Positions 1 through 39,954 of a stretch of DNA of 39,954 bases are shown here, piece after piece. This DNA is from a virus (lineage: Duplodnaviria > Heunggongvirae > Uroviricota > Caudoviricetes): positions 1 through 39,954 of the IMG/VR virus record IMGVR_UViG_2563366978_000009. One strand, 5' to 3'. A program made the translations under genes and the position numbers. How positions within the stretch are numbered: position 1 is the first letter of the stretch; each line of letters opens with the position of its first letter. Under the pieces are notes generated by a model. That model searched no databases. It was given only the letters and a program-made list of their open reading frames with translations, and was not told the DNA's origin.

Positions 1-516
1 ATGAAATTAAAAAAATGTCTTCTGCCTGTGGCAATGTTAGCGTCATTTACTCTGGCAGGATGCCAGTCAAATGCTGATGATCATGCCGCCGATGTTTATC
101 AAACCGATCAACTGAATACCAAACAAGAAACTAAAACCGTTAATATTATTTCCATTCTTCCCGCAAAAGTTGCCGTAGACAACGCCCAAAATAAACGGAA
201 CGCACAAGCCTTCGGCGCGCTTATTGGCGCTGTCGCTGGCGGTGTTATCGGCCACAACGTCGGGTCTGGCAGCAATTCCGGAACGACAGCAGGTGCAGTT
301 GGCGGCGGAGCTGTTGGCGCAGCAGCGGGTTCTATGGTGAATGATAAAACCTTAGTGGAAGGTGTTTCTTTAACATATAAGGAAGGCACCAAAGTGTATA
401 CCTCCACCCAGGTGGGTAAAGAGTGCCAGTTTACGACAGGTTTAGCCGTTGTTATTACCACGACGTATAACGAAACGCGTATTCAGCCAAATACCAAATG
501 TCCTGAAAAGAGCTAA
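1..516 (+). CDS. yfgH: Outer-membrane lipoprotein, SlyB/Pcp-type glycine zipper (host flank, YfgH-like)
   Basis: Signal peptide with lipobox LAGC, DVY motif, then Gly/Ala-rich block GALIGAVAGGVIGHNVG. Length 171 aa and adjacency to a 179-aa ORF and a guaA 3' remnant fit the enterobacterial yfgH-yfgI-guaA locus. Symbol assigned by synteny and length, not by search. Confidence 0.55.
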   Translation: MKLKKCLLPVAMLASFTLAGCQSNADDHAADVYQTDQLNTKQETKTVNIISILPAKVAVDNAQNKRNAQAFGALIGAVAGGVIGHNVGSGSNSGTTAGAVGGGAVGAAAGSMVNDKTLVEGVSLTYKEGTKVYTSTQVGKECQFTTGLAVVITTTYNETRIQPNTKCPEKS

Positions 517-531
517 TAATCAGGAGGAGTC

Positions 532-1071
532 ATGAAGAAAGTTTTTCTTTGCGCCATCTTAGCCTCCTTAAGCTATCCGGCTATCGCCTCATCATTGCAG
601 GATCAACTCTCGGCTGTCGCAGAAGCGGAACAGCAAGGTAAAAATGAAGAGCAAAGGCAGCATGACGAATGGGTCGCGGAGCGCAACAGGGAAATCCAGC
701 AAGAGAAGCAACGTCGCGCAAACGCCCAGGCCGCGGCTAATAAAAGAGCGGCAACGGCAGCAGCGAATAAGAAAGCTCGTCAGGATAAACTGGACGCCGA
801 AGCCACTGCGGACAAAAAACGCGATCAAAGTTATGAAGATGAGCTACGTAGCTTAGAGATTCAGAAGCAAAAACTGGCGCTGGCGAAAGAAGAAGCCCGC
901 GTTAAGCGCGAAAACGAATTTATCGATCAGGAACTGAAGCACAAAGCTGCGCAAACCGATGTGGTGCAATCTGAAGCTGACGCAAACAGAAATATGACTG
1001 AAGGCGGTCGCGATCTGATGAAAAGCGTGGGTAAAGCAGAAGAGAACAAATCGGACAGCTGGTTTAACTAA
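532..1071 (+). CDS. yfgI: Secreted Lys/Ala/Gln-rich charged protein (host flank, YfgI-like)
   Basis: RBS AGGAGG 6 nt upstream; N-terminal signal peptide; 179 aa; followed by a bidirectional terminator. Symbol by synteny and length only. Confidence 0.5.
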   Translation: MKKVFLCAILASLSYPAIASSLQDQLSAVAEAEQQGKNEEQRQHDEWVAERNREIQQEKQRRANAQAAANKRAATAAANKKARQDKLDAEATADKKRDQSYEDELRSLEIQKQKLALAKEEARVKRENEFIDQELKHKAAQTDVVQSEADANRNMTEGGRDLMKSVGKAEENKSDSWFN

Positions 1072-1110
1072 GCGATGTCAGTAACTTCAAGCCTATGATT
1101 CGTGAGTATA

Positions 1111-1139
1111 AAAAACCCTCTGTAGTAACAGAGGGTTTT
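1111..1139. terminator. Rho-independent terminator hairpin
   Basis: AACCCTCTG / CAGAGGGTT stem with 6-nt loop, A-run upstream and T-run downstream, directly after the 532..1071 stop. Confidence 0.6.
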
Positions 1140-1149
1140 GTTCATTCAT

Positions 1150-1190
1150 AGTACAGGGTTCAAATCATTCCCACTCAATTATTTACGACA
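1150..1190. other. Candidate prophage attachment core carrying the terminal codons of guaA
   Basis: Reverse complement of 1165..1179 reads ATT GAG TGG GAA TGA (I-E-W-E-stop), matching the IEWE C-terminus recalled for GMP synthase. The frame is closed by a stop two codons further upstream, so only the last codons are present. Exact core limits not determinable from one junction. Confidence 0.4.
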
Positions 1191-1289
1191 ATCATAACCA
1201 ATTGAGTGATAACATTTTTCCAAAACTTCATTTTTCTAGTACCGTTTTATATACCGTCACCGGAAATCAGTACCATGAAAAATGCCATG

Positions 1290-1772
1290 CTATCTGGTCA
1301 GGGTGTCGTATTGTTTTTCGCAGACTCTTCCGGCTTCGGCTGCCCGGTCAGCATACTCTGCCAGTTGTCTGTTTCTCTCGAGAGATTTGCTGAGCACGTC
1401 GGCAAGCAAAACTCCGGTGTCTGCGGCTGACGTCCCAGCGCCGACAATGGCGTTATACTGCCTGAGCTGCTCACGGATGGCAAAGAGTTGTTGCTGCAAC
1501 CGGCCAGCGCGAGCGGCAGCATCAAGAGCATCATTGCGCGCCTGGTCGATCCTCTGCTGCGCTTCACGTTCATTGATCGATTTCTCCTGTTCGTAGTGCT
1601 GACGAACTATCTCATCTTCAGCTTTGCGGTCTTCCTTCGCCTGCGCATACCCGGCATCGTACTGACGACTGCCGTGTGCATTCCAGGCTACAACTCCTGA
1701 TATGACCAGAACAGCAAGCATCGCCATGATAACCAACTGTTTCCAGTATGCTTTTGCGAATGCCCAGATCAT
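1290..1772 (-). CDS. Rz-like i-spanin
   Basis: N-terminal TM helix then Gln/Arg/Ala-rich coiled coil; ATGA overlap with the endolysin stop; last gene of the lysis cassette. Confidence 0.75.
1298..1534 (-). CDS. Rz1-like o-spanin lipoprotein embedded in Rz
   Basis: Alternative frame wholly inside Rz; [13 protein letters not shown] signal with lipobox; Pro-rich mature part. Start chosen at the internal Met pair; exact start uncertain. Confidence 0.5.
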   Translation of the reverse strand: MMLLMLPLALAGCSNNSLPSVSSSGSITPLSALGRQPQTPEFCLPTCSANLSRETDNWQSMLTGQPKPEESAKNNTTP

Positions 1773-2398
1773 ACCGCCAGCACCTTACTGGCAGTTATGT
1801 ATCGCGCGCGCCGGTCATCAATGCCGTTCCGGCCACCATTGATAAGCAGAGTTACACGTGCAATATCTCCGGTATACTTCATGCAGCCTTTGCTGGAGAA
1901 GAACCACGCCGCGCTACGAGCCGCGTATTCGTCCTGCGCCAGCAGTTCAGGACTCTCCAGCAGGTCAACCTTAAGACCGTTTCCACAGTCACGATAGTTA
2001 TTCAAACCGGTAATCTGGATAAGTCCGCGCCCACGGTAGTTCCAGCCGTCACCAGGGGCATTGTTCCCCATGCGTTTGCTGTACACCAGATTGGCGATCG
2101 CTCGCTGGCGCTCGAGTGGCAATGGTGGCTCACCAGCACGTCGCCCCAGTGCATTAGCCTGCCCCTGAGTGAGACGCCCAGCCCGAACGAAGTTAGCCAG
2201 TCCGCTGACGCTGTAGTTGAAATTCTCCTGCAACCGGGTGAAGCCCACAGACTCATGCCCGACCTGAGCAATAAACATTGCCAGATCTTCTGGTTTGCTG
2301 ATACCAAACTCTTTCATCGCAGAAGTTATATGCGAGAACCAGCGTGCGGCCAGTTCCTCGCTGATACCAGCAGCTCGCTGGAATTGTTTAATCTCCAT
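1769..2398 (-). CDS. Endolysin, glycoside hydrolase family 19-like
   Basis: Start MEIKQFQ at 2398 with GAGG RBS (the long ORF has an implausible N-extension). Contains the GHESxxF block typical of GH19 chitinase-like lysozymes. Sits between holin-like and Rz genes. Confidence 0.8.
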
Positions 2399-2696
2399 GT
2401 TTAGACCTCGATATTTTGAAAATCTGAACAACGTTACCGCGTGTTTTAATAACCGCGGCAAGCATGACAGCGTTGATAATGACCTCAGATAAATCCACAG
2501 CCATTGGCGTGCGTAACCAGATTGCATAAGCGACACGAACTGGAATGCTGGCCGCAGCAACAATCAGGAAATAAGCAAGCCACCCACCCCATCGCCTGTG
2601 TTGAGAACCGTTTCTCCGAAATGTGGCAACTCGAACTGCTATACCGGCGCAAATAACCGCATTGGTGATAAGCAAAAAAAGCTCATGAGTTACCAT
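2388..2696 (-). CDS. Holin-like membrane protein (about 3 TM)
   Basis: 102 aa, three hydrophobic segments, overlaps the endolysin start by 11 nt. Confidence 0.5.
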
Positions 2697-3096
2697 CGTC
2701 TTTTCTCCCCGGAATTAACTCGCGTGGATTATCGGAACGGTGATAGAGCCAGATCCCAATTCGCACAGCGACGATTGCTGACACAAATGCACCGGCAGAG
2801 AAAACAATCCCTTTCTCGAAAGAATCCTGTGTGATTGTAGGGATCAGGCTGGCTATGCCGATAAGAATTGATGCTGCTGGTTTGTAGAATAGAAGTCCGC
2901 AGAGAAAGCTAAGCATCGACAAGAGCACGCGACGACGAATGGGATACTCTACCGCAGAGGTAACAAAAATCACCGCCCCAGCCAAAGACCCCAAAGCAAC
3001 CTCAGGAGGAACTCCTGCTATCACTGCCGCCAAAGAACTCATGCTAAGCCACTGATTTAAAGTTTCACTGGTTAGTTGAGCTGACATGTTTTCCAC
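2683..3096 (-). CDS. Lysis-cassette membrane protein (about 4 TM; holin or antiholin-like)
   Basis: 137 aa, four hydrophobic segments, overlaps the next gene by 14 nt. Function inferred from position only. Confidence 0.4.
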   Translation of the reverse strand: MENMSAQLTSETLNQWLSMSSLAAVIAGVPPEVALGSLAGAVIFVTSAVEYPIRRRVLLSMLSFLCGLLFYKPAASILIGIASLIPTITQDSFEKGIVFSAGAFVSAIVAVRIGIWLYHRSDNPRELIPGRKDDGNS

Positions 3097-3453
3097 CGTT
3101 TATATGCATAACTACCTCCTGAACAGTAAAGCATTACGCATGATAAACCATTTATGGTTTTTTGTTACCCAATATTACCAATCCAATTCGCGATGGTCAA
3201 AACATATCCACAGCGGTAAGTTTGAGTGTTTTCATTTCCAAAACTTTATACAATAATATATGCAGTCTGTTATTTTTACGCACAATAAAAACACGATACC
3301 AGCTATTTCGCCATAAATACAATTTCCTTTAATGCTGCCAACAGTGCCTGCAAAACATATAACAGAACACATAAATAACAGGCATAATATAGATTTAATA
3401 ATCTAAGTGCATATAAATATCATTTAAGAAGTTAAGAGCATTATTATAATAAC

Positions 3454-3483
3454 AATAACCCCGCTGTTTTATTCGGGGTTATT
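3454..3483 (-). terminator. Hairpin downstream of the tailspike gene
   Basis: AATAACCCCG / CGGGGTTATT 10-bp inverted repeat with 10-nt loop, 10 nt past the tailspike stop, in AT-rich DNA. Confidence 0.45.
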
Positions 3484-3493
3484 GCATTTATTA

Positions 3494-6469
3494 TTACATT
3501 GCCATTAATATAAACATAGCCAATTCGTCATAACGAATTCCGTAGCGTCCTCCTGCTTTTTTTACAAGAATCATATCTCCTGTTTTATATTGAGAATAAA
3601 TTTTCTCACCTGTATCAGGATCTGTGCTCTCTTCAGTTATCACCTCTTCATCCCATACGTCAGGCCATTCATCGTAACACCAAAAAGCATATTGCTCCGG
3701 GTTTAAACCATGCTTTCTAAGAATATCCCCTACGGTTTGAGCGCCAACGCCAAAATGATACCTGGACGACTCAATTCCTTTGTGATTAATTGAGTCATTA
3801 AATTTAAATTTATAGATGACTGACTTTATTTCAATAGCGGCATTACGCTCTGCATTAAGAATATCATATCTTGTTTTAAGAGTTTCATCTGACGTATTGA
3901 TTGACCCGGTTCCTGCATAGATAACAGAGCATCTGTTTGATGGCTGTCCAATAGCTTTAACATTATCATCAACAGGAGCTATTTTATTAGCATCTGCCAA
4001 CCACCAGTCTGTTCCATCAGCGTGACCGATTCTTACTCTTATCCCACTTCTAATATTTAAACTTCCAGTATTGCTCTGTAAATTACAATCTCCTGACGTT
4101 GGTCCAAGCAGTACAGTTTTACCAACACCACATACTACTCTGGCATTTCCTTTTTGTGATACGAGTCTTGACTCACCTCCTGACTGCTCAGGAAGAGATT
4201 TATGGTCTATAAATGCATCGCGGGGGTTAAATACACCGTCTCCAGAATTATATCTTCCTCCTGTATAGTTGTTAAATACAGGACCCCAGTCAACGCCATT
4301 GCCTTCAGAGCACCCGACCATTCTAAGCACTCGAGTATTCCCTGCTGCATATGGTAATGAGCTTGTTGATTGCCGGGAAGCTATCATACGTGCTCCATAA
4401 CCAATAGCATTACCACCATTTATAGTTACATATGCTTGCTGGCTTTCGAAATATGTACTGTAAAAGTTCATATTTCCACAGTCATGTAGATGAATAAGAA
4501 CATCATCCCATCCCTGAATGGTTCCTGCATGTACCTGTACACCGCGAACTGGTTCCCCTGAAACCTCCATACACTCTGATGGCCGGCTGAATGGCTGAGA
4601 CAGGTATTGCGATGTGGCAAGCAGATGTGTGTGGTGATACAGGCTGGTAATGTAGCAATCGAAAAATTGCGTTCCCGCCATACCAAAGTTATCTATGTCA
4701 TTTCGCCGTATAGTAGAACCTACTGTTGCCTCAGAAGCGTTAGACACTCCAGTAAATACTAACTTATCACCGGATACGGATAATCCTGAATAAGTGAAAT
4801 TCCTGCCTCCCGATCTTAAAACCCCGGACGTTTCGAAGGTGTGGCTTGATGACCATGGGATTTCGATAGTGCTGGACGTTACCGCTGTAATTCGGAATAC
4901 ATCATGGGCGCGGATCGAAACACCCTTGAATCCCTGGAATCTACAGTGATAATAGTTTTCATCCTCGCCCTGAGCGGCCAGCGTGCCAGATACAGGAATG
5001 TTCGTTTTTAAAAGTGCCGTCTTGCGCCAGTATCCAACCACCTGCAAATTGCGGTATTCATTGCCAAAAGACGCACGTGACCAAATACCTACATCCCACT
5101 CATCGCCAAGACCGGTATTTGCAATGTCTTTATAACCATCCAGCCCATTGAAATATGGAACAATACGAAAGTTCTCAAGGCGAACACATCCTGTCTCTGG
5201 CATCAATATTGCGGCAGAGAATGGTTTAAGCGTGGCTCTTGTAGCCCCATTAGCATCACCGTTAGTAAAATCCAATAAATCATATGATGACGCAGGTGCC
5301 GTTGTTGTATACGGGTCTTCGGAAGATGGATTAGAAACCACACCACCACTAACATCCATATTAGAAACACAATCTACAGTATATTTTTTATTTCCTACAC
5401 CGTACATCAGGAATGTGGTCCCTGTGGTAATATCAGGAGCAAATGTTGCAGTATATCCAGAGACCCATTTGCCCACACCAAGACCAATTATCCCACCACC
5501 AGAAACAGGTGTTAACGTATCCGTTATTACATACGCATTATCAGTACCATAAATAACCTTTCCTGTGTTAATGGCAGCTTGCCACGCGGCCCAGTCTATT
5601 GACTGAGATAATGAGTCAACAAAAGGATATAAGGATTTTGCTTCAGAAATTGAAGAAAACCTCTCAGATAATGGATGATATTTCCCATCCCCAATTGCTC
5701 CGAATTGTTTTACATTTAAGAAAAGAGCATTGTTTTCATGCTGAGTTATAGTTACAGCCCCGGCAAATGGCTGCCTTACACCAATTAATGCATCACCTTT
5801 TCCTTCTCCTGCGCTAGATAATTGCAGAAGAACATCTGCGGCACTGCCAGAAGGCACAGGTACACCTATAGGTTTACCATTGACGATACCAATGACAGTT
5901 TCTTCCAGTAAATGAACTGGAGGAAGTGGTTCAATAAAATTATCTGGAACCCGTAATGTCCTGTTAATATTCACATTAACAATATTATCAACATAATTCT
6001 TTGTAGCTGCATCTTGAGGCTTGGAAGGATCGCGCAAATTGCGGATGTAATTATTCAAAGCATCGTAATAGTTTGCCACAAATGATGGTTTGCGCAGCGC
6101 CAGGCTAAACCAACTGCGGACTTGCTGTATCAGCATCGTCAGCTTATCTAACGCGTCTTCATGCACCTCAGCGAAAAACTTTCCCTGATTTCGCAGATCA
6201 GTTTCCTGCGTAACCGGGAGCTCTCGTGATATAGAAATCTGATAACCGTTAGCTAACGCCTTCGACAGAATTACATTACCGCCATTATATCCACCAGCCC
6301 CAGTGACAGTGTAATCAGTATCAAGAGCCAGCACAGCGATATTTTCGTCAAGGTCAACCACCTGCACTACCAGATCAGATTCCTTGAAAACCCTAAAGGT
6401 ATAAGGAAATGAAGTCGTAACGCCATTGCCTGTGTATTCGTTGTGGTCAACTTCGGTTGAGACCGTCAT
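3494..6469 (-). CDS. Tailspike / tail fibre: T7 gp17-like N-terminal adaptor, central receptor-binding region, C-terminal S74-type intramolecular chaperone
   Basis: 991 aa; GGAG RBS. N-terminus (EYTGNGVTTSFPYTF...LDTDYTV) resembles the T7 tail-fibre N-domain. C-terminal ~150 aa has the SDETLKT block, like the Ser-Lys autocleavage motif of endosialidase-type chaperone domains. Gly/Ser/Thr/Asn-rich middle. Confidence 0.75.
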   Translation of the reverse strand: MTVSTEVDHNEYTGNGVTTSFPYTFRVFKESDLVVQVVDLDENIAVLALDTDYTVTGAGGYNGGNVILSKALANGYQISISRELPVTQETDLRNQGKFFAEVHEDALDKLTMLIQQVRSWFSLALRKPSFVANYYDALNNYIRNLRDPSKPQDAATKNYVDNIVNVNINRTLRVPDNFIEPLPPVHLLEETVIGIVNGKPIGVPVPSGSAADVLLQLSSAGEGKGDALIGVRQPFAGAVTITQHENNALFLNVKQFGAIGDGKYHPLSERFSSISEAKSLYPFVDSLSQSIDWAAWQAAINTGKVIYGTDNAYVITDTLTPVSGGGIIGLGVGKWVSGYTATFAPDITTGTTFLMYGVGNKKYTVDCVSNMDVSGGVVSNPSSEDPYTTTAPASSYDLLDFTNGDANGATRATLKPFSAAILMPETGCVRLENFRIVPYFNGLDGYKDIANTGLGDEWDVGIWSRASFGNEYRNLQVVGYWRKTALLKTNIPVSGTLAAQGEDENYYHCRFQGFKGVSIRAHDVFRITAVTSSTIEIPWSSSHTFETSGVLRSGGRNFTYSGLSVSGDKLVFTGVSNASEATVGSTIRRNDIDNFGMAGTQFFDCYITSLYHHTHLLATSQYLSQPFSRPSECMEVSGEPVRGVQVHAGTIQGWDDVLIHLHDCGNMNFYSTYFESQQAYVTINGGNAIGYGARMIASRQSTSSLPYAAGNTRVLRMVGCSEGNGVDWGPVFNNYTGGRYNSGDGVFNPRDAFIDHKSLPEQSGGESRLVSQKGNARVVCGVGKTVLLGPTSGDCNLQSNTGSLNIRSGIRVRIGHADGTDWWLADANKIAPVDDNVKAIGQPSNRCSVIYAGTGSINTSDETLKTRYDILNAERNAAIEIKSVIYKFKFNDSINHKGIESSRYHFGVGAQTVGDILRKHGLNPEQYAFWCYDEWPDVWDEEVITEESTDPDTGEKIYSQYKTGDMILVKKAGGRYGIRYDELAMFILMAM

Positions 6470-6573
6470 GTTAAATCTCCAGATAGTCGCAGCACCCGTT
6501 GCGCCGCATATCTGGTTATTCTATTACCTGAAAAACCAGATATGGATGGAAAGAGTGTTAATGTGAGCAGATA

Positions 6574-6588
6574 TTACCTTTCAGGTGA
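6574..6588. promoter_or_regulatory. Operator-like palindrome TTACC-N5-GGTGA (one mismatch)
   Basis: TTACCTTTCAGGTGA in the intergenic region between the tailspike start and the LexA-boxed gene. Confidence 0.5.
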
Positions 6589-6625
6589 TTCGCAAAACGT
6601 GCTGGATAGCAAACAAATTATTTGA

Positions 6626-6645
6626 TACTGTATAAATATACAGTT
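6626..6645. promoter_or_regulatory. LexA (SOS) box
   Basis: TACTGTATAAATATACAGTT matches the CTGT-N8-ACAG consensus TACTGTATATATATACAGTA at 18 of 20 positions, about 20 nt upstream of the ATG at 6666. Confidence 0.75.
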
Positions 6646-6665
6646 ATTGCATGGAGAAGATTAAG

Positions 6666-6923
6666 ATGCAGCAGTATCACTATCCACTGGAAGACGGATT
6701 TACCGAAAGGATTCACACGCCGGGAGGCGTCAGGTCACTGGTGGAGGGATCGCATTTGATGAAATTACTCCGGGATCTCGATAAGGATGGATTTAATGTC
6801 GATGGCCCACTTGCCGAACTGACTGCACTGATTAACTACGTCACCAGCTCACAGATGTCTATGCGGGATCTGCAAACACATCTCGACTATTGTGCCGAAC
6901 AATTACGAAAACAAACCCGGTAA
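6666..6923 (+). CDS. Small antirepressor-like protein, paralog of the C-terminal domain of the AntA-type protein at 8074..8730
   Basis: Start at 6666 with GGAG RBS (ATG at 6651 lacks an RBS and abuts the LexA box). About 40 percent identity by eye to the C-terminal 75 aa of the 8074..8730 product (shared PL, IH.P.GV, LM.LL, DG..V.G..AEL, RD.QTH). Confidence 0.6.
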   Translation: MQQYHYPLEDGFTERIHTPGGVRSLVEGSHLMKLLRDLDKDGFNVDGPLAELTALINYVTSSQMSMRDLQTHLDYCAEQLRKQTR

Positions 6924-6930
6924 ATTTAAA

Positions 6931-6946
6931 GGCCGCAAGAGCGGCC
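6931..6946. terminator. Hairpin between convergent genes
   Basis: GGCCGC AAGA GCGGCC; shared by the + gene ending at 6923 and the - gene ending at 6946. Confidence 0.45.
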
Positions 6947-7674
6947 TATCGTTTCGCTTTGTGCTCATCCCAGCACGTTTTGCACCATGCCATTAAGCCG
7001 TCCGCATTTTGATTATTAGGGTAAAAGCTGGTTCGTTTTCTGCGGACATTACAAATTGGGCACCACTTCATATGGCGTGTATTCTTTGGGCCATCGAGAC
7101 ACCTTGCACACCACTTAGTCAATCCATCTGGATTTTTTGACGATTTCCTGAATTTTTCATATGGAAGGTTTATTCTGCATCGCAAGCACTGCTTGCTACC
7201 ACTTGAAACTCTGTTAGCTGATTCTTCTTTTGGCGGCGATACAGAAGGTATTCTTGCTGGCTCTGATACTGCCTGAGGTGCTTTTTTAGATGACTGAGAC
7301 GATATGTCACCACCAGGGAATCTTCCATGATATGCCGGACGCGTTGACACTCCAGGTGGAAGCTCAGCTGTAAACGGCTTTGACTGAATCAGTTGCCTCT
7401 CTTTTGCTAACTCCTGCTGTTTATAATATGTCTGGATTACCGCACTATCATAAGCAGGAGGTGCGGAAATATTAGGCGCATTACCTCCAGTTTTTTGAAA
7501 CTGAGTAGAGGTGTGTTCTATCACCTGTGTACGATTAATCGTTATCTCCCCATCTTCGGTCTTTATCGTTTTGTTATGATTAACGACCGTACGATCAGAG
7601 ATCTTAGTCTTGTTCTGGTTGATAACGTAAATAATCACCGCAACCACACCAACAACTATCCAGAAAACTTCCAT
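6946..7674 (-). CDS. Membrane-anchored protein with Pro/Ser-rich linker and C-terminal triple zinc-ribbon-like repeats
   Basis: N-terminal TM (MEVFWIVVGVVAVIIYVI); C-terminus has CLRC, DGLTKWCARC, KWCPIC, DGLMAWCKTC. No family recognised. Confidence 0.6.
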   Translation of the reverse strand: MEVFWIVVGVVAVIIYVINQNKTKISDRTVVNHNKTIKTEDGEITINRTQVIEHTSTQFQKTGGNAPNISAPPAYDSAVIQTYYKQQELAKERQLIQSKPFTAELPPGVSTRPAYHGRFPGGDISSQSSKKAPQAVSEPARIPSVSPPKEESANRVSSGSKQCLRCRINLPYEKFRKSSKNPDGLTKWCARCLDGPKNTRHMKWCPICNVRRKRTSFYPNNQNADGLMAWCKTCWDEHKAKR

Positions 7675-7694
7675 TTCTTTTCCTCACAATAACA

Positions 7695-7709
7695 TTACCT
7701 TAAAGGTAA
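7695..7709. promoter_or_regulatory. Operator palindrome TTACC-N5-GGTAA (perfect)
   Basis: TTACCTTAAAGGTAA, followed by a degenerate copy cTTGCTTTCAGGTGA at 7713..7727. Confidence 0.55.
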
Positions 7710-7787
7710 TATCTTGCTTTCAGGTGATCAAGCGTTAAACCCAATAAACCAAATACGGTTGATTTTAATATTTCTTCGCGTTTATAA

Positions 7788-7802
7788 TTACCTTTGCGGT
7801 AA
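7788..7802. promoter_or_regulatory. Operator palindrome TTACC-N5-GGTAA (perfect), overlapping a TATAAT -10
   Basis: TTTATAATTACCTTTGCGGTAA; TATAAT at 7783..7788. Confidence 0.55.
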
Positions 7803-7892
7803 ATTTACATCGCACTCCTCTTGTGCCATAGTAATCGGGCACTGGCAAAATCCAGTGCCGGGATTGGTCTCCCGGATTACTAAGTGGCGCAT

Positions 7893-7915
7893 ACCACGCC
7901 AGACGTGGTTTTTTT
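7893..7915 (+). terminator. Intrinsic terminator or attenuator inside the long leader of the AntA-type gene
   Basis: ACCACG CCAGA CGTGGT followed by seven T, preceded by another 8-bp hairpin at 7837..7860, about 160 nt upstream of the ATG at 8074. Confidence 0.5.
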
Positions 7916-8073
7916 ATGCGTATAGCACAGTCATGCCAGAATTATGGTGGGCTGAATGGGGGTCCGAAAGGACGCCGGTACCACTTAGGCCGGTAAGACC
8001 AACTCCGTTCAGTTCACCACCATCTGATTGGTCTCAGCGGTGGTGATGTAATTCGCTAAGTGGAGACGCCATC

Positions 8074-8730
8074 ATGAACGCTCAACTCATCCCCGTATTC
8101 AACGGCACTATATCTAACGAAACAGCCCTACTTTGTAATGCCCGCGATCTGCACGCTTTTTTAGGTGTTAAAAAGGTGTTTGCAGCATGGATTACAAATC
8201 GCATATCAGAATACGAATTCATTGAAAATCAAGACTATATTTTGCTTTCCAATTTGGGAAAGCAAACATCTGGTAGAGGCGGCCACAACCGCAAAGAGTA
8301 CCACCTCACCCTTGATACAGCCAAAGAGCTGGCGATGGTCGAGCGTAACGAAAAAGGTCGCCAGGTGCGACGCTACTTCATTGAATGCGAGAAACGTTTA
8401 AGACAACAAGAAACAAAAGTGGAGAAGGTCTTGTCAGGCTTCATGCCCGCCATTATGGAGGCGATCAAGCTGGAAGACAAAAAAGAATACAGCGCCCCAC
8501 TGAAGCCCGGCTACCGCAGTCTGATTCATTCTCCGTCTGGTGTTCTCGGCCTGACGGAGAACTCACTGCTGATGAATCTGCTGAACCAGTTACAGGACGA
8601 CGGGCACGACGTATCGGGCGCGGCGGCGGAGCTGACCACCATGTTCTGCTACATCGTCGGTGTGAGCAAATGCCTGCGTGATATCCAGACCCACGCGGAG
8701 TACATCAACGACAAGGCAGGGTTCTTCTGA
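8074..8730 (+). CDS. Antirepressor, AntA-type N-terminal domain
   Basis: 218 aa; N-terminal block LH.FLGV..F..W...R...YEF.E..DY...LT.D.AKELAM.ERNEKG...R.YFIECE as recalled for AntA/AntB; GGAG RBS; C-terminal domain paralogous to 6666..6923. Confidence 0.65.
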
Positions 8731-8801
8731 CGGCGGCGGCACAGGGATGTGCCTTTAAATAATTCTGTACAGATTGCAGACTGTGGGTGAATAGCGTACT
8801 A

Positions 8802-8816
8802 TTACCTCAAGGGTAA
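8802..8816. promoter_or_regulatory. Operator palindrome TTACC-N5-GGTAA (perfect)
   Basis: TTACCTCAAGGGTAA, about 60 nt upstream of the small ORF at 8877. Confidence 0.55.
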
Positions 8817-8876
8817 ACGGATTGGTTTCATTTTTATTAATCCGTGTAATGAACTTATGAGATATGAGGTAATGTC

Positions 8877-9056
8877 ATGCGAAACGAAAAATTGCAGATG
8901 CGTAGAGCGCAAGCTGCCGCAAGACGTTCTTTCAATGGAAGCGTAGAGTACGTAAAAGTTACTATGACAAAAGATCACGCAAGTCGCGTATCCCGCGCTT
9001 TCTTTGATTCTCGTAACAATAAGGAAAATTATGAGTTCGTCTGCGTCGCAGAATGA
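8877..9056 (+). CDS. Small basic ORF (59 aa) overlapping the YafO-like gene start; candidate antitoxin
   Basis: GAGG RBS 7 nt upstream; below the 60-aa track cutoff; 26-nt overlap with the next gene in another frame. No family recognised. Confidence 0.3.
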   Translation: MRNEKLQMRRAQAAARRSFNGSVEYVKVTMTKDHASRVSRAFFDSRNNKENYEFVCVAE

Positions 9057-9576
9057 TAAAAATCAAATTGTCAGATATAAGGGTCGAGTGTTGCATACGC
9101 AAAATTTCTCGGCCCTTTGTGCATCTGATCTTGAGCTGAAGAAAGTATCTGATGCCTTTACCCAGTATTGGAAAACGGGATACCATCCATCTCTTGGTAA
9201 AGATGCTGCATTTGCTCGTCCGACAGAAATGCTTAAACTAAATGTCAGGCATACTCATGTCGATAACCAAGACTATATTCCAGAAGATAGTGATAAAAAA
9301 CACACTGGTAAAAAATCATCTTGGGATGCATGGAAAAATATAGCGTCTGTACAAGTAAAATGCATACCAACAAGTGATTGCTTTTTAGTTTATTCGGTAA
9401 ATCACAATCGTGATGCGCTGGTTATGTTTTTTGTTGACGCAGATGCTCACAACATAACTGAGCAAGAAGAGTTTAAAGAGGAAGCAATCACTATCAGTTA
9501 TCAATTCTTTGAGAAAACAAAAACAGAACCAATGCCTTTAGAAGAAGATCTTTTTTCTGATAAATGGAAGGAATAG
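9031..9576 (+). CDS. YafO-family toxin-like protein
   Basis: ATG at 9031 with AAGGA RBS (track ORF starts at an upstream TTG). Blocks SDAFTQYWKTG, LGKDAAFA, VRHTHVDNQDYIP, CFLVYSVNHNRDALVMFFVDA parallel YafO as recalled (FISYKRDG, FGRDALY, VAHIHLANENNPFP, AHLVYCQGAFDEQAWLLIAIL). Low GC. Confidence 0.5.
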   Translation: MSSSASQNDKNQIVRYKGRVLHTQNFSALCASDLELKKVSDAFTQYWKTGYHPSLGKDAAFARPTEMLKLNVRHTHVDNQDYIPEDSDKKHTGKKSSWDAWKNIASVQVKCIPTSDCFLVYSVNHNRDALVMFFVDADAHNITEQEEFKEEAITISYQFFEKTKTEPMPLEEDLFSDKWKE

Positions 9577-9596
9577 CCCGCAGCGCGGGCTTTTTT
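9576..9596 (+). terminator. Rho-independent terminator
   Basis: GCCCGC AGC GCGGGC followed by six T, directly after the stop at 9574..9576. Confidence 0.7.
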
Positions 9597-9668
9597 GTGG
9601 ACGAAACAAAAGTCAGTGCTACACTCATTGACGCCACATTGAGGTGGCTTATAGATGGAAATTTCACA

Positions 9669-9830
9669 ATGAAAAAAGCATTTGCTGCACTGTTCGTTTT
9701 GTTGTCTCTGGTAGCTTCAACTCAGGCCTTTGCCGGTCGTTGTCAGCACGACAGCGATACTGCTGCTGACGGCTCCCGCTGCGGTGGGCGTTCTGCGGAT
9801 TCCCGTCCGGGCGGCGGTGGCATTCGTTAA
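9669..9830 (+). CDS. Small secreted Cys-containing peptide (53 aa)
   Basis: Signal peptide MKKAFAALFVLLSLVASTQAFA then a Gly/Arg/Ser-rich 31-aa tail with two Cys; higher GC than its neighbours. Could be spurious. Confidence 0.35.
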   Translation: MKKAFAALFVLLSLVASTQAFAGRCQHDSDTAADGSRCGGRSADSRPGGGGIR

Positions 9831-9858
9831 AAACAAGGCCGCGAAAGCGGCCTGTTTG
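9829..9858. terminator. Bidirectional terminator between convergent genes
   Basis: A-run, GGCCGC GAAA GCGGCC, then TGTTTG. Confidence 0.6.
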
Positions 9859-9859
9859 A

Positions 9860-10711
9860 TCACTGTGCAGTTTTCGCTGATCGATTTTCAGCTCTAAATT
9901 CAAGAACCGTTTCAATATTTCTTTCCTTCAGCATATCAATAACATTTTTATTCATTTGACTATCACTGGTTAATAACTGGTAAACGTCGCTTCTCTCTTT
10001 ATCAGAGTTTTCTTTAACAGCTGCTTTGCATGCCAAATGCTTATTGAAATTTTCTACATCGCTAGTACAGGAATTTACGGCTGCTGATGAAATATCAGAC
10101 GCTGAAGAAACACCATCATCCAAACGTTTTATAGCATTTTCTATACATGAGTTAAGGGAATAAACGACAACTGAGCGATACCCTTCAGACGCACACCATT
10201 CTAAATTTCTTGAAGGATCGAGTGGTTTTACTTCGCTGGATTGAATTAACTTGTCAAAAACTGACTTATATTCAATCTGTTTTTTATCTATAGCCCATAC
10301 TTCAGTAGCTGATTTATAATTCCCCGTATGCCTATTAACATCAAATCCATGTTTTATAAGCAAATCTGCCCATGAAAGATTTATTGATTCATTGTTATGA
10401 GGCCATTTTCCTGTCAGAACCGCCCCCATAGACCCCATATATCCGCCATATGATGGTATAGCACCATGGCTCAGTAACTTCTCAGCAACCACAGGGCAAT
10501 TAATTACATAAGAGGCGTAAAGCCCATTCCATAAAGCCCCTCTATAGTAATCGCCACGATTAGGTTCTTTTAAGTCGATAGCCTTTGATAATTGTTCACA
10601 CGTTTTGCATGCATCAAAGTTATCCTTATTGCATTGCAATGAACTGGCAGCTGTAGGATTTACAGAGACTATTGAAAGCACTATGCCAAAAAACAAATTT
10701 ATTTTTTTCAT
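9860..10711 (-). CDS. Secreted protein with possible ankyrin-like repeats; last gene of the virion operon
   Basis: Start 2 nt after the gp16-like stop; signal peptide MKKINLFFGIVLSIVSVNPTAAS; segments VVAEKLLSHGAIP and ADLLIKHGFDVNRHTGNYKSAT resemble ankyrin repeats (tentative); low GC. Confidence 0.6.
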   Translation of the reverse strand: MKKINLFFGIVLSIVSVNPTAASSLQCNKDNFDACKTCEQLSKAIDLKEPNRGDYYRGALWNGLYASYVINCPVVAEKLLSHGAIPSYGGYMGSMGAVLTGKWPHNNESINLSWADLLIKHGFDVNRHTGNYKSATEVWAIDKKQIEYKSVFDKLIQSSEVKPLDPSRNLEWCASEGYRSVVVYSLNSCIENAIKRLDDGVSSASDISSAAVNSCTSDVENFNKHLACKAAVKENSDKERSDVYQLLTSDSQMNKNVIDMLKERNIETVLEFRAENRSAKTAQ

Positions 10712-10712
10712 C

Positions 10713-13700
10713 CTATTTCATCTGCTCTTCAACTTTATTTAGTAATGGTGATATCGCCCACAGGTTCTGAAAAGGTAGCATTTTACGGACCGCGTGGGTT
10801 TGCTGGCTGTCAAATTCTCCGTTAAGTACACCATTCGCAACCGTCGCGGCATCACCGCCAAGATCAAAGGTAGGACCAAGTAAAGCACCAATAGCATTAC
10901 GACTCTGAAACCTTGATACCGGAGGCGCACCAAACATCGCGCCAAGACCAAACCTACCACCGCTTATGTTCTCAACGGTATTCAGCGGCTCAGAGAGCCA
11001 GCCAAGCATTCCGCCCCGGTCGATCCCCTCTTTCACAAGGTTATTCCAGCTGTAGTCAATATCGCGACCGCTTAACTTCTGTTTCATCATATAGACCATT
11101 GAGCCAAGCGCAATCGTGCCAAGCGCACCAAGATAGAATGCAGCATCGCCCTGCTGGATACCAGATACCAGCACCCTGTTATGCTGTGCGAAGATAAACG
11201 TTTTGAACTGCGTGATCATCTTCCAGCCTTCTTTACTAAAAAACAGCGGTGTATCACCTACGCCAGGCGTTACAATCACTGAGTCTACATCTTTCAGCAC
11301 TGCAGACTGGAAAATCTCTCTAGCGAAACGGTCATCCCACAGATGACTATGCCCGGTTAACAGCCCGTCCATATCCTCTCCGTGCTTCCCGAATTGCTCC
11401 CCGATTCGGCGCAGAACATCTTCATTGATGCCGACCTGTGCCATCTTCCGCATTTCACTTTTGGAGAGCGTGCCACCAGCAGAAACTTGGCGAGCCGCGT
11501 CAAGTATCCTCGACTGCACTATCATCCCAGACCATGATTTAAGTGCGCTGTTCCACTGATTCATCAGCGTCCAGTTACCGAATTTCTGCGTCATCCAGTT
11601 CAGGCCTCGCTCAGCGGCGCTTCTCCGGCTATATGGGTCAGTAAGATCCGCTATAGCCTTTGTACGCGTAGACAGGACATAATCAAGCCCAACGGCCATT
11701 TCTCGCAAATCCCTGGTTGCAATCTTCACTGAGTCCATATTTTTAAGCATGCTTACCATTGGTCCGAGAGATTTTCTCAGGCCATGCTGCATCATCGGTC
11801 GCATCAGATCAGTTGCAGCGGAGACGGTCATTCCACCAAGCAAACGGAGGAAGTTAATATTCCTAGCAACTCGCCCGGCACGAACAAAGAAACTGCGTGG
11901 ATCTTGAGGTGCACCGTAAGTACCAAGCAGTCGATCACGCATAGCCGTAATATCCCTAATATCAGCCTCCCGTTGCTTCTCAAGAACTGCACGTCGTTTA
12001 GGTGTTTTAGCCTCTTTTATTAGCCGGGTATATTCCTCACTAACCTGACGGATTTGCTCCCCCATATCTTTACGGCCAAACTGCGCAGTCAGCTCAATTT
12101 CTGGTGCCACCTGCCGGAGATAACTTTCCATGATGTAGTTAACATCTGATTCAAGAAAATCTTCTATACGCTCATCAGGAATAAGCAGCGTTCTGCTTTT
12201 AGTGAAACCAGCCCGACCAACGAGTCTCTCTGGGATAATATCGGCTGGTACAAGCCCGGAAGGTGCGCCTATTATTTTATTCACGATCTCGTCAGCAGCG
12301 TCCTCTGCTTCCTCTCGGGATAGAGGCTCCATCTGCTTCAGTGCTCGTTCGCGGCTTGCATTCAGCCTTGTGGTTGAATTTGCCCGTTTTTGCAGTCGGC
12401 GAAGCTCAGAACGATATTTCCGTGGATTATCCAACAACTCCATATGGCGCTGATAGACAGGAAGCTCACTCTTTGCCTGCGCTATATCATCAAGGCGTGT
12501 TTTAAGGTCAGAGCTTTCTTTCATCATTCTTGCCTGAAGTTTTTCTGATGAAGTCTCGGCCAACTCTTTTTCTATTCTTGTAAGACGCGCCTGTGTGTCA
12601 GTCTCCTGAGATATAAGCTTATTTCGTTTATCCAGTTCTTCCATGAGTAGAATTTTTTTACCAGACCATTTCTCCGCTTCAGCGATTTCACTAGCGAGAG
12701 CATCAGCGCGCGGTGCCGATTCCTCTGCAGTTTTTAGCAATGAATTTATCCTTTCAATTCGCTGACCTGCTTTGTCAGCACCTTTGGCACTAATCCCTTG
12801 TATCCAGTTGGCAATTCGCCCTCTGAATTCAGTGCGGTCGGAAAGTATCTTATCGAACTTATAAATGCGGGGAAGATAACTTTTCGCCGTCACGACATCG
12901 ATATCCTTAGGAAGGATCCCCAGTTCCTGCATACGGGCTTTTGTGGTCTCGAAAATGGGGCGGATTCTGGCGGCTGCTTGTGAAACCTCAGGAATATCAC
13001 TCTGATCACCACGGCGCATAGCCATGCCAACAGCTTCATTGAAATCAATAAAGTTCATCCTCTTCACGCCGCGGGCGCTAACAGATTTGCTGTACTGCTG
13101 GTAAGCATCACGAGTGGCTTCCATCTGCTTATAAAGCATGGCGTCGTATTGCTTAATCTTAGTCTCGACTGCCGTAAACGTAGCCAACCCCTCATCATTT
13201 TTGGCGAAGAAATAGTTATTTTCGGCAAGCTGCTGGTTAATCTGACGGGAGACAAGAGATGGTGATTGCGCCAAGCGGCCAGCAGGAGTGACACTCAACG
13301 TTTTGTTAGCAAGTCCAAGTCCAGCGAGCTGTTCCTGATCGAGTGTGGTATTGAAAACCTGAGCTGCACCAATGCTTTGAGGAGAATCCATACCTCGCAA
13401 ATGATTACCTACTGAGTTAACCACTGCCTCGCGCGCGCCAGGTCCAGCAAGTAGCTGTGCACCAGCACCAAGGATCCCACCAACGAGAGCATCAACAACA
13501 ACGTTCGATACGCTCTCCATCGGTGAGCGAGCTTCCTGAGTGGCCTGTAATGCGGCCTCTGAAGCAACACTGCCAGCAGCATTCGCCAGGGCAAAACGCC
13601 CGGCTGTTTCTGCAATACGACCGCCACGAACGACAGCGCCGAACGGAATAAACATAGAAATCGCATTGAATGGATCTGCTAATCTCATTGCTACAGAAGA

Positions 13701-14102
13701 GACTGTACCAGCAAATCCCAAGCCTGAATTGTATTCCATGTCAGCTCTCTGCTGATCGATTCGATGTTTAATTGCCATTGTTTCTTCAGGCGAACCGGAG
13801 TTGATAAACGAATCTGCAAAATCTTCATAGCCTTTAATATCTGCTGCATCGTTATCAAATGGGTTATATCCTTCAACCCTGTCAAACTGACTGAAAGGAG
13901 CACTGGCAATAAAGCTACCCAGCGTGTTATCTATACGAAATGCTGCTTGTCTAGACCTTTGAACGCGTTGATCACTGGTAAATGGGTTCACAGCAGAAAG
14001 CAAAGAAGGTGTTTCCATATAGAAATTACTGTCATCAGGTGCTGCTATTTGCTGAATATCCTCGCCAAGCAACTCTTTAGGATCCTGTTCATATATCGGC
14101 AT
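10713..14102 (-). CDS. Internal virion / ejection protein, T7 gp16-like position
   Basis: 1129 aa, directly downstream of the gp15-like and gp14-like genes; assigned by size and order. Confidence 0.55.
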   Translation of the reverse strand: MPIYEQDPKELLGEDIQQIAAPDDSNFYMETPSLLSAVNPFTSDQRVQRSRQAAFRIDNTLGSFIASAPFSQFDRVEGYNPFDNDAADIKGYEDFADSFINSGSPEETMAIKHRIDQQRADMEYNSGLGFAGTVSSVAMRLADPFNAISMFIPFGAVVRGGRIAETAGRFALANAAGSVASEAALQATQEARSPMESVSNVVVDALVGGILGAGAQLLAGPGAREAVVNSVGNHLRGMDSPQSIGAAQVFNTTLDQEQLAGLGLANKTLSVTPAGRLAQSPSLVSRQINQQLAENNYFFAKNDEGLATFTAVETKIKQYDAMLYKQMEATRDAYQQYSKSVSARGVKRMNFIDFNEAVGMAMRRGDQSDIPEVSQAAARIRPIFETTKARMQELGILPKDIDVVTAKSYLPRIYKFDKILSDRTEFRGRIANWIQGISAKGADKAGQRIERINSLLKTAEESAPRADALASEIAEAEKWSGKKILLMEELDKRNKLISQETDTQARLTRIEKELAETSSEKLQARMMKESSDLKTRLDDIAQAKSELPVYQRHMELLDNPRKYRSELRRLQKRANSTTRLNASRERALKQMEPLSREEAEDAADEIVNKIIGAPSGLVPADIIPERLVGRAGFTKSRTLLIPDERIEDFLESDVNYIMESYLRQVAPEIELTAQFGRKDMGEQIRQVSEEYTRLIKEAKTPKRRAVLEKQREADIRDITAMRDRLLGTYGAPQDPRSFFVRAGRVARNINFLRLLGGMTVSAATDLMRPMMQHGLRKSLGPMVSMLKNMDSVKIATRDLREMAVGLDYVLSTRTKAIADLTDPYSRRSAAERGLNWMTQKFGNWTLMNQWNSALKSWSGMIVQSRILDAARQVSAGGTLSKSEMRKMAQVGINEDVLRRIGEQFGKHGEDMDGLLTGHSHLWDDRFAREIFQSAVLKDVDSVIVTPGVGDTPLFFSKEGWKMITQFKTFIFAQHNRVLVSGIQQGDAAFYLGALGTIALGSMVYMMKQKLSGRDIDYSWNNLVKEGIDRGGMLGWLSEPLNTVENISGGRFGLGAMFGAPPVSRFQSRNAIGALLGPTFDLGGDAATVANGVLNGEFDSQQTHAVRKMLPFQNLWAISPLLNKVEEQMK

Positions 14103-16852
14103 TATTTGCCCCCTGCGTATATATTGCTCGGAAGGTAATTGGCTGAACCATAACCGAATGGTTTGGTCAGATCTGGAGGAGTATATCCATCTTTATTGCT
14201 GAACTGCGGCAGCGGATTGCCTTCTCTCCGCACTCTAGCCTCATCAACACGCTGTTGCTGGAACTGAATGGTTTGCCTGTACATTGGAGATGTCAGCTGA
14301 TCCGGCTTGAAACGAACAGGGAGACCATTTTCTCCAATATAATTTCTCGGTTCTATCGCTCCGTTTGCGTCAGGCTGTAAAACCATAACAGCATAACTCC
14401 TATCCCTTGCCGTAAGGCCATCAGAAACAAGTATTAAGTCCGTATCACTGCGAGGACCGCCAAAGGATTTTGATTTAAGCTCGCGTTTTTCCTGCTCCCA
14501 CTGCCCCTGTATCCAGTTACCAGCACCATTATTTACTCCGTACAATGCCTCAGGTGCATACTTCATAACCTCTGCTTTGCCATTAACCGTAGAAACTCCC
14601 CAGGTGGTTCTGATCATGGCATTGGTCATTTTCTCAGCCTGTTCTGCATCGCCACCTGTCTGTACAAAGTTAGCATCGTAAATTGTCTGGTAATCTCGCT
14701 GATAGGCCGCATTTGATTTTCCTGGATCGGTAATATCCGGAGACCACGAACCAAAGGAAGTCAGACTGCTGGCGTTATTTTGTGCAGCAGTTGCCCTCGC
14801 CGCGACATATTTTTTGTCTCGCATGGCAGTGGAAAGCATCTGTTTCATTCGGTCATCCTGTTGGAACACCTGGCTGTAAGCCATATCAACAGCCTTATCC
14901 TCCGGCACGCCAGCGCGGGAATAATCGTAAACCTTGCCGTAAAATGCCATCGTACTTTTATCAAGTGTTGCCGCTGCCGCCGGATTATTATCGAATAACT
15001 GACCGTAGAATTTTGCCATCGGGACAACCAGCGCAGGATCTCTTGATGTTGCTCCACTGTTAAGCATTGTTTTAACCTGAGTTGGTATCATGCCGCTTTT
15101 AGTTGTGACGGTGACCAGTGTATTGATGCTCTGCGGATCAGATATGGAAAACGAAGGCGCGATATCCTGCGCGAAATAACGGTCTACCGCTGCCTGATTG
15201 TTTTTGTCGTTCGGGTCCAGCGGGAAGTTATTTTGCATTGAAGACACGAACCTGTTTCTTCCCTGCTGAATCTCCCACTCCCTATCCATCTCTTTAAATT
15301 TGGCCTGCATTTTCTCCCAGCGTTGCTGGTTAGCTGCAAATCCAGGAGCGTTTGGATCCTGTGGACGTAAACGTTCAAGAATGTCTTGTCGTCCTTCTGG
15401 AGTGAGGTCTTTAGCGGCACCAATGACACCTCCATATTGTATCTGCGCCTGCATATCCTTCCACTTCATAGCGCCAATGCGCGGACCATTGGCCCGGATA
15501 AAATCGTCCTCAGAAGGTAACTGCTCAGGTTTCAATCCTTCATCAAGGGCTGAATATGCATCTTTAACTACGGTGCTAAGCTGGTCCGCATACTGCTGGC
15601 GGTACTGATTTCTCAGCTCATTAGCCTGCCTCAATGCCTGTATTTGCATTTGAGGGCTCATAGCATCAAATGCCGCATTGCCCGTATAACGCTTAGGTGA
15701 ATCAAGGTTAGTTAGACCAAGGGCTGCCGAGATACCAGTTTCAAGCTGTTCGGTGCTATAAGGCATACTGCCATTTTCGTGTTTAATAATCCCAGCACAT
15801 AAAGCAGCTAGTGTCTTTGGGTTAGAGATATCAAGCTGATCATTCTCCCCAACACCAAGCTCACTACACAATGCCCTAATATAAGCATCAGTATTATTAC
15901 CATCACTAGCCGGAGCATAGCGATTAACAATCTCGCTAACGGTGTCATAGCCTTGACGCTGGTAAGACAATATATTTTTACCCAACGCGCGGATTCCATG
16001 CTCAGGGGTAGCAAACGTTGCAAAACGTCCATCGCTACCGATCTGACCTTCCCACGGGTTAGATTTGCTCGCTTCAATATTACCAGGGTTATTATTACGT
16101 AAACCACGAGCATCCAATGAATTACCATGTGATATTGCACGACTCACACCATCAAGATCCCCTGGCTCTCCATTAACCTGAAGAAACTCGTTGTATTTTT
16201 GAGCGATATTTCCTATCCATGCTTGCTGCCCCATTTGTTCCTTGAGCTGAGTTTTCTGCTGAACACGCCACCCATCAGGAAGCCCATGCGCATCAGCATA
16301 TTGATCAATAGATTCAAATCGCTGCTTGGCTAAATCGACAAATGCTTGGTTATCGCTATATAGCCCCGCAGACTGAGTGACAGCCAATGCATTTCCTGAC
16401 AAATACGTTTGATCTTGGAATTGCTGAAACTGCCCAACTTCATATCGACGTGCCTGATTGTAATAAGACTGCATAGACTGCTGGAGTTGAAAGGATAATT
16501 TATTCCTTTCCTCACTTTCAGGAATTGAGCCTAATAATGCCTGAGCCCTTTCCTGCATATTTTTCATAACAGCGTCACTCTGACCAAGAGCGTTTTTACC
16601 CTGTTTAGAAATCAGCCCATTTTCAGGGTTGTTAATCTGGTCATCTGCAAATTGGTTAAATTGCAGTAACGCCTCCTGGGCCATAGCAACATTCGCTTTC
16701 TGCCTGGCTTCACCATATGCCACCGCATACTGATCTGCGACATTCGCCAGCACCTGACCTGCTTGAGGAACATCGAAGGTCTGAAAACCACCGGTTTGCA
16801 CACCACGACTTTGCACCTGGCGTCCGGATGTAGTAGGAACAACAGGCATCAA
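14102..16852 (-). CDS. Internal virion protein, T7 gp15-like position
   Basis: 916 aa; overlapping start/stop with flanking genes; contains a conserved-looking block RNNNPGNIEASKSNPWEGQIG. Confidence 0.55.
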   Translation of the reverse strand: MMPVVPTTSGRQVQSRGVQTGGFQTFDVPQAGQVLANVADQYAVAYGEARQKANVAMAQEALLQFNQFADDQINNPENGLISKQGKNALGQSDAVMKNMQERAQALLGSIPESEERNKLSFQLQQSMQSYYNQARRYEVGQFQQFQDQTYLSGNALAVTQSAGLYSDNQAFVDLAKQRFESIDQYADAHGLPDGWRVQQKTQLKEQMGQQAWIGNIAQKYNEFLQVNGEPGDLDGVSRAISHGNSLDARGLRNNNPGNIEASKSNPWEGQIGSDGRFATFATPEHGIRALGKNILSYQRQGYDTVSEIVNRYAPASDGNNTDAYIRALCSELGVGENDQLDISNPKTLAALCAGIIKHENGSMPYSTEQLETGISAALGLTNLDSPKRYTGNAAFDAMSPQMQIQALRQANELRNQYRQQYADQLSTVVKDAYSALDEGLKPEQLPSEDDFIRANGPRIGAMKWKDMQAQIQYGGVIGAAKDLTPEGRQDILERLRPQDPNAPGFAANQQRWEKMQAKFKEMDREWEIQQGRNRFVSSMQNNFPLDPNDKNNQAAVDRYFAQDIAPSFSISDPQSINTLVTVTTKSGMIPTQVKTMLNSGATSRDPALVVPMAKFYGQLFDNNPAAAATLDKSTMAFYGKVYDYSRAGVPEDKAVDMAYSQVFQQDDRMKQMLSTAMRDKKYVAARATAAQNNASSLTSFGSWSPDITDPGKSNAAYQRDYQTIYDANFVQTGGDAEQAEKMTNAMIRTTWGVSTVNGKAEVMKYAPEALYGVNNGAGNWIQGQWEQEKRELKSKSFGGPRSDTDLILVSDGLTARDRSYAVMVLQPDANGAIEPRNYIGENGLPVRFKPDQLTSPMYRQTIQFQQQRVDEARVRREGNPLPQFSNKDGYTPPDLTKPFGYGSANYLPSNIYAGGK

Positions 16853-17415
16853 TAACCTCCTATTTTGAATCGGGAGTCAGAATTCATAAAACCTGAGTTA
16901 GATAACATTGGCGTGTTTCCTTGCTTACTAATCGGATTGATACTTCCGCCACCCAACTTATATGCACCGTATGCTTTTAGTGGTGCCGTTAACAAAGTGC
17001 TGGTCATCGATGATTTAGCAGCCGACTGAGCAGCAGCCCCCTGTGCCTGAGCATTCATTCCCTGAACCTGATACCCATATGCCTCACGCTGAGCATTATT
17101 CACTGTCGTTAACGCATCAAGAGTGCCGAACTGAGCATTATCCGCAAAAACGTCAAGAGCTGTTCCGCTACTTAATTCCGCACCGGTAGCCCCCATAGTA
17201 GCCGCCGCAGTGCCTGAGCGTTGACGCATTTCACGACGACGCTGATCCGCTTCAATATTCCCACGATTGATTGAATCCTGTGCCTGAGCTTCAGCAATTT
17301 CAGCATTCCGATCTGCTATGGCTGACTGGTATTTTGCCTGCTTGCTCTGGCTGTACATTGACGCTGCTGTGGATGCCACTGTGACGGCAACCAAAGCGAT
17401 GGCTGGGTTACACAT
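16849..17415 (-). CDS. Internal virion protein, T7 gp14-like
   Basis: 188 aa; N-terminus MCNPAIALVAVTVASTAASMYSQSKQAKYQSAIADRNAEI parallels the T7 gp14 N-terminus as recalled. Confidence 0.6.
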   Translation of the reverse strand: MCNPAIALVAVTVASTAASMYSQSKQAKYQSAIADRNAEIAEAQAQDSINRGNIEADQRRREMRQRSGTAAATMGATGAELSSGTALDVFADNAQFGTLDALTTVNNAQREAYGYQVQGMNAQAQGAAAQSAAKSSMTSTLLTAPLKAYGAYKLGGGSINPISKQGNTPMLSNSGFMNSDSRFKIGGY

Positions 17416-17879
17416 TATTTTCTCTCCATGTGAAATCTGTGGAAATTAAGACCAAGAGCACCATAAGGCGCGGCTTCTTCAAGCCTGAATCCAAGCCAGT
17501 GCAGCCATGCTTTGGCAACATGGTTTCGCTCGTCGACGTAGTTTTCCAGGCGCGGATAAACTGCCAGCATCTGCTGCAATACAGGTCGGCAGTGGCGAAG
17601 AAATGTCTTCTGATATTTTTCAATACGGCTGGTTCCGACCAGCCAGGGTGTACCATTGCCACCGATCATTGACGCCGGAGATACACCAAACATGGTTACC
17701 AGTTCTCCGTTCGCGAACCCTGACCAGGCCATAGTCGCAGTGCGAAGACCAACACGCAGCGCATCTTCGGTAGTCATCAGCGATACCGCATACAGTTCGT
17801 CAATATCAGCCTGACGAACATCCGGCAAAATCATCTGAAGATGCTCTTCGGTGGCGGGAATAATTCGAACATCGATCAT
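17415..17879 (-). CDS. Hypothetical virion/assembly protein (gp13 position)
   Basis: 154 aa, translationally coupled between the gp12-like and gp14-like genes. Confidence 0.5.
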   Translation of the reverse strand: MIDVRIIPATEEHLQMILPDVRQADIDELYAVSLMTTEDALRVGLRTATMAWSGFANGELVTMFGVSPASMIGGNGTPWLVGTSRIEKYQKTFLRHCRPVLQQMLAVYPRLENYVDERNHVAKAWLHWLGFRLEEAAPYGALGLNFHRFHMERK

Positions 17880-20344
17880 CAGAATCCCCCAACAGTAAGA
17901 CGAGGAATAACGGCAAGAACAGACAGCGGCAACGGGTCAAGCTGACGGATTCTTACACGTCCGTTTTTGCCCCAGTTACTGTCCAGTTTCACTTCTACTT
18001 TTCCGGTAGCGTCATCAACAGGATCATCGTAGAACTCGAATTCACGCTGTGGATATTCGTACCATTTACCGCCGGGCGTAGTCGCCCAGATGCCACGACT
18101 GGCATTCACAACCAGAGTAACGGACGGGATCACCTGTTTTTTGTCCAGCAGCGTTTCCTGTCCGTTAATGTTGATATCCAGTGTTTCGAATTCAGCAGTT
18201 ATTGGCAGGCCGATGTGCACTACAGCCCCAGGTGATTCCAGCGTGACGGCACCTCCGGAAACCACTTTCTGTGGTTCCACGTTCGCATCAGAGAGAATGT
18301 TTACGGTCTGGCCTTCAAGATGAGACAGGCCTCCAAATGTCCGGCGCGCCATCTGCCAGTTCGTGGTGGCCACATTCCTGAGGGATGGCGGGACGTTCCT
18401 GTTAGCACGAACCACTACAGCGGTATTGCTGGTTACAGAAATAATGTCGCAACGTAATTCTTTTGACACTTCAGTATCAGGATCAGTTCCGGTATAAGGG
18501 AACTGTAGTTGCGCGCCGACATCACTACTGGTGAAGTACGCACCACCAGAAACACTGATTGTATATTCCGCACGGTAATCCCATTCACCAGAACCACCAG
18601 TGATGGTCATCGTTCTGTCAGACGTATTTCTTCCATCATAGCTAAGGCCAGAATCAACAAAGAAAGCATCTTCATCGCTGGTAAATAAACGGCTGGACAG
18701 TCGCTCTATGTATCTCACTGTTTGCCCGTTAACGGTTCGGTTAACGACGAAATACACCGCATCTTCATTGCCTTCGCTGATACTGCATGTGCTTTCATAT
18801 TTTCCGGTACTGGATTGTGGTGCCCATGCAAAAACCTGCTGATCACGCAAATAGGTCATCACCAGTAATTTACCGTCATCACGAATGCAGAAGGCGCTGG
18901 AGTAAGGGACAATCGAGAAGCACCAGTCAACAATGCTGTGCTTCTGAAAAAGATGATTGGCAAGGATGGTCAGGTCGTTCCCCTGATAGCCGTCAACATC
19001 GAATGAGTAGGCCAGATCACGGACAACACTGCCTTTCTCCTGGACGAACAGAGCAATATTCGCCACGGCAATTGGTGGGACATTGCTCGAGCCATTTGAT
19101 CCCTGAGAGCTGAATGCAAATGATGATGGGGTAAGCACTTTGTTCTGGTCGCCAGTGATGACGTACTCACCTCCGGAAGTCAGCGCCACCAGCGAACCAA
19201 CATCAATCAGGTGACGGATCTCATTAACCTGACGCCCGGCATAGGTGTAGATAATTCTGTCGTCATCCTGCGTAGGATTGCTTTTGCCAAAATCCTTATA
19301 ATCCCCGGTACGGCTGGCCCAGATAGTCTGAGGGAACGCAGTCGATGCGGCGAAGTAAAGGCGTTGTTGATAATAAACAACAGTGCCAGGATAACCGTTA
19401 ATACTGTTCCAGGCATATTTAGCCCATTTATAGCTGGCATTATCCTCGCCAACTACCTGCGAAGGGATATAGGAAATCACCTCGGCAGTTGCAGTAGTTC
19501 CATTTGCAGCAGAGATACGGGCAATGCCAAAACCACTGTGCAGATACTCCCACTCAATGCCGGTATCATCATCACCGGATCCGCCCCAGCCATCCCATGA
19601 TGTGCCTTCTGTATGCGAAGGGCGCAAAGTGCCTGTTTTGCCTGCTGTAACGGCGCGATAGTAGTTACTGTCTGCACGGCGAATATCGCCAATCGACGTA
19701 CTCTTACTGGTTTCCCATACCGGCACAGAATCCACTGCAGGCTGTTCCAGATAGAACAATTTGCCTACCTGCTCCGCGCCAAAAATTGAGGCGCTTGCCG
19801 TTAACGTAATTGTCCCGGTGCTGGCGCTGGCATAAACCGTCACTGACTCGTCAATATTGATATCTTCAAATGGCCCGTTCTTCGTTACCACATCAACCAG
19901 TTGCCAGTTGTCATGCGCATAGCGGCGCAACTCTTTCGGCGGGTATGCCGGATGAACCAGCGTAAGCACGTCTGCGCTTTGCGTGAATTTAATTCGGAAC
20001 AGATCGGCTTCAGTATATGGCGTGGCAATTTCATAAATAACATTGCTGCTGTTCAGCACCAACGCACCATCTTTGATAACGCGCATGTACTGGTGTCCGA
20101 ACTCCAGAGCATAGGTCTGAACCGTCGAGAACTGGAACGGGATCAGGCGGCATTTCCGATTTGGGTATTTGGCGGCACCGACAAAACGCGTACCAGGTCG
20201 ATTCTCAACGCCGCCATACTGCCGCACGATAAAGTTATCGCACTTGCGCAATGCCACCTGGTACTTCGCCATGTCGATACGACCGTACAACGACGGTCCA
20301 ATCTCACCACCGGCAAAGCTGGGCTGGATCCAACTGATAGCCAT
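17879..20344 (-). CDS. Tail tubular protein B, T7 gp12-like
   Basis: 821 aa; N-terminus MAISWIQPSFAGGEIGPSLYGRID follows the gp12 pattern (I.Q....GG...P); follows the gp11-like gene. Confidence 0.6.
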   Translation of the reverse strand: MAISWIQPSFAGGEIGPSLYGRIDMAKYQVALRKCDNFIVRQYGGVENRPGTRFVGAAKYPNRKCRLIPFQFSTVQTYALEFGHQYMRVIKDGALVLNSSNVIYEIATPYTEADLFRIKFTQSADVLTLVHPAYPPKELRRYAHDNWQLVDVVTKNGPFEDINIDESVTVYASASTGTITLTASASIFGAEQVGKLFYLEQPAVDSVPVWETSKSTSIGDIRRADSNYYRAVTAGKTGTLRPSHTEGTSWDGWGGSGDDDTGIEWEYLHSGFGIARISAANGTTATAEVISYIPSQVVGEDNASYKWAKYAWNSINGYPGTVVYYQQRLYFAASTAFPQTIWASRTGDYKDFGKSNPTQDDDRIIYTYAGRQVNEIRHLIDVGSLVALTSGGEYVITGDQNKVLTPSSFAFSSQGSNGSSNVPPIAVANIALFVQEKGSVVRDLAYSFDVDGYQGNDLTILANHLFQKHSIVDWCFSIVPYSSAFCIRDDGKLLVMTYLRDQQVFAWAPQSSTGKYESTCSISEGNEDAVYFVVNRTVNGQTVRYIERLSSRLFTSDEDAFFVDSGLSYDGRNTSDRTMTITGGSGEWDYRAEYTISVSGGAYFTSSDVGAQLQFPYTGTDPDTEVSKELRCDIISVTSNTAVVVRANRNVPPSLRNVATTNWQMARRTFGGLSHLEGQTVNILSDANVEPQKVVSGGAVTLESPGAVVHIGLPITAEFETLDININGQETLLDKKQVIPSVTLVVNASRGIWATTPGGKWYEYPQREFEFYDDPVDDATGKVEVKLDSNWGKNGRVRIRQLDPLPLSVLAVIPRLTVGGF

Positions 20345-20952
20345 CAGGACAACCTCGCAATGGTAAACTCGTCAACCGGTGGCTGTGGTTCCTGTGATTC
20401 ATTCTGGCTATGCGAGCCAGCACTAAGAATCACGCGATTGTACATATTGAGGGCAAACGTACCGAGGTCTGCATTCCCAGTCAGCGCCATGTTAATAGCT
20501 GCCGCAAGACGCCAGGCCAACGCCTCCATAAAAATGGCATCAAACATGTTCACATCTGAAACGCGAGAGACATACTTGAGCCATGCCTGAGGCTGGTCTG
20601 TGTAGATCAACTTTCCTGTTCCGTTGGTGTCTGCACCAACTTCGTACTGAACGCGCATTGATGCTGTTGGATTGCGTACACCAGGAAGCATAATTTCAGT
20701 AATGCGCAGACAATCTGACGGGTACTGGTACGCATATTCCCAGTCAGGCGGTGGATTGCTCGTATCTGCAAGCGCCACGCGTTTGGTAGCAAAGTTCCAG
20801 TCAAAATCAGAAAGCACAGCATCACGGCAGGCCTCAAAGTGCAGCGAACATTCCCCCGCTTCCTTGCTGGCTTCCGTCAGGCTGTTAATGCTGCGGCTGT
20901 TGCCAATATTGGACAGCGCACGATTGCAGATCTCTACTACAGAGGCCATCAC
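20344..20952 (-). CDS. Tail tubular protein A, T7 gp11-like
   Basis: 202 aa; N-terminal pattern ICNRALSNIG...SLTE resembles gp11 (ILASIGEPPVSTLE); start overlaps upstream stop. Confidence 0.55.
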   Translation of the reverse strand: MMASVVEICNRALSNIGNSRSINSLTEASKEAGECSLHFEACRDAVLSDFDWNFATKRVALADTSNPPPDWEYAYQYPSDCLRITEIMLPGVRNPTASMRVQYEVGADTNGTGKLIYTDQPQAWLKYVSRVSDVNMFDAIFMEALAWRLAAAINMALTGNADLGTFALNMYNRVILSAGSHSQNESQEPQPPVDEFTIARLS

Positions 20953-21278
20953 TCACCTCCGTTACCGTACAGAGTTTCAGCCGCTGATTTTTCTACATCA
21001 CCGGAAACAGGAGCGATCGCCATATCAGTGATCTGCAGATCGGCGCTGCGATTAACGCCATCGTCAGTTTCTCTGGCAGACAGGCCTCGAATAACAGCCT
21101 TTGCAGTTATCATCACTTCTGTTCCGACGCCCTGAGGTTGCGCCTTCAGCTTATTCAATGTGTCGTTATTCAGCGTGATGCACAGCCCCCACGGGTATTC
21201 ATCGCGAGTTCTGGTTTCTCCGCTCTCATCCTGGTAGCTGTCAGTGCCGGTTTTGAGGTTTACGAGTTCCATATACAC
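20949..21278 (-). CDS. Hypothetical head/neck protein
   Basis: ORF in the capsid-to-tail interval; likely start MELVNLK at 21272 with GGAG RBS. Confidence 0.45.
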   Translation of the reverse strand: MYMELVNLKTGTDSYQDESGETRTRDEYPWGLCITLNNDTLNKLKAQPQGVGTEVMITAKAVIRGLSARETDDGVNRSADLQITDMAIAPVSGDVEKSAAETLYGNGGE

Positions 21279-21288
21279 TCCTGCAATA

Positions 21289-21306
21289 AAGGGGCCGAAG
21301 CCCCTT
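21289..21306 (-). terminator. Intra-operon GC hairpin with UUCG loop
   Basis: AAGGGGC CGAA GCCCCTT between two late genes; reads as a UUCG tetraloop on the transcribed strand. Confidence 0.35.
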
Positions 21307-21322
21307 GTCTCATCCGCGAGGC

Positions 21323-21667
21323 TTACACGCCCAGTTCTTTACGCTTATCTGCGATCTTCTCGCGGAGCGTTTCTGCTTTGGCGTTATGGTGTGGCTTCTC
21401 GTTAAAGAGCAATTCGTACTCTTCACGGAGCTTATCCAGTTCACCATCATCTGACACATCGTTGATGATTTTGGTGCTGGTTGCTGCCATAGACACCTTT
21501 CCTGCTACCTTTGCTTTTGCCTGTCTGGCTGCATCGTTAACAGGTTCCAGTGCGCTACCAGGCTCACCTTCGTATTCGATTTCTGCCCCCTCCGGCCACA
21601 GAGTGTTATGGATATGAGAGAGGCGCAGAACGCGGTATCTTGGTTTCTCACCTGACATCAATATCAC
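21323..21667 (-). CDS. Hypothetical head protein
   Basis: 114 aa ORF in the late operon; charged C-terminal half. Confidence 0.45.
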   Translation of the reverse strand: MILMSGEKPRYRVLRLSHIHNTLWPEGAEIEYEGEPGSALEPVNDAARQAKAKVAGKVSMAATSTKIINDVSDDGELDKLREEYELLFNEKPHHNAKAETLREKIADKRKELGV

Positions 21668-21668
21668 C

Positions 21669-22106
21669 TTAACCAGTTACTTTTGAGCGGATCGGATACG
21701 GCGTATTGGCATCAACATCAAGATTGATACCCGCAGTGAATTTGCCAGCCGTTAGTGGGCCAGTTGCGACGGAGTAGTTAACACGCAGATATCGCTGAAC
21801 ACCGGCTGGCACCTTTGCAGAAACAACTCGCTTACCTGCTGTCAGGGTGGCCTTTGCCAGTGCGCCACTATCATAAATAGTGGACCATGAGCTGTTATTC
21901 TCACTCGTCTGCAACTGGATGTTTACAGTTGCCTCACCACTTGCCGTGGCGGCTTCGTTAACCAGCGCCCAAAACTCAAGCGGGTAACCCACACCGATAT
22001 CGCGACGGTTTCCGTCAATTGGACCGAGATCGATTACGTCAGTAGAAGCCGCGGTATTCGTAACCGCCTGAGCTTCGGAGAACATCAACAGTTTGTCGGT
22101 GATCAT
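21669..22106 (-). CDS. Hypothetical head protein (possible decoration protein)
   Basis: 145 aa, immediately downstream of the major capsid gene; GGAG RBS. Confidence 0.45.
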   Translation of the reverse strand: MITDKLLMFSEAQAVTNTAASTDVIDLGPIDGNRRDIGVGYPLEFWALVNEAATASGEATVNIQLQTSENNSSWSTIYDSGALAKATLTAGKRVVSAKVPAGVQRYLRVNYSVATGPLTAGKFTAGINLDVDANTPYPIRSKVTG

Positions 22107-22123
22107 CTTCTTTCTCCATTAGT

Positions 22124-22142
22124 GGGTCTGTTACGACCCACA
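22124..22142 (-). terminator. Hairpin directly after the major capsid gene
   Basis: GTGGGTC GTTAC GACCCAC between the capsid stop and the next RBS. Confidence 0.35.
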
Positions 22143-22157
22143 GGTTAATAACAGGCG

Positions 22158-23150
22158 TTACACCACGCGGGCTTCTGTTTCCAGAAGTGCGTCAGTTTCG
22201 CGAATCGGCACACCACGAAGTTCTGTCCACCATTCGCCTTCTGTCTCTTTCACGCTGATCGCCAGAGAACTCTTCTCCAGAGATTGCAGGTCAAGCACTT
22301 CGTTAATGGTTCTGTTCATGTAGAAAATAGGACGTCCCATCCCACGATTTGGGATTCGATGAAGGGCACGAATCATCAGTTTTGCGATATTCGCAGCAGT
22401 AGAAGGAGCGTCAAGATTGCTGACATCGATGTTTGCAATGCGAACAACATAGCGCCAGTCACGCAATGTCAGCCCGTTGTCCCACTTATAATGGGTACGA
22501 TAACCTTCGTACTTGCCGCCATTAGCATCTTCCAGTGTCACCTGGCCTTTATCTTCCATCTGGATGCCAGCCTTCTGCCCTTTCGGGAAGATGCCATGCA
22601 CGGTGTTTTCGCCCCACACCACTAACCAGATTGAAGTGTTATCTGTACCCGTGCCACCAGCATCAATGATGTTCTGAGCATTACCCGCAGACAGGCTGGA
22701 ATAGCGGGAGGACAGTCCCATAAACTGCTGAGGGTTAACGCTGGAATCACCGTAAAACAGCGTCTGCGCCATCGCCTGATTCATCGCTTCAATAAATGCT
22801 CGGTCTTCAGACAGGCGGAATTCGGCAGTATTACCGTTCAGATCAGCCAGAGACTTATCGACTTCAGCATAGGTTTCCAGCATGCCAATGGAATCAGTGA
22901 CCTGCACCGTTGTTGATTTGCTCGGTTGTACGCCATAGTTCAGCAAACGCCAGGTAGCGGAAGGCAAACCAGAACGAATGGTGGTTCGGTGTCCGGTAGG
23001 AAGGTTTCCTTCAACAAAAGGCATATCCTGAAGGATTGGGTTGGTTTGACTGAGAAGCTCGATAATCTTATCGACTTTCCCGTTTGGATCGACGCGCTTA
23101 CCCCAGTCAGCCAGCGTTAGCGCAGTTAAGCCTTTAACAGCCATTGTCAT
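22158..23150 (-). CDS. Major capsid protein
   Basis: 330 aa, directly downstream of the scaffold-like gene and followed by an attenuator hairpin; assigned by position and size. Confidence 0.6.
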   Translation of the reverse strand: MTMAVKGLTALTLADWGKRVDPNGKVDKIIELLSQTNPILQDMPFVEGNLPTGHRTTIRSGLPSATWRLLNYGVQPSKSTTVQVTDSIGMLETYAEVDKSLADLNGNTAEFRLSEDRAFIEAMNQAMAQTLFYGDSSVNPQQFMGLSSRYSSLSAGNAQNIIDAGGTGTDNTSIWLVVWGENTVHGIFPKGQKAGIQMEDKGQVTLEDANGGKYEGYRTHYKWDNGLTLRDWRYVVRIANIDVSNLDAPSTAANIAKLMIRALHRIPNRGMGRPIFYMNRTINEVLDLQSLEKSSLAISVKETEGEWWTELRGVPIRETDALLETEARVV

Positions 23151-23158
23151 TTCCTCTC

Positions 23159-23860
23159 TTATTTGCCATAGAGCACTTCGGCCGCACTACGCTGGCCTTC
23201 ATTACCACCGGTGACCATGCCATCTTCAGACATCGCCTTTCCGATTTTCACGAACGTTTTGACCAGATCAGGGTGATTACCCAGCCCGGTGGTGTTCAGA
23301 TATTCTTTGAGTTCAGGTGTCCCGAACTGGTCAAGCGCACGCTGTGCGGCGCTGAGGTTAGAAATTAACTTGTCGCCACCGATTTCTTTGTCAGCTTTTA
23401 CATCAGCAGCCCACTGCTCGGTTGTTTTCTGCCAGGCTTCTGCCTGGCGCTGCTGCACACCTCCCAGAATCTTCGGATAAGCATCAACCAGCTTTTGCGC
23501 TTGCTCGTTGGTCAGGTTAAGTTCTCGCGCCACCGGCTCGAATTCCTTTAACGCTTCTGTATCCAGCTCTACGCCTTCGGCAGCCTGAAACTCGTACTTC
23601 TCCGGCGCACCATCCGGTTTATCGCCGTCCTTTTTTTCACCCTGCTTATCGCTTTCAGGCTTTTTGTCATCAGCAGGTTTATCGCCATCAGCAACAGGTT
23701 GCGGCTTATCACCTTCTTGTTGTGATGGATCACCAACTGGAGCAGGGGTATCACCTGCAGGCGCTGACGGTTCTGACGCAGCCGGAGCTGCTCCACCATC
23801 GACTGGTTGCTCATTGCAAAGACGGCGATACAGCAAACGCTCAAATAAACTCATGATCAC
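23159..23860 (-). CDS. Scaffolding protein
   Basis: Acidic Pro/Asp/Lys/Glu-rich low-complexity N-half with a helical C-half; between portal and capsid; start probably MSLFERLL. Confidence 0.55.
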   Translation of the reverse strand: MIMSLFERLLYRRLCNEQPVDGGAAPAASEPSAPAGDTPAPVGDPSQQEGDKPQPVADGDKPADDKKPESDKQGEKKDGDKPDGAPEKYEFQAAEGVELDTEALKEFEPVARELNLTNEQAQKLVDAYPKILGGVQQRQAEAWQKTTEQWAADVKADKEIGGDKLISNLSAAQRALDQFGTPELKEYLNTTGLGNHPDLVKTFVKIGKAMSEDGMVTGGNEGQRSAAEVLYGK

Positions 23861-24153
23861 TCCTGTTCACTGGCCTCTTTGGCCATCTTCAAATACTGTT
23901 CAGGGCAATGCGCCATAACGCGCTGAAACAGTTCCAGCGCCAGATTGCGTTGCCCCTCATTAAATGCCATTGCCATAGCATCCATCGGAGAGATAGCGGA
24001 AAACACCCGGCCTTTCTCCAGCACAGACCAGACAACGCGACGCCCCTGTTCACTGCTCATGACAAAGCGAATGTCATCAATTTCACGCTGTGCCATGTCA
24101 CGTTGCTTACGGGCGTTTTCTTCTTTCAGTTGATCGTCTTCGTAATCTGTCAT
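23857..24153 (-). CDS. Hypothetical small acidic head-assembly protein
   Basis: 98 aa; ATGA-type overlaps with the portal stop and scaffold start. Confidence 0.45.
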   Translation of the reverse strand: MTDYEDDQLKEENARKQRDMAQREIDDIRFVMSSEQGRRVVWSVLEKGRVFSAISPMDAMAMAFNEGQRNLALELFQRVMAHCPEQYLKMAKEASEQE

Positions 24154-25829
24154 TGTGATTGCCCACCCTGACCACTAACTGCATTCGCCATAGCTGACAA
24201 AACACTCGGATCCGAAGTTTTAGCTTCGCTTAGCGTCTTGGCACCCTGTGCCGCCGCCATCCCCATCTCCATCATTTGTTGCTGCTGTTGTTGCTGTGCC
24301 CGTTGCTGGCGAGCCTGCTCAACCTGTTCCTGCGGAACAATGACGGTTGGAGACACTCCGGACATATCAGCGAATGCATCGATCGCCTGATCAACGTTGA
24401 GTTTGTCGAGAGCTTCTGGTTTCGCTTGCGCAAGTTGACCAATGAAGTTGACCGTAGACGCCAGACTGGACAGGCCGATAGACTTCTGCGCCTGAGCCAT
24501 GACGGAAATGTATTCGACCTTCAGGGGCATACCTTCCATCGCGTCAGGCGGTGGCGGCAGCATGTTTTTACGCACCATCATCGAGAAAGCGCGGTCAATG
24601 AGAGGATTAAGACATTCGTCGTTCAGACGCTCCAGAACCGGCCCCAACATCAGAAGTTTTTCTTCTTTCATTTCGATCACCGCTTCAACAGGCATCGAGC
24701 GGGTATTGATGTTCTGCAACATCATGAACAGATCGACAAAGTAGGCGCTGTTAATGATTTGACGAGTGTCCTGAATGTCTGCCACCAAATCTGCTGTACT
24801 GGGGTTAACCAGATAAGCAGGCCTGAAGCCATCCTGACCAGTAATCTGATCGATATACGTGATGTCGCCAGGAAGAAGGGAGGCGCGCTGATTCTTGAGG
24901 GAAGTCGGAGCAACCATCGGCGGATTGGTGGCTTTATCAATCAACTGCGACTTGCGCTTCTGGAGAAGCTGCAATGCCTTAACAGGTCCAAGCGCCAGCA
25001 TACCCGGGCATGATGATCCATAAACATCTTCGCCATTAACTTCCCAGCGCGGAGCCATAATTGGAAACTCATCGAATCCGGACTCACGCAACAACTTGTC
25101 GTTATCTCCACCAACCTCGTAATAAACCGATTTGAATGGCTTGTTCTTGCTATCCAGCTTCGATGTATCGCGGTCAATGTTCGGGTAAACCGAATGCATC
25201 ACTTCAATCCACTTCTCGTAGGTGCCGCTTTCCCACATGCTTTTTACGGATTCGCTGACGTTATTTAGCCCGAACTCCTGAACAAGCTGACGAACAGTCA
25301 TAGAGAACTTGCGAAAACAGGTGTCAACACTGCCACGAGGTGAGTTAGCCAGGTAGTAACTGCCTATCGGGAATGGCATTGTGCGAATGATGTCCTCGTC
25401 ATCCTCCAGCACTGCCATTGCACCAGTGCTGTATGTGCCGAGGCTTCCGTATAACTGCGGAAGAGACTGGTAGAGATTCGACTTATTGAACATATCGTTC
25501 ATGCGGTTCTGAACTGCCTCAAGCCACAACTTAACAGGGCCATAATCCATCATTTCAGGATCTGGCGTAGCCAGGCGAAACCACGGACGCGCGGGGCTTG
25601 TGATGCCTGACATCATGCCGCTGGCGAGAGTGCGCGCCGCCATAGTCCCGGTCGAATCAATAATGCGTGTATTGCGCCGATCGTTACGGTTGACCTCAGA
25701 AGTCAGAAAGCGGGAACCACGCGGGTTGATGTAATCACTCAACTCGCGCCAGTGCGGCTCGAACGACTGACGCTCGCTTTCAAGTTGTGCGAACTGTTTG
25801 TTCAATCGCTCTTTAGTTGTTTCCGCCAT
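24150..25829 (-). CDS. Portal protein, T7 gp8-like
   Basis: 559 aa, downstream of the large terminase; Gln-rich C-terminus (QARQQRAQQQQQQQMMEMGMAAAQGAK) resembles the gp8 C-terminus as recalled. Confidence 0.7.
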   Translation of the reverse strand: MAETTKERLNKQFAQLESERQSFEPHWRELSDYINPRGSRFLTSEVNRNDRRNTRIIDSTGTMAARTLASGMMSGITSPARPWFRLATPDPEMMDYGPVKLWLEAVQNRMNDMFNKSNLYQSLPQLYGSLGTYSTGAMAVLEDDEDIIRTMPFPIGSYYLANSPRGSVDTCFRKFSMTVRQLVQEFGLNNVSESVKSMWESGTYEKWIEVMHSVYPNIDRDTSKLDSKNKPFKSVYYEVGGDNDKLLRESGFDEFPIMAPRWEVNGEDVYGSSCPGMLALGPVKALQLLQKRKSQLIDKATNPPMVAPTSLKNQRASLLPGDITYIDQITGQDGFRPAYLVNPSTADLVADIQDTRQIINSAYFVDLFMMLQNINTRSMPVEAVIEMKEEKLLMLGPVLERLNDECLNPLIDRAFSMMVRKNMLPPPPDAMEGMPLKVEYISVMAQAQKSIGLSSLASTVNFIGQLAQAKPEALDKLNVDQAIDAFADMSGVSPTVIVPQEQVEQARQQRAQQQQQQQMMEMGMAAAQGAKTLSEAKTSDPSVLSAMANAVSGQGGQSQ

Positions 25830-25843
25830 TTCAATGACTCCGG

Positions 25844-26050
25844 TTACTGACCAAGTAGCGTTTTACCGCTGGTATTAGCGGTTGATGTGTCGCCCTGAGA
25901 ACCGGTAAGCAGCGTAGAACTACGACCAGCAGCAGCGCGACGGCGACGTGTTTCTTCGTCGCGAGCATCAACAACGGCGGCATCCTGCTCCTGTGGTGCT
26001 GCCTGAACTTCTGGTGTTGCAGGCACTGATGGTGAGCTACCCATGCACAT
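25844..26050 (-). CDS. Hypothetical small protein upstream of portal
   Basis: 68 aa, GGAG RBS; Ala/Pro/Glu-rich; could be spurious. Confidence 0.3.
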   Translation of the reverse strand: MCMGSSPSVPATPEVQAAPQEQDAAVVDARDEETRRRRAAAGRSSTLLTGSQGDTSTANTSGKTLLGQ

Positions 26051-26118
26051 ATCAATGACTCCGTACGCAATTAAATTATTACCAATTTAACCACATATGA
26101 TTTATTTATCGTAGATAG

Positions 26119-26155
26119 TTGACATTTAACGCACAAATTATTACCTTTCAGGTAA
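26119..26155. promoter_or_regulatory. TTGACA -35 element followed by operator palindrome TTACC-N5-GGTAA (perfect, 26141..26155)
   Basis: TTGACA at 26119..26124; TTACCTTTCAGGTAA 17 nt downstream; candidate promoter for the plus-strand tRNA island. No clear -10. Confidence 0.45.
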
Positions 26156-26477
26156 GTAAAGGATTCATTCCGGTTATTAACCTGACTGGCTTGTCGTTAA
26201 ATTGAACAGGTGGAGTGAGCTTTTATTTTGAGCAGTACGGCGTATGGCACATGCGCCGATAGCGGTCTGGATACGTTTAAGGGGCACCCTCCCTTGCTCG
26301 GGCAAACGAACCAGGTAGCCGGAATGTGCAAGTCGAGCGGTTTTATTCCGCGCACGGGGATTCACCATCCCGGCGATTCGGTGTGACGCCTCGGAAGAGA
26401 CGAGGGTACAACGATGAGAGCATTTATGGAGCCGCGACAAAGTGTGGTGCCTTAACAGGCTAAGTGCTCTCAGCGTT

Positions 26478-26554
26478 GTGGCATTAGCTCAGTTGGACAG
26501 AGCAACCGCCTTCTAAGCGGTTGGTCGCAGGTTCGAATCCTGCATGCCACGCCA
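26478..26554 (+). tRNA. tRNA-Arg (anticodon UCU), phage-encoded
   Basis: Hand-folded cloverleaf: acceptor GUGGCAU/AUGCCAC, D-arm GCUC-AGUUGGACA-GAGC, anticodon stem ACCGC/GCGGU with loop CUUCUAA, T-arm GCAGG-UUCGAAU-CCUGC, discriminator G, encoded CCA. Confidence 0.9.
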
Positions 26555-26597
26555 GAATCACGCCTAAGGACCGTGATGCCAGAAGTTCCAGGGGCTT

Positions 26598-26639
26598 GGC
26601 GGTGATGGTTTCCCTTGAAGGACTATCACCGCCCTTTTT
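26598..26639 (+). terminator. Hairpin plus T-run downstream of the tRNA
   Basis: GGCGGTGAT / ATCACCGCC 9-bp stem, 18-nt loop, then CTTTTT. Confidence 0.45.
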
Positions 26640-26717
26640 ACAGCAGGACGCCATTGCGATGACTTCATGCTGTAAACCAGTACAGCCACGGAAGGCATAA
26701 CTCATTGCTTCCAGTTC

Positions 26718-26741
26718 GCCCGGTTCGCCGGGCATTTTTTT
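26718..26741 (+). terminator. Rho-independent terminator
   Basis: GCCCGG TTCG CCGGGC followed by A and seven T. Confidence 0.7.
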
Positions 26742-26757
26742 GCTTGATGACCGCAAA

Positions 26758-26772
26758 TTACCTTAAAGGTAT
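26758..26772. promoter_or_regulatory. Operator palindrome TTACC-N5-GGTAT (one mismatch) fused to a TATAAT -10
   Basis: TTACCTTAAAGGTATAAT; TATAAT at 26770..26775. Confidence 0.5.
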
Positions 26773-26800
26773 AATCATGAAAAACTTCAAGGTAATTAGC

Positions 26801-27595
26801 ATGTTTGAATCCTTCAAAGAGCTGTTTTTATCTACTGCCAATACTGCCGTGAATCGAGCCAAAAACCCTGTGCTTGGTGCTTTTGTTATGTCCTGGTGCG
26901 CCTTCAACTGGAAATCAATTCTTTATCTATTTTTTAGCAAATCAAACATAATAGATAAAATTTCATATATCTCAGATAACAGCACATGGAAAACTGTTAT
27001 GTTTTATCCATGCTTATCTGTAATTGCTATCTGCTGCCTATTACCATGGGTAAACAATATCATTAACGTATGGCAAGCAAAGCCTCTTGATAATAATGAC
27101 TCAATCGATAATCACCTGAAGGCAAGAAAAATCCAGCGTGAAACCAGACTGCAGAGGTTATTGGCTAAAAAAGATGTTACATACGACAAAGTTAAGACTG
27201 GCGCGGAAAAAGACATCCAAGAGATGAAAGAAGAGATTATTCGATCAAAGAATAGTATGGGGGAATTGACTGCCGAGTTGAAAGCTAAAGATGACGAATT
27301 GAGATCCGCCAGTGCTCAGTTAGCAGCTCTAAATCATTCATTAAAAGAGATATCGGAAACTCTGGGAAGAATGAATGAGGCATATAAGACCCTCCAAAAT
27401 GATTTCGACGAATACAAACTCAAATACCCTGAAAAATCTCAAATAAAAAGTCTTGCACTTGGCAACGGCCAAACAATTAGCAACTTTTTGGAGCAACACA
27501 ACTTATCCGGATTAAAATCTGGTAAGCCAGACGTTTTTAATAACTTTGGTGTTCTATCTGGATTATCAGGTTTCGAGGATAAAAATAAAGACTAA
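26801..27595 (+). CDS. Membrane protein with two N-terminal TM helices and a long C-terminal coiled coil
   Basis: Start at 26801 with AAGG RBS (alternative ATG at 26777 abuts the -10). Low GC; opposite strand to the flanking terminase and portal genes. No family recognised. Confidence 0.6.
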   Translation: MFESFKELFLSTANTAVNRAKNPVLGAFVMSWCAFNWKSILYLFFSKSNIIDKISYISDNSTWKTVMFYPCLSVIAICCLLPWVNNIINVWQAKPLDNNDSIDNHLKARKIQRETRLQRLLAKKDVTYDKVKTGAEKDIQEMKEEIIRSKNSMGELTAELKAKDDELRSASAQLAALNHSLKEISETLGRMNEAYKTLQNDFDEYKLKYPEKSQIKSLALGNGQTISNFLEQHNLSGLKSGKPDVFNNFGVLSGLSGFEDKNKD

Positions 27596-29067
27596 GCATA
27601 TGGATCGTACTCGGTAAGCGCCTTGCCTTGCTGGTTCTGCTGCCCGGGAATTCGCAGACGCTTCGACACAGGGAACGCAAACGTCAGCAGTAGCGCATCG
27701 CCTTTACCAGGAGAACGCCCAAGCCGCTCCTTGATATCTTCCTTCGGTTCGATAACGATTTTACCGTCCACTCGAACTTTGTACTCTGCCGCAGACAGGT
27801 CGTCCGCTGTTTCCTGGTCATCCAGCATGCCGCCCAGCCTCAGCCATGTCTTGCATGAGTTGAACATCTCCCCACGCTTGTTGAGCATCTGCGGGTCAGT
27901 AGACGCGCCACCGAACGGAACAAGTTGCCATGTACGACCCCAGCCATCACCGATTGACTTCAGACCAGTTCCGTAACCGAAGTCGATGAACACTGCGTCA
28001 GCCTGGTACTGGTCTTCAAAGTCAGCGATACGCTTCGCCATAATCAGATCGTCAGTGGTCTTGTTGCCAGTCCACAGCACCTTACTGTGCAGCCCCTGCC
28101 GCAGGTATATCACAGCGTCATCAACGCCTGAGTATGCCGGGTCAACGCCGATTATCACCGGAGCATGTGCAACCTGCGCAGCGGTTACCACCCGTTTCAT
28201 TGCCTCGTCAGTAAGACCGGTAGGGATAAACTGCAATTCAGATGCATCAGGGAATATGCCACGCACACGGATTTTAACGAAGTCGCTGTCTTCCCCGTAG
28301 TCATCAACCCATTTCTGCAACTGCTGTTTGTTGGTACCTTCCACCGTCCGACTGTCAATCTGCGCGGTTTTCCAGCGGTGTTTATACTTGCGGAAACATT
28401 CACGGAAACGTCCGGTATTACGCGTCGGGTTTCCGAACGCCACCCAGATAATCTCAGTGTCTTCGTCAGTTAGTGCACCCTCGGCAACTTCCCACACCAG
28501 ATCCGCAATGTTCGACGCTTCATCGAATACCACGATGATGCGTTTGCGCTCGTTGTGTAGTCCGGCGAATGCCTCAGTGTTGTGCTCAGACCAGGGGATT
28601 GCGTCAGCTCGCCACCGCTTGTCGTGCCCAGGATCATTGCTGTACATAGCGGTAGCGGTACAGGTAAACCAGTCTTTCGTGATAGCAAGGTTCGACCACT
28701 TGATAATTTCCGGCCAGGTCTTCGTTCGTAGCTGGTTGTCGGTGTTGGCGGTCACCACGACCTTACAATCCTCGCAAGTGGACATGCCCCAGTTGATCAG
28801 CATTGAGATGAATGCGGATTTACCAATACCGTGACCAGAAGCGCGTGCCAGCATAAGCGGCTGATAGCGCATCTCTGGATTCTGCAGGTGGTCACGTATC
28901 TCTCGGAACGCATCGGCCTGCCACTGACGTGGACCGGTAGCATGTGCCAGTTCAGTCCCCTCTTCCCCCCACGGGAACGCATAGAGGGCATAACCAAGCG
29001 GATCGTGAGTAAACCCTGCAATATCCTCGATCAACTGCTCTTCAGGAGATAACACTGTATCTGTCAC
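27592..29067 (-). CDS. Terminase large subunit
   Basis: 491 aa; Walker A-like GHGIGKS; upstream of portal, downstream of the small-subunit gene with a 4-nt overlap. Confidence 0.7.
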   Translation of the reverse strand: MTDTVLSPEEQLIEDIAGFTHDPLGYALYAFPWGEEGTELAHATGPRQWQADAFREIRDHLQNPEMRYQPLMLARASGHGIGKSAFISMLINWGMSTCEDCKVVVTANTDNQLRTKTWPEIIKWSNLAITKDWFTCTATAMYSNDPGHDKRWRADAIPWSEHNTEAFAGLHNERKRIIVVFDEASNIADLVWEVAEGALTDEDTEIIWVAFGNPTRNTGRFRECFRKYKHRWKTAQIDSRTVEGTNKQQLQKWVDDYGEDSDFVKIRVRGIFPDASELQFIPTGLTDEAMKRVVTAAQVAHAPVIIGVDPAYSGVDDAVIYLRQGLHSKVLWTGNKTTDDLIMAKRIADFEDQYQADAVFIDFGYGTGLKSIGDGWGRTWQLVPFGGASTDPQMLNKRGEMFNSCKTWLRLGGMLDDQETADDLSAAEYKVRVDGKIVIEPKEDIKERLGRSPGKGDALLLTFAFPVSKRLRIPGQQNQQGKALTEYDPYA

Positions 29068-29660
29068 TGATTACCATCCTGACGTTCTTTGAGTCGCTTC
29101 CTGGCTGCTGCTATGCGATCAGCAATTGTCACATTCACATTAACATCCAGGCGTTCTTTGAATGCGTTGACGTCGACGTGCTTACCAATCAGTTCGAGGT
29201 TCTTCACCTTGTCAGGCCATTTAATTTTTTTGAGGATTGTCTCTATCGAATCCTCGTTCATGTTCATGATGGTCGATGACAGATCAAAGCCGCTAAGCGT
29301 AGTGCGCCAGATTTTCGGCCACTCGCGGATTGGCTTAAGGCTCCCATCGTCGTTGAGGATGTCGATCACGTCCATCTGGTCGATCTCCACCAGGCGCATG
29401 AGAACGTAATCAGCACTGACGCGCATTCGTTTGTTGCGCTCCTCCATCAACTCGGCAATCCGTTTCTGAATGCGTTCATCGCGCATCATGACACTGGCTT
29501 TAACTGCCGCTGTATTTGGGGAGAATCCTGCGTTAATCGCAGCCTGAGTCTGATTTTCAGGCGTTTTGATGTATGACTGGCAATAAGCCTCCTGCATTGC
29601 TGTTAGTGGCTTAAATTGCGTTGATTTGCGTTTATAGGTTTTAGGTTCAGCAGGCATCAT
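29064..29660 (-). CDS. Terminase small subunit
   Basis: Start MMPAEPKTYKRK at 29660 with GGTGG RBS; the longer ORF to 29738 adds a poly-Thr extension; position before terL. Confidence 0.55.
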   Translation of the reverse strand: MMPAEPKTYKRKSTQFKPLTAMQEAYCQSYIKTPENQTQAAINAGFSPNTAAVKASVMMRDERIQKRIAELMEERNKRMRVSADYVLMRLVEIDQMDVIDILNDDGSLKPIREWPKIWRTTLSGFDLSSTIMNMNEDSIETILKKIKWPDKVKNLELIGKHVDVNAFKERLDVNVNVTIADRIAAARKRLKERQDGNQ

Positions 29661-29734
29661 AACCACCGTGGTAATAGTTACCGTTGTGGTAATAGTACCA
29701 TGCAAAATAAAGCCGCCATAGTTGGCGGCAGTAT

Positions 29735-29968
29735 TCAAAGTCCATCAAATTCATCGTAAAAACTCTCGTCAAGATACCCTTCCCATTTACCGCGAATGAA
29801 AATTACATCCTCGCCGCAAGGGTGCTGACTGTCGATAACTATATCCCTCCTGGCGCAACCATACTTATGCATGAGAAATTTAACCTCTTTCGGAAAATTT
29901 GCTGAGTTATCTCTCATATCTTCAAGGTCGTAGCGTATTTTTGGCATAACACCTTCGTGACATGTCAC
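29735..29968 (-). CDS. Hypothetical protein
   Basis: 77 aa ORF coupled between early and terminase genes. Confidence 0.4.
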   Translation of the reverse strand: MTCHEGVMPKIRYDLEDMRDNSANFPKEVKFLMHKYGCARRDIVIDSQHPCGEDVIFIRGKWEGYLDESFYDEFDGL

Positions 29969-30312
29969 ACTATTAATTTCGTTTCATGCCAGCCTTTGGT
30001 CACCCAGCATTGCGAGTCACCATTACACGGGCATGAATTCACAGGAACTCTCTCGCCGCACTTACCGCAACGTTTTCTGCTGATCGATTTTATACGCCCG
30101 TGCACGCGAGCATCATCCTGGCGGATAAGTAACGCAATATACTCACCAAATTCGTAAGGCGCACGCCCGGGGCGACGCGTGGCACAGTTACGCTCCAGCA
30201 TTTCAATTTCCTGAGCATCAAGCACAATTTCCAGCTTACGCACACCAGATGCAGCTTGTCTGGCTCTCTGAGCGGCTTTGCGCTCTGCGGGGGATTTAGC
30301 CACGAATCGCAC
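29965..30312 (-). CDS. Hypothetical protein with C-terminal zinc ribbon
   Basis: 115 aa; CGKCGERVPVNSCPCNGDSQC; last early gene before the terminase genes. Confidence 0.45.
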   Translation of the reverse strand: MRFVAKSPAERKAAQRARQAASGVRKLEIVLDAQEIEMLERNCATRRPGRAPYEFGEYIALLIRQDDARVHGRIKSISRKRCGKCGERVPVNSCPCNGDSQCWVTKGWHETKLIV

Positions 30313-30418
30313 TCCACGCCAGATTGATTAATGACTCCCAGGCAATATAAACCCGGATACCAGCAGCCAGGCCGAAACCAATCACCATGGCATAAAGCAG
30401 AGCGTTGCACTTGTTCAT
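30296..30418 (-). CDS. Small hydrophobic peptide (40 aa)
   Basis: MNKCNALLYAMVIGFGLAAGIRVYIAW, one predicted TM; start overlaps upstream stop (TAATG). Confidence 0.3.
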   Translation of the reverse strand: MNKCNALLYAMVIGFGLAAGIRVYIAWESLINLAWSAIRG

Positions 30419-31023
30419 TACTTCACCTTCTGCGGCGGTTCTGGCAGCGGCATCCAGTACAAGGCGTTCCCTAACCACGATAAAGTGCCGTCGCTCAACT
30501 CCACGTATTCCCCTTGTACCTGTCCTGCCATATACTCGCCGTGCTTTGAATAAATTAAAATCCAATCATCTTGAGCGGGCATTCGCTCACTACAGCTTAT
30601 CCAACCATCCGGAGTTACCGGAGAGTTGCCATTTACATCGAAGTTTGGCTCTGCGTCCTGAACCAGGAGGATGTAACCATTCTTGGCAGTATCAAGTTCT
30701 AACGCCTCGGTGACGGTACCGAAATAGCGATTACCTAAATCCGCATCACAAGTGCTTACATCAATGGAAACCTCCATGCCTTCGATTAATTCTGGCAAGT
30801 TGTAAGCTTGGCTTACAGGTTCTGCTCCCAGTGATGCCAGTGCAATTCGTGCCAGCTCACGCACAACTTCAGGGGGCGCGTGACGGTCATTCAGGTCATC
30901 CCACAGACGTAGCATGTCATTGCTATCAGGGTTAACATCCTCATTAGTTCCGGCCAGCGCACTAATAACCTCATCGGCTGCTTCAATAATTTTCTGTGCC
31001 TGTTCTCTGGTAATAGTGGTCAT
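30418..31023 (-). CDS. Hypothetical early protein with DUF551-like C-terminal domain
   Basis: C-terminus DGWISCSERMP...WLGNALYWMPLPEPP as recalled for DUF551. Confidence 0.5.
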   Translation of the reverse strand: MTTITREQAQKIIEAADEVISALAGTNEDVNPDSNDMLRLWDDLNDRHAPPEVVRELARIALASLGAEPVSQAYNLPELIEGMEVSIDVSTCDADLGNRYFGTVTEALELDTAKNGYILLVQDAEPNFDVNGNSPVTPDGWISCSERMPAQDDWILIYSKHGEYMAGQVQGEYVELSDGTLSWLGNALYWMPLPEPPQKVK

Positions 31024-31033
31024 TTGTTATGCC

Positions 31034-31231
31034 TCAATACACAAAATCTGTTTTAAATTCATGGTTACATTCTGGACAGCATGTTTCGTAACCTTTTATT
31101 TCTTCACATGCCTGTTTAGCTCCAGAAAACTCCCAGAAATCTGGATCACAAAGCAGATCGAAATTGTGACCACATTTGGGACATTCGGTATCAAGTGACA
31201 GACTCCAGTAAGCAGTAGTGTTTTTATCCAT
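31034..31231 (-). CDS. Small zinc-ribbon protein
   Basis: MDKNTTAYW start; CPKCGHNF ... CCPECNHEF. Confidence 0.45.
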   Translation of the reverse strand: MDKNTTAYWSLSLDTECPKCGHNFDLLCDPDFWEFSGAKQACEEIKGYETCCPECNHEFKTDFVY

Positions 31232-31232
31232 A

Positions 31233-31784
31233 TCACTCTCCTTTGATGCGAATGCCAGCGGCGCGGGAATCATTCCATCGCTTTACTTCTTCACGAATTA
31301 CGTCAATGCATTCTTTCGAATCCATTAGGTAATCTTCATCAAAAAGACGTTCCTGTTCGTTTTCTATCGCAACAATGATTGCTTCAACTAACTTTTGTGC
31401 CTGAGAATCACTTTCTAACTCTGCTATGCGCTTACTTCCATCCGAGATAACACCTTCGTAATACTCACGCTGCTCGTTGAGTTTTGATTTTGTCTCCTCA
31501 AGCTCAACTCTCAGTTTCCCTACCGTTAGCGCAATATCCTCGTTCTCCTGGTCACGGAGTTTGATGTATTGCTGGTTTCTTTCCCGTTCATCCAGCAGTG
31601 CCAGCACGGTTTCTGGTCCGGCCAGAAATTTGAAGGCGTTGAGCGCATCAATATCCACACCGTAATCTTTAAGTTCCTGTTCACTTATCAGGTCCTCATC
31701 AACTGGCAACATTAACAGGCGTTCCATTGCCGGAATTGCACGTTCTGCCGCCTCACGCAGCGCCAGTGTGTCGATATTGCTCAT
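31233..31784 (-). CDS. Ea22-like early protein
   Basis: Start MSNIDTLALREAAERA, like the conserved N-terminus of Ead/Ea22-family proteins; acidic coiled-coil body. Confidence 0.5.
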   Translation of the reverse strand: MSNIDTLALREAAERAIPAMERLLMLPVDEDLISEQELKDYGVDIDALNAFKFLAGPETVLALLDERERNQQYIKLRDQENEDIALTVGKLRVELEETKSKLNEQREYYEGVISDGSKRIAELESDSQAQKLVEAIIVAIENEQERLFDEDYLMDSKECIDVIREEVKRWNDSRAAGIRIKGE

Positions 31785-32014
31785 TGTGCCTCCTCGATTT
31801 CGTCCCATTCCACCCAAGCATTCTCTCCATCAGCATCGATTTCACCTTTGTGACCGCATTTGGAACAGACGGCCTCATCACCCGCCCACAAAGAATCTTT
31901 GGTTATCGACCATCCTGTTACCTTGGCTTTGCCGTGCTGGCACTTAGGGCAATCATCAAGCCATTCGACTTCGACCGTTGAAGGACCAAATCCATGTTCA
32001 GTTCGGATGCTCAT
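31781..32014 (-). CDS. Small zinc-ribbon protein
   Basis: MSIRTEHGF start; CPKCQHG ... CSKCGHKG; ATGA overlaps on both sides. Confidence 0.45.
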   Translation of the reverse strand: MSIRTEHGFGPSTVEVEWLDDCPKCQHGKAKVTGWSITKDSLWAGDEAVCSKCGHKGEIDADGENAWVEWDEIEEAQ

Positions 32015-32592
32015 GACTGAACTCCTTTGCGAATCTGTTCCGCCCATTCTTCAAGGGATTTCTCCGCATATTCACCGGACAGGCCATCAATCGGATGCGG
32101 TTCATTAGCCAACTCTTCTTTCGCTGACAAAATCATGCGTGTAACGTCGAAAACTTCACGCAAAGACTTATTGATAAATCCGTGATTGAACGCAGCAGCA
32201 AGACGGCTTGCGGCGTAGTTAATCCCCTCGTTGCGTGCCTCCGCACGTATTTCAGCCAGGAAAGCGTCGGTGGCTGGGGTTTCAACACGGATGCTGTCGC
32301 GCAAGATGAAAAATGCATCAAGCATTCCAGTCTCCGGCACTTCATCCTGATACTTCTCATACGCATCAAGAGCCTTCATCATCTCAGGTCCGAATGGTTG
32401 AGGGTGCGCAGACTTCATCCCCGCATTCTCCGCCGCCATCGCATTAGCACGCACCAGTTGCACTTCCAGTTGCGTTGCCAAATCGCTGATCAGCTTTGCC
32501 ACACTGCGCATATCAACGGCACCACATTCTGCTTTCAGTTCCGAAGCCATCTCATGCCCGGCGGCAACTAACCCTTTGATATTACTTTCCAT
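32011..32592 (-). CDS. Hypothetical early protein
   Basis: 193 aa, Ala-rich, no TM; coupled in the early operon. Confidence 0.5.
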   Translation of the reverse strand: MESNIKGLVAAGHEMASELKAECGAVDMRSVAKLISDLATQLEVQLVRANAMAAENAGMKSAHPQPFGPEMMKALDAYEKYQDEVPETGMLDAFFILRDSIRVETPATDAFLAEIRAEARNEGINYAASRLAAAFNHGFINKSLREVFDVTRMILSAKEELANEPHPIDGLSGEYAEKSLEEWAEQIRKGVQS

Positions 32593-32653
32593 CTTTACCC
32601 TCGCTTATCCACATAACTTATTGATTACATTGATAACTAAAAAGATCGTCGAT

Positions 32654-32998
32654 TCAGAACTTTTCGATGTTCCAGCCACCACCTGCTTTCTTTGGTTTAA
32701 CCGTTACCCCGATGATTCGGAACGGATACTGATCTGCGGCGACTTTGGTTTTCACCCTGGCGTCGTCGGTCCAGAAACCTTTCACTTCGTGCAGTTCCAT
32801 CTCGCCGGTGGCGAGCATCACAGCAAAATCGGGCGTATAGAACGTGTTGTCAGCTAACCGCAGCTTGATACCCTCAAATCGATACCAGACGATTTCTCCT
32901 GCACGTTTACGCAGCTCAAGGTGCTGGCAATACGCAGATTCTGTTTTGTTCATCTGACCTGTTTTGAGTCGACCAAGAGCCTGTATCTGTTTTCTCAT
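32654..32998 (-). CDS. DUF1064-like putative nuclease
   Basis: Pattern Y..LEL....GEI....F.......NTFYTPDF.V....GEMELHEVKG....ARVKTKVAA..YP; start preceded by GAGGTAA that lies inside an operator. Confidence 0.5.
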   Translation of the reverse strand: MRKQIQALGRLKTGQMNKTESAYCQHLELRKRAGEIVWYRFEGIKLRLADNTFYTPDFAVMLATGEMELHEVKGFWTDDARVKTKVAADQYPFRIIGVTVKPKKAGGGWNIEKF

Positions 32999-33001
32999 GA
33001 T

Positions 33002-33016
33002 TTACCTCTGAGGTAA
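33002..33016. promoter_or_regulatory. Operator palindrome TTACC-N5-GGTAA (perfect) overlapping the RBS of 32654..32998
   Basis: Minus-strand sense reads TTACCTCAGAGGTAAATC then ATG. Confidence 0.55.
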
Positions 33017-33063
33017 TTAAAAACCACATAAGACACGAAATCAATAGATTTTAGAATATTTTA

Positions 33064-33078
33064 TTACCTAACAGGTAA
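33064..33078. promoter_or_regulatory. Operator palindrome TTACC-N5-GGTAA (perfect)
   Basis: TTACCTAACAGGTAA, 62 bp centre-to-centre from the 33002 copy. Confidence 0.55.
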
Positions 33079-33115
33079 TTGTCGAGGCGTAAAAAAATGC
33101 GCTATCGCGCTGGTA

Positions 33116-33901
33116 TTACTTGATAAATCCTGCCGCCTTTCCCCGCCTGTATTCCTCCATCAGCCACTGCGCCGGTGTTATTCCCCCAAGGGTGGCGGCG
33201 TTAGGCATGCACCCGAAACTTCGCCCTGGTGGATGGTAAACGTCTCTCCCTGTGTCCGGAGGCGTACTCATGGGCTCTGGCTTTGCCTGTATGCTGATCA
33301 CCGGATCGGGTATCTGCTGTCCGGAAGCCACCTTTTTCGCCCAATCATCGAGCAGCCTGCGTGCGTGTTTCTCAACCTCAATCTCGCTAAGCTGGCGCTG
33401 ATACATTGCACGGCGGGTATCACATACGACCCAGTACATAACCGGATGTCGCCACGGGAATCTTTCGGGACCACCAGGATATAAACTTTTTTCCTTGCTG
33501 TACCGGTGAAACTCCGCCATCACATCGTCAATGGTGACGCCAAGAACCATCTTGCTGTCTTTGCACCACTTGATAAATTGCCCTGGAGACGGCCAGAACG
33601 GAGATTCACTGGCGCGGGCGTGGCGCATACCAGCAGAAACCTGTTCACGGGTTCGGATCCCCCCTTCGGCAAACGCAGCAATCCACTGCTGTTTTGCAGC
33701 AACTTCCTGCTCTGGCGTCTTCAGGTTGGTTACCACTGCCGCCGGAAACAGTTGTTTCAGCTGTTTAAAAAGGGCATCAACAAGCCTCTCTGCTGACATG
33801 TTCACCACATTGTCATTGTTGACGTACTGATGCTCATAACCTGACATGCGAGAAAGGGCTTCTCCGTCACGGTTTTGTATCGCGGTAAAAACGTTGTTCA
33901 C
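33116..33901 (-). CDS. Replication protein P-like (helicase loader)
   Basis: Block QWIAAFAEGGIRTREQVSAGMRHARASESPFWPSPGQFIKWCKD parallels lambda P (NGITTMEQVNAGMRVARRQNRPFLPSPGQFVAWCRE). Start placed at GTG 33901 (GGGAGGA RBS, GTGA overlap with O-like stop); in-frame ATG at 33916 is an alternative. Confidence 0.65.
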   Translation of the reverse strand: MNNVFTAIQNRDGEALSRMSGYEHQYVNNDNVVNMSAERLVDALFKQLKQLFPAAVVTNLKTPEQEVAAKQQWIAAFAEGGIRTREQVSAGMRHARASESPFWPSPGQFIKWCKDSKMVLGVTIDDVMAEFHRYSKEKSLYPGGPERFPWRHPVMYWVVCDTRRAMYQRQLSEIEVEKHARRLLDDWAKKVASGQQIPDPVISIQAKPEPMSTPPDTGRDVYHPPGRSFGCMPNAATLGGITPAQWLMEEYRRGKAAGFIK

Positions 33902-34713
33902 AAGAAATCCTCCCATGCTTCAGGGCTGTTCCAGTGCGGAACGTTGTTATCAGGTAATGTTGATTGCTTCTGTCTGCTAATCTGCAGCCGCCTTGCCAGC
34001 TTCTGCTCCCACTGTGCCTGATGGTATGCCTTACCCTCAGCCATCCAGTAAATTCTGAACTCTGCAAGTTCCTGTGCCGTTGGCAGACTGTCCAGGTAGA
34101 TCCCCTGCAATGAGCTTTTCCGAAGAAAGTCATCTGATGGCTGCCATTGTTCATGCATGACAAATTTGCCTAATTGCCCTGGCCCACCAGGAGGAACAAA
34201 GTTATTCATCACGGCGTTGTTTGCTCCGGGGTCATGAGGCACAGAATCCCCGCTTTTTGTCCTGCTCTCCCTCTCTTGGTTAAATGACTGGTTATATGAC
34301 TGGTTCTGGATCCCGTTTTTGGGATCATTCAACATCCCGTTTTTGGGATCATTCAACATCCCGTTTTTGGGTATATTCCCGTTTTTGGGTATATTCCCGT
34401 TTTCGGGTTCATTGCCCCCCTCCCGGTTGCCTTTAATGTTCCCGTTTTTGGTTATATTAAGAGAGAAAACCCGCACTCTTTTTGTCGCTCCCTTTCTCTC
34501 TCCGGTATCTGAAATAAGCCCCATTTTCATGAGCGATATAAGCCCGGCCTGCACGGTTTTTTTATTCAGGCAAGTGTCTTTAACGAGGCGTTCTATGCTG
34601 GGGTAGCAGAGGTTATATTCATCGGATCTGTCAGCCATCGAGAGCAGTATGAGCTTTAATGATGAGCTACCTGGATCTGTCTCCCAGGCCCAATCTGTTG
34701 CATGTCTGCTCAT
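33898..34713 (-). CDS. Replication initiator O-like protein with in-gene iterons
   Basis: N-terminal winged-helix-like domain; central NGNIPKNG / MLNDPKNG peptide repeats encoded by DNA iterons; Trp-rich C-terminus. Confidence 0.65.
   Translation of the reverse strand: MSRHATDWAWETDPGSSSLKLILLSMADRSDEYNLCYPSIERLVKDTCLNKKTVQAGLISLMKMGLISDTGERKGATKRVRVFSLNITKNGNIKGNREGGNEPENGNIPKNGNIPKNGMLNDPKNGMLNDPKNGIQNQSYNQSFNQERESRTKSGDSVPHDPGANNAVMNNFVPPGGPGQLGKFVMHEQWQPSDDFLRKSSLQGIYLDSLPTAQELAEFRIYWMAEGKAYHQAQWEQKLARRLQISRQKQSTLPDNNVPHWNSPEAWEDFL
34311..34452. repeat. Iteron array (candidate origin) inside the O-like gene
   Basis: About seven direct repeats of TCCCGTTTTTGG(G/T) with 24- and 18-bp periods, preceded by two ATGACTGGTT repeats. 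Confidence 0.7.
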
Positions 34714-34728
34714 GATTAATCTCCGCTA

Positions 34729-34929
34729 TCAGCTTGAGTGTTGTGGGGAGGAATTAATCATGATCTGCTTAATCTCTGCCCTGATGCGACGGTTTGATTC
34801 CATGGTGCACTCAACACAGTGCCCGTTGTAAACCCAGCGTTCACTGTCATGTCCATGCTTACATGGCTTTCCGGTGTAGTAGCGTTTAAGTCCGCGCTTT
34901 GCGGCATCAATACGTGTAATGATTTCCAT
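34729..34929 (-). CDS. Small Cys/His-rich protein in the cII position
   Basis: Start MEIITRIDAAKRG at 34929 (the longer ORF adds a hydrophobic extension); CKHGH ... CVEC. Confidence 0.4.
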   Translation of the reverse strand: MEIITRIDAAKRGLKRYYTGKPCKHGHDSERWVYNGHCVECTMESNRRIRAEIKQIMINSSPQHSS

Positions 34930-35009
34930 GGTAAGCCCTGTTATTAGTATTGGGATTACGGTTATTTTGTGCTGACACAAAAAAAAGATCAACCATATTT
35001 GGTTTTTTA

Positions 35010-35024
35010 TTACCTTTGAGGTAC
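35010..35024. promoter_or_regulatory. Operator palindrome TTACC-N5-GGTAC (one mismatch)
   Basis: TTACCTTTGAGGTAC between the cro-like terminator and the cII-position gene. Confidence 0.45.
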
Positions 35025-35035
35025 GAATAGATATG

Positions 35036-35057
35036 AAAAGACCGCCGGATGGCGGTC
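35036..35057 (-). terminator. Terminator downstream of the cro-like gene
   Basis: GACCGCC GGAT GGCGGTC; on the minus strand followed by TTTTC. Confidence 0.5.
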
Positions 35058-35079
35058 TACAGAGGGTTGTGGCTGGATA

Positions 35080-35310
35080 TCATGAGTAGAAGAAGTATGC
35101 CAGTTCTGCTTTTGAGCGCAGCCATTGTCTTGATTTACAGGCTTTAAAAAGCCCATCCATCAATACCTTACCTGGCATTTTGCGCTTACCTGTTAAGTGA
35201 GTCTGGATATAGTGACTCGTCGTTCCGGCTTCCTGTGCGAAGGCTTCACGCTCATCCGGAGTAAGTGCAAGCCAGTGCTTTTTGAAATCGAAATGTCCGT
35301 TATCGCTCAT
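35080..35310 (-). CDS. Cro-like small regulator
   Basis: 76 aa, divergent from the repressor across a three-operator region; candidate helix-turn-helix at TPDEREAFAQEAGTTSHYIQTHLTG. Confidence 0.55.
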   Translation of the reverse strand: MSDNGHFDFKKHWLALTPDEREAFAQEAGTTSHYIQTHLTGKRKMPGKVLMDGLFKACKSRQWLRSKAELAYFFYS

Positions 35311-35346
35311 AGCTATTGCCTGATATTTATTTCAGATAATAAATAT

Positions 35347-35361
35347 TCACCTATAAGGTAA
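35347..35361. promoter_or_regulatory. Operator copy 1 of the divergent immunity region (TCACC-N5-GGTAA)
   Basis: TCACCTATAAGGTAA. Confidence 0.55.
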
Positions 35362-35377
35362 CAAAAATCAAGGATAG

Positions 35378-35392
35378 TTACCCATGAGGTGC
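35378..35392. promoter_or_regulatory. Operator copy 2 of the immunity region (TTACC-N5-GGTGC, degenerate)
   Basis: TTACCCATGAGGTGC. Confidence 0.4.
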
Positions 35393-35394
35393 AT

Positions 35395-35409
35395 TTACCT
35401 GTTGGGTAA
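35395..35409. promoter_or_regulatory. Operator copy 3 of the immunity region (TTACC-N5-GGTAA, perfect)
   Basis: TTACCTGTTGGGTAA; the three copies have centres 31 and 17 bp apart. Confidence 0.55.
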
Positions 35410-35464
35410 TATTGCTTTAAATTGAATCATCTACTGATTCATATATGAGGCGATTTTCCAGAAA

Positions 35465-36049
35465 ATGAAAAGTATCCAGGACGTCCGCAGGCAAAATCTC
35501 AACGACTTGATCGACCGTGAATTCAATGGTGTTCAGACGCGGATGGCAGAAAAACTTGGAACTCAGGCAAATCTGGTAAACCGCTGGGCTCTTGGCAAGA
35601 AGGTTATCGGCGACCAGGTTGCGCGAAAAATTGAAGCTGCCGCCAATAAACCCCGTAACTGGCTTGATATCGATCGCTCGCTTTCTCAGGAAGGTTTTCA
35701 GCCTGTCGGCCCGAGTGATATAGGTCAGCTGGCTGCTCACAACCTGGAACGCTGGATGAGCGAAAGCCGCGACCTTTCAACGCAGGGAAAACTACACCGC
35801 GCATCCGGCGTCGCCCAGGTGACAATCAGCCGCCTGTTAAACAATGAGGTCAGCGTTTCCATTTCCACCCTGGAGAATGTTGCATCCGCATTTGGGCGTC
35901 ACGGATATGAATTACTGATTCACCCGCACGACCCCGCGACTATCAACTATGACCGCTCGCGCTACGCATTGTTACCTGAAACAGAGAAGGCAAAGATCGA
36001 AAGTTACATTGAATTTGTCATCAACCAGAACGAAAAAAACAAACAATAA
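35465..36049 (+). CDS. Prophage repressor-like protein with two tandem HTH (XRE-type) domains and no S24 peptidase domain
   Basis: 194 aa; HTH-like segments at about aa 20-45 and 120-150; no Ser/Lys autocleavage domain; operators on both sides. Confidence 0.6.
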   Translation: MKSIQDVRRQNLNDLIDREFNGVQTRMAEKLGTQANLVNRWALGKKVIGDQVARKIEAAANKPRNWLDIDRSLSQEGFQPVGPSDIGQLAAHNLERWMSESRDLSTQGKLHRASGVAQVTISRLLNNEVSVSISTLENVASAFGRHGYELLIHPHDPATINYDRSRYALLPETEKAKIESYIEFVINQNEKNKQ

Positions 36050-36071
36050 AATCATATTTTTCAGTAAGTAA

Positions 36072-36093
36072 GCCGCCTTATGGCGGCTTTTTT
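36072..36093 (+). terminator. Rho-independent terminator after the repressor gene
   Basis: GCCGCC TTAT GGCGGC followed by six T. Confidence 0.7.
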
Positions 36094-36106
36094 ATTGCCT
36101 GTTCGA

Positions 36107-36121
36107 TTACCTAACGGGTAA
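36107..36121. promoter_or_regulatory. Operator palindrome TTACC-N5-GGTAA (perfect), upstream of a -35
   Basis: TTACCTAACGGGTAA. Confidence 0.55.
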
Positions 36122-36140
36122 TTTTTTTAACTCATATCTA

Positions 36141-36183
36141 TTGACATCAAACCAAATACACATAATTATTACCTCAACGGTAA
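36141..36183 (+). promoter_or_regulatory. pL-like promoter: TTGACA -35 with operator TTACC-N5-GGTAA (36169..36183) over the -10 and start region
   Basis: TTGACA at 36141..36146; AT-rich -10 candidates around 36161..36169; perfect operator TTACCTCAACGGTAA; then GAGG RBS and ATG at 36203. Confidence 0.55.
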
Positions 36184-36202
36184 CAGACCGAGGTAACAAA
36201 TT

Positions 36203-36355
36203 ATGCAGTGGAAAATCATCAGCGGTTGGTACTGCGTTACTGCATGCGGATTCATGAGCTGGAAGTTCCGCACCTTACAGGAAGGCATTAAGTGGGCTTT
36301 CGTCAGCAAAGAAGCTCGCGATGTGGCCAACGATAACGAGATATGGGAGGGCTGA
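36203..36355 (+). CDS. Small Cys/Trp-rich protein (50 aa), first gene of the plus-strand operon
   Basis: GAGG RBS 9 nt upstream; below the track cutoff; Kil-like by position only. Confidence 0.35.
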   Translation: MQWKIISGWYCVTACGFMSWKFRTLQEGIKWAFVSKEARDVANDNEIWEG

Positions 36356-36357
36356 TA

Positions 36358-36657
36358 ATGAACGTTAATCAGCAGAAAAATCTTCAAAAAATCATGCTGG
36401 CATTCGACAAGGACTATCGCCTGTCAGAACAGCTATATGACCGACAAGTTGAACTGATTGAGAGTATCCGGCTTCATCAACTGGCATCAACTTTCGACGT
36501 TGTAACAGTTAAAGGCGTTCGCCAGGAAGTACTGGAGGCCGCTAAAGACAGCCCTGAGTTCGAAGAACTAATGGATGCCTACCGGCGCGAGGCAATGGCA
36601 ATTATCGCCCGCTGGGATCTGGCTGATCAGCTTGATGGGCAGAGGGACGCGGCATGA
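36358..36657 (+). CDS. Hypothetical early protein
   Basis: Start MNVNQQ with GGGAGGG RBS; ATGA-type overlap with the next gene. Confidence 0.5.
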   Translation: MNVNQQKNLQKIMLAFDKDYRLSEQLYDRQVELIESIRLHQLASTFDVVTVKGVRQEVLEAAKDSPEFEELMDAYRREAMAIIARWDLADQLDGQRDAA

Positions 36658-37475
36658 AACCGGGAATTTATTTCGACATCAGCAACGAAGACTACCACGC
36701 CGGTGACGGCGTGAGTAAGTCGCAACTGGACATGGTTGCCAAGAATCCGGCGCTTCTTAAATGGGTTCAGGCAGCACCAGAAGACGAAGAGAAAAAGTCT
36801 GCACTGGATATGGGAACCGCATTGCACTGTCTGCTTCTGGAGCCTGGAGAGTTCGACAAACGCTTCATTGTTTCACCAAAGTTCGATCGTCGGACGAAAC
36901 AAGGTAAAGCTGACGAAGAAGCATTTCTTCGTGATGTAGCGGATATGGGGATTGCGTTACTTGATGCCGAGCAGTGGCGGAAACTTGAGCTGATGCGTGA
37001 TAGCGCAATGGCTCACCCGGCGGCACGCTGGATGCTGGAAGCACCTGGTTACTGCGAAGCATCAATGTACTGGAACGATGAAGAGACTGGTGAGTTGTGC
37101 CGAATTCGTCCAGACAAATGGCTGAACGAGCACAACGTGATCGTCGACGTGAAAAAGGTTGCAGATATGGACCGTTTTGCACGCCACATCGAGGAATTCC
37201 GCTACCACGTGCAGGACGCAATGTACCGCGAAGGCGCAATGAGGGTTACTGGTCAGCCGCATGGTTTTTTCTTTCTTGCCGTGAGCGAAAGCATTGATTG
37301 TGGTCGGTATCCGGTACGCGTGTTCGAGCTGGATGCGCAGGATGTCGATGCCGGGCACGCTCTGTTCCGCCGGGATCTGAATACCTATCACGAATGCCGC
37401 ATCAATGATGAATGGGGCGGTGTGGAAATCATTAAACGCCCTGAGTGGGCACGCAAACAGGATATGTACATATGA
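36654..37475 (+). CDS. PD-(D/E)xK exonuclease, RecE/exonuclease VIII C-domain-like
   Basis: 273 aa; GTALHCLLLEP and IVDVKKV blocks consistent with a PD-(D/E)xK fold; directly upstream of the annealing-protein gene. Confidence 0.55.
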   Translation: MKPGIYFDISNEDYHAGDGVSKSQLDMVAKNPALLKWVQAAPEDEEKKSALDMGTALHCLLLEPGEFDKRFIVSPKFDRRTKQGKADEEAFLRDVADMGIALLDAEQWRKLELMRDSAMAHPAARWMLEAPGYCEASMYWNDEETGELCRIRPDKWLNEHNVIVDVKKVADMDRFARHIEEFRYHVQDAMYREGAMRVTGQPHGFFFLAVSESIDCGRYPVRVFELDAQDVDAGHALFRRDLNTYHECRINDEWGGVEIIKRPEWARKQDMYI

Positions 37476-38413
37476 GCAACGACATCGCAAACATCAACGC
37501 ACCAGTAGACACAGCAATCGCTGGAACTGCTGCAACTATTTTCAGCCCAGACGGCTTGAACCAACTGATGAAATTCGCCGAGGTAATGGCGCAAAGCCGC
37601 GTAACGGTACCGGCGCACCTCGCCGGGAAACCAGCTGATTGCATGGCCGTGGCAATGCAGGCTGCGCAGTGGGGAATGAACCCGTTTGCCGTGGCTCAGA
37701 AAACCCATGTTGTGAACGGCACGCTAGGTTATGAAGCCCAATTAGTAAACGCAGTTATCTCAACGATGTCGCCAACAAAAGATCGCATCAACTACGAGTG
37801 GTTCGGGCCGTGGGAACGCGTGATCGGTAAGTTTGTTGAGAAAACATCCAAAAACGGCAATCCATATATCGCACCAGGCTGGACTCTAAAAGACGAAGAA
37901 GGCTGCGGTGTTCGCGTATGGGCAACCATGAAGGGCGAGGATCAACCTCGAGTGCTTGAGTTAATGCTGTCTCAAGCACAGGTAAGAAACTCCACACTTT
38001 GGGCCAGTGATCCGAAACAACAACTCGCATACCTTGCGACAAAACGCTGGTCTCGCCTGCACTGTCCTGACGTAATCATGGGCGTCTACACCCCAGACGA
38101 ATTACAGGAAACGGCACCGCGCGTTGAGCGAGACATTACTCCGCAAACGACCACTGCTGCGGGAATGAACAGTCTGATCAACGCTAAACCAGCGAAAAAG
38201 CCTGATGAGCAAACGCGTAAATCGGACAGCCGTGATCCAGAAGAAATGCTGATGGCCTTTACCAGCGCAGCGATGAATTACAGCACTGTCTCCGAACTGG
38301 ATAAGGCTTACAAATACATTGCACAAAAACTTTCAGATGATGACGAACTGCTGGCAAAAGCAACCGACGTTTACAGCGTTCGTCGGGAAGAATTAAACGA
38401 AACATCTATGTAA
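37472..38413 (+). CDS. Single-strand annealing protein, Bet/RecT family
   Basis: Start MSNDIANINAP; blocks AAQWGMNPFAVAQKTHVVNG and ERDITP parallel lambda Bet (ANQYGLNPWTKEIY...NG, ERDITP) as recalled. Confidence 0.65.
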   Translation: MSNDIANINAPVDTAIAGTAATIFSPDGLNQLMKFAEVMAQSRVTVPAHLAGKPADCMAVAMQAAQWGMNPFAVAQKTHVVNGTLGYEAQLVNAVISTMSPTKDRINYEWFGPWERVIGKFVEKTSKNGNPYIAPGWTLKDEEGCGVRVWATMKGEDQPRVLELMLSQAQVRNSTLWASDPKQQLAYLATKRWSRLHCPDVIMGVYTPDELQETAPRVERDITPQTTTAAGMNSLINAKPAKKPDEQTRKSDSRDPEEMLMAFTSAAMNYSTVSELDKAYKYIAQKLSDDDELLAKATDVYSVRREELNETSM

Positions 38414-38462
38414 CCACCACCGCGGCGCCACGTGCGCCGCACTGCAACCAAGAGAGGTATTC

Positions 38463-38711
38463 ATGAAAGGTGCATTAGGTAAGAAAGAACTCCTGGCGGT
38501 GGTGCCACTGTCATGGAGCACTATCGACCGTATGGAGCGCGCAGGGGAATTTCCTAAACGCTGGTATATCACCGATAAACGCTGCGCATGGAACCGTGAT
38601 GAAGTTGAGCGTTGGCTTGATGAACGTCAGGCAGCAAGCCCGGCAGAGTTCCAGGGTAAAAAGCCTCCTGTTCAGCAACGTGTATATCGTCCCGTGAGCA
38701 ACGCTGCATGA
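38463..38711 (+). CDS. AlpA-family DNA-binding protein (excisionase-like regulator)
   Basis: 82 aa; LLAVVPLSWSTIDRMERAGEFPKRWYITDKRCAWNRDEVERWL fits the AlpA pattern. Confidence 0.6.
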   Translation: MKGALGKKELLAVVPLSWSTIDRMERAGEFPKRWYITDKRCAWNRDEVERWLDERQAASPAEFQGKKPPVQQRVYRPVSNAA

Positions 38712-38820
38712 GTGCGCTGCTAAGGCACTGGAGCAAATGGTCAGGATGGTACTTATTCCTGGCCTCTGTTTCAGCATGGCTTTATCTGCTGGCATTAATT
38801 TTCAGAGAGGGTTGGATTAA

Positions 38821-39120
38821 GTGAGAAAGTTAAGCCGACTTGAAAAATATCACATGAATAAGGTTTCAATGCGCAGTCCGTCAAAGATTGTCGCCGTTAC
38901 TCCTGCGGCGATAGAGATCGAAAAACGCGCGATTGAAAGAGAGAAAAAAGGGCAATTCCGCATTGCCGCTCACCTTTGGCTTCAGTGTATGGATGTTGCT
39001 TCTGGTGATGTTGAACGTGCAAGGATCGCGGTTCGCAGGGACCAATGTATCACAAAAGGTAACGGCCTTCGCCGTGGCGACTATAGCGGCATAGGATGTT
39101 GTGGGGTGGTTTATGACTAA
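38821..39120 (+). CDS. Hypothetical protein
   Basis: Track ORF starts at GTG 38821; alternative ATG at 38854; no family recognised. Confidence 0.35.
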   Translation: MRKLSRLEKYHMNKVSMRSPSKIVAVTPAAIEIEKRAIEREKKGQFRIAAHLWLQCMDVASGDVERARIAVRRDQCITKGNGLRRGDYSGIGCCGVVYD

Positions 39121-39763
39121 GAAATACACACTAATCTATGCAGATCCACCCTGGGTATACCGGGACAAAGCCGCAGATGGTAATCGCGGTGCCGGTTTTA
39201 AATATCCGGTTATGAGTGTGCTGGATATCTGCCGCCTTCCTGTGTGGGATTTGGCCGATGAAAACTGTCTGTTGGCCATGTGGTGGGTGCCAACACAACC
39301 ACTCGAAGCACTAAAAGTTGTTGAAGCCTGGGGATTCCGTCTGATGACGATGAAGGGCTTCACGTGGATAAAATGTGGTAGTCGACAACCAGATAAACTG
39401 GTTATGGGTATGGGACACATGACTCGCGCCAATAGTGAAGATTGCCTGTTTGCGGTAAAGGGAAAACTACCTACGCGCATTAATGCAGGGATCGTTCAGT
39501 CATTTACCGCACCGCGGCTTGAGCATTCAAGAAAGCCAGATATCGTTCGTGAAAAACTTGTGCAATTATTAGGCGATGTTTCTCGCATTGAACTGTTCGC
39601 CCGCCAGTCGTCTCATGGCTTCGATGTTTGGGGTAATCAGTGCGAAGACCCAGCCGTGCAACTACACCCAGGATACGCGTTGGATATTGGCGGATTAACA
39701 AATGCATTCAGCAATGCTCCGCTGTCACCAACAGACAACCAGGGGAGGGAGCGTGCAGCATGA
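39113..39763 (+). CDS. DNA N6-adenine methyltransferase, MT-A70 family
   Basis: Start MTKKYTLIYADPPW with GGTGG RBS; DPPW catalytic motif near the N-terminus. Confidence 0.7.
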   Translation: MTKKYTLIYADPPWVYRDKAADGNRGAGFKYPVMSVLDICRLPVWDLADENCLLAMWWVPTQPLEALKVVEAWGFRLMTMKGFTWIKCGSRQPDKLVMGMGHMTRANSEDCLFAVKGKLPTRINAGIVQSFTAPRLEHSRKPDIVREKLVQLLGDVSRIELFARQSSHGFDVWGNQCEDPAVQLHPGYALDIGGLTNAFSNAPLSPTDNQGRERAA

Positions 39764-39954
39764 ACAGGGCATCACCAGCAGATTTAAGGAAATGCCTTGA
39801 AACTGCAAACATGCTTGCACACAGCGGGATCAGGTTTGTTCCAATTCCCGCTGTCACTGATGCTGAATTTGCAACGCTGTCAGCAATATTCGCAGACAAA
39901 ATTGAATCACTGGCAGCAGAAGCCGAGATGGAAGAAAATCAGCAGAATAATTAA
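39760..39954 (+). CDS. Hypothetical protein
   Basis: Start MNRASPADLRK with GGGAGGGAG RBS, ATGA overlap with the methyltransferase stop; stop TAA at the window end. Confidence 0.5.
   Translation: MNRASPADLRKCLETANMLAHSGIRFVPIPAVTDAEFATLSAIFADKIESLAAEAEMEENQQNN

Follow-up and report, generated by a model that had tools for sequence, protein, structure and literature searches.

A conserved pseudoknotted RNA precedes a tRNA-Arg(UCU) gene and recurs in temperate phages of the Enterobacterales

The tRNA-Arg(UCU) gene of this phage is preceded by a member of a family of pseudoknotted RNAs, each joined to a covarying hairpin, that is widespread and unannotated in temperate phages of the Enterobacterales, and we hold this finding with high confidence. 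The window, meaning the whole 39,954 nucleotide stretch of phage DNA that was analysed, comes from a phiV10/epsilon15-like phage, the type that carries tRNA-Arg(UCU) together with the structured RNA. The best explanation for positions 26120-26741, held with somewhat better than even confidence, is a self-contained transcription unit that yields RNA only and no protein. Overall we favor, to the same modest degree, an accessory early RNA that would be co-transcribed with the tRNA and freed by tRNA processing.

The unit lies between structural and packaging genes. The portal gene (24150-25829; Pfam Head-tail_con, E=1.6e-187), a 68 aa reading frame from the ORF list (25844-26050), the large terminase gene (27592-29067, named from the phiV10 annotation) and the small terminase gene (29064-29738, Pfam Terminase_2) are all encoded on the minus strand, and the tRNA therefore sits on the strand opposite to its neighbors, as originally predicted. 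A plus strand ORF beyond both terminators (26777-27595) was not mentioned in that prediction. The sequence before the tRNA had been described as richer in G+C than its surroundings, which held only locally: G+C was 0.54-0.58 over 26225-26600 as compared to 0.33-0.37 upstream and 0.31-0.43 downstream, but the structural genes beside the locus already reach 0.5-0.59, limiting the contrast to the immediate AT-rich flanks. The reading frames in this leader were short (52 aa and 45 aa on the plus strand and 87 aa on the minus strand) and no frame was kept among relatives, bearing out the view that it contains no credible ORF. A Hok-like peptide encoded by the 52 aa frame was considered and rejected when the sequence was read by eye.

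Sequence inspection identified a candidate sigma-70 promoter with an operator at 26120-26155 on the plus strand, made up of a TTGACA -35 element (26120-26125), a 17 nt spacer and a weak -10 element, TACCTT (26143-26148). The weak -10 left this promoter unscored in the consensus scan. The palindrome TTACCTTTCAGGTAA at 26141-26155 overlaps the -10, and its pattern, TTACC-N5-GGTAA, occurred 16 times in the window as compared to 0.86 expected, including copies at 26141 and 26758. We read it as a putative repressor operator; this palindrome over the promoter was absent from the original prediction. Related Uetakevirus-type loci kept the -35 element and the palindrome with a variable spacer. At the other end of the unit, a short hairpin, AUCACG...CGUGAU (26557-26577), directly follows the tRNA. 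The two terminators predicted 3' of the tRNA were both recovered on the plus strand by a terminator scan: T1 has a 14 bp stem (26598-26633) followed by CUUUUU with a U run to about 26640, and T2 has the stem GCCCGG-UUCG-CCGGGC (26718-26733) followed by AUUUUUUU with a U run to about 26741, past position 26640 where the predicted feature had ended. These terminators close the unit, and the next ORF has its own promoter-like site (26747-26775, plus strand, 10/12 matches in the scan) overlapped by the second operator-like palindrome at 26758.

The tRNA itself proved genuine. ARAGORN found a single tRNA in the window, an Arg tRNA with anticodon UCU (tct) at 26478-26554 on the plus strand with CCA encoded at 26552-26554, and the cloverleaf was upheld by Rfam at 73.3 bits for RF00005 against a gathering score of 29. 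A tRNA-Arg is also annotated in GenBank records KP869107, KP869108 and MN187550. Using crude ORF calls, the phage contained 7.2 AGA and 6.1 AGG per 1000 codons, and AGA accounted for 28/87 Arg codons in the five ORFs of low G+C (below 0.45) as compared to 59/633 elsewhere, making the suggested role in decoding AGA plausible. E. coli uses AGA and AGG roughly 2 and 1 times per 1000 codons. Both codons are enriched in the AT-rich genes of this phage, and there is precedent for phage rare-codon tRNAs in the argU-like and ileX-like tRNAs of Stx phages and phage P1; the tRNA-Arg(UCU) here and the tRNA-Ile2(CAU) of P1 read the rarest E. coli codons. This precedent, however, explains the tRNA alone and not the conserved RNA that adjoins it.

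The core of this RNA (26237-26406, plus strand) was defined using an alignment of 44 diverse homologues (A2) and a covariance model (R1) that scored 133 bits on the window (E=4e-41). The core is made up of helix P1 (26238-26246/26250-26258), helix P2 (26266-26270/26311-26315) with a variable arm inside, a variable hairpin around 26335-26355, helix P5 (26357-26361/26367-26371), a CACC/GGUG pseudoknot (26363-26366/26380-26383) and helix P6 (26389-26393/26401-26405) with the loop GGAAGAGA. Across A2 the four helices and the pseudoknot were paired in 93.1% of cells, as compared to 27-51% when the partners were slid. Thirteen pairs were changed on both sides, including pseudoknot pair 144-164 (CG in 38 homologues and AU in 6), and the observed values were reached in none of 500 shuffles. 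The 149 G-U cells favored the plus strand, with a paired fit of 93.1% as compared to 83.3% on the other strand. The family signature, a near-invariant 19-mer, GGUAGCCGGAAUGUGCAAG (26314-26332), did not vary in A2, an invariance that is partly by construction as most members were gathered by an exact 18-mer; the relative 716R3, found by BLAST, retains just CCGGAAUGUGCAAG. It was present once in the window and there was no second copy of the structured RNA near pR. Within it, AUGUGC (26324-26329) could pair with GCACAU in the loop of helix P1 (26247-26252), a long-range interaction proposed by RNAalifold in which both sides are invariant and hence carry no covariation signal.

The family had no match in Rfam 15 and its sequence was not found in the literature searched. 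None of the 4227 Rfam models, tRNA included, matched 26119-26477 at E<10, and scanning the core, the hairpin and the module returned only the tRNA plus chance-level hits overlapping the tRNA or the terminators. In a gathering scan of the window and E-value scans of the region and four related loci, the tRNA was the sole match at the locus; matches to isrK, C4 and int-alpA fell elsewhere. A full-text literature search with core and module strings, as DNA or RNA, gave no match; 10,006 candidate viral RNAs have been catalogued without names, and the family may be among them. The Pas sRNAs, found by keyword search in a preprint, are different, being Hfq-type sRNAs near structural genes, and the paper on the Uetakevirus ZX5 does not mention such an RNA. 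Identity as tmRNA, RNase P RNA or a group I intron was considered by eye and dropped, as were pairing of the core GAUUCG with the tRNA T-loop, a T-box-like UGGN and CsrA-type GGA sites, because the bases vary or the sites are too few.

That the conservation instead reflects a protein-coding gene, or a DNA site such as att, pac, an origin or a recombination linker, is in our judgment the least probable of the explanations considered and close to untenable. Some GenBank records do place "hypothetical protein" CDSs over the RNA (PhiV10p04, mEp460_037 and a Tyrion ORF), and GUUGUGG...CCACAAC inverted repeats bracket a variable cassette. However, the best conserved frame was open in only 18 of the 44 homologues and the lengths were spread over all three residues modulo 3, and a coding role was rejected. 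The compensatory substitutions in the helices and the preference of the G-U pairs for one strand also argue against this explanation, and the attP published for these phages differs in sequence (PMC9782041). Several of the "hypothetical protein" ORFs over the structured RNA are probably spurious.

The core is followed by a long hairpin, H1 (26408-26479, plus strand), with a 5' strand of ACAACGAUGAGAGCA (26408-26422), a 3' strand of UGCUCUCAGCGUUGU (26465-26479) and a variable tip. The base of this family hairpin (H) was 94% paired over 24 distinct variants with compensatory changes, which was equaled in 0 of 500 shuffles. H1 ends in the family junction GUU/GUGG, in which GUGG forms the first bases of the tRNA-Arg; the last two bases of H1 thus lie in the acceptor stem and folding and processing could compete. 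Of 118 distinct contexts, 95 had the junction as GTT[GA]TGG, with a small number of these being false matches inside the hairpin. The original prediction contained neither the modular hairpin nor the conserved tRNA junction. The family is modular, running from the core to the covarying hairpin to the junction and then to either tRNA-Arg or a stem-closed module of tRNA-like topology. The Rfam tRNA model did not match the non-tRNA modules of three loci (L002, L006 and L008) at E<1 and the closing helix hardly varies, so "tRNA-like" here refers to topology and one complementary loop pair only. The AUCACG...CGUGAU hairpin that follows the tRNA also trails the non-tRNA module in four loci (L043, L067, L123 and L141). 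Upstream of the core, minimum-free-energy folding placed a 5' hairpin, H0 (26154-26228, plus strand), that appears to be a diverged copy of the hairpin module with the 3' strand GGAGUGAGCUUUU; at the same position the relatives Tyrion L006, L140 and L142 have ACAAC...GGAGUGCGCUUYC-AGGUGUGA. H0 is the weakest-supported part of the unit.

The structured RNA was found in 86 phage records, in 1840 of 5426 complete E. coli genomes (where it carries no annotation), on 591 plasmids (mostly P1-like), in more than 120 IMG/VR contigs and in 23 true contigs among Enterobacterales species representatives, counts whose taxonomic range, like the apparent invariance, is biased by the exact 18-mer used to collect most homologues. 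Four exact matches to the 18-mer, on contigs of Bacteroides, Oscillospiraceae, Dysgonamonadaceae and Azonexus, were rejected as chance matches in unrelated sequence, with R1 scores of 9-14 bits. Among the 118 distinct contexts, tRNA-Arg was at the junction in 21, tRNA-Ile2(CAU) was just upstream in 14 and neither was adjacent in 83, including one locus (L132) with an unrelated tRNA about 530 nt downstream. In lambdoid prophages the RNA lies right after the cI repressor gene and is the first element on the pL transcript, with 170-240 nt kept at 70-83% identity and no adjoining tRNA. R1 found exactly one copy per lambdoid locus across regions spanning cI, cro and the genes beyond. In P1 and P7 it lies between trnI and ban, downstream of a different tRNA, in a gap that is blank in the P1 record among its 535 features. 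Other Enterobacterales prophages provide a further setting.

This distribution bears directly on the original prediction that the region was either a processed leader of the tRNA or a separate small RNA. A tRNA precursor leader of the ordinary kind, lacking any separate function, would account for its position immediately 5' of a genuine tRNA on the shared strand. It would not account for conservation in phages that have no tRNA-Arg, for the 83 contexts in which neither tRNA adjoins, for the different tRNA in P1 and P7 or for a pseudoknotted fold backed by covariation, and the region is much longer and better conserved than usual tRNA leaders. We consider this explanation very unlikely. The separate small RNA was the right kind of idea. 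From these comparisons the structured RNA is, as we read it, an autonomous mobile module that happens to have become joined to tRNA-Arg in the present lineage of phages.

The surroundings of the RNA also suggest when it would be made. The lambdoid promoter upstream of the RNA bears ATGTACC-N6-ATACAT, an operator identical to that between cI and cro, and the order of cI, RNA and early-left genes recurs with different repressors among the lambdoids. In P1 and P7 the RNA is inside the C1-controlled ban operon. All three phage types thus appear to place it under repressor-controlled early promoters. In the present phage, transcription would start at the TTGACA promoter, whose -10 lies under the palindrome scattered over the phage regulatory regions, so that the unit would stay off during lysogeny and come on early in the lytic cycle, with its transcription ended by tandem terminators T1 and T2. 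General tRNA biology predicts an RNase P cut at the tRNA 5' end (26477/26478), which would part the tRNA from a structured RNA of about 320 nt, counted from the start site, with its 3' end defined at the conserved GUU/GUGG junction. In relatives that lack the tRNA the stem-closed module would fill this slot. Repressor-controlled early transcription and separation by RNase P are both probable. Such use of tRNA-processing enzymes at an adjacent tRNA or tRNA-like fold to set RNA ends is known from MALAT1-mascRNA, from the RNase P-processed C4 RNA of P1 and P7 and from DicF of a prophage early operon. The present family resembles these in that its junction coincides with the predicted RNase P site of tRNA-Arg, and differs in that tRNA models do not recognize its non-tRNA modules and in that processing here is predicted.

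The least certain step is what the products would do. We propose that the RNA is a free, non-essential early lytic product that would act on a conserved host or defense component, possibly linked to tRNA or translation, and not on its own transcript, while the tRNA-Arg(UCU) would supply AGA decoding for the AT-rich cargo genes. For this trans-acting accessory role we put our confidence at even or a little below. CRISPRi knock-down at trnI and ban of P1 was scored as non-essential (PMC10695390), which we count in favor of an accessory role.

The main rival is a cis-acting antitermination leader (put-like, nut/rrn-like or anti-Rho) that would act solely on the transcript that carries it. We consider it unlikely, if still the strongest of the alternatives. 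Two layouts fit a cis-acting role and speak against our main explanation: in lambdoids the RNA is at the exact nutL/putL position, and in 716R3 and P1 it immediately precedes a gene as part of its 5' UTR. In at least four immunity types of lambdoids, the early-left transcript under repressor control has this RNA as its first element, and terminator-like hairpins separate it from the first ORF in 2H10, BUCT708 and mEp390. Long-loop terminators in lambdoids were missed by a simple terminator finder and, having been read by eye, are less certain. No N-like arginine-rich motif was seen in the first downstream ORFs of 2H10 and BUCT708, and the annotation of mEp460 lists no such protein. The 3' strand of hairpin H, AGUGCUCU(U/C)NNC-GUUGUGG, in the form AGUGCUCUUUCC-GUUGUGG, has what we take to be a likeness to the rrn boxA, UGCUCUUU, with a boxC rich in GU after it. 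A GAAA-type boxB-like hairpin, GCCNGGAAAGACNGGC, is found in some members, and tandem terminators end the unit as in rrn operons. However, while many members contain UGCUCUUU or UGCUCUCA, the boxA core is GCUCUUUA, which is single-stranded and bound by NusB-NusE, whereas the string here is base-paired and covaries (UGCUCUC, UGCUCUU, UGCGCUC) and so is probably not maintained as a fixed protein site; the resemblance is also in the hairpin module and not in the core. Each phage has a single copy, with no further one after pR, the P1 copy is about 2.5 kb into its operon and 716R3 has no terminator after the RNA. In the present phage the unit contains only RNAs and is closed by two strong terminators ahead of a gene with its own promoter and operator, and read-through would enter the terminase gene antisense. 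The non-essentiality of the P1 locus also counts against this rival.

A precedent for such a leader is putL of HK022, an RNA encoded in cis immediately after pL in a lambdoid phage without N (PMC9378689), and the lambdoid members of the present family occupy the same position. The put RNA, however, is about 70 nt, has two stem-loops and is present at both pL and pR (PMC9378689), whereas the core described here, at about 170 nt, comprises four helices and a pseudoknot, occurs once in each phage and is also found outside early-left leaders. R1 had no hit at E<=10 in the HK022 region covering nun, pL, cI, cro and cII (L157). Membership in the put family was rejected on size and fold, on copy number and on this result.

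We judge it improbable that the core is a riboswitch that senses a ligand, or a ribozyme of the self-cleaving or processing kind, by which the early transcript would be controlled or cut. Aptamers and ribozymes are typically of such a size and likewise have pseudoknots, invariant nucleotides at junctions and variable arms at the periphery. In lambdoids, P1 and 716R3 the core precedes genes, and GUUGU can pair either with the upstream RCAAC to close hairpin H or with the downstream ACAAC to close the next module, a possible switch. Set against this, the class of downstream gene is inconsistent and in the present phage only the tRNA is downstream, there is no adjacent expression platform, the terminators being more than 100 nt away past the tRNA or module, and no Rfam riboswitch or ribozyme model matched.

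Among known RNAs, the present family resembles GOLLD and ROOL, in kind and not by homology. These RNAs are in phages and prophages, often beside tRNA genes, and are pseudoknotted with no known protein partner or function; GOLLD rises in lytic growth, and tRNAs are sometimes embedded in its linker (PMC12286853). The present RNA is likewise phage-borne, pseudoknotted, linked to a tRNA in two of the three main settings and located at putative early lytic promoters. It differs in having no sequence or structure match at E<10 to Rfam 15, which includes both families, and in its size, with a core of 170 nt, or 330-450 nt with modules, in Enterobacterales phages as compared to about 580 to more than 800 nt. 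More speculatively, and with doubt outweighing confidence, the core, the covarying hairpin and the tRNA or tRNA-like partner may be a new class of phage RNA device, used early in lytic growth by three unrelated groups of temperate enterobacterial phages, in which the RNA would serve as a decoy, scaffold or ribozyme directed at a conserved host component connected with tRNA, translation or tRNA-directed defense. It would then be a small enterobacterial counterpart of GOLLD and ROOL in the most thoroughly studied phages, P1 and the lambdoid prophages of E. coli.

If our reading is correct, a complex pseudoknotted RNA has been overlooked in P1, in SfV/cdtI/mEp460-type and Stx2c prophages and in about one in three complete E. 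coli genomes. It might also account for the passage of early-left transcription through its terminators in those lambdoid phages that lack N. GOLLD and ROOL raise the same question of role in less tractable systems; as the hosts and phages here are highly tractable, the role of ornate, tRNA-linked phage RNAs would become directly testable.

The tRNA-Arg of the original prediction was recovered by ARAGORN as the sole tRNA in the window (26478-26554, + strand, anticodon tct), and it scored 73.3 bits with the Rfam tRNA model against a gathering score of 29. The gene encodes the CCA 3' end. The expected TTGACA element was present at 26120-26125 and two intrinsic terminators were located 3' of the tRNA at 26598-26640 and 26718-26741, the second of which lies outside the end coordinate first proposed. 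The flanking genes are all on the - strand, confirming that the tRNA is antisense to its neighbours, between the portal gene (24150-25829, Pfam Head-tail_con), which is followed by a 68-aa - strand ORF, and the large (27592-29067) and small (29064-29738, Pfam Terminase_2) terminase genes. The G+C content of 26225-26600 was 0.54-0.58 as compared to 0.33-0.37 directly upstream and 0.31-0.43 directly downstream, in agreement with the higher G+C noted originally. The phage is a Uetakevirus (epsilon15/phiV10-like) with 99% identity to TL-2011b and phiV10 in the tRNA region. The suspected enrichment of AGA in AT-rich genes was also seen, with AGA accounting for 32% of the Arg codons of five ORFs below 0.45 G+C versus 9% elsewhere. 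AGA and AGG occurred at 7.2 and 6.1 per 1000 codons in the window ORFs, and the tRNA plausibly serves the decoding of both.

The segment 5' of the tRNA (26119-26477) had been read as a possible processed leader or separate small RNA. It is a same-strand neighbour of the tRNA, but 170-240 nt of it are kept in phages without the tRNA. A BLAST search with 26119-26477 resulted in two classes of match, the first being near-identical Uetakeviruses. The second covered 170-240 nt from 26237 on at 70-83% identity in unrelated temperate phages, including cdtI, mEp460, 2H10, Ayreon, Stx2c and Stx2a converting phages, P1, P7 and P1-like plasmids, as well as Klebsiella, Salmonella and Enterobacter phages. 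The segment was detected in 1840 of the 5426 complete E. coli genomes, with 80% or more of its length matched in 1472 of them, and in 591 plasmids; the annotated feature was almost always "none" among the matches listed. An exact 18-mer from the centre of the segment, GTAGCCGGAATGTGCAAG, was used as a homologue probe and matched more than 120 IMG/VR contigs among the matches listed. In the GTDB species representatives it was carried by 27 contigs, 4 of which were chance matches and 23 true homologues, nearly all from Enterobacterales (Kosakonia, Citrobacter, Klebsiella, Enterobacter, Phytobacter, Kluyvera, Buttiauxella and Erwinia dacicola), with the use of the exact 18-mer to find most homologues inflating apparent invariance and narrowing this range. 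Across 118 distinct contexts, tRNA-Arg(UCU) was found at the window-type junction in 21, tRNA-Ile2(CAU) ended 18 nt upstream in 14 (P1/P7 type) and neither was adjacent in 83, one of which has an unrelated tRNA ~530 nt downstream (L132).

The conserved segment is an autonomous folded RNA on the same strand as the tRNA, supported by covariation. Forty-four diverse copies of this ~170-nt core (26237-26406) were aligned using MAFFT with no fitting to structure (alignment A2), and the structure tested was read from the alignment. It consists of helices P1 (26238-46/26250-58), P2 (26266-70/26311-15), P5 (26357-61/26367-71) and P6 (26389-93/26401-05), and a pseudoknot between the P5 loop CACC (26363-66) and GGUG (26380-83), all on the + strand. 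Standard pairs filled 93.1% of 1225 cells versus 27-51% when the 3' partners were slid by 1-3 columns, and none of 500 shuffles reached the observed pairing values. Both sides had changed in 13 of 28 pairs, among them 6-18 (GC 24/AU 19), 32-86 (CG 33/UA 11), 141-149 (four pair types), 173-184 (CG 29/GC 9) and the pseudoknot pair 144-164 (CG 38/AU 6). The + strand fit of 93.1% compared to 83.3% for the complement, a difference arising from 149 G-U cells. Arms within P2 and between P2 and P5 varied in length and sequence like peripheral hairpins, and the strings AGCGGUC, GGUAGCCGGAAUGUGCAAG, GGCGAU and GUGUGAC between helices were near-invariant in A2. RNAalifold proposes pairing of the helix P1 loop GCACAU with AUGUGC (26324-26329) of the near-invariant 19-mer at 26314-26332; both are invariant, so covariation neither supports nor rejects it. 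R1, a covariance model built from A2, scored 115-157 bits at every true locus with exactly one copy per locus. In the phage P1 reference (NC_005856) the core scored 126.5 bits at 1501-1676 of the locus (record 71023-71198), in the 286-bp trnI-ban gap, where it is unannotated in a record of 535 features. A full-length core (R1 120 bits) was also seen in Klebsiella phage SopranoGao (Lastavirus; L161 1938-2097) after the lysis genes near the genome end, a fourth context type.

No reading frame was open in more than 18 of the 44 homologues and their lengths are spread over all three residues mod 3, indicating that CDSs placed over the core are probably spurious. GenBank "hypothetical protein" CDSs overlapping the tRNA, core or neighbouring modules, often on the opposite strand (phiV10 L003 2935-3186, PhiV10p04; mEp460 L159 5943-6311, mEp460_037; L006 2711-2872; L002 3782-3976), are probably annotation artefacts.

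In most members P6 is followed by a long hairpin, H (26408-26479 in the window), with the base RCAAC-GAUGAGAGCA / UGCUCUCAG-CGUUGU, which was 94% paired over 24 distinct variants with compensatory changes. H ends in the junction GUU|GUGG, found in about 90 of 118 contexts, and in the window GUGG forms bases 1-4 of the tRNA acceptor stem. When no tRNA follows, this slot holds a module of 78-210 nt with the closing stem GUUGUGGUG / CACCACAAC (downstream of the core at L008 4157-4291, L006 ~2779-2911 and L002 3738-3852), in which the 5' strand is followed by a 2-4 nt linker and a hairpin, and a second hairpin abuts the 3' strand directly. The two loops of the commonest module are complementary (GCUGAU / AUCAGC). 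This topology, an acceptor-like stem with D-like and T-like arms in loop-loop contact and an expanded middle, is a lead towards a tRNA-like element and only that, because tRNA models did not recognise the modules and the closing helix barely varies. Several H and slot modules occur in series in L134, L103 and L142, and window 26154-26228 resembles a diverged H copy. P1 and P7 have only the core, ~100 nt before ban, making the core the constant unit. A recurring hairpin, GCCNGGAAAGACNGGC, was observed upstream of H modules (L160 1870-1900, L162 2283-2310 and L142), followed by ACACAAC and an H hairpin with the 3' strand GUGCGCUYCC-AGUUGUG, a layout reminiscent of boxB-boxA-boxC.

In lambdoids the RNA lies directly 3' of the cI terminator behind the promoter TTGACA-16-CATAAT, the spacer of which holds ATGTACC-N6-ATACAT, the same operator as between cI and cro. 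This position makes the RNA the first element of the repressor-controlled early-left (pL) transcript. The cI-RNA layout recurs with other repressors in the UTI89 and WL7562 prophages, mEp460, mEp390, 716R3 and BUCT708, and in P1 and P7 the RNA is inside the C1-controlled ban operon. In the window, a TTACC-N5-GGTAA palindrome lies over the -10 region (26141-26155). With one mismatch allowed it occurs 16 times within 2949-36183 (including 6574, 7695, 7788, 8802, 26141, 26758, 29660, 29678, 33002, 33064, 35010, 35347, 35395, 36107 and 36169) versus 0.86 times expected, and most copies are intergenic or in promoters. It is a putative repressor operator, and the set resembles the dispersed repressor operators of P1.

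The copy at 26758 covers the promoter of the next ORF (26777-27595, + strand), which has its own promoter and operator directly 3' of both terminators and encodes 272 aa (G+C 0.38). The N-terminal part of the product has hydrophobic segments, the C-terminal half resembles a coiled coil, and there was no above-threshold Pfam match. phiV10 carries a different gene here (123 aa, similar to Sf6 gene 66), marking the position as a variable cargo slot, and the 272-aa product may be an exclusion or abortive-infection protein. Elsewhere, matches to Rfam isrK (7839-7915, +, 67.7 bits) and C4 antisense RNA (7940-8024, +, 61.2 bits) adjoin each other and are flanked by the operator-like palindromes at 7695 and 7788. 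The arrangement resembles the immI-type antisense-RNA immunity module of P1/P7, here in a podovirus, and the pair also occurs near Rha/antirepressor genes in two lambdoid loci (L002, L008).

The main rival explanation is that the RNA acts in cis, as an antitermination or anti-Rho leader. Its position in N-less lambdoids is nutL/putL-like and terminator-like hairpins lie between it and the first ORF, but in P1 it is mid-operon, there is no terminator in 716R3, and the window unit is RNA-only and sealed by terminators. H contains a boxA/boxC-like string (UGCUCUUU...GUUGUGG) and some members have boxB-like hairpins, which we take to resemble the rrn and lambda boxes; the boxA-like string covaries, however, and the RNA is single copy, both arguing against a cis leader. 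Identity with put RNA was rejected as R1 had no match in the HK022 nun-pL-cI-cro-cII region; put RNA is ~70 nt with two stem-loops and is present at both pL and pR (PMC9378689). A riboswitch or ribozyme is possible, but the RNA is found without a consistent regulated gene or adjacent platform.

We favour action in trans because the window unit encodes only RNA, because two strong terminators seal it from a next gene with its own promoter and operator, and because the module has moved among three unrelated phage architectures keeping only early timing. One primary transcript of ~480 nt (~26157 to 26640) would be cut by RNase P at 26477/26478. The cut would free tRNA-Arg and set the 3' end of the structured RNA exactly at the conserved family junction, and this RNA would then act in trans as an early accessory factor. 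P1 trnI and ban were scored as non-essential on a laboratory host using CRISPRi (PMC10695390), and as CRISPRi is polar this suggests that the core RNA is accessory.

Rfam 15 gave no family match at E<10 in the leader region or in four related loci, and neither an annotation nor an Rfam family was found for the core within the databases covered. The core sequence appeared in none of the papers searched; it may be among the 10,006 unnamed candidates of a viral RNA catalogue from 2023. In kind, the RNA comes closest to GOLLD and ROOL, which are pseudoknotted RNAs of phages and prophages, lie near tRNA islands, sometimes with tRNAs embedded, and are of unknown function (PMC12286853); no homology to either was found. 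We rate the core RNA as a new class, the tRNA-Arg being already known. All three phage types appear to switch the RNA on once repression is lifted, suggesting that it functions early in lytic growth and is not a lysogenic-conversion "moron".

What the first reader, a model, noticed from the sequence alone, without database searches (positions are those of the whole stretch)
26758..27595. AT-rich membrane coiled-coil protein gene on the opposite strand between terminase and portal, behind an operator-fused promoter
The gene has two N-terminal TM helices and about 170 aa of coiled coil. It has low GC and its own promoter, where the operator is fused to a TATAAT box. It interrupts an otherwise co-linear morphogenesis operon, which marks it as a moron. 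The architecture is typical of superinfection-exclusion or abortive-infection proteins, but I recognise no family.
Basis: inference. Interest (0 to 1): 0.6.

Follow-up and report, generated by a model that had tools for sequence, protein, structure and literature searches.

The report
Repressor-wired membrane coiled-coil phage moron
This is a real, self-promoted accessory gene of a phiV10/epsilon15-like E. coli prophage that encodes an inner-membrane hairpin protein with a long cytoplasmic coiled coil; it belongs to a large uncharacterised family that sits in phage "hotspots", its promoter carries the prophage repressor's own operator, and it most likely serves phage-versus-phage competition, although no member has been tested.

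Summary
A low-GC (37% against about 50-55%) gene lies on the opposite strand between terminase and portal of a Uetakevirus prophage, behind a promoter whose -10 box overlaps a palindrome.

Corrections:
- The conserved start is ATG 26801 (264 aa), not 26777.
- TM1 is only marginally hydrophobic.
- Heptad coiled coil covers about 100 aa, not 170.

New findings:
- The palindrome (TTACC-N5-GGTAA) is the dispersed operator of the prophage repressor. There are 10 exact copies, all in regulatory gaps, including both flanks of a repressor gene identical to the tested repressor of phage ZX5.
- The gene is therefore probably repressed in the stable lysogen and switched on with the early genes.
- The protein family has no Pfam, PADLOC or PDB relative. 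Its N-terminal 160 aa are conserved (78% identity) and its C-terminus is swapped between alleles (16%).
- It recurs as a single-gene cassette in Uetakevirus, lambdoid, P2-like (gpA-gpQ defence hotspot), phage-plasmid and filamentous phage genomes.

Best reading: a membrane-acting exclusion or abortive-infection protein. This function is inferred, not shown.

The parts
26478..26554 (+). tRNA-Arg (anticodon TCT). It has the same orientation as the moron and marks the left border of the variable slot.
   Evidence: ARAGORN and Rfam tRNA at 73 bits. It is present in all slot variants examined.
26598..26633 (+). First terminator-like hairpin after the tRNA.
   Evidence: 14-bp stem followed by a T run.
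26718..26740 (+). Intrinsic terminator, GCCCGGTTCGCCGGGC followed by T7. It insulates the cassette from the tRNA transcript.
   Evidence: It is conserved upstream of every cargo type.
26747..26752 (+). -35 hexamer ATGACC.
   Evidence: It is conserved as ATGACC or GTGACT in other alleles.
26758..26772 (.). Operator TTACCTTAAAGGTAT, with one mismatch to the core TTACC-N5-GGTAA. It covers about -24 to -10 of the promoter.
   Evidence: TACC-N5-GGTA is kept in 58 of 59 loci in a Uetakevirus context, with a variable N5.
26770..26775 (+). -10 hexamer TATAAT. The predicted transcription start is near 26782.
   Evidence: The start position is inferred from standard sigma-70 geometry.
26789..26793 (+). 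Shine-Dalgarno-like AAGGT, 7-8 nt before ATG 26801.
   Evidence: Read directly from the sequence.
26801..27595 (+). CDS of 264 aa, a member of phrog_4780. The annotated alternative start at 26777 would give 272 aa.
26870..26935 (+). TM1, residues 24-45. It is kinked at the invariant N36-W37.
   Evidence: Conservation is shown.
26990..27073 (+). TM2, residues 64-91. It runs on without a break into the cytoplasmic helix.
27074..27280 (+). Conserved juxtamembrane and proximal helix, residues 92-160. It is rich in K and R.
27281..27592 (+). Hypervariable C-terminal module, residues 161-264: heptad coiled coil to about residue 232, then a disordered tail.
26141..26155 (.). Exact operator copy in the divergent gap between the portal operon and the tRNA. 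A TTGACA -35 hexamer (26119-26124) lies 17 nt upstream on the + strand.
   Evidence: It is conserved in phiV10, BUCT711 and ZX5.
35465..36049 (+). Prophage repressor gene, the proposed trans-acting factor. It is flanked by operator copies at 35347 and 35395 (OR) and at 36107 and 36169 (OL).
   Evidence: HTH_3 domain. It is 194/194 identical to ZX5 ORF21, which acts as the lysogeny repressor on overexpression (PMC9782041).

Best explanation
The feature is a self-contained accessory cassette: terminator, then promoter with operator, then gene. It sits in a variable slot of a Uetakevirus prophage (the phiV10/epsilon15 group).

The product (shown or predicted):
- It is a 264-aa inner-membrane protein with a two-helix hairpin, N and C termini in the cytoplasm.
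- Its second membrane helix runs on as a cytoplasmic stalk of about 140 residues that ends in a heptad coiled coil and a disordered tail.
- The membrane and juxtamembrane part is conserved. The distal coiled-coil module is exchanged between alleles.

Regulation (inferred from sequence):
- The promoter's -10 box is overlapped by the operator of the prophage's own repressor.
- The gene is therefore predicted to be off or low in the stable lysogen.
- It should come on together with the early genes, on infection, on induction, or whenever the repressor is inactivated by an antirepressor.

Function (inferred, untested):
- The protein acts at the inner membrane in competition between phages.
- It would either block DNA entry or development of a second phage (superinfection exclusion), or kill or arrest the cell (abortive infection).
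- The conserved membrane hairpin would be the effector or anchor, and the variable cytoplasmic module would give specificity.
For: Anatomy:
- Gene, promoter, terminators and tRNA.
- Low GC.
- Start at 26801.
- AlphaFold2 model with mean pLDDT 86.8 and a single helix over residues 63-208.
- Positive-inside statistics over 125 members: N-tail net +1.1, loop net -0.9, post-TM2 net +2.0.
- Heptad periodicity for residues 134-232.

Moron status:
- The same slot holds eight different single-gene cargos in related prophages and phages.
- Family alleles always bring the promoter and palindrome. Non-family cargos (Gp49/Sf6 gp66 PF13876, a 139-aa and a 61-aa protein) have neither.

Operator:
- The window has 10 exact TTACC-N5-GGTAA copies. 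My own arithmetic puts about 0.04 expected by chance; this figure was not computed by a tool.
- At least 7 of the 10 are non-coding under a deliberately generous ORF map with 94% coding (P = 3.6e-7).
- Copies flank the repressor gene at OR and OL and precede the ant, nin-like, terS and portal units.
- The same layout is present in Klebsiella phage BUCT711, whose repressor is 45% identical, and in ZX5.
- The window repressor is identical to the experimentally supported ZX5 repressor.
- The half-sites are kept while the N5 spacer varies in 58 of 59 Uetakevirus loci. The left half decays in 4 of 12 non-Uetakevirus contexts, several of which retain a terL 3' remnant.

Conflict role:
- The N-terminus averages 78% identity and the C-terminus 16%. 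There are 165 pairs with N above 85% and C below 30%. The window allele against the L017 allele gives 93% and 27%.
- Relatives sit as lone genes, antisense to both neighbours in most of the loci sampled (not in the P2-like or filamentous-phage loci): in a Klebsiella lambdoid nin region; in phage-plasmids between ParA and the tail fibre, with three alleles; in a filamentous Vibrio phage; and in the P2 gpA-gpQ locus.
- Rousset et al. 2022 show that the P2 gpA-gpQ locus is a defence hotspot holding old and tin (PMC9122126).
Against: - No member of the family has any experimental phenotype.
- PADLOC, Pfam, NCBIfam, PDB sequence and fold searches give only coiled-coil noise.
- A gene repressed in the lysogen cannot protect a resting lysogen. 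This is unlike the classical prophage exclusion genes (rex, sieA/B, old, tin).
- Repression is itself inferred from operator position. No binding or expression data exist.
- The operator here has one mismatch to the core, so repression could be leaky.
- A variable C-terminus could also mean relaxed constraint on a spacer.
- The hotspot argument rests on two remote homologues (E about 1e-18 to 1e-20 over the N-terminal domain).
Confidence: 0.45

Rival explanations
1. It is an early lytic helper for the phage's own cycle. In this reading, a membrane protein made on infection or induction remodels or protects the host envelope. Possible roles are inhibition of cell division, control of lysis timing, neutralisation of a host membrane abortive-infection effector (as T4 rII does against Rex), or tethering of replication to the membrane (as phi29 p16.7 does).
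For: - The promoter is wired like the early promoters PL, PR and Pant, with the same operator over the -10 box or the transcription start.
- The gene is kept in plaque-forming phages BUCT711 and EC.W1-9.
- The C-terminal coiled coil is predicted to be cytoplasmic.
Against: - It is dispensable. Most related phages, including phiV10 and ZX5, carry unrelated small cargos in the slot.
- The phage has its own holins, endolysin and DUF2514 spanin.
- The family also occurs in a non-lytic filamentous phage and in the P2 defence hotspot.
- Allelic swapping of the C-terminus fits an arms race better than a housekeeping role.
Confidence: 0.25
2. It is a classical lysogenic-conversion moron, expressed constitutively from the prophage. 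In this reading the palindrome at this promoter is not, or only weakly, bound, and the protein changes a host envelope property or excludes phages in the resting lysogen.
For: - The promoter is strong (10 of 12 consensus positions, perfect TATAAT).
- The operator has one mismatch to the core and no conserved partner site for cooperative binding.
- In Klebsiella lambdoid prophages the cassette works without any other copy of the operator nearby.
Against: - The half-sites are conserved across very divergent alleles while the spacer varies, and they decay outside Uetakevirus backgrounds. This argues for selection to keep repressor binding.
- The operator lies over -24 to -10, a repressing position.
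- ZX5 lysogeny had no measurable effect on host phenotypes (PMC9782041), although ZX5 lacks this gene.
Confidence: 0.15
3. It is a structural, assembly or lysis component of the virion pathway, for example a spanin-like or holin-like protein.
For: - It lies between terminase and portal.
- It has membrane helices and a coiled coil, which resembles an i-spanin.
- This clade has a possible dual start (ATG 26777 and 26801).
Against: - It is on the opposite strand, has low GC and is replaced by other genes in sister phages.
- The upstream ATG is absent in other alleles.
- Its predicted topology puts the coiled coil in the cytoplasm.
- There is no partner o-spanin, and a separate lysis cassette is present.
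- No structural protein matches it.
Confidence: 0.03

Closest known systems
Lambda/P22 SieB (Pfam PF14163), a superinfection-exclusion / abortive-infection protein
   Same: - Both are small phage accessory proteins with two N-terminal membrane helices followed by a basic juxtamembrane stretch and a C-terminal domain that I assume to be cytoplasmic in SieB.
- Lambda sieB is likewise encoded antisense inside an operon (L018 1483-2037, + strand, among - strand PL genes).
   Different: - There is no detectable homology: no PF14163 hit and hhalign probability 0.7%.
- The SieB C-terminal domain is not a long coiled coil.
- SieB acts in the lysogen, whereas this gene carries the immunity operator on its -10 box.
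Cargo of the P2 gpA-gpQ defence hotspot (old, tin and others; Rousset et al. 2022, PMC9122126)
   Same: - Remote family members (P0184, P0199) occupy exactly this locus in P2-like prophages.
- Like that hotspot, the Uetakevirus terL-portal slot holds many alternative single-gene cargos.
   Different: - The window's gene is in a different phage type and a different slot.
- It is not one of the systems validated in that paper.
- Location in a hotspot is association, not function.
PD-Lambda-1-type defence protein: membrane-anchored, central coiled coil (DUF4041) plus a C-terminal nuclease (Vassallo et al. 2022, PMC9519451)
   Same: Both are single-gene, membrane-anchored proteins with a long coiled coil, and both come from E. 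coli mobile elements.
   Different: - The PADLOC hit (E = 0.0013) is confined to the coiled coil.
- There is no DUF4041 and no nuclease or other enzymatic domain.
- The membrane domain here is a conserved 2-TM hairpin of a different family.
phrog_4780 (with phrog_13369 and phrog_35327), phage protein families of unknown function
   Same: - Full-length match to phrog_4780, E = 4e-137.
- The N-terminal domain is shared with phrog_13369 and phrog_35327.
   Different: These families carry no functional annotation, so membership names the protein but does not explain it.
P1 C1-type dispersed operator regulon with a c4/ant immI module
   Same: - One repressor has many operators scattered over the genome.
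- These include one before a C4 antisense RNA and antirepressor unit.
   Different: - The operator here is a symmetric TTACC-N5-GGTAA, not the asymmetric 17-mer of P1 (the P1 operator is quoted from my own knowledge).
- The repressor is an Xre/HTH_3-type protein.

Membership tests
phrog_4780 | Significant full-length match to the family profile. | tested here: met
   E = 4.2e-137, residues 9-272 of the 272-aa form against profile positions 1-267 of 275.
Moron (Hendrix-type accessory cassette) | Present in some and absent from other closely related phages at the same position. | tested here: met
   Of 908 E. coli records with the flanks, only 39 carry this allele. Eight different cargos were seen in the slot.
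Moron (Hendrix-type accessory cassette) | Own promoter and terminator, and base composition unlike the neighbours. | tested here: inconclusive
   - A promoter is predicted and conserved.
- GC is 37% against about 50-55% in the flanks.
- There is a terminator upstream, but none downstream: the stop codon overlaps that of terL.
- No expression data exist.
SieB (PF14163) | Match to the Pfam model or profile-profile similarity. | tested here: not met
   There is no hit at E <= 1 and hhalign probability is 0.7%. Lambda SieB itself scores 1e-29 against PF14163.
SieB (PF14163) | Aborts lytic growth of superinfecting phages in a lysogen. | not testable with these tools
   This needs plating assays.
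Known anti-phage defence systems (PADLOC-DB v2.0.0) | Match to a defence protein model beyond low-complexity or coiled-coil regions. | tested here: not met
   Only coiled-coil segments of DndD, LmuB, JetC and PD-Lambda-1 match, at E >= 3e-5. Among 125 family members there are only LmuB and JetC coil hits.
i-spanin (Rz-like) | A single N-terminal TM, a periplasmic coiled coil, a partner o-spanin, and a position in the lysis cassette. | tested here: not met
   - There are two hydrophobic helices, and charge statistics put the C-terminus in the cytoplasm.
- The gene lies 20 kb or more from the lysis genes.
- The phage has its own DUF2514 spanin-type gene.
Class II holin / pinholin | Small (about 60-110 aa) 2-TM protein in the lysis cassette with a conserved dual start. 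| tested here: not met
   - The protein is 264 aa with a helix of about 140 aa.
- The upstream ATG is not conserved.
- Holins are annotated elsewhere in the equivalent prophage.
Immunity regulon of the Uetakevirus repressor (ZX5 ORF21 type) | An operator copy positioned over the promoter core. | tested here: met
   TTACCTTAAAGGTAT (one mismatch) overlaps the -10 box. It is conserved in 58 of 59 Uetakevirus loci.
Immunity regulon of the Uetakevirus repressor (ZX5 ORF21 type) | The repressor binds the site and lowers transcription. | not testable with these tools
   This needs EMSA or footprinting and a reporter or RNA-seq. No operator mapping was found in PMC9782041.

The most novel reading that the evidence does not exclude
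The family would be a new class of single-protein, membrane-acting anti-phage effectors that temperate phages place under their own immunity repressor. The protein would stay silent in the resting lysogen. It would be released when the repressor is inactivated, by induction or by an antirepressor from a superinfecting or co-resident phage. It would then use its conserved 2-TM hairpin to collapse or seal the inner membrane, while the swappable cytoplasmic coiled-coil module sets which competitor is sensed. That would amount to a repressor-guarded exclusion or abortive switch.
Probability: 0.15. Interest if true: 0.75.

Novelty: new variant of a known kind. Interest (0 to 1): 0.55.

Why it matters
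If the inference is right, three things follow.

1. The terL-portal slot of Uetakeviruses would be a phage hotspot comparable to the P2 gpA-gpQ locus.
2. A large family would join the list of candidate anti-phage or phage-competition genes. At present it has no Pfam entry, although a profile search found 342 cluster representatives at E <= 1e-10 and 2,374 at E <= 1e-3.
3. There would be an example of an accessory gene wired into the immunity circuit rather than expressed from the resting prophage. That changes how such genes should be screened: clones made in a lysogen, or carrying the repressor, would score negative.

The operator map (TTACC-N5-GGTAA at every transcription unit) is also a usable description of the Uetakevirus switch. 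I could not find it in the literature available here.

Tried and rejected
- Pfam, NCBIfam and PADLOC scans of the protein and of 125 diverse relatives gave only coiled-coil noise.
- A PDB sequence profile search matched coiled-coil parts only, none in the membrane domain.
- Foldseek against PDB and BFVD gave nothing below E = 0.9. The afdb50 library was unavailable.
- Homology to lambda SieB is rejected.
- The first AlphaFold2 run, with 63 close homologues, was poor (pLDDT 65.7). The run with 125 diverse sequences was used instead.
- Two scans of genome contigs returned pattern matches, but none was confirmed. I therefore have no species-level census.
- The second word-index protein search listed only close relatives.
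- I considered a host transcription factor for the palindrome (for example NarL 7-2-7, HipB-like or GntR-type sites, recalled from memory). I rejected this on spacing and orientation, and because the sites cluster in the phage's own switch.
- I considered RNA-level hairpins that sequester the SD. I rejected this because the left arm lies upstream of the predicted transcription start.
- Palindromes upstream of family members in phage-plasmid, P2-like and inovirus contexts showed no common operator logic.
- The Klebsiella conjugative-plasmid copies are IS1-truncated remnants.
- Literature searches found no paper on this gene or on Uetakevirus operators.
Full report
**1. What the window is**

The region matches phiV10/epsilon15-like podoviruses (genus Uetakevirus) and many E. 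coli prophages. In an equivalent prophage the order is: integrase, recombination genes, repressor, replication genes, terS, terL, [slot], tRNA-Arg, portal, head and tail genes, antirepressor region, tailspike, lysis genes. In the window the morphogenesis genes are on the - strand. terL is at 27592-29067 and portal at 24150-25829.

**2. The observation**

- Between terL and portal there is a + strand tRNA-Arg(TCT) at 26478-26554.
- Two terminator-like hairpins follow, at 26598-26633 and 26718-26733 plus T7.
- Then comes a sigma-70-like promoter, ATGACC-17-TATAAT at 26747-26775, matching 10 of 12 consensus positions.
- The promoter is followed by a + strand ORF that ends at 27595.
- GC falls to 0.36-0.38 across the ORF, against 0.51-0.56 on either side.
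- The 13-bp palindrome TACCTTAAAGGTA (26759-26771) shares its last two bases with TATAAT.
- With up to 2 mismatches it occurs 14 times in the window against 0.9 expected. No shuffle reached that count.

**3. The start codon**

- TATAAT ends at 26775 and the annotated ATG is at 26777. A transcript from this promoter would start near 26782 and would lack that codon.
- All 62 close homologues aligned begin at the Met that corresponds to ATG 26801.
- phrog_4780 aligns from residue 9 of the long form.
- In four other alleles the 26777 position reads AGA.
- AAGGT at 26789-26793 serves as a ribosome-binding site.
- I therefore take 26801-27595 (264 aa) as the gene.
- The 272-aa form (PGAP; cluster of 228 sequences) could arise only from read-through transcripts.

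**4. The protein**

- Hydropathy gives one clear membrane helix, residues 64-91 (19-residue Kyte-Doolittle maximum 2.15).
- A second helix, residues 24-45, is marginal in this allele (1.23). Across 125 diverse relatives it averages 1.58.
- Over those 125 sequences the N-tail is net +1.1, the 18-residue loop net -0.9, and the 20 residues after TM2 net +2.0. By the positive-inside rule this gives N-in/C-in, with the coiled coil in the cytoplasm.
- AlphaFold2 with the diverse alignment gives mean pLDDT 86.8. The helices are 2-20, 23-35 and 37-45 (kinked at the invariant N36-W37), 50-60, one uninterrupted helix 63-208, then 210-232, followed by a low-confidence tail.
- Heptad periodicity is significant for residues 134-208 (0 of 2000 shuffles) and 161-232. 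It is not significant for 95-160 or 209-264.

**5. Family and known relatives**

- Pfam, NCBIfam and PADLOC give only sub-threshold coiled-coil matches.
- The same holds for 125 relatives and for PDB sequences.
- Foldseek finds nothing in PDB or BFVD.
- The protein belongs to phrog_4780 (E = 4e-137) and shares its N-terminal domain with phrog_13369 and phrog_35327, all of unknown function.
- Every named homologue is 'hypothetical protein'.
- An exhaustive profile search with the N-terminal 163 residues finds 2374 cluster representatives at E <= 1e-3, 342 at <= 1e-10 and 19 at <= 1e-30.
- Nearly invariant residues across the wide family are R19, P23, F28, W32, N36, W37, P70 and P82.

**6. Conserved N-terminus, swapped C-terminus**

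- Among 63 close members the first 160 residues average 78% pairwise identity and the remainder 16%.
- There are 165 pairs that are above 85% identical in the N-terminal part but below 30% in the C-terminal part.
- The window allele and the allele of strain JNE070796 (L017) are 93% identical up to residue 150 and 27% identical beyond it.
- This mosaic points to recombinational exchange of a distal module on a constant membrane module.

**7. The slot is a hotspot**

- 908 E. coli records hold the flanks, but only 39 hold this allele.
- Sampling the slot gave single + strand cargos of 61, 118-123 (PF13876, N4 gp49/Sf6 gp66), 139, 201, 233, 246, 264 and 274 aa (annotated as 282 aa from an upstream ATG).
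- The 201-, 233-, 246-, 264- and 274-aa proteins are all members of this family. Some are only 31-42% identical in the N-terminal domain.
- Each of these has the promoter with the palindrome.
- The unrelated cargos start directly after the tRNA terminator and have neither promoter nor palindrome.

**8. The palindrome is the prophage repressor's operator**

- The core TTACC-N5-GGTAA occurs exactly 10 times in the window, at 7695, 7788, 8802, 26141, 29678, 33002, 33064, 35395, 36107 and 36169.
- Under a deliberately generous ORF map (94% 'coding'), 7 of the 10 are non-coding (P = 3.6e-7).
- The other three lie in ORFs that are spurious or over-extended: one over the isrK/C4 RNAs, one antisense ORF, and the 5' extension of terS.
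- The sites flank the repressor gene (35465-36049).
  - On one side, 35347 and 35395 lie in the divergent gap. The latter overlaps a TAATAT -10 box pointing into the repressor gene.
  - On the other side, 36107 and 36169 bracket a TTGACA...TAATTA promoter that points into the recombination genes.
- Other copies precede the isrK/C4/antirepressor unit, the nin-like genes, terS and the portal unit.
- The repressor has an HTH_3 domain. It is 194/194 identical to ORF21 of phage vB_EcoP_ZX5, which behaves as the lysogeny repressor on overexpression. The BRO-type ORF4 of ZX5 acts as the antirepressor (PMC9782041).
- ZX5 has the same ten sites.
- Klebsiella phage BUCT711, whose repressor is only 45% identical, has ten exact sites, all intergenic, at the equivalent places.
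- I found no published mapping of these operators.

**9. The operator on the moron promoter is under selection**

- In 69 IMG/VR loci that carry a family member, TACC-N5-GGTA lies 42-44 nt before the ATG and overlaps the -10 box in 58 of 59 loci with a Uetakevirus terL or portal.
- The N5 spacer varies (TTAAA, TTAAC, ATAAC, ATATC, TTAGA, CAAAC), while the half-sites are kept.
- Outside Uetakevirus backgrounds it is intact in 8 of 12 loci. Where it has decayed, only the left half has changed (L061 AACC, L062 CACC, L095 CCCC, KO-TP1). The right half is part of the -10 box and is kept.
- Several of these foreign loci retain a fragment of a Uetakevirus-like terL 3' end next to the gene. This suggests the cassette was exported from the Uetakevirus slot.
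- The Klebsiella lambdoid prophage L009 has no other copy of the operator in 12.7 kb that include its own cI/cro region.
- The site covers about -24 to -10, so binding should repress. This last step is inference.

**10. Contexts elsewhere**

Family members occur as follows.
- As the only opposite-strand gene in the nin region of Klebsiella lambdoid phages.
- Between ParA and the tail-fibre genes of phage-plasmids, with three different alleles.
- In the variable region of a filamentous Vibrio phage.
- On Leptospira and Klebsiella plasmids. The Klebsiella conjugative-plasmid copy examined is cut by IS1, and the other listed copies cover only residues 1-95.
- Between gpA and the portal gpQ of P2-like prophages.

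Rousset et al. 2022 show that the gpA-gpQ locus is a defence hotspot holding old, tin and many validated systems (PMC9122126). A 2026 study found that most unannotated cargos they tested from the P4 hotspot are defensive (PMC13586616). This is association only.

**11. Interpretation**

- Shown: gene, composition, slot variability, family, modular conservation, operator enrichment and placement, and identity of the repressor.
- Predicted: promoter, transcription start, topology and fold.
- Inferred: repression in the lysogen, early expression, and a role in phage-phage conflict.
- The closest functional analogue is SieB. It also has 2 TM helices plus a C-terminal domain (cytoplasmic by my assumption) and is antisense in the lambda PL operon. 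Homology is excluded.
- A membrane-anchored coiled-coil defence protein is known (PD-Lambda-1 type), but it carries a nuclease that is absent here.
- The main rival is an early helper for the phage's own lytic cycle. Dispensability, the filamentous-phage and P2-hotspot contexts and the allelic swapping argue against it, but they do not exclude it.

**12. Verdict**

- The finding is real and the moron call is right.
- The exclusion or abortive-infection idea is plausible but untested.
- The most useful new fact is that the 'operator' is the prophage's own immunity operator. This predicts silence in the lysogen and changes how the gene should be tested.
- Novelty: an uncharacterised family within a known kind of element.
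- Interest is moderate (0.55). It would be higher if the repressor-guarded switch were confirmed.

Noticed in passing
window 7695, 7788, 8802, 26141, 29678, 33002, 33064, 35395, 36107, 36169: There is a dispersed operator regulon. Ten exact TTACC-N5-GGTAA palindromes lie in the gaps before essentially every transcription unit. The same set occurs in phages ZX5 and BUCT711. I found no published operator map for Uetakeviruses.
   Followed up: yes
window 7839-8024 and 8074-8730: Rfam isrK (67.7 bits) and C4 antisense RNA (61.2 bits) lie directly upstream of a BRO-N antirepressor. This is a P1/P7-style immI module in a podovirus. It is preceded by a perfect 17-bp operator, ATTACCTTAAAGGTAAT, at 7694-7710.
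   Followed up: partly
window 29064-29738 (- strand): The terS ORF as listed and annotated (224 aa, TTG start) is probably over-extended. Two operator copies (29660, 29678) sit directly upstream of an ATGATG at 29659, and sister prophages annotate a 197-aa terS.
   Followed up: partly
L011, L012, L013, L001 (same slot in other prophages/phages): The non-family cargos are PF13876 N4 gp49/Sf6 gp66-like (118-123 aa), a 139-aa protein and a 61-aa protein. Each starts immediately after the T-run of the tRNA terminator and has no promoter of its own, so it would depend on read-through from the tRNA unit.
   Followed up: partly
window 27592-27595: The stop codon of the moron (27593-27595) overlaps the stop codon of terL (27592-27594) on the other strand. 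No terminator separates the convergent genes, so moron transcripts should run antisense into terL.
   Followed up: no
window 9004-9576 (+) and 9860-10711 (-): Two further accessory genes lie next to the antirepressor. One is a YafO-type toxin homologue (PF13957, E = 9e-6). The other is a low-GC 283-aa protein with a signal-peptide-like N-terminus.
   Followed up: no
window 6946-7674 (- strand): A 242-aa protein has an N-terminal membrane helix and repeated CxxC motifs (weak Stc1 hit). It is transcribed divergently from the antirepressor operon and shares the operator-containing gap. The equivalent region of strain 201609 holds a different gene.
   Followed up: no
L049, L061, L063, L064, L070 (IMG/VR loci): In phages that are not Uetakeviruses, the cassette is followed by a fragment resembling the 3' end of Uetakevirus terL (43-82% identity over 78-139 aa). 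This looks like a scar of transfer out of the terL-portal slot.
   Followed up: partly
NZ_CP079771.1 / NZ_CP079768.1 (41,027-bp 'plasmids' of duck E. coli): These records carry the gene at 100% identity over the N-terminal domain and have the size of the phage genome. They are probably the excised circular prophage recorded as a plasmid.
   Followed up: no
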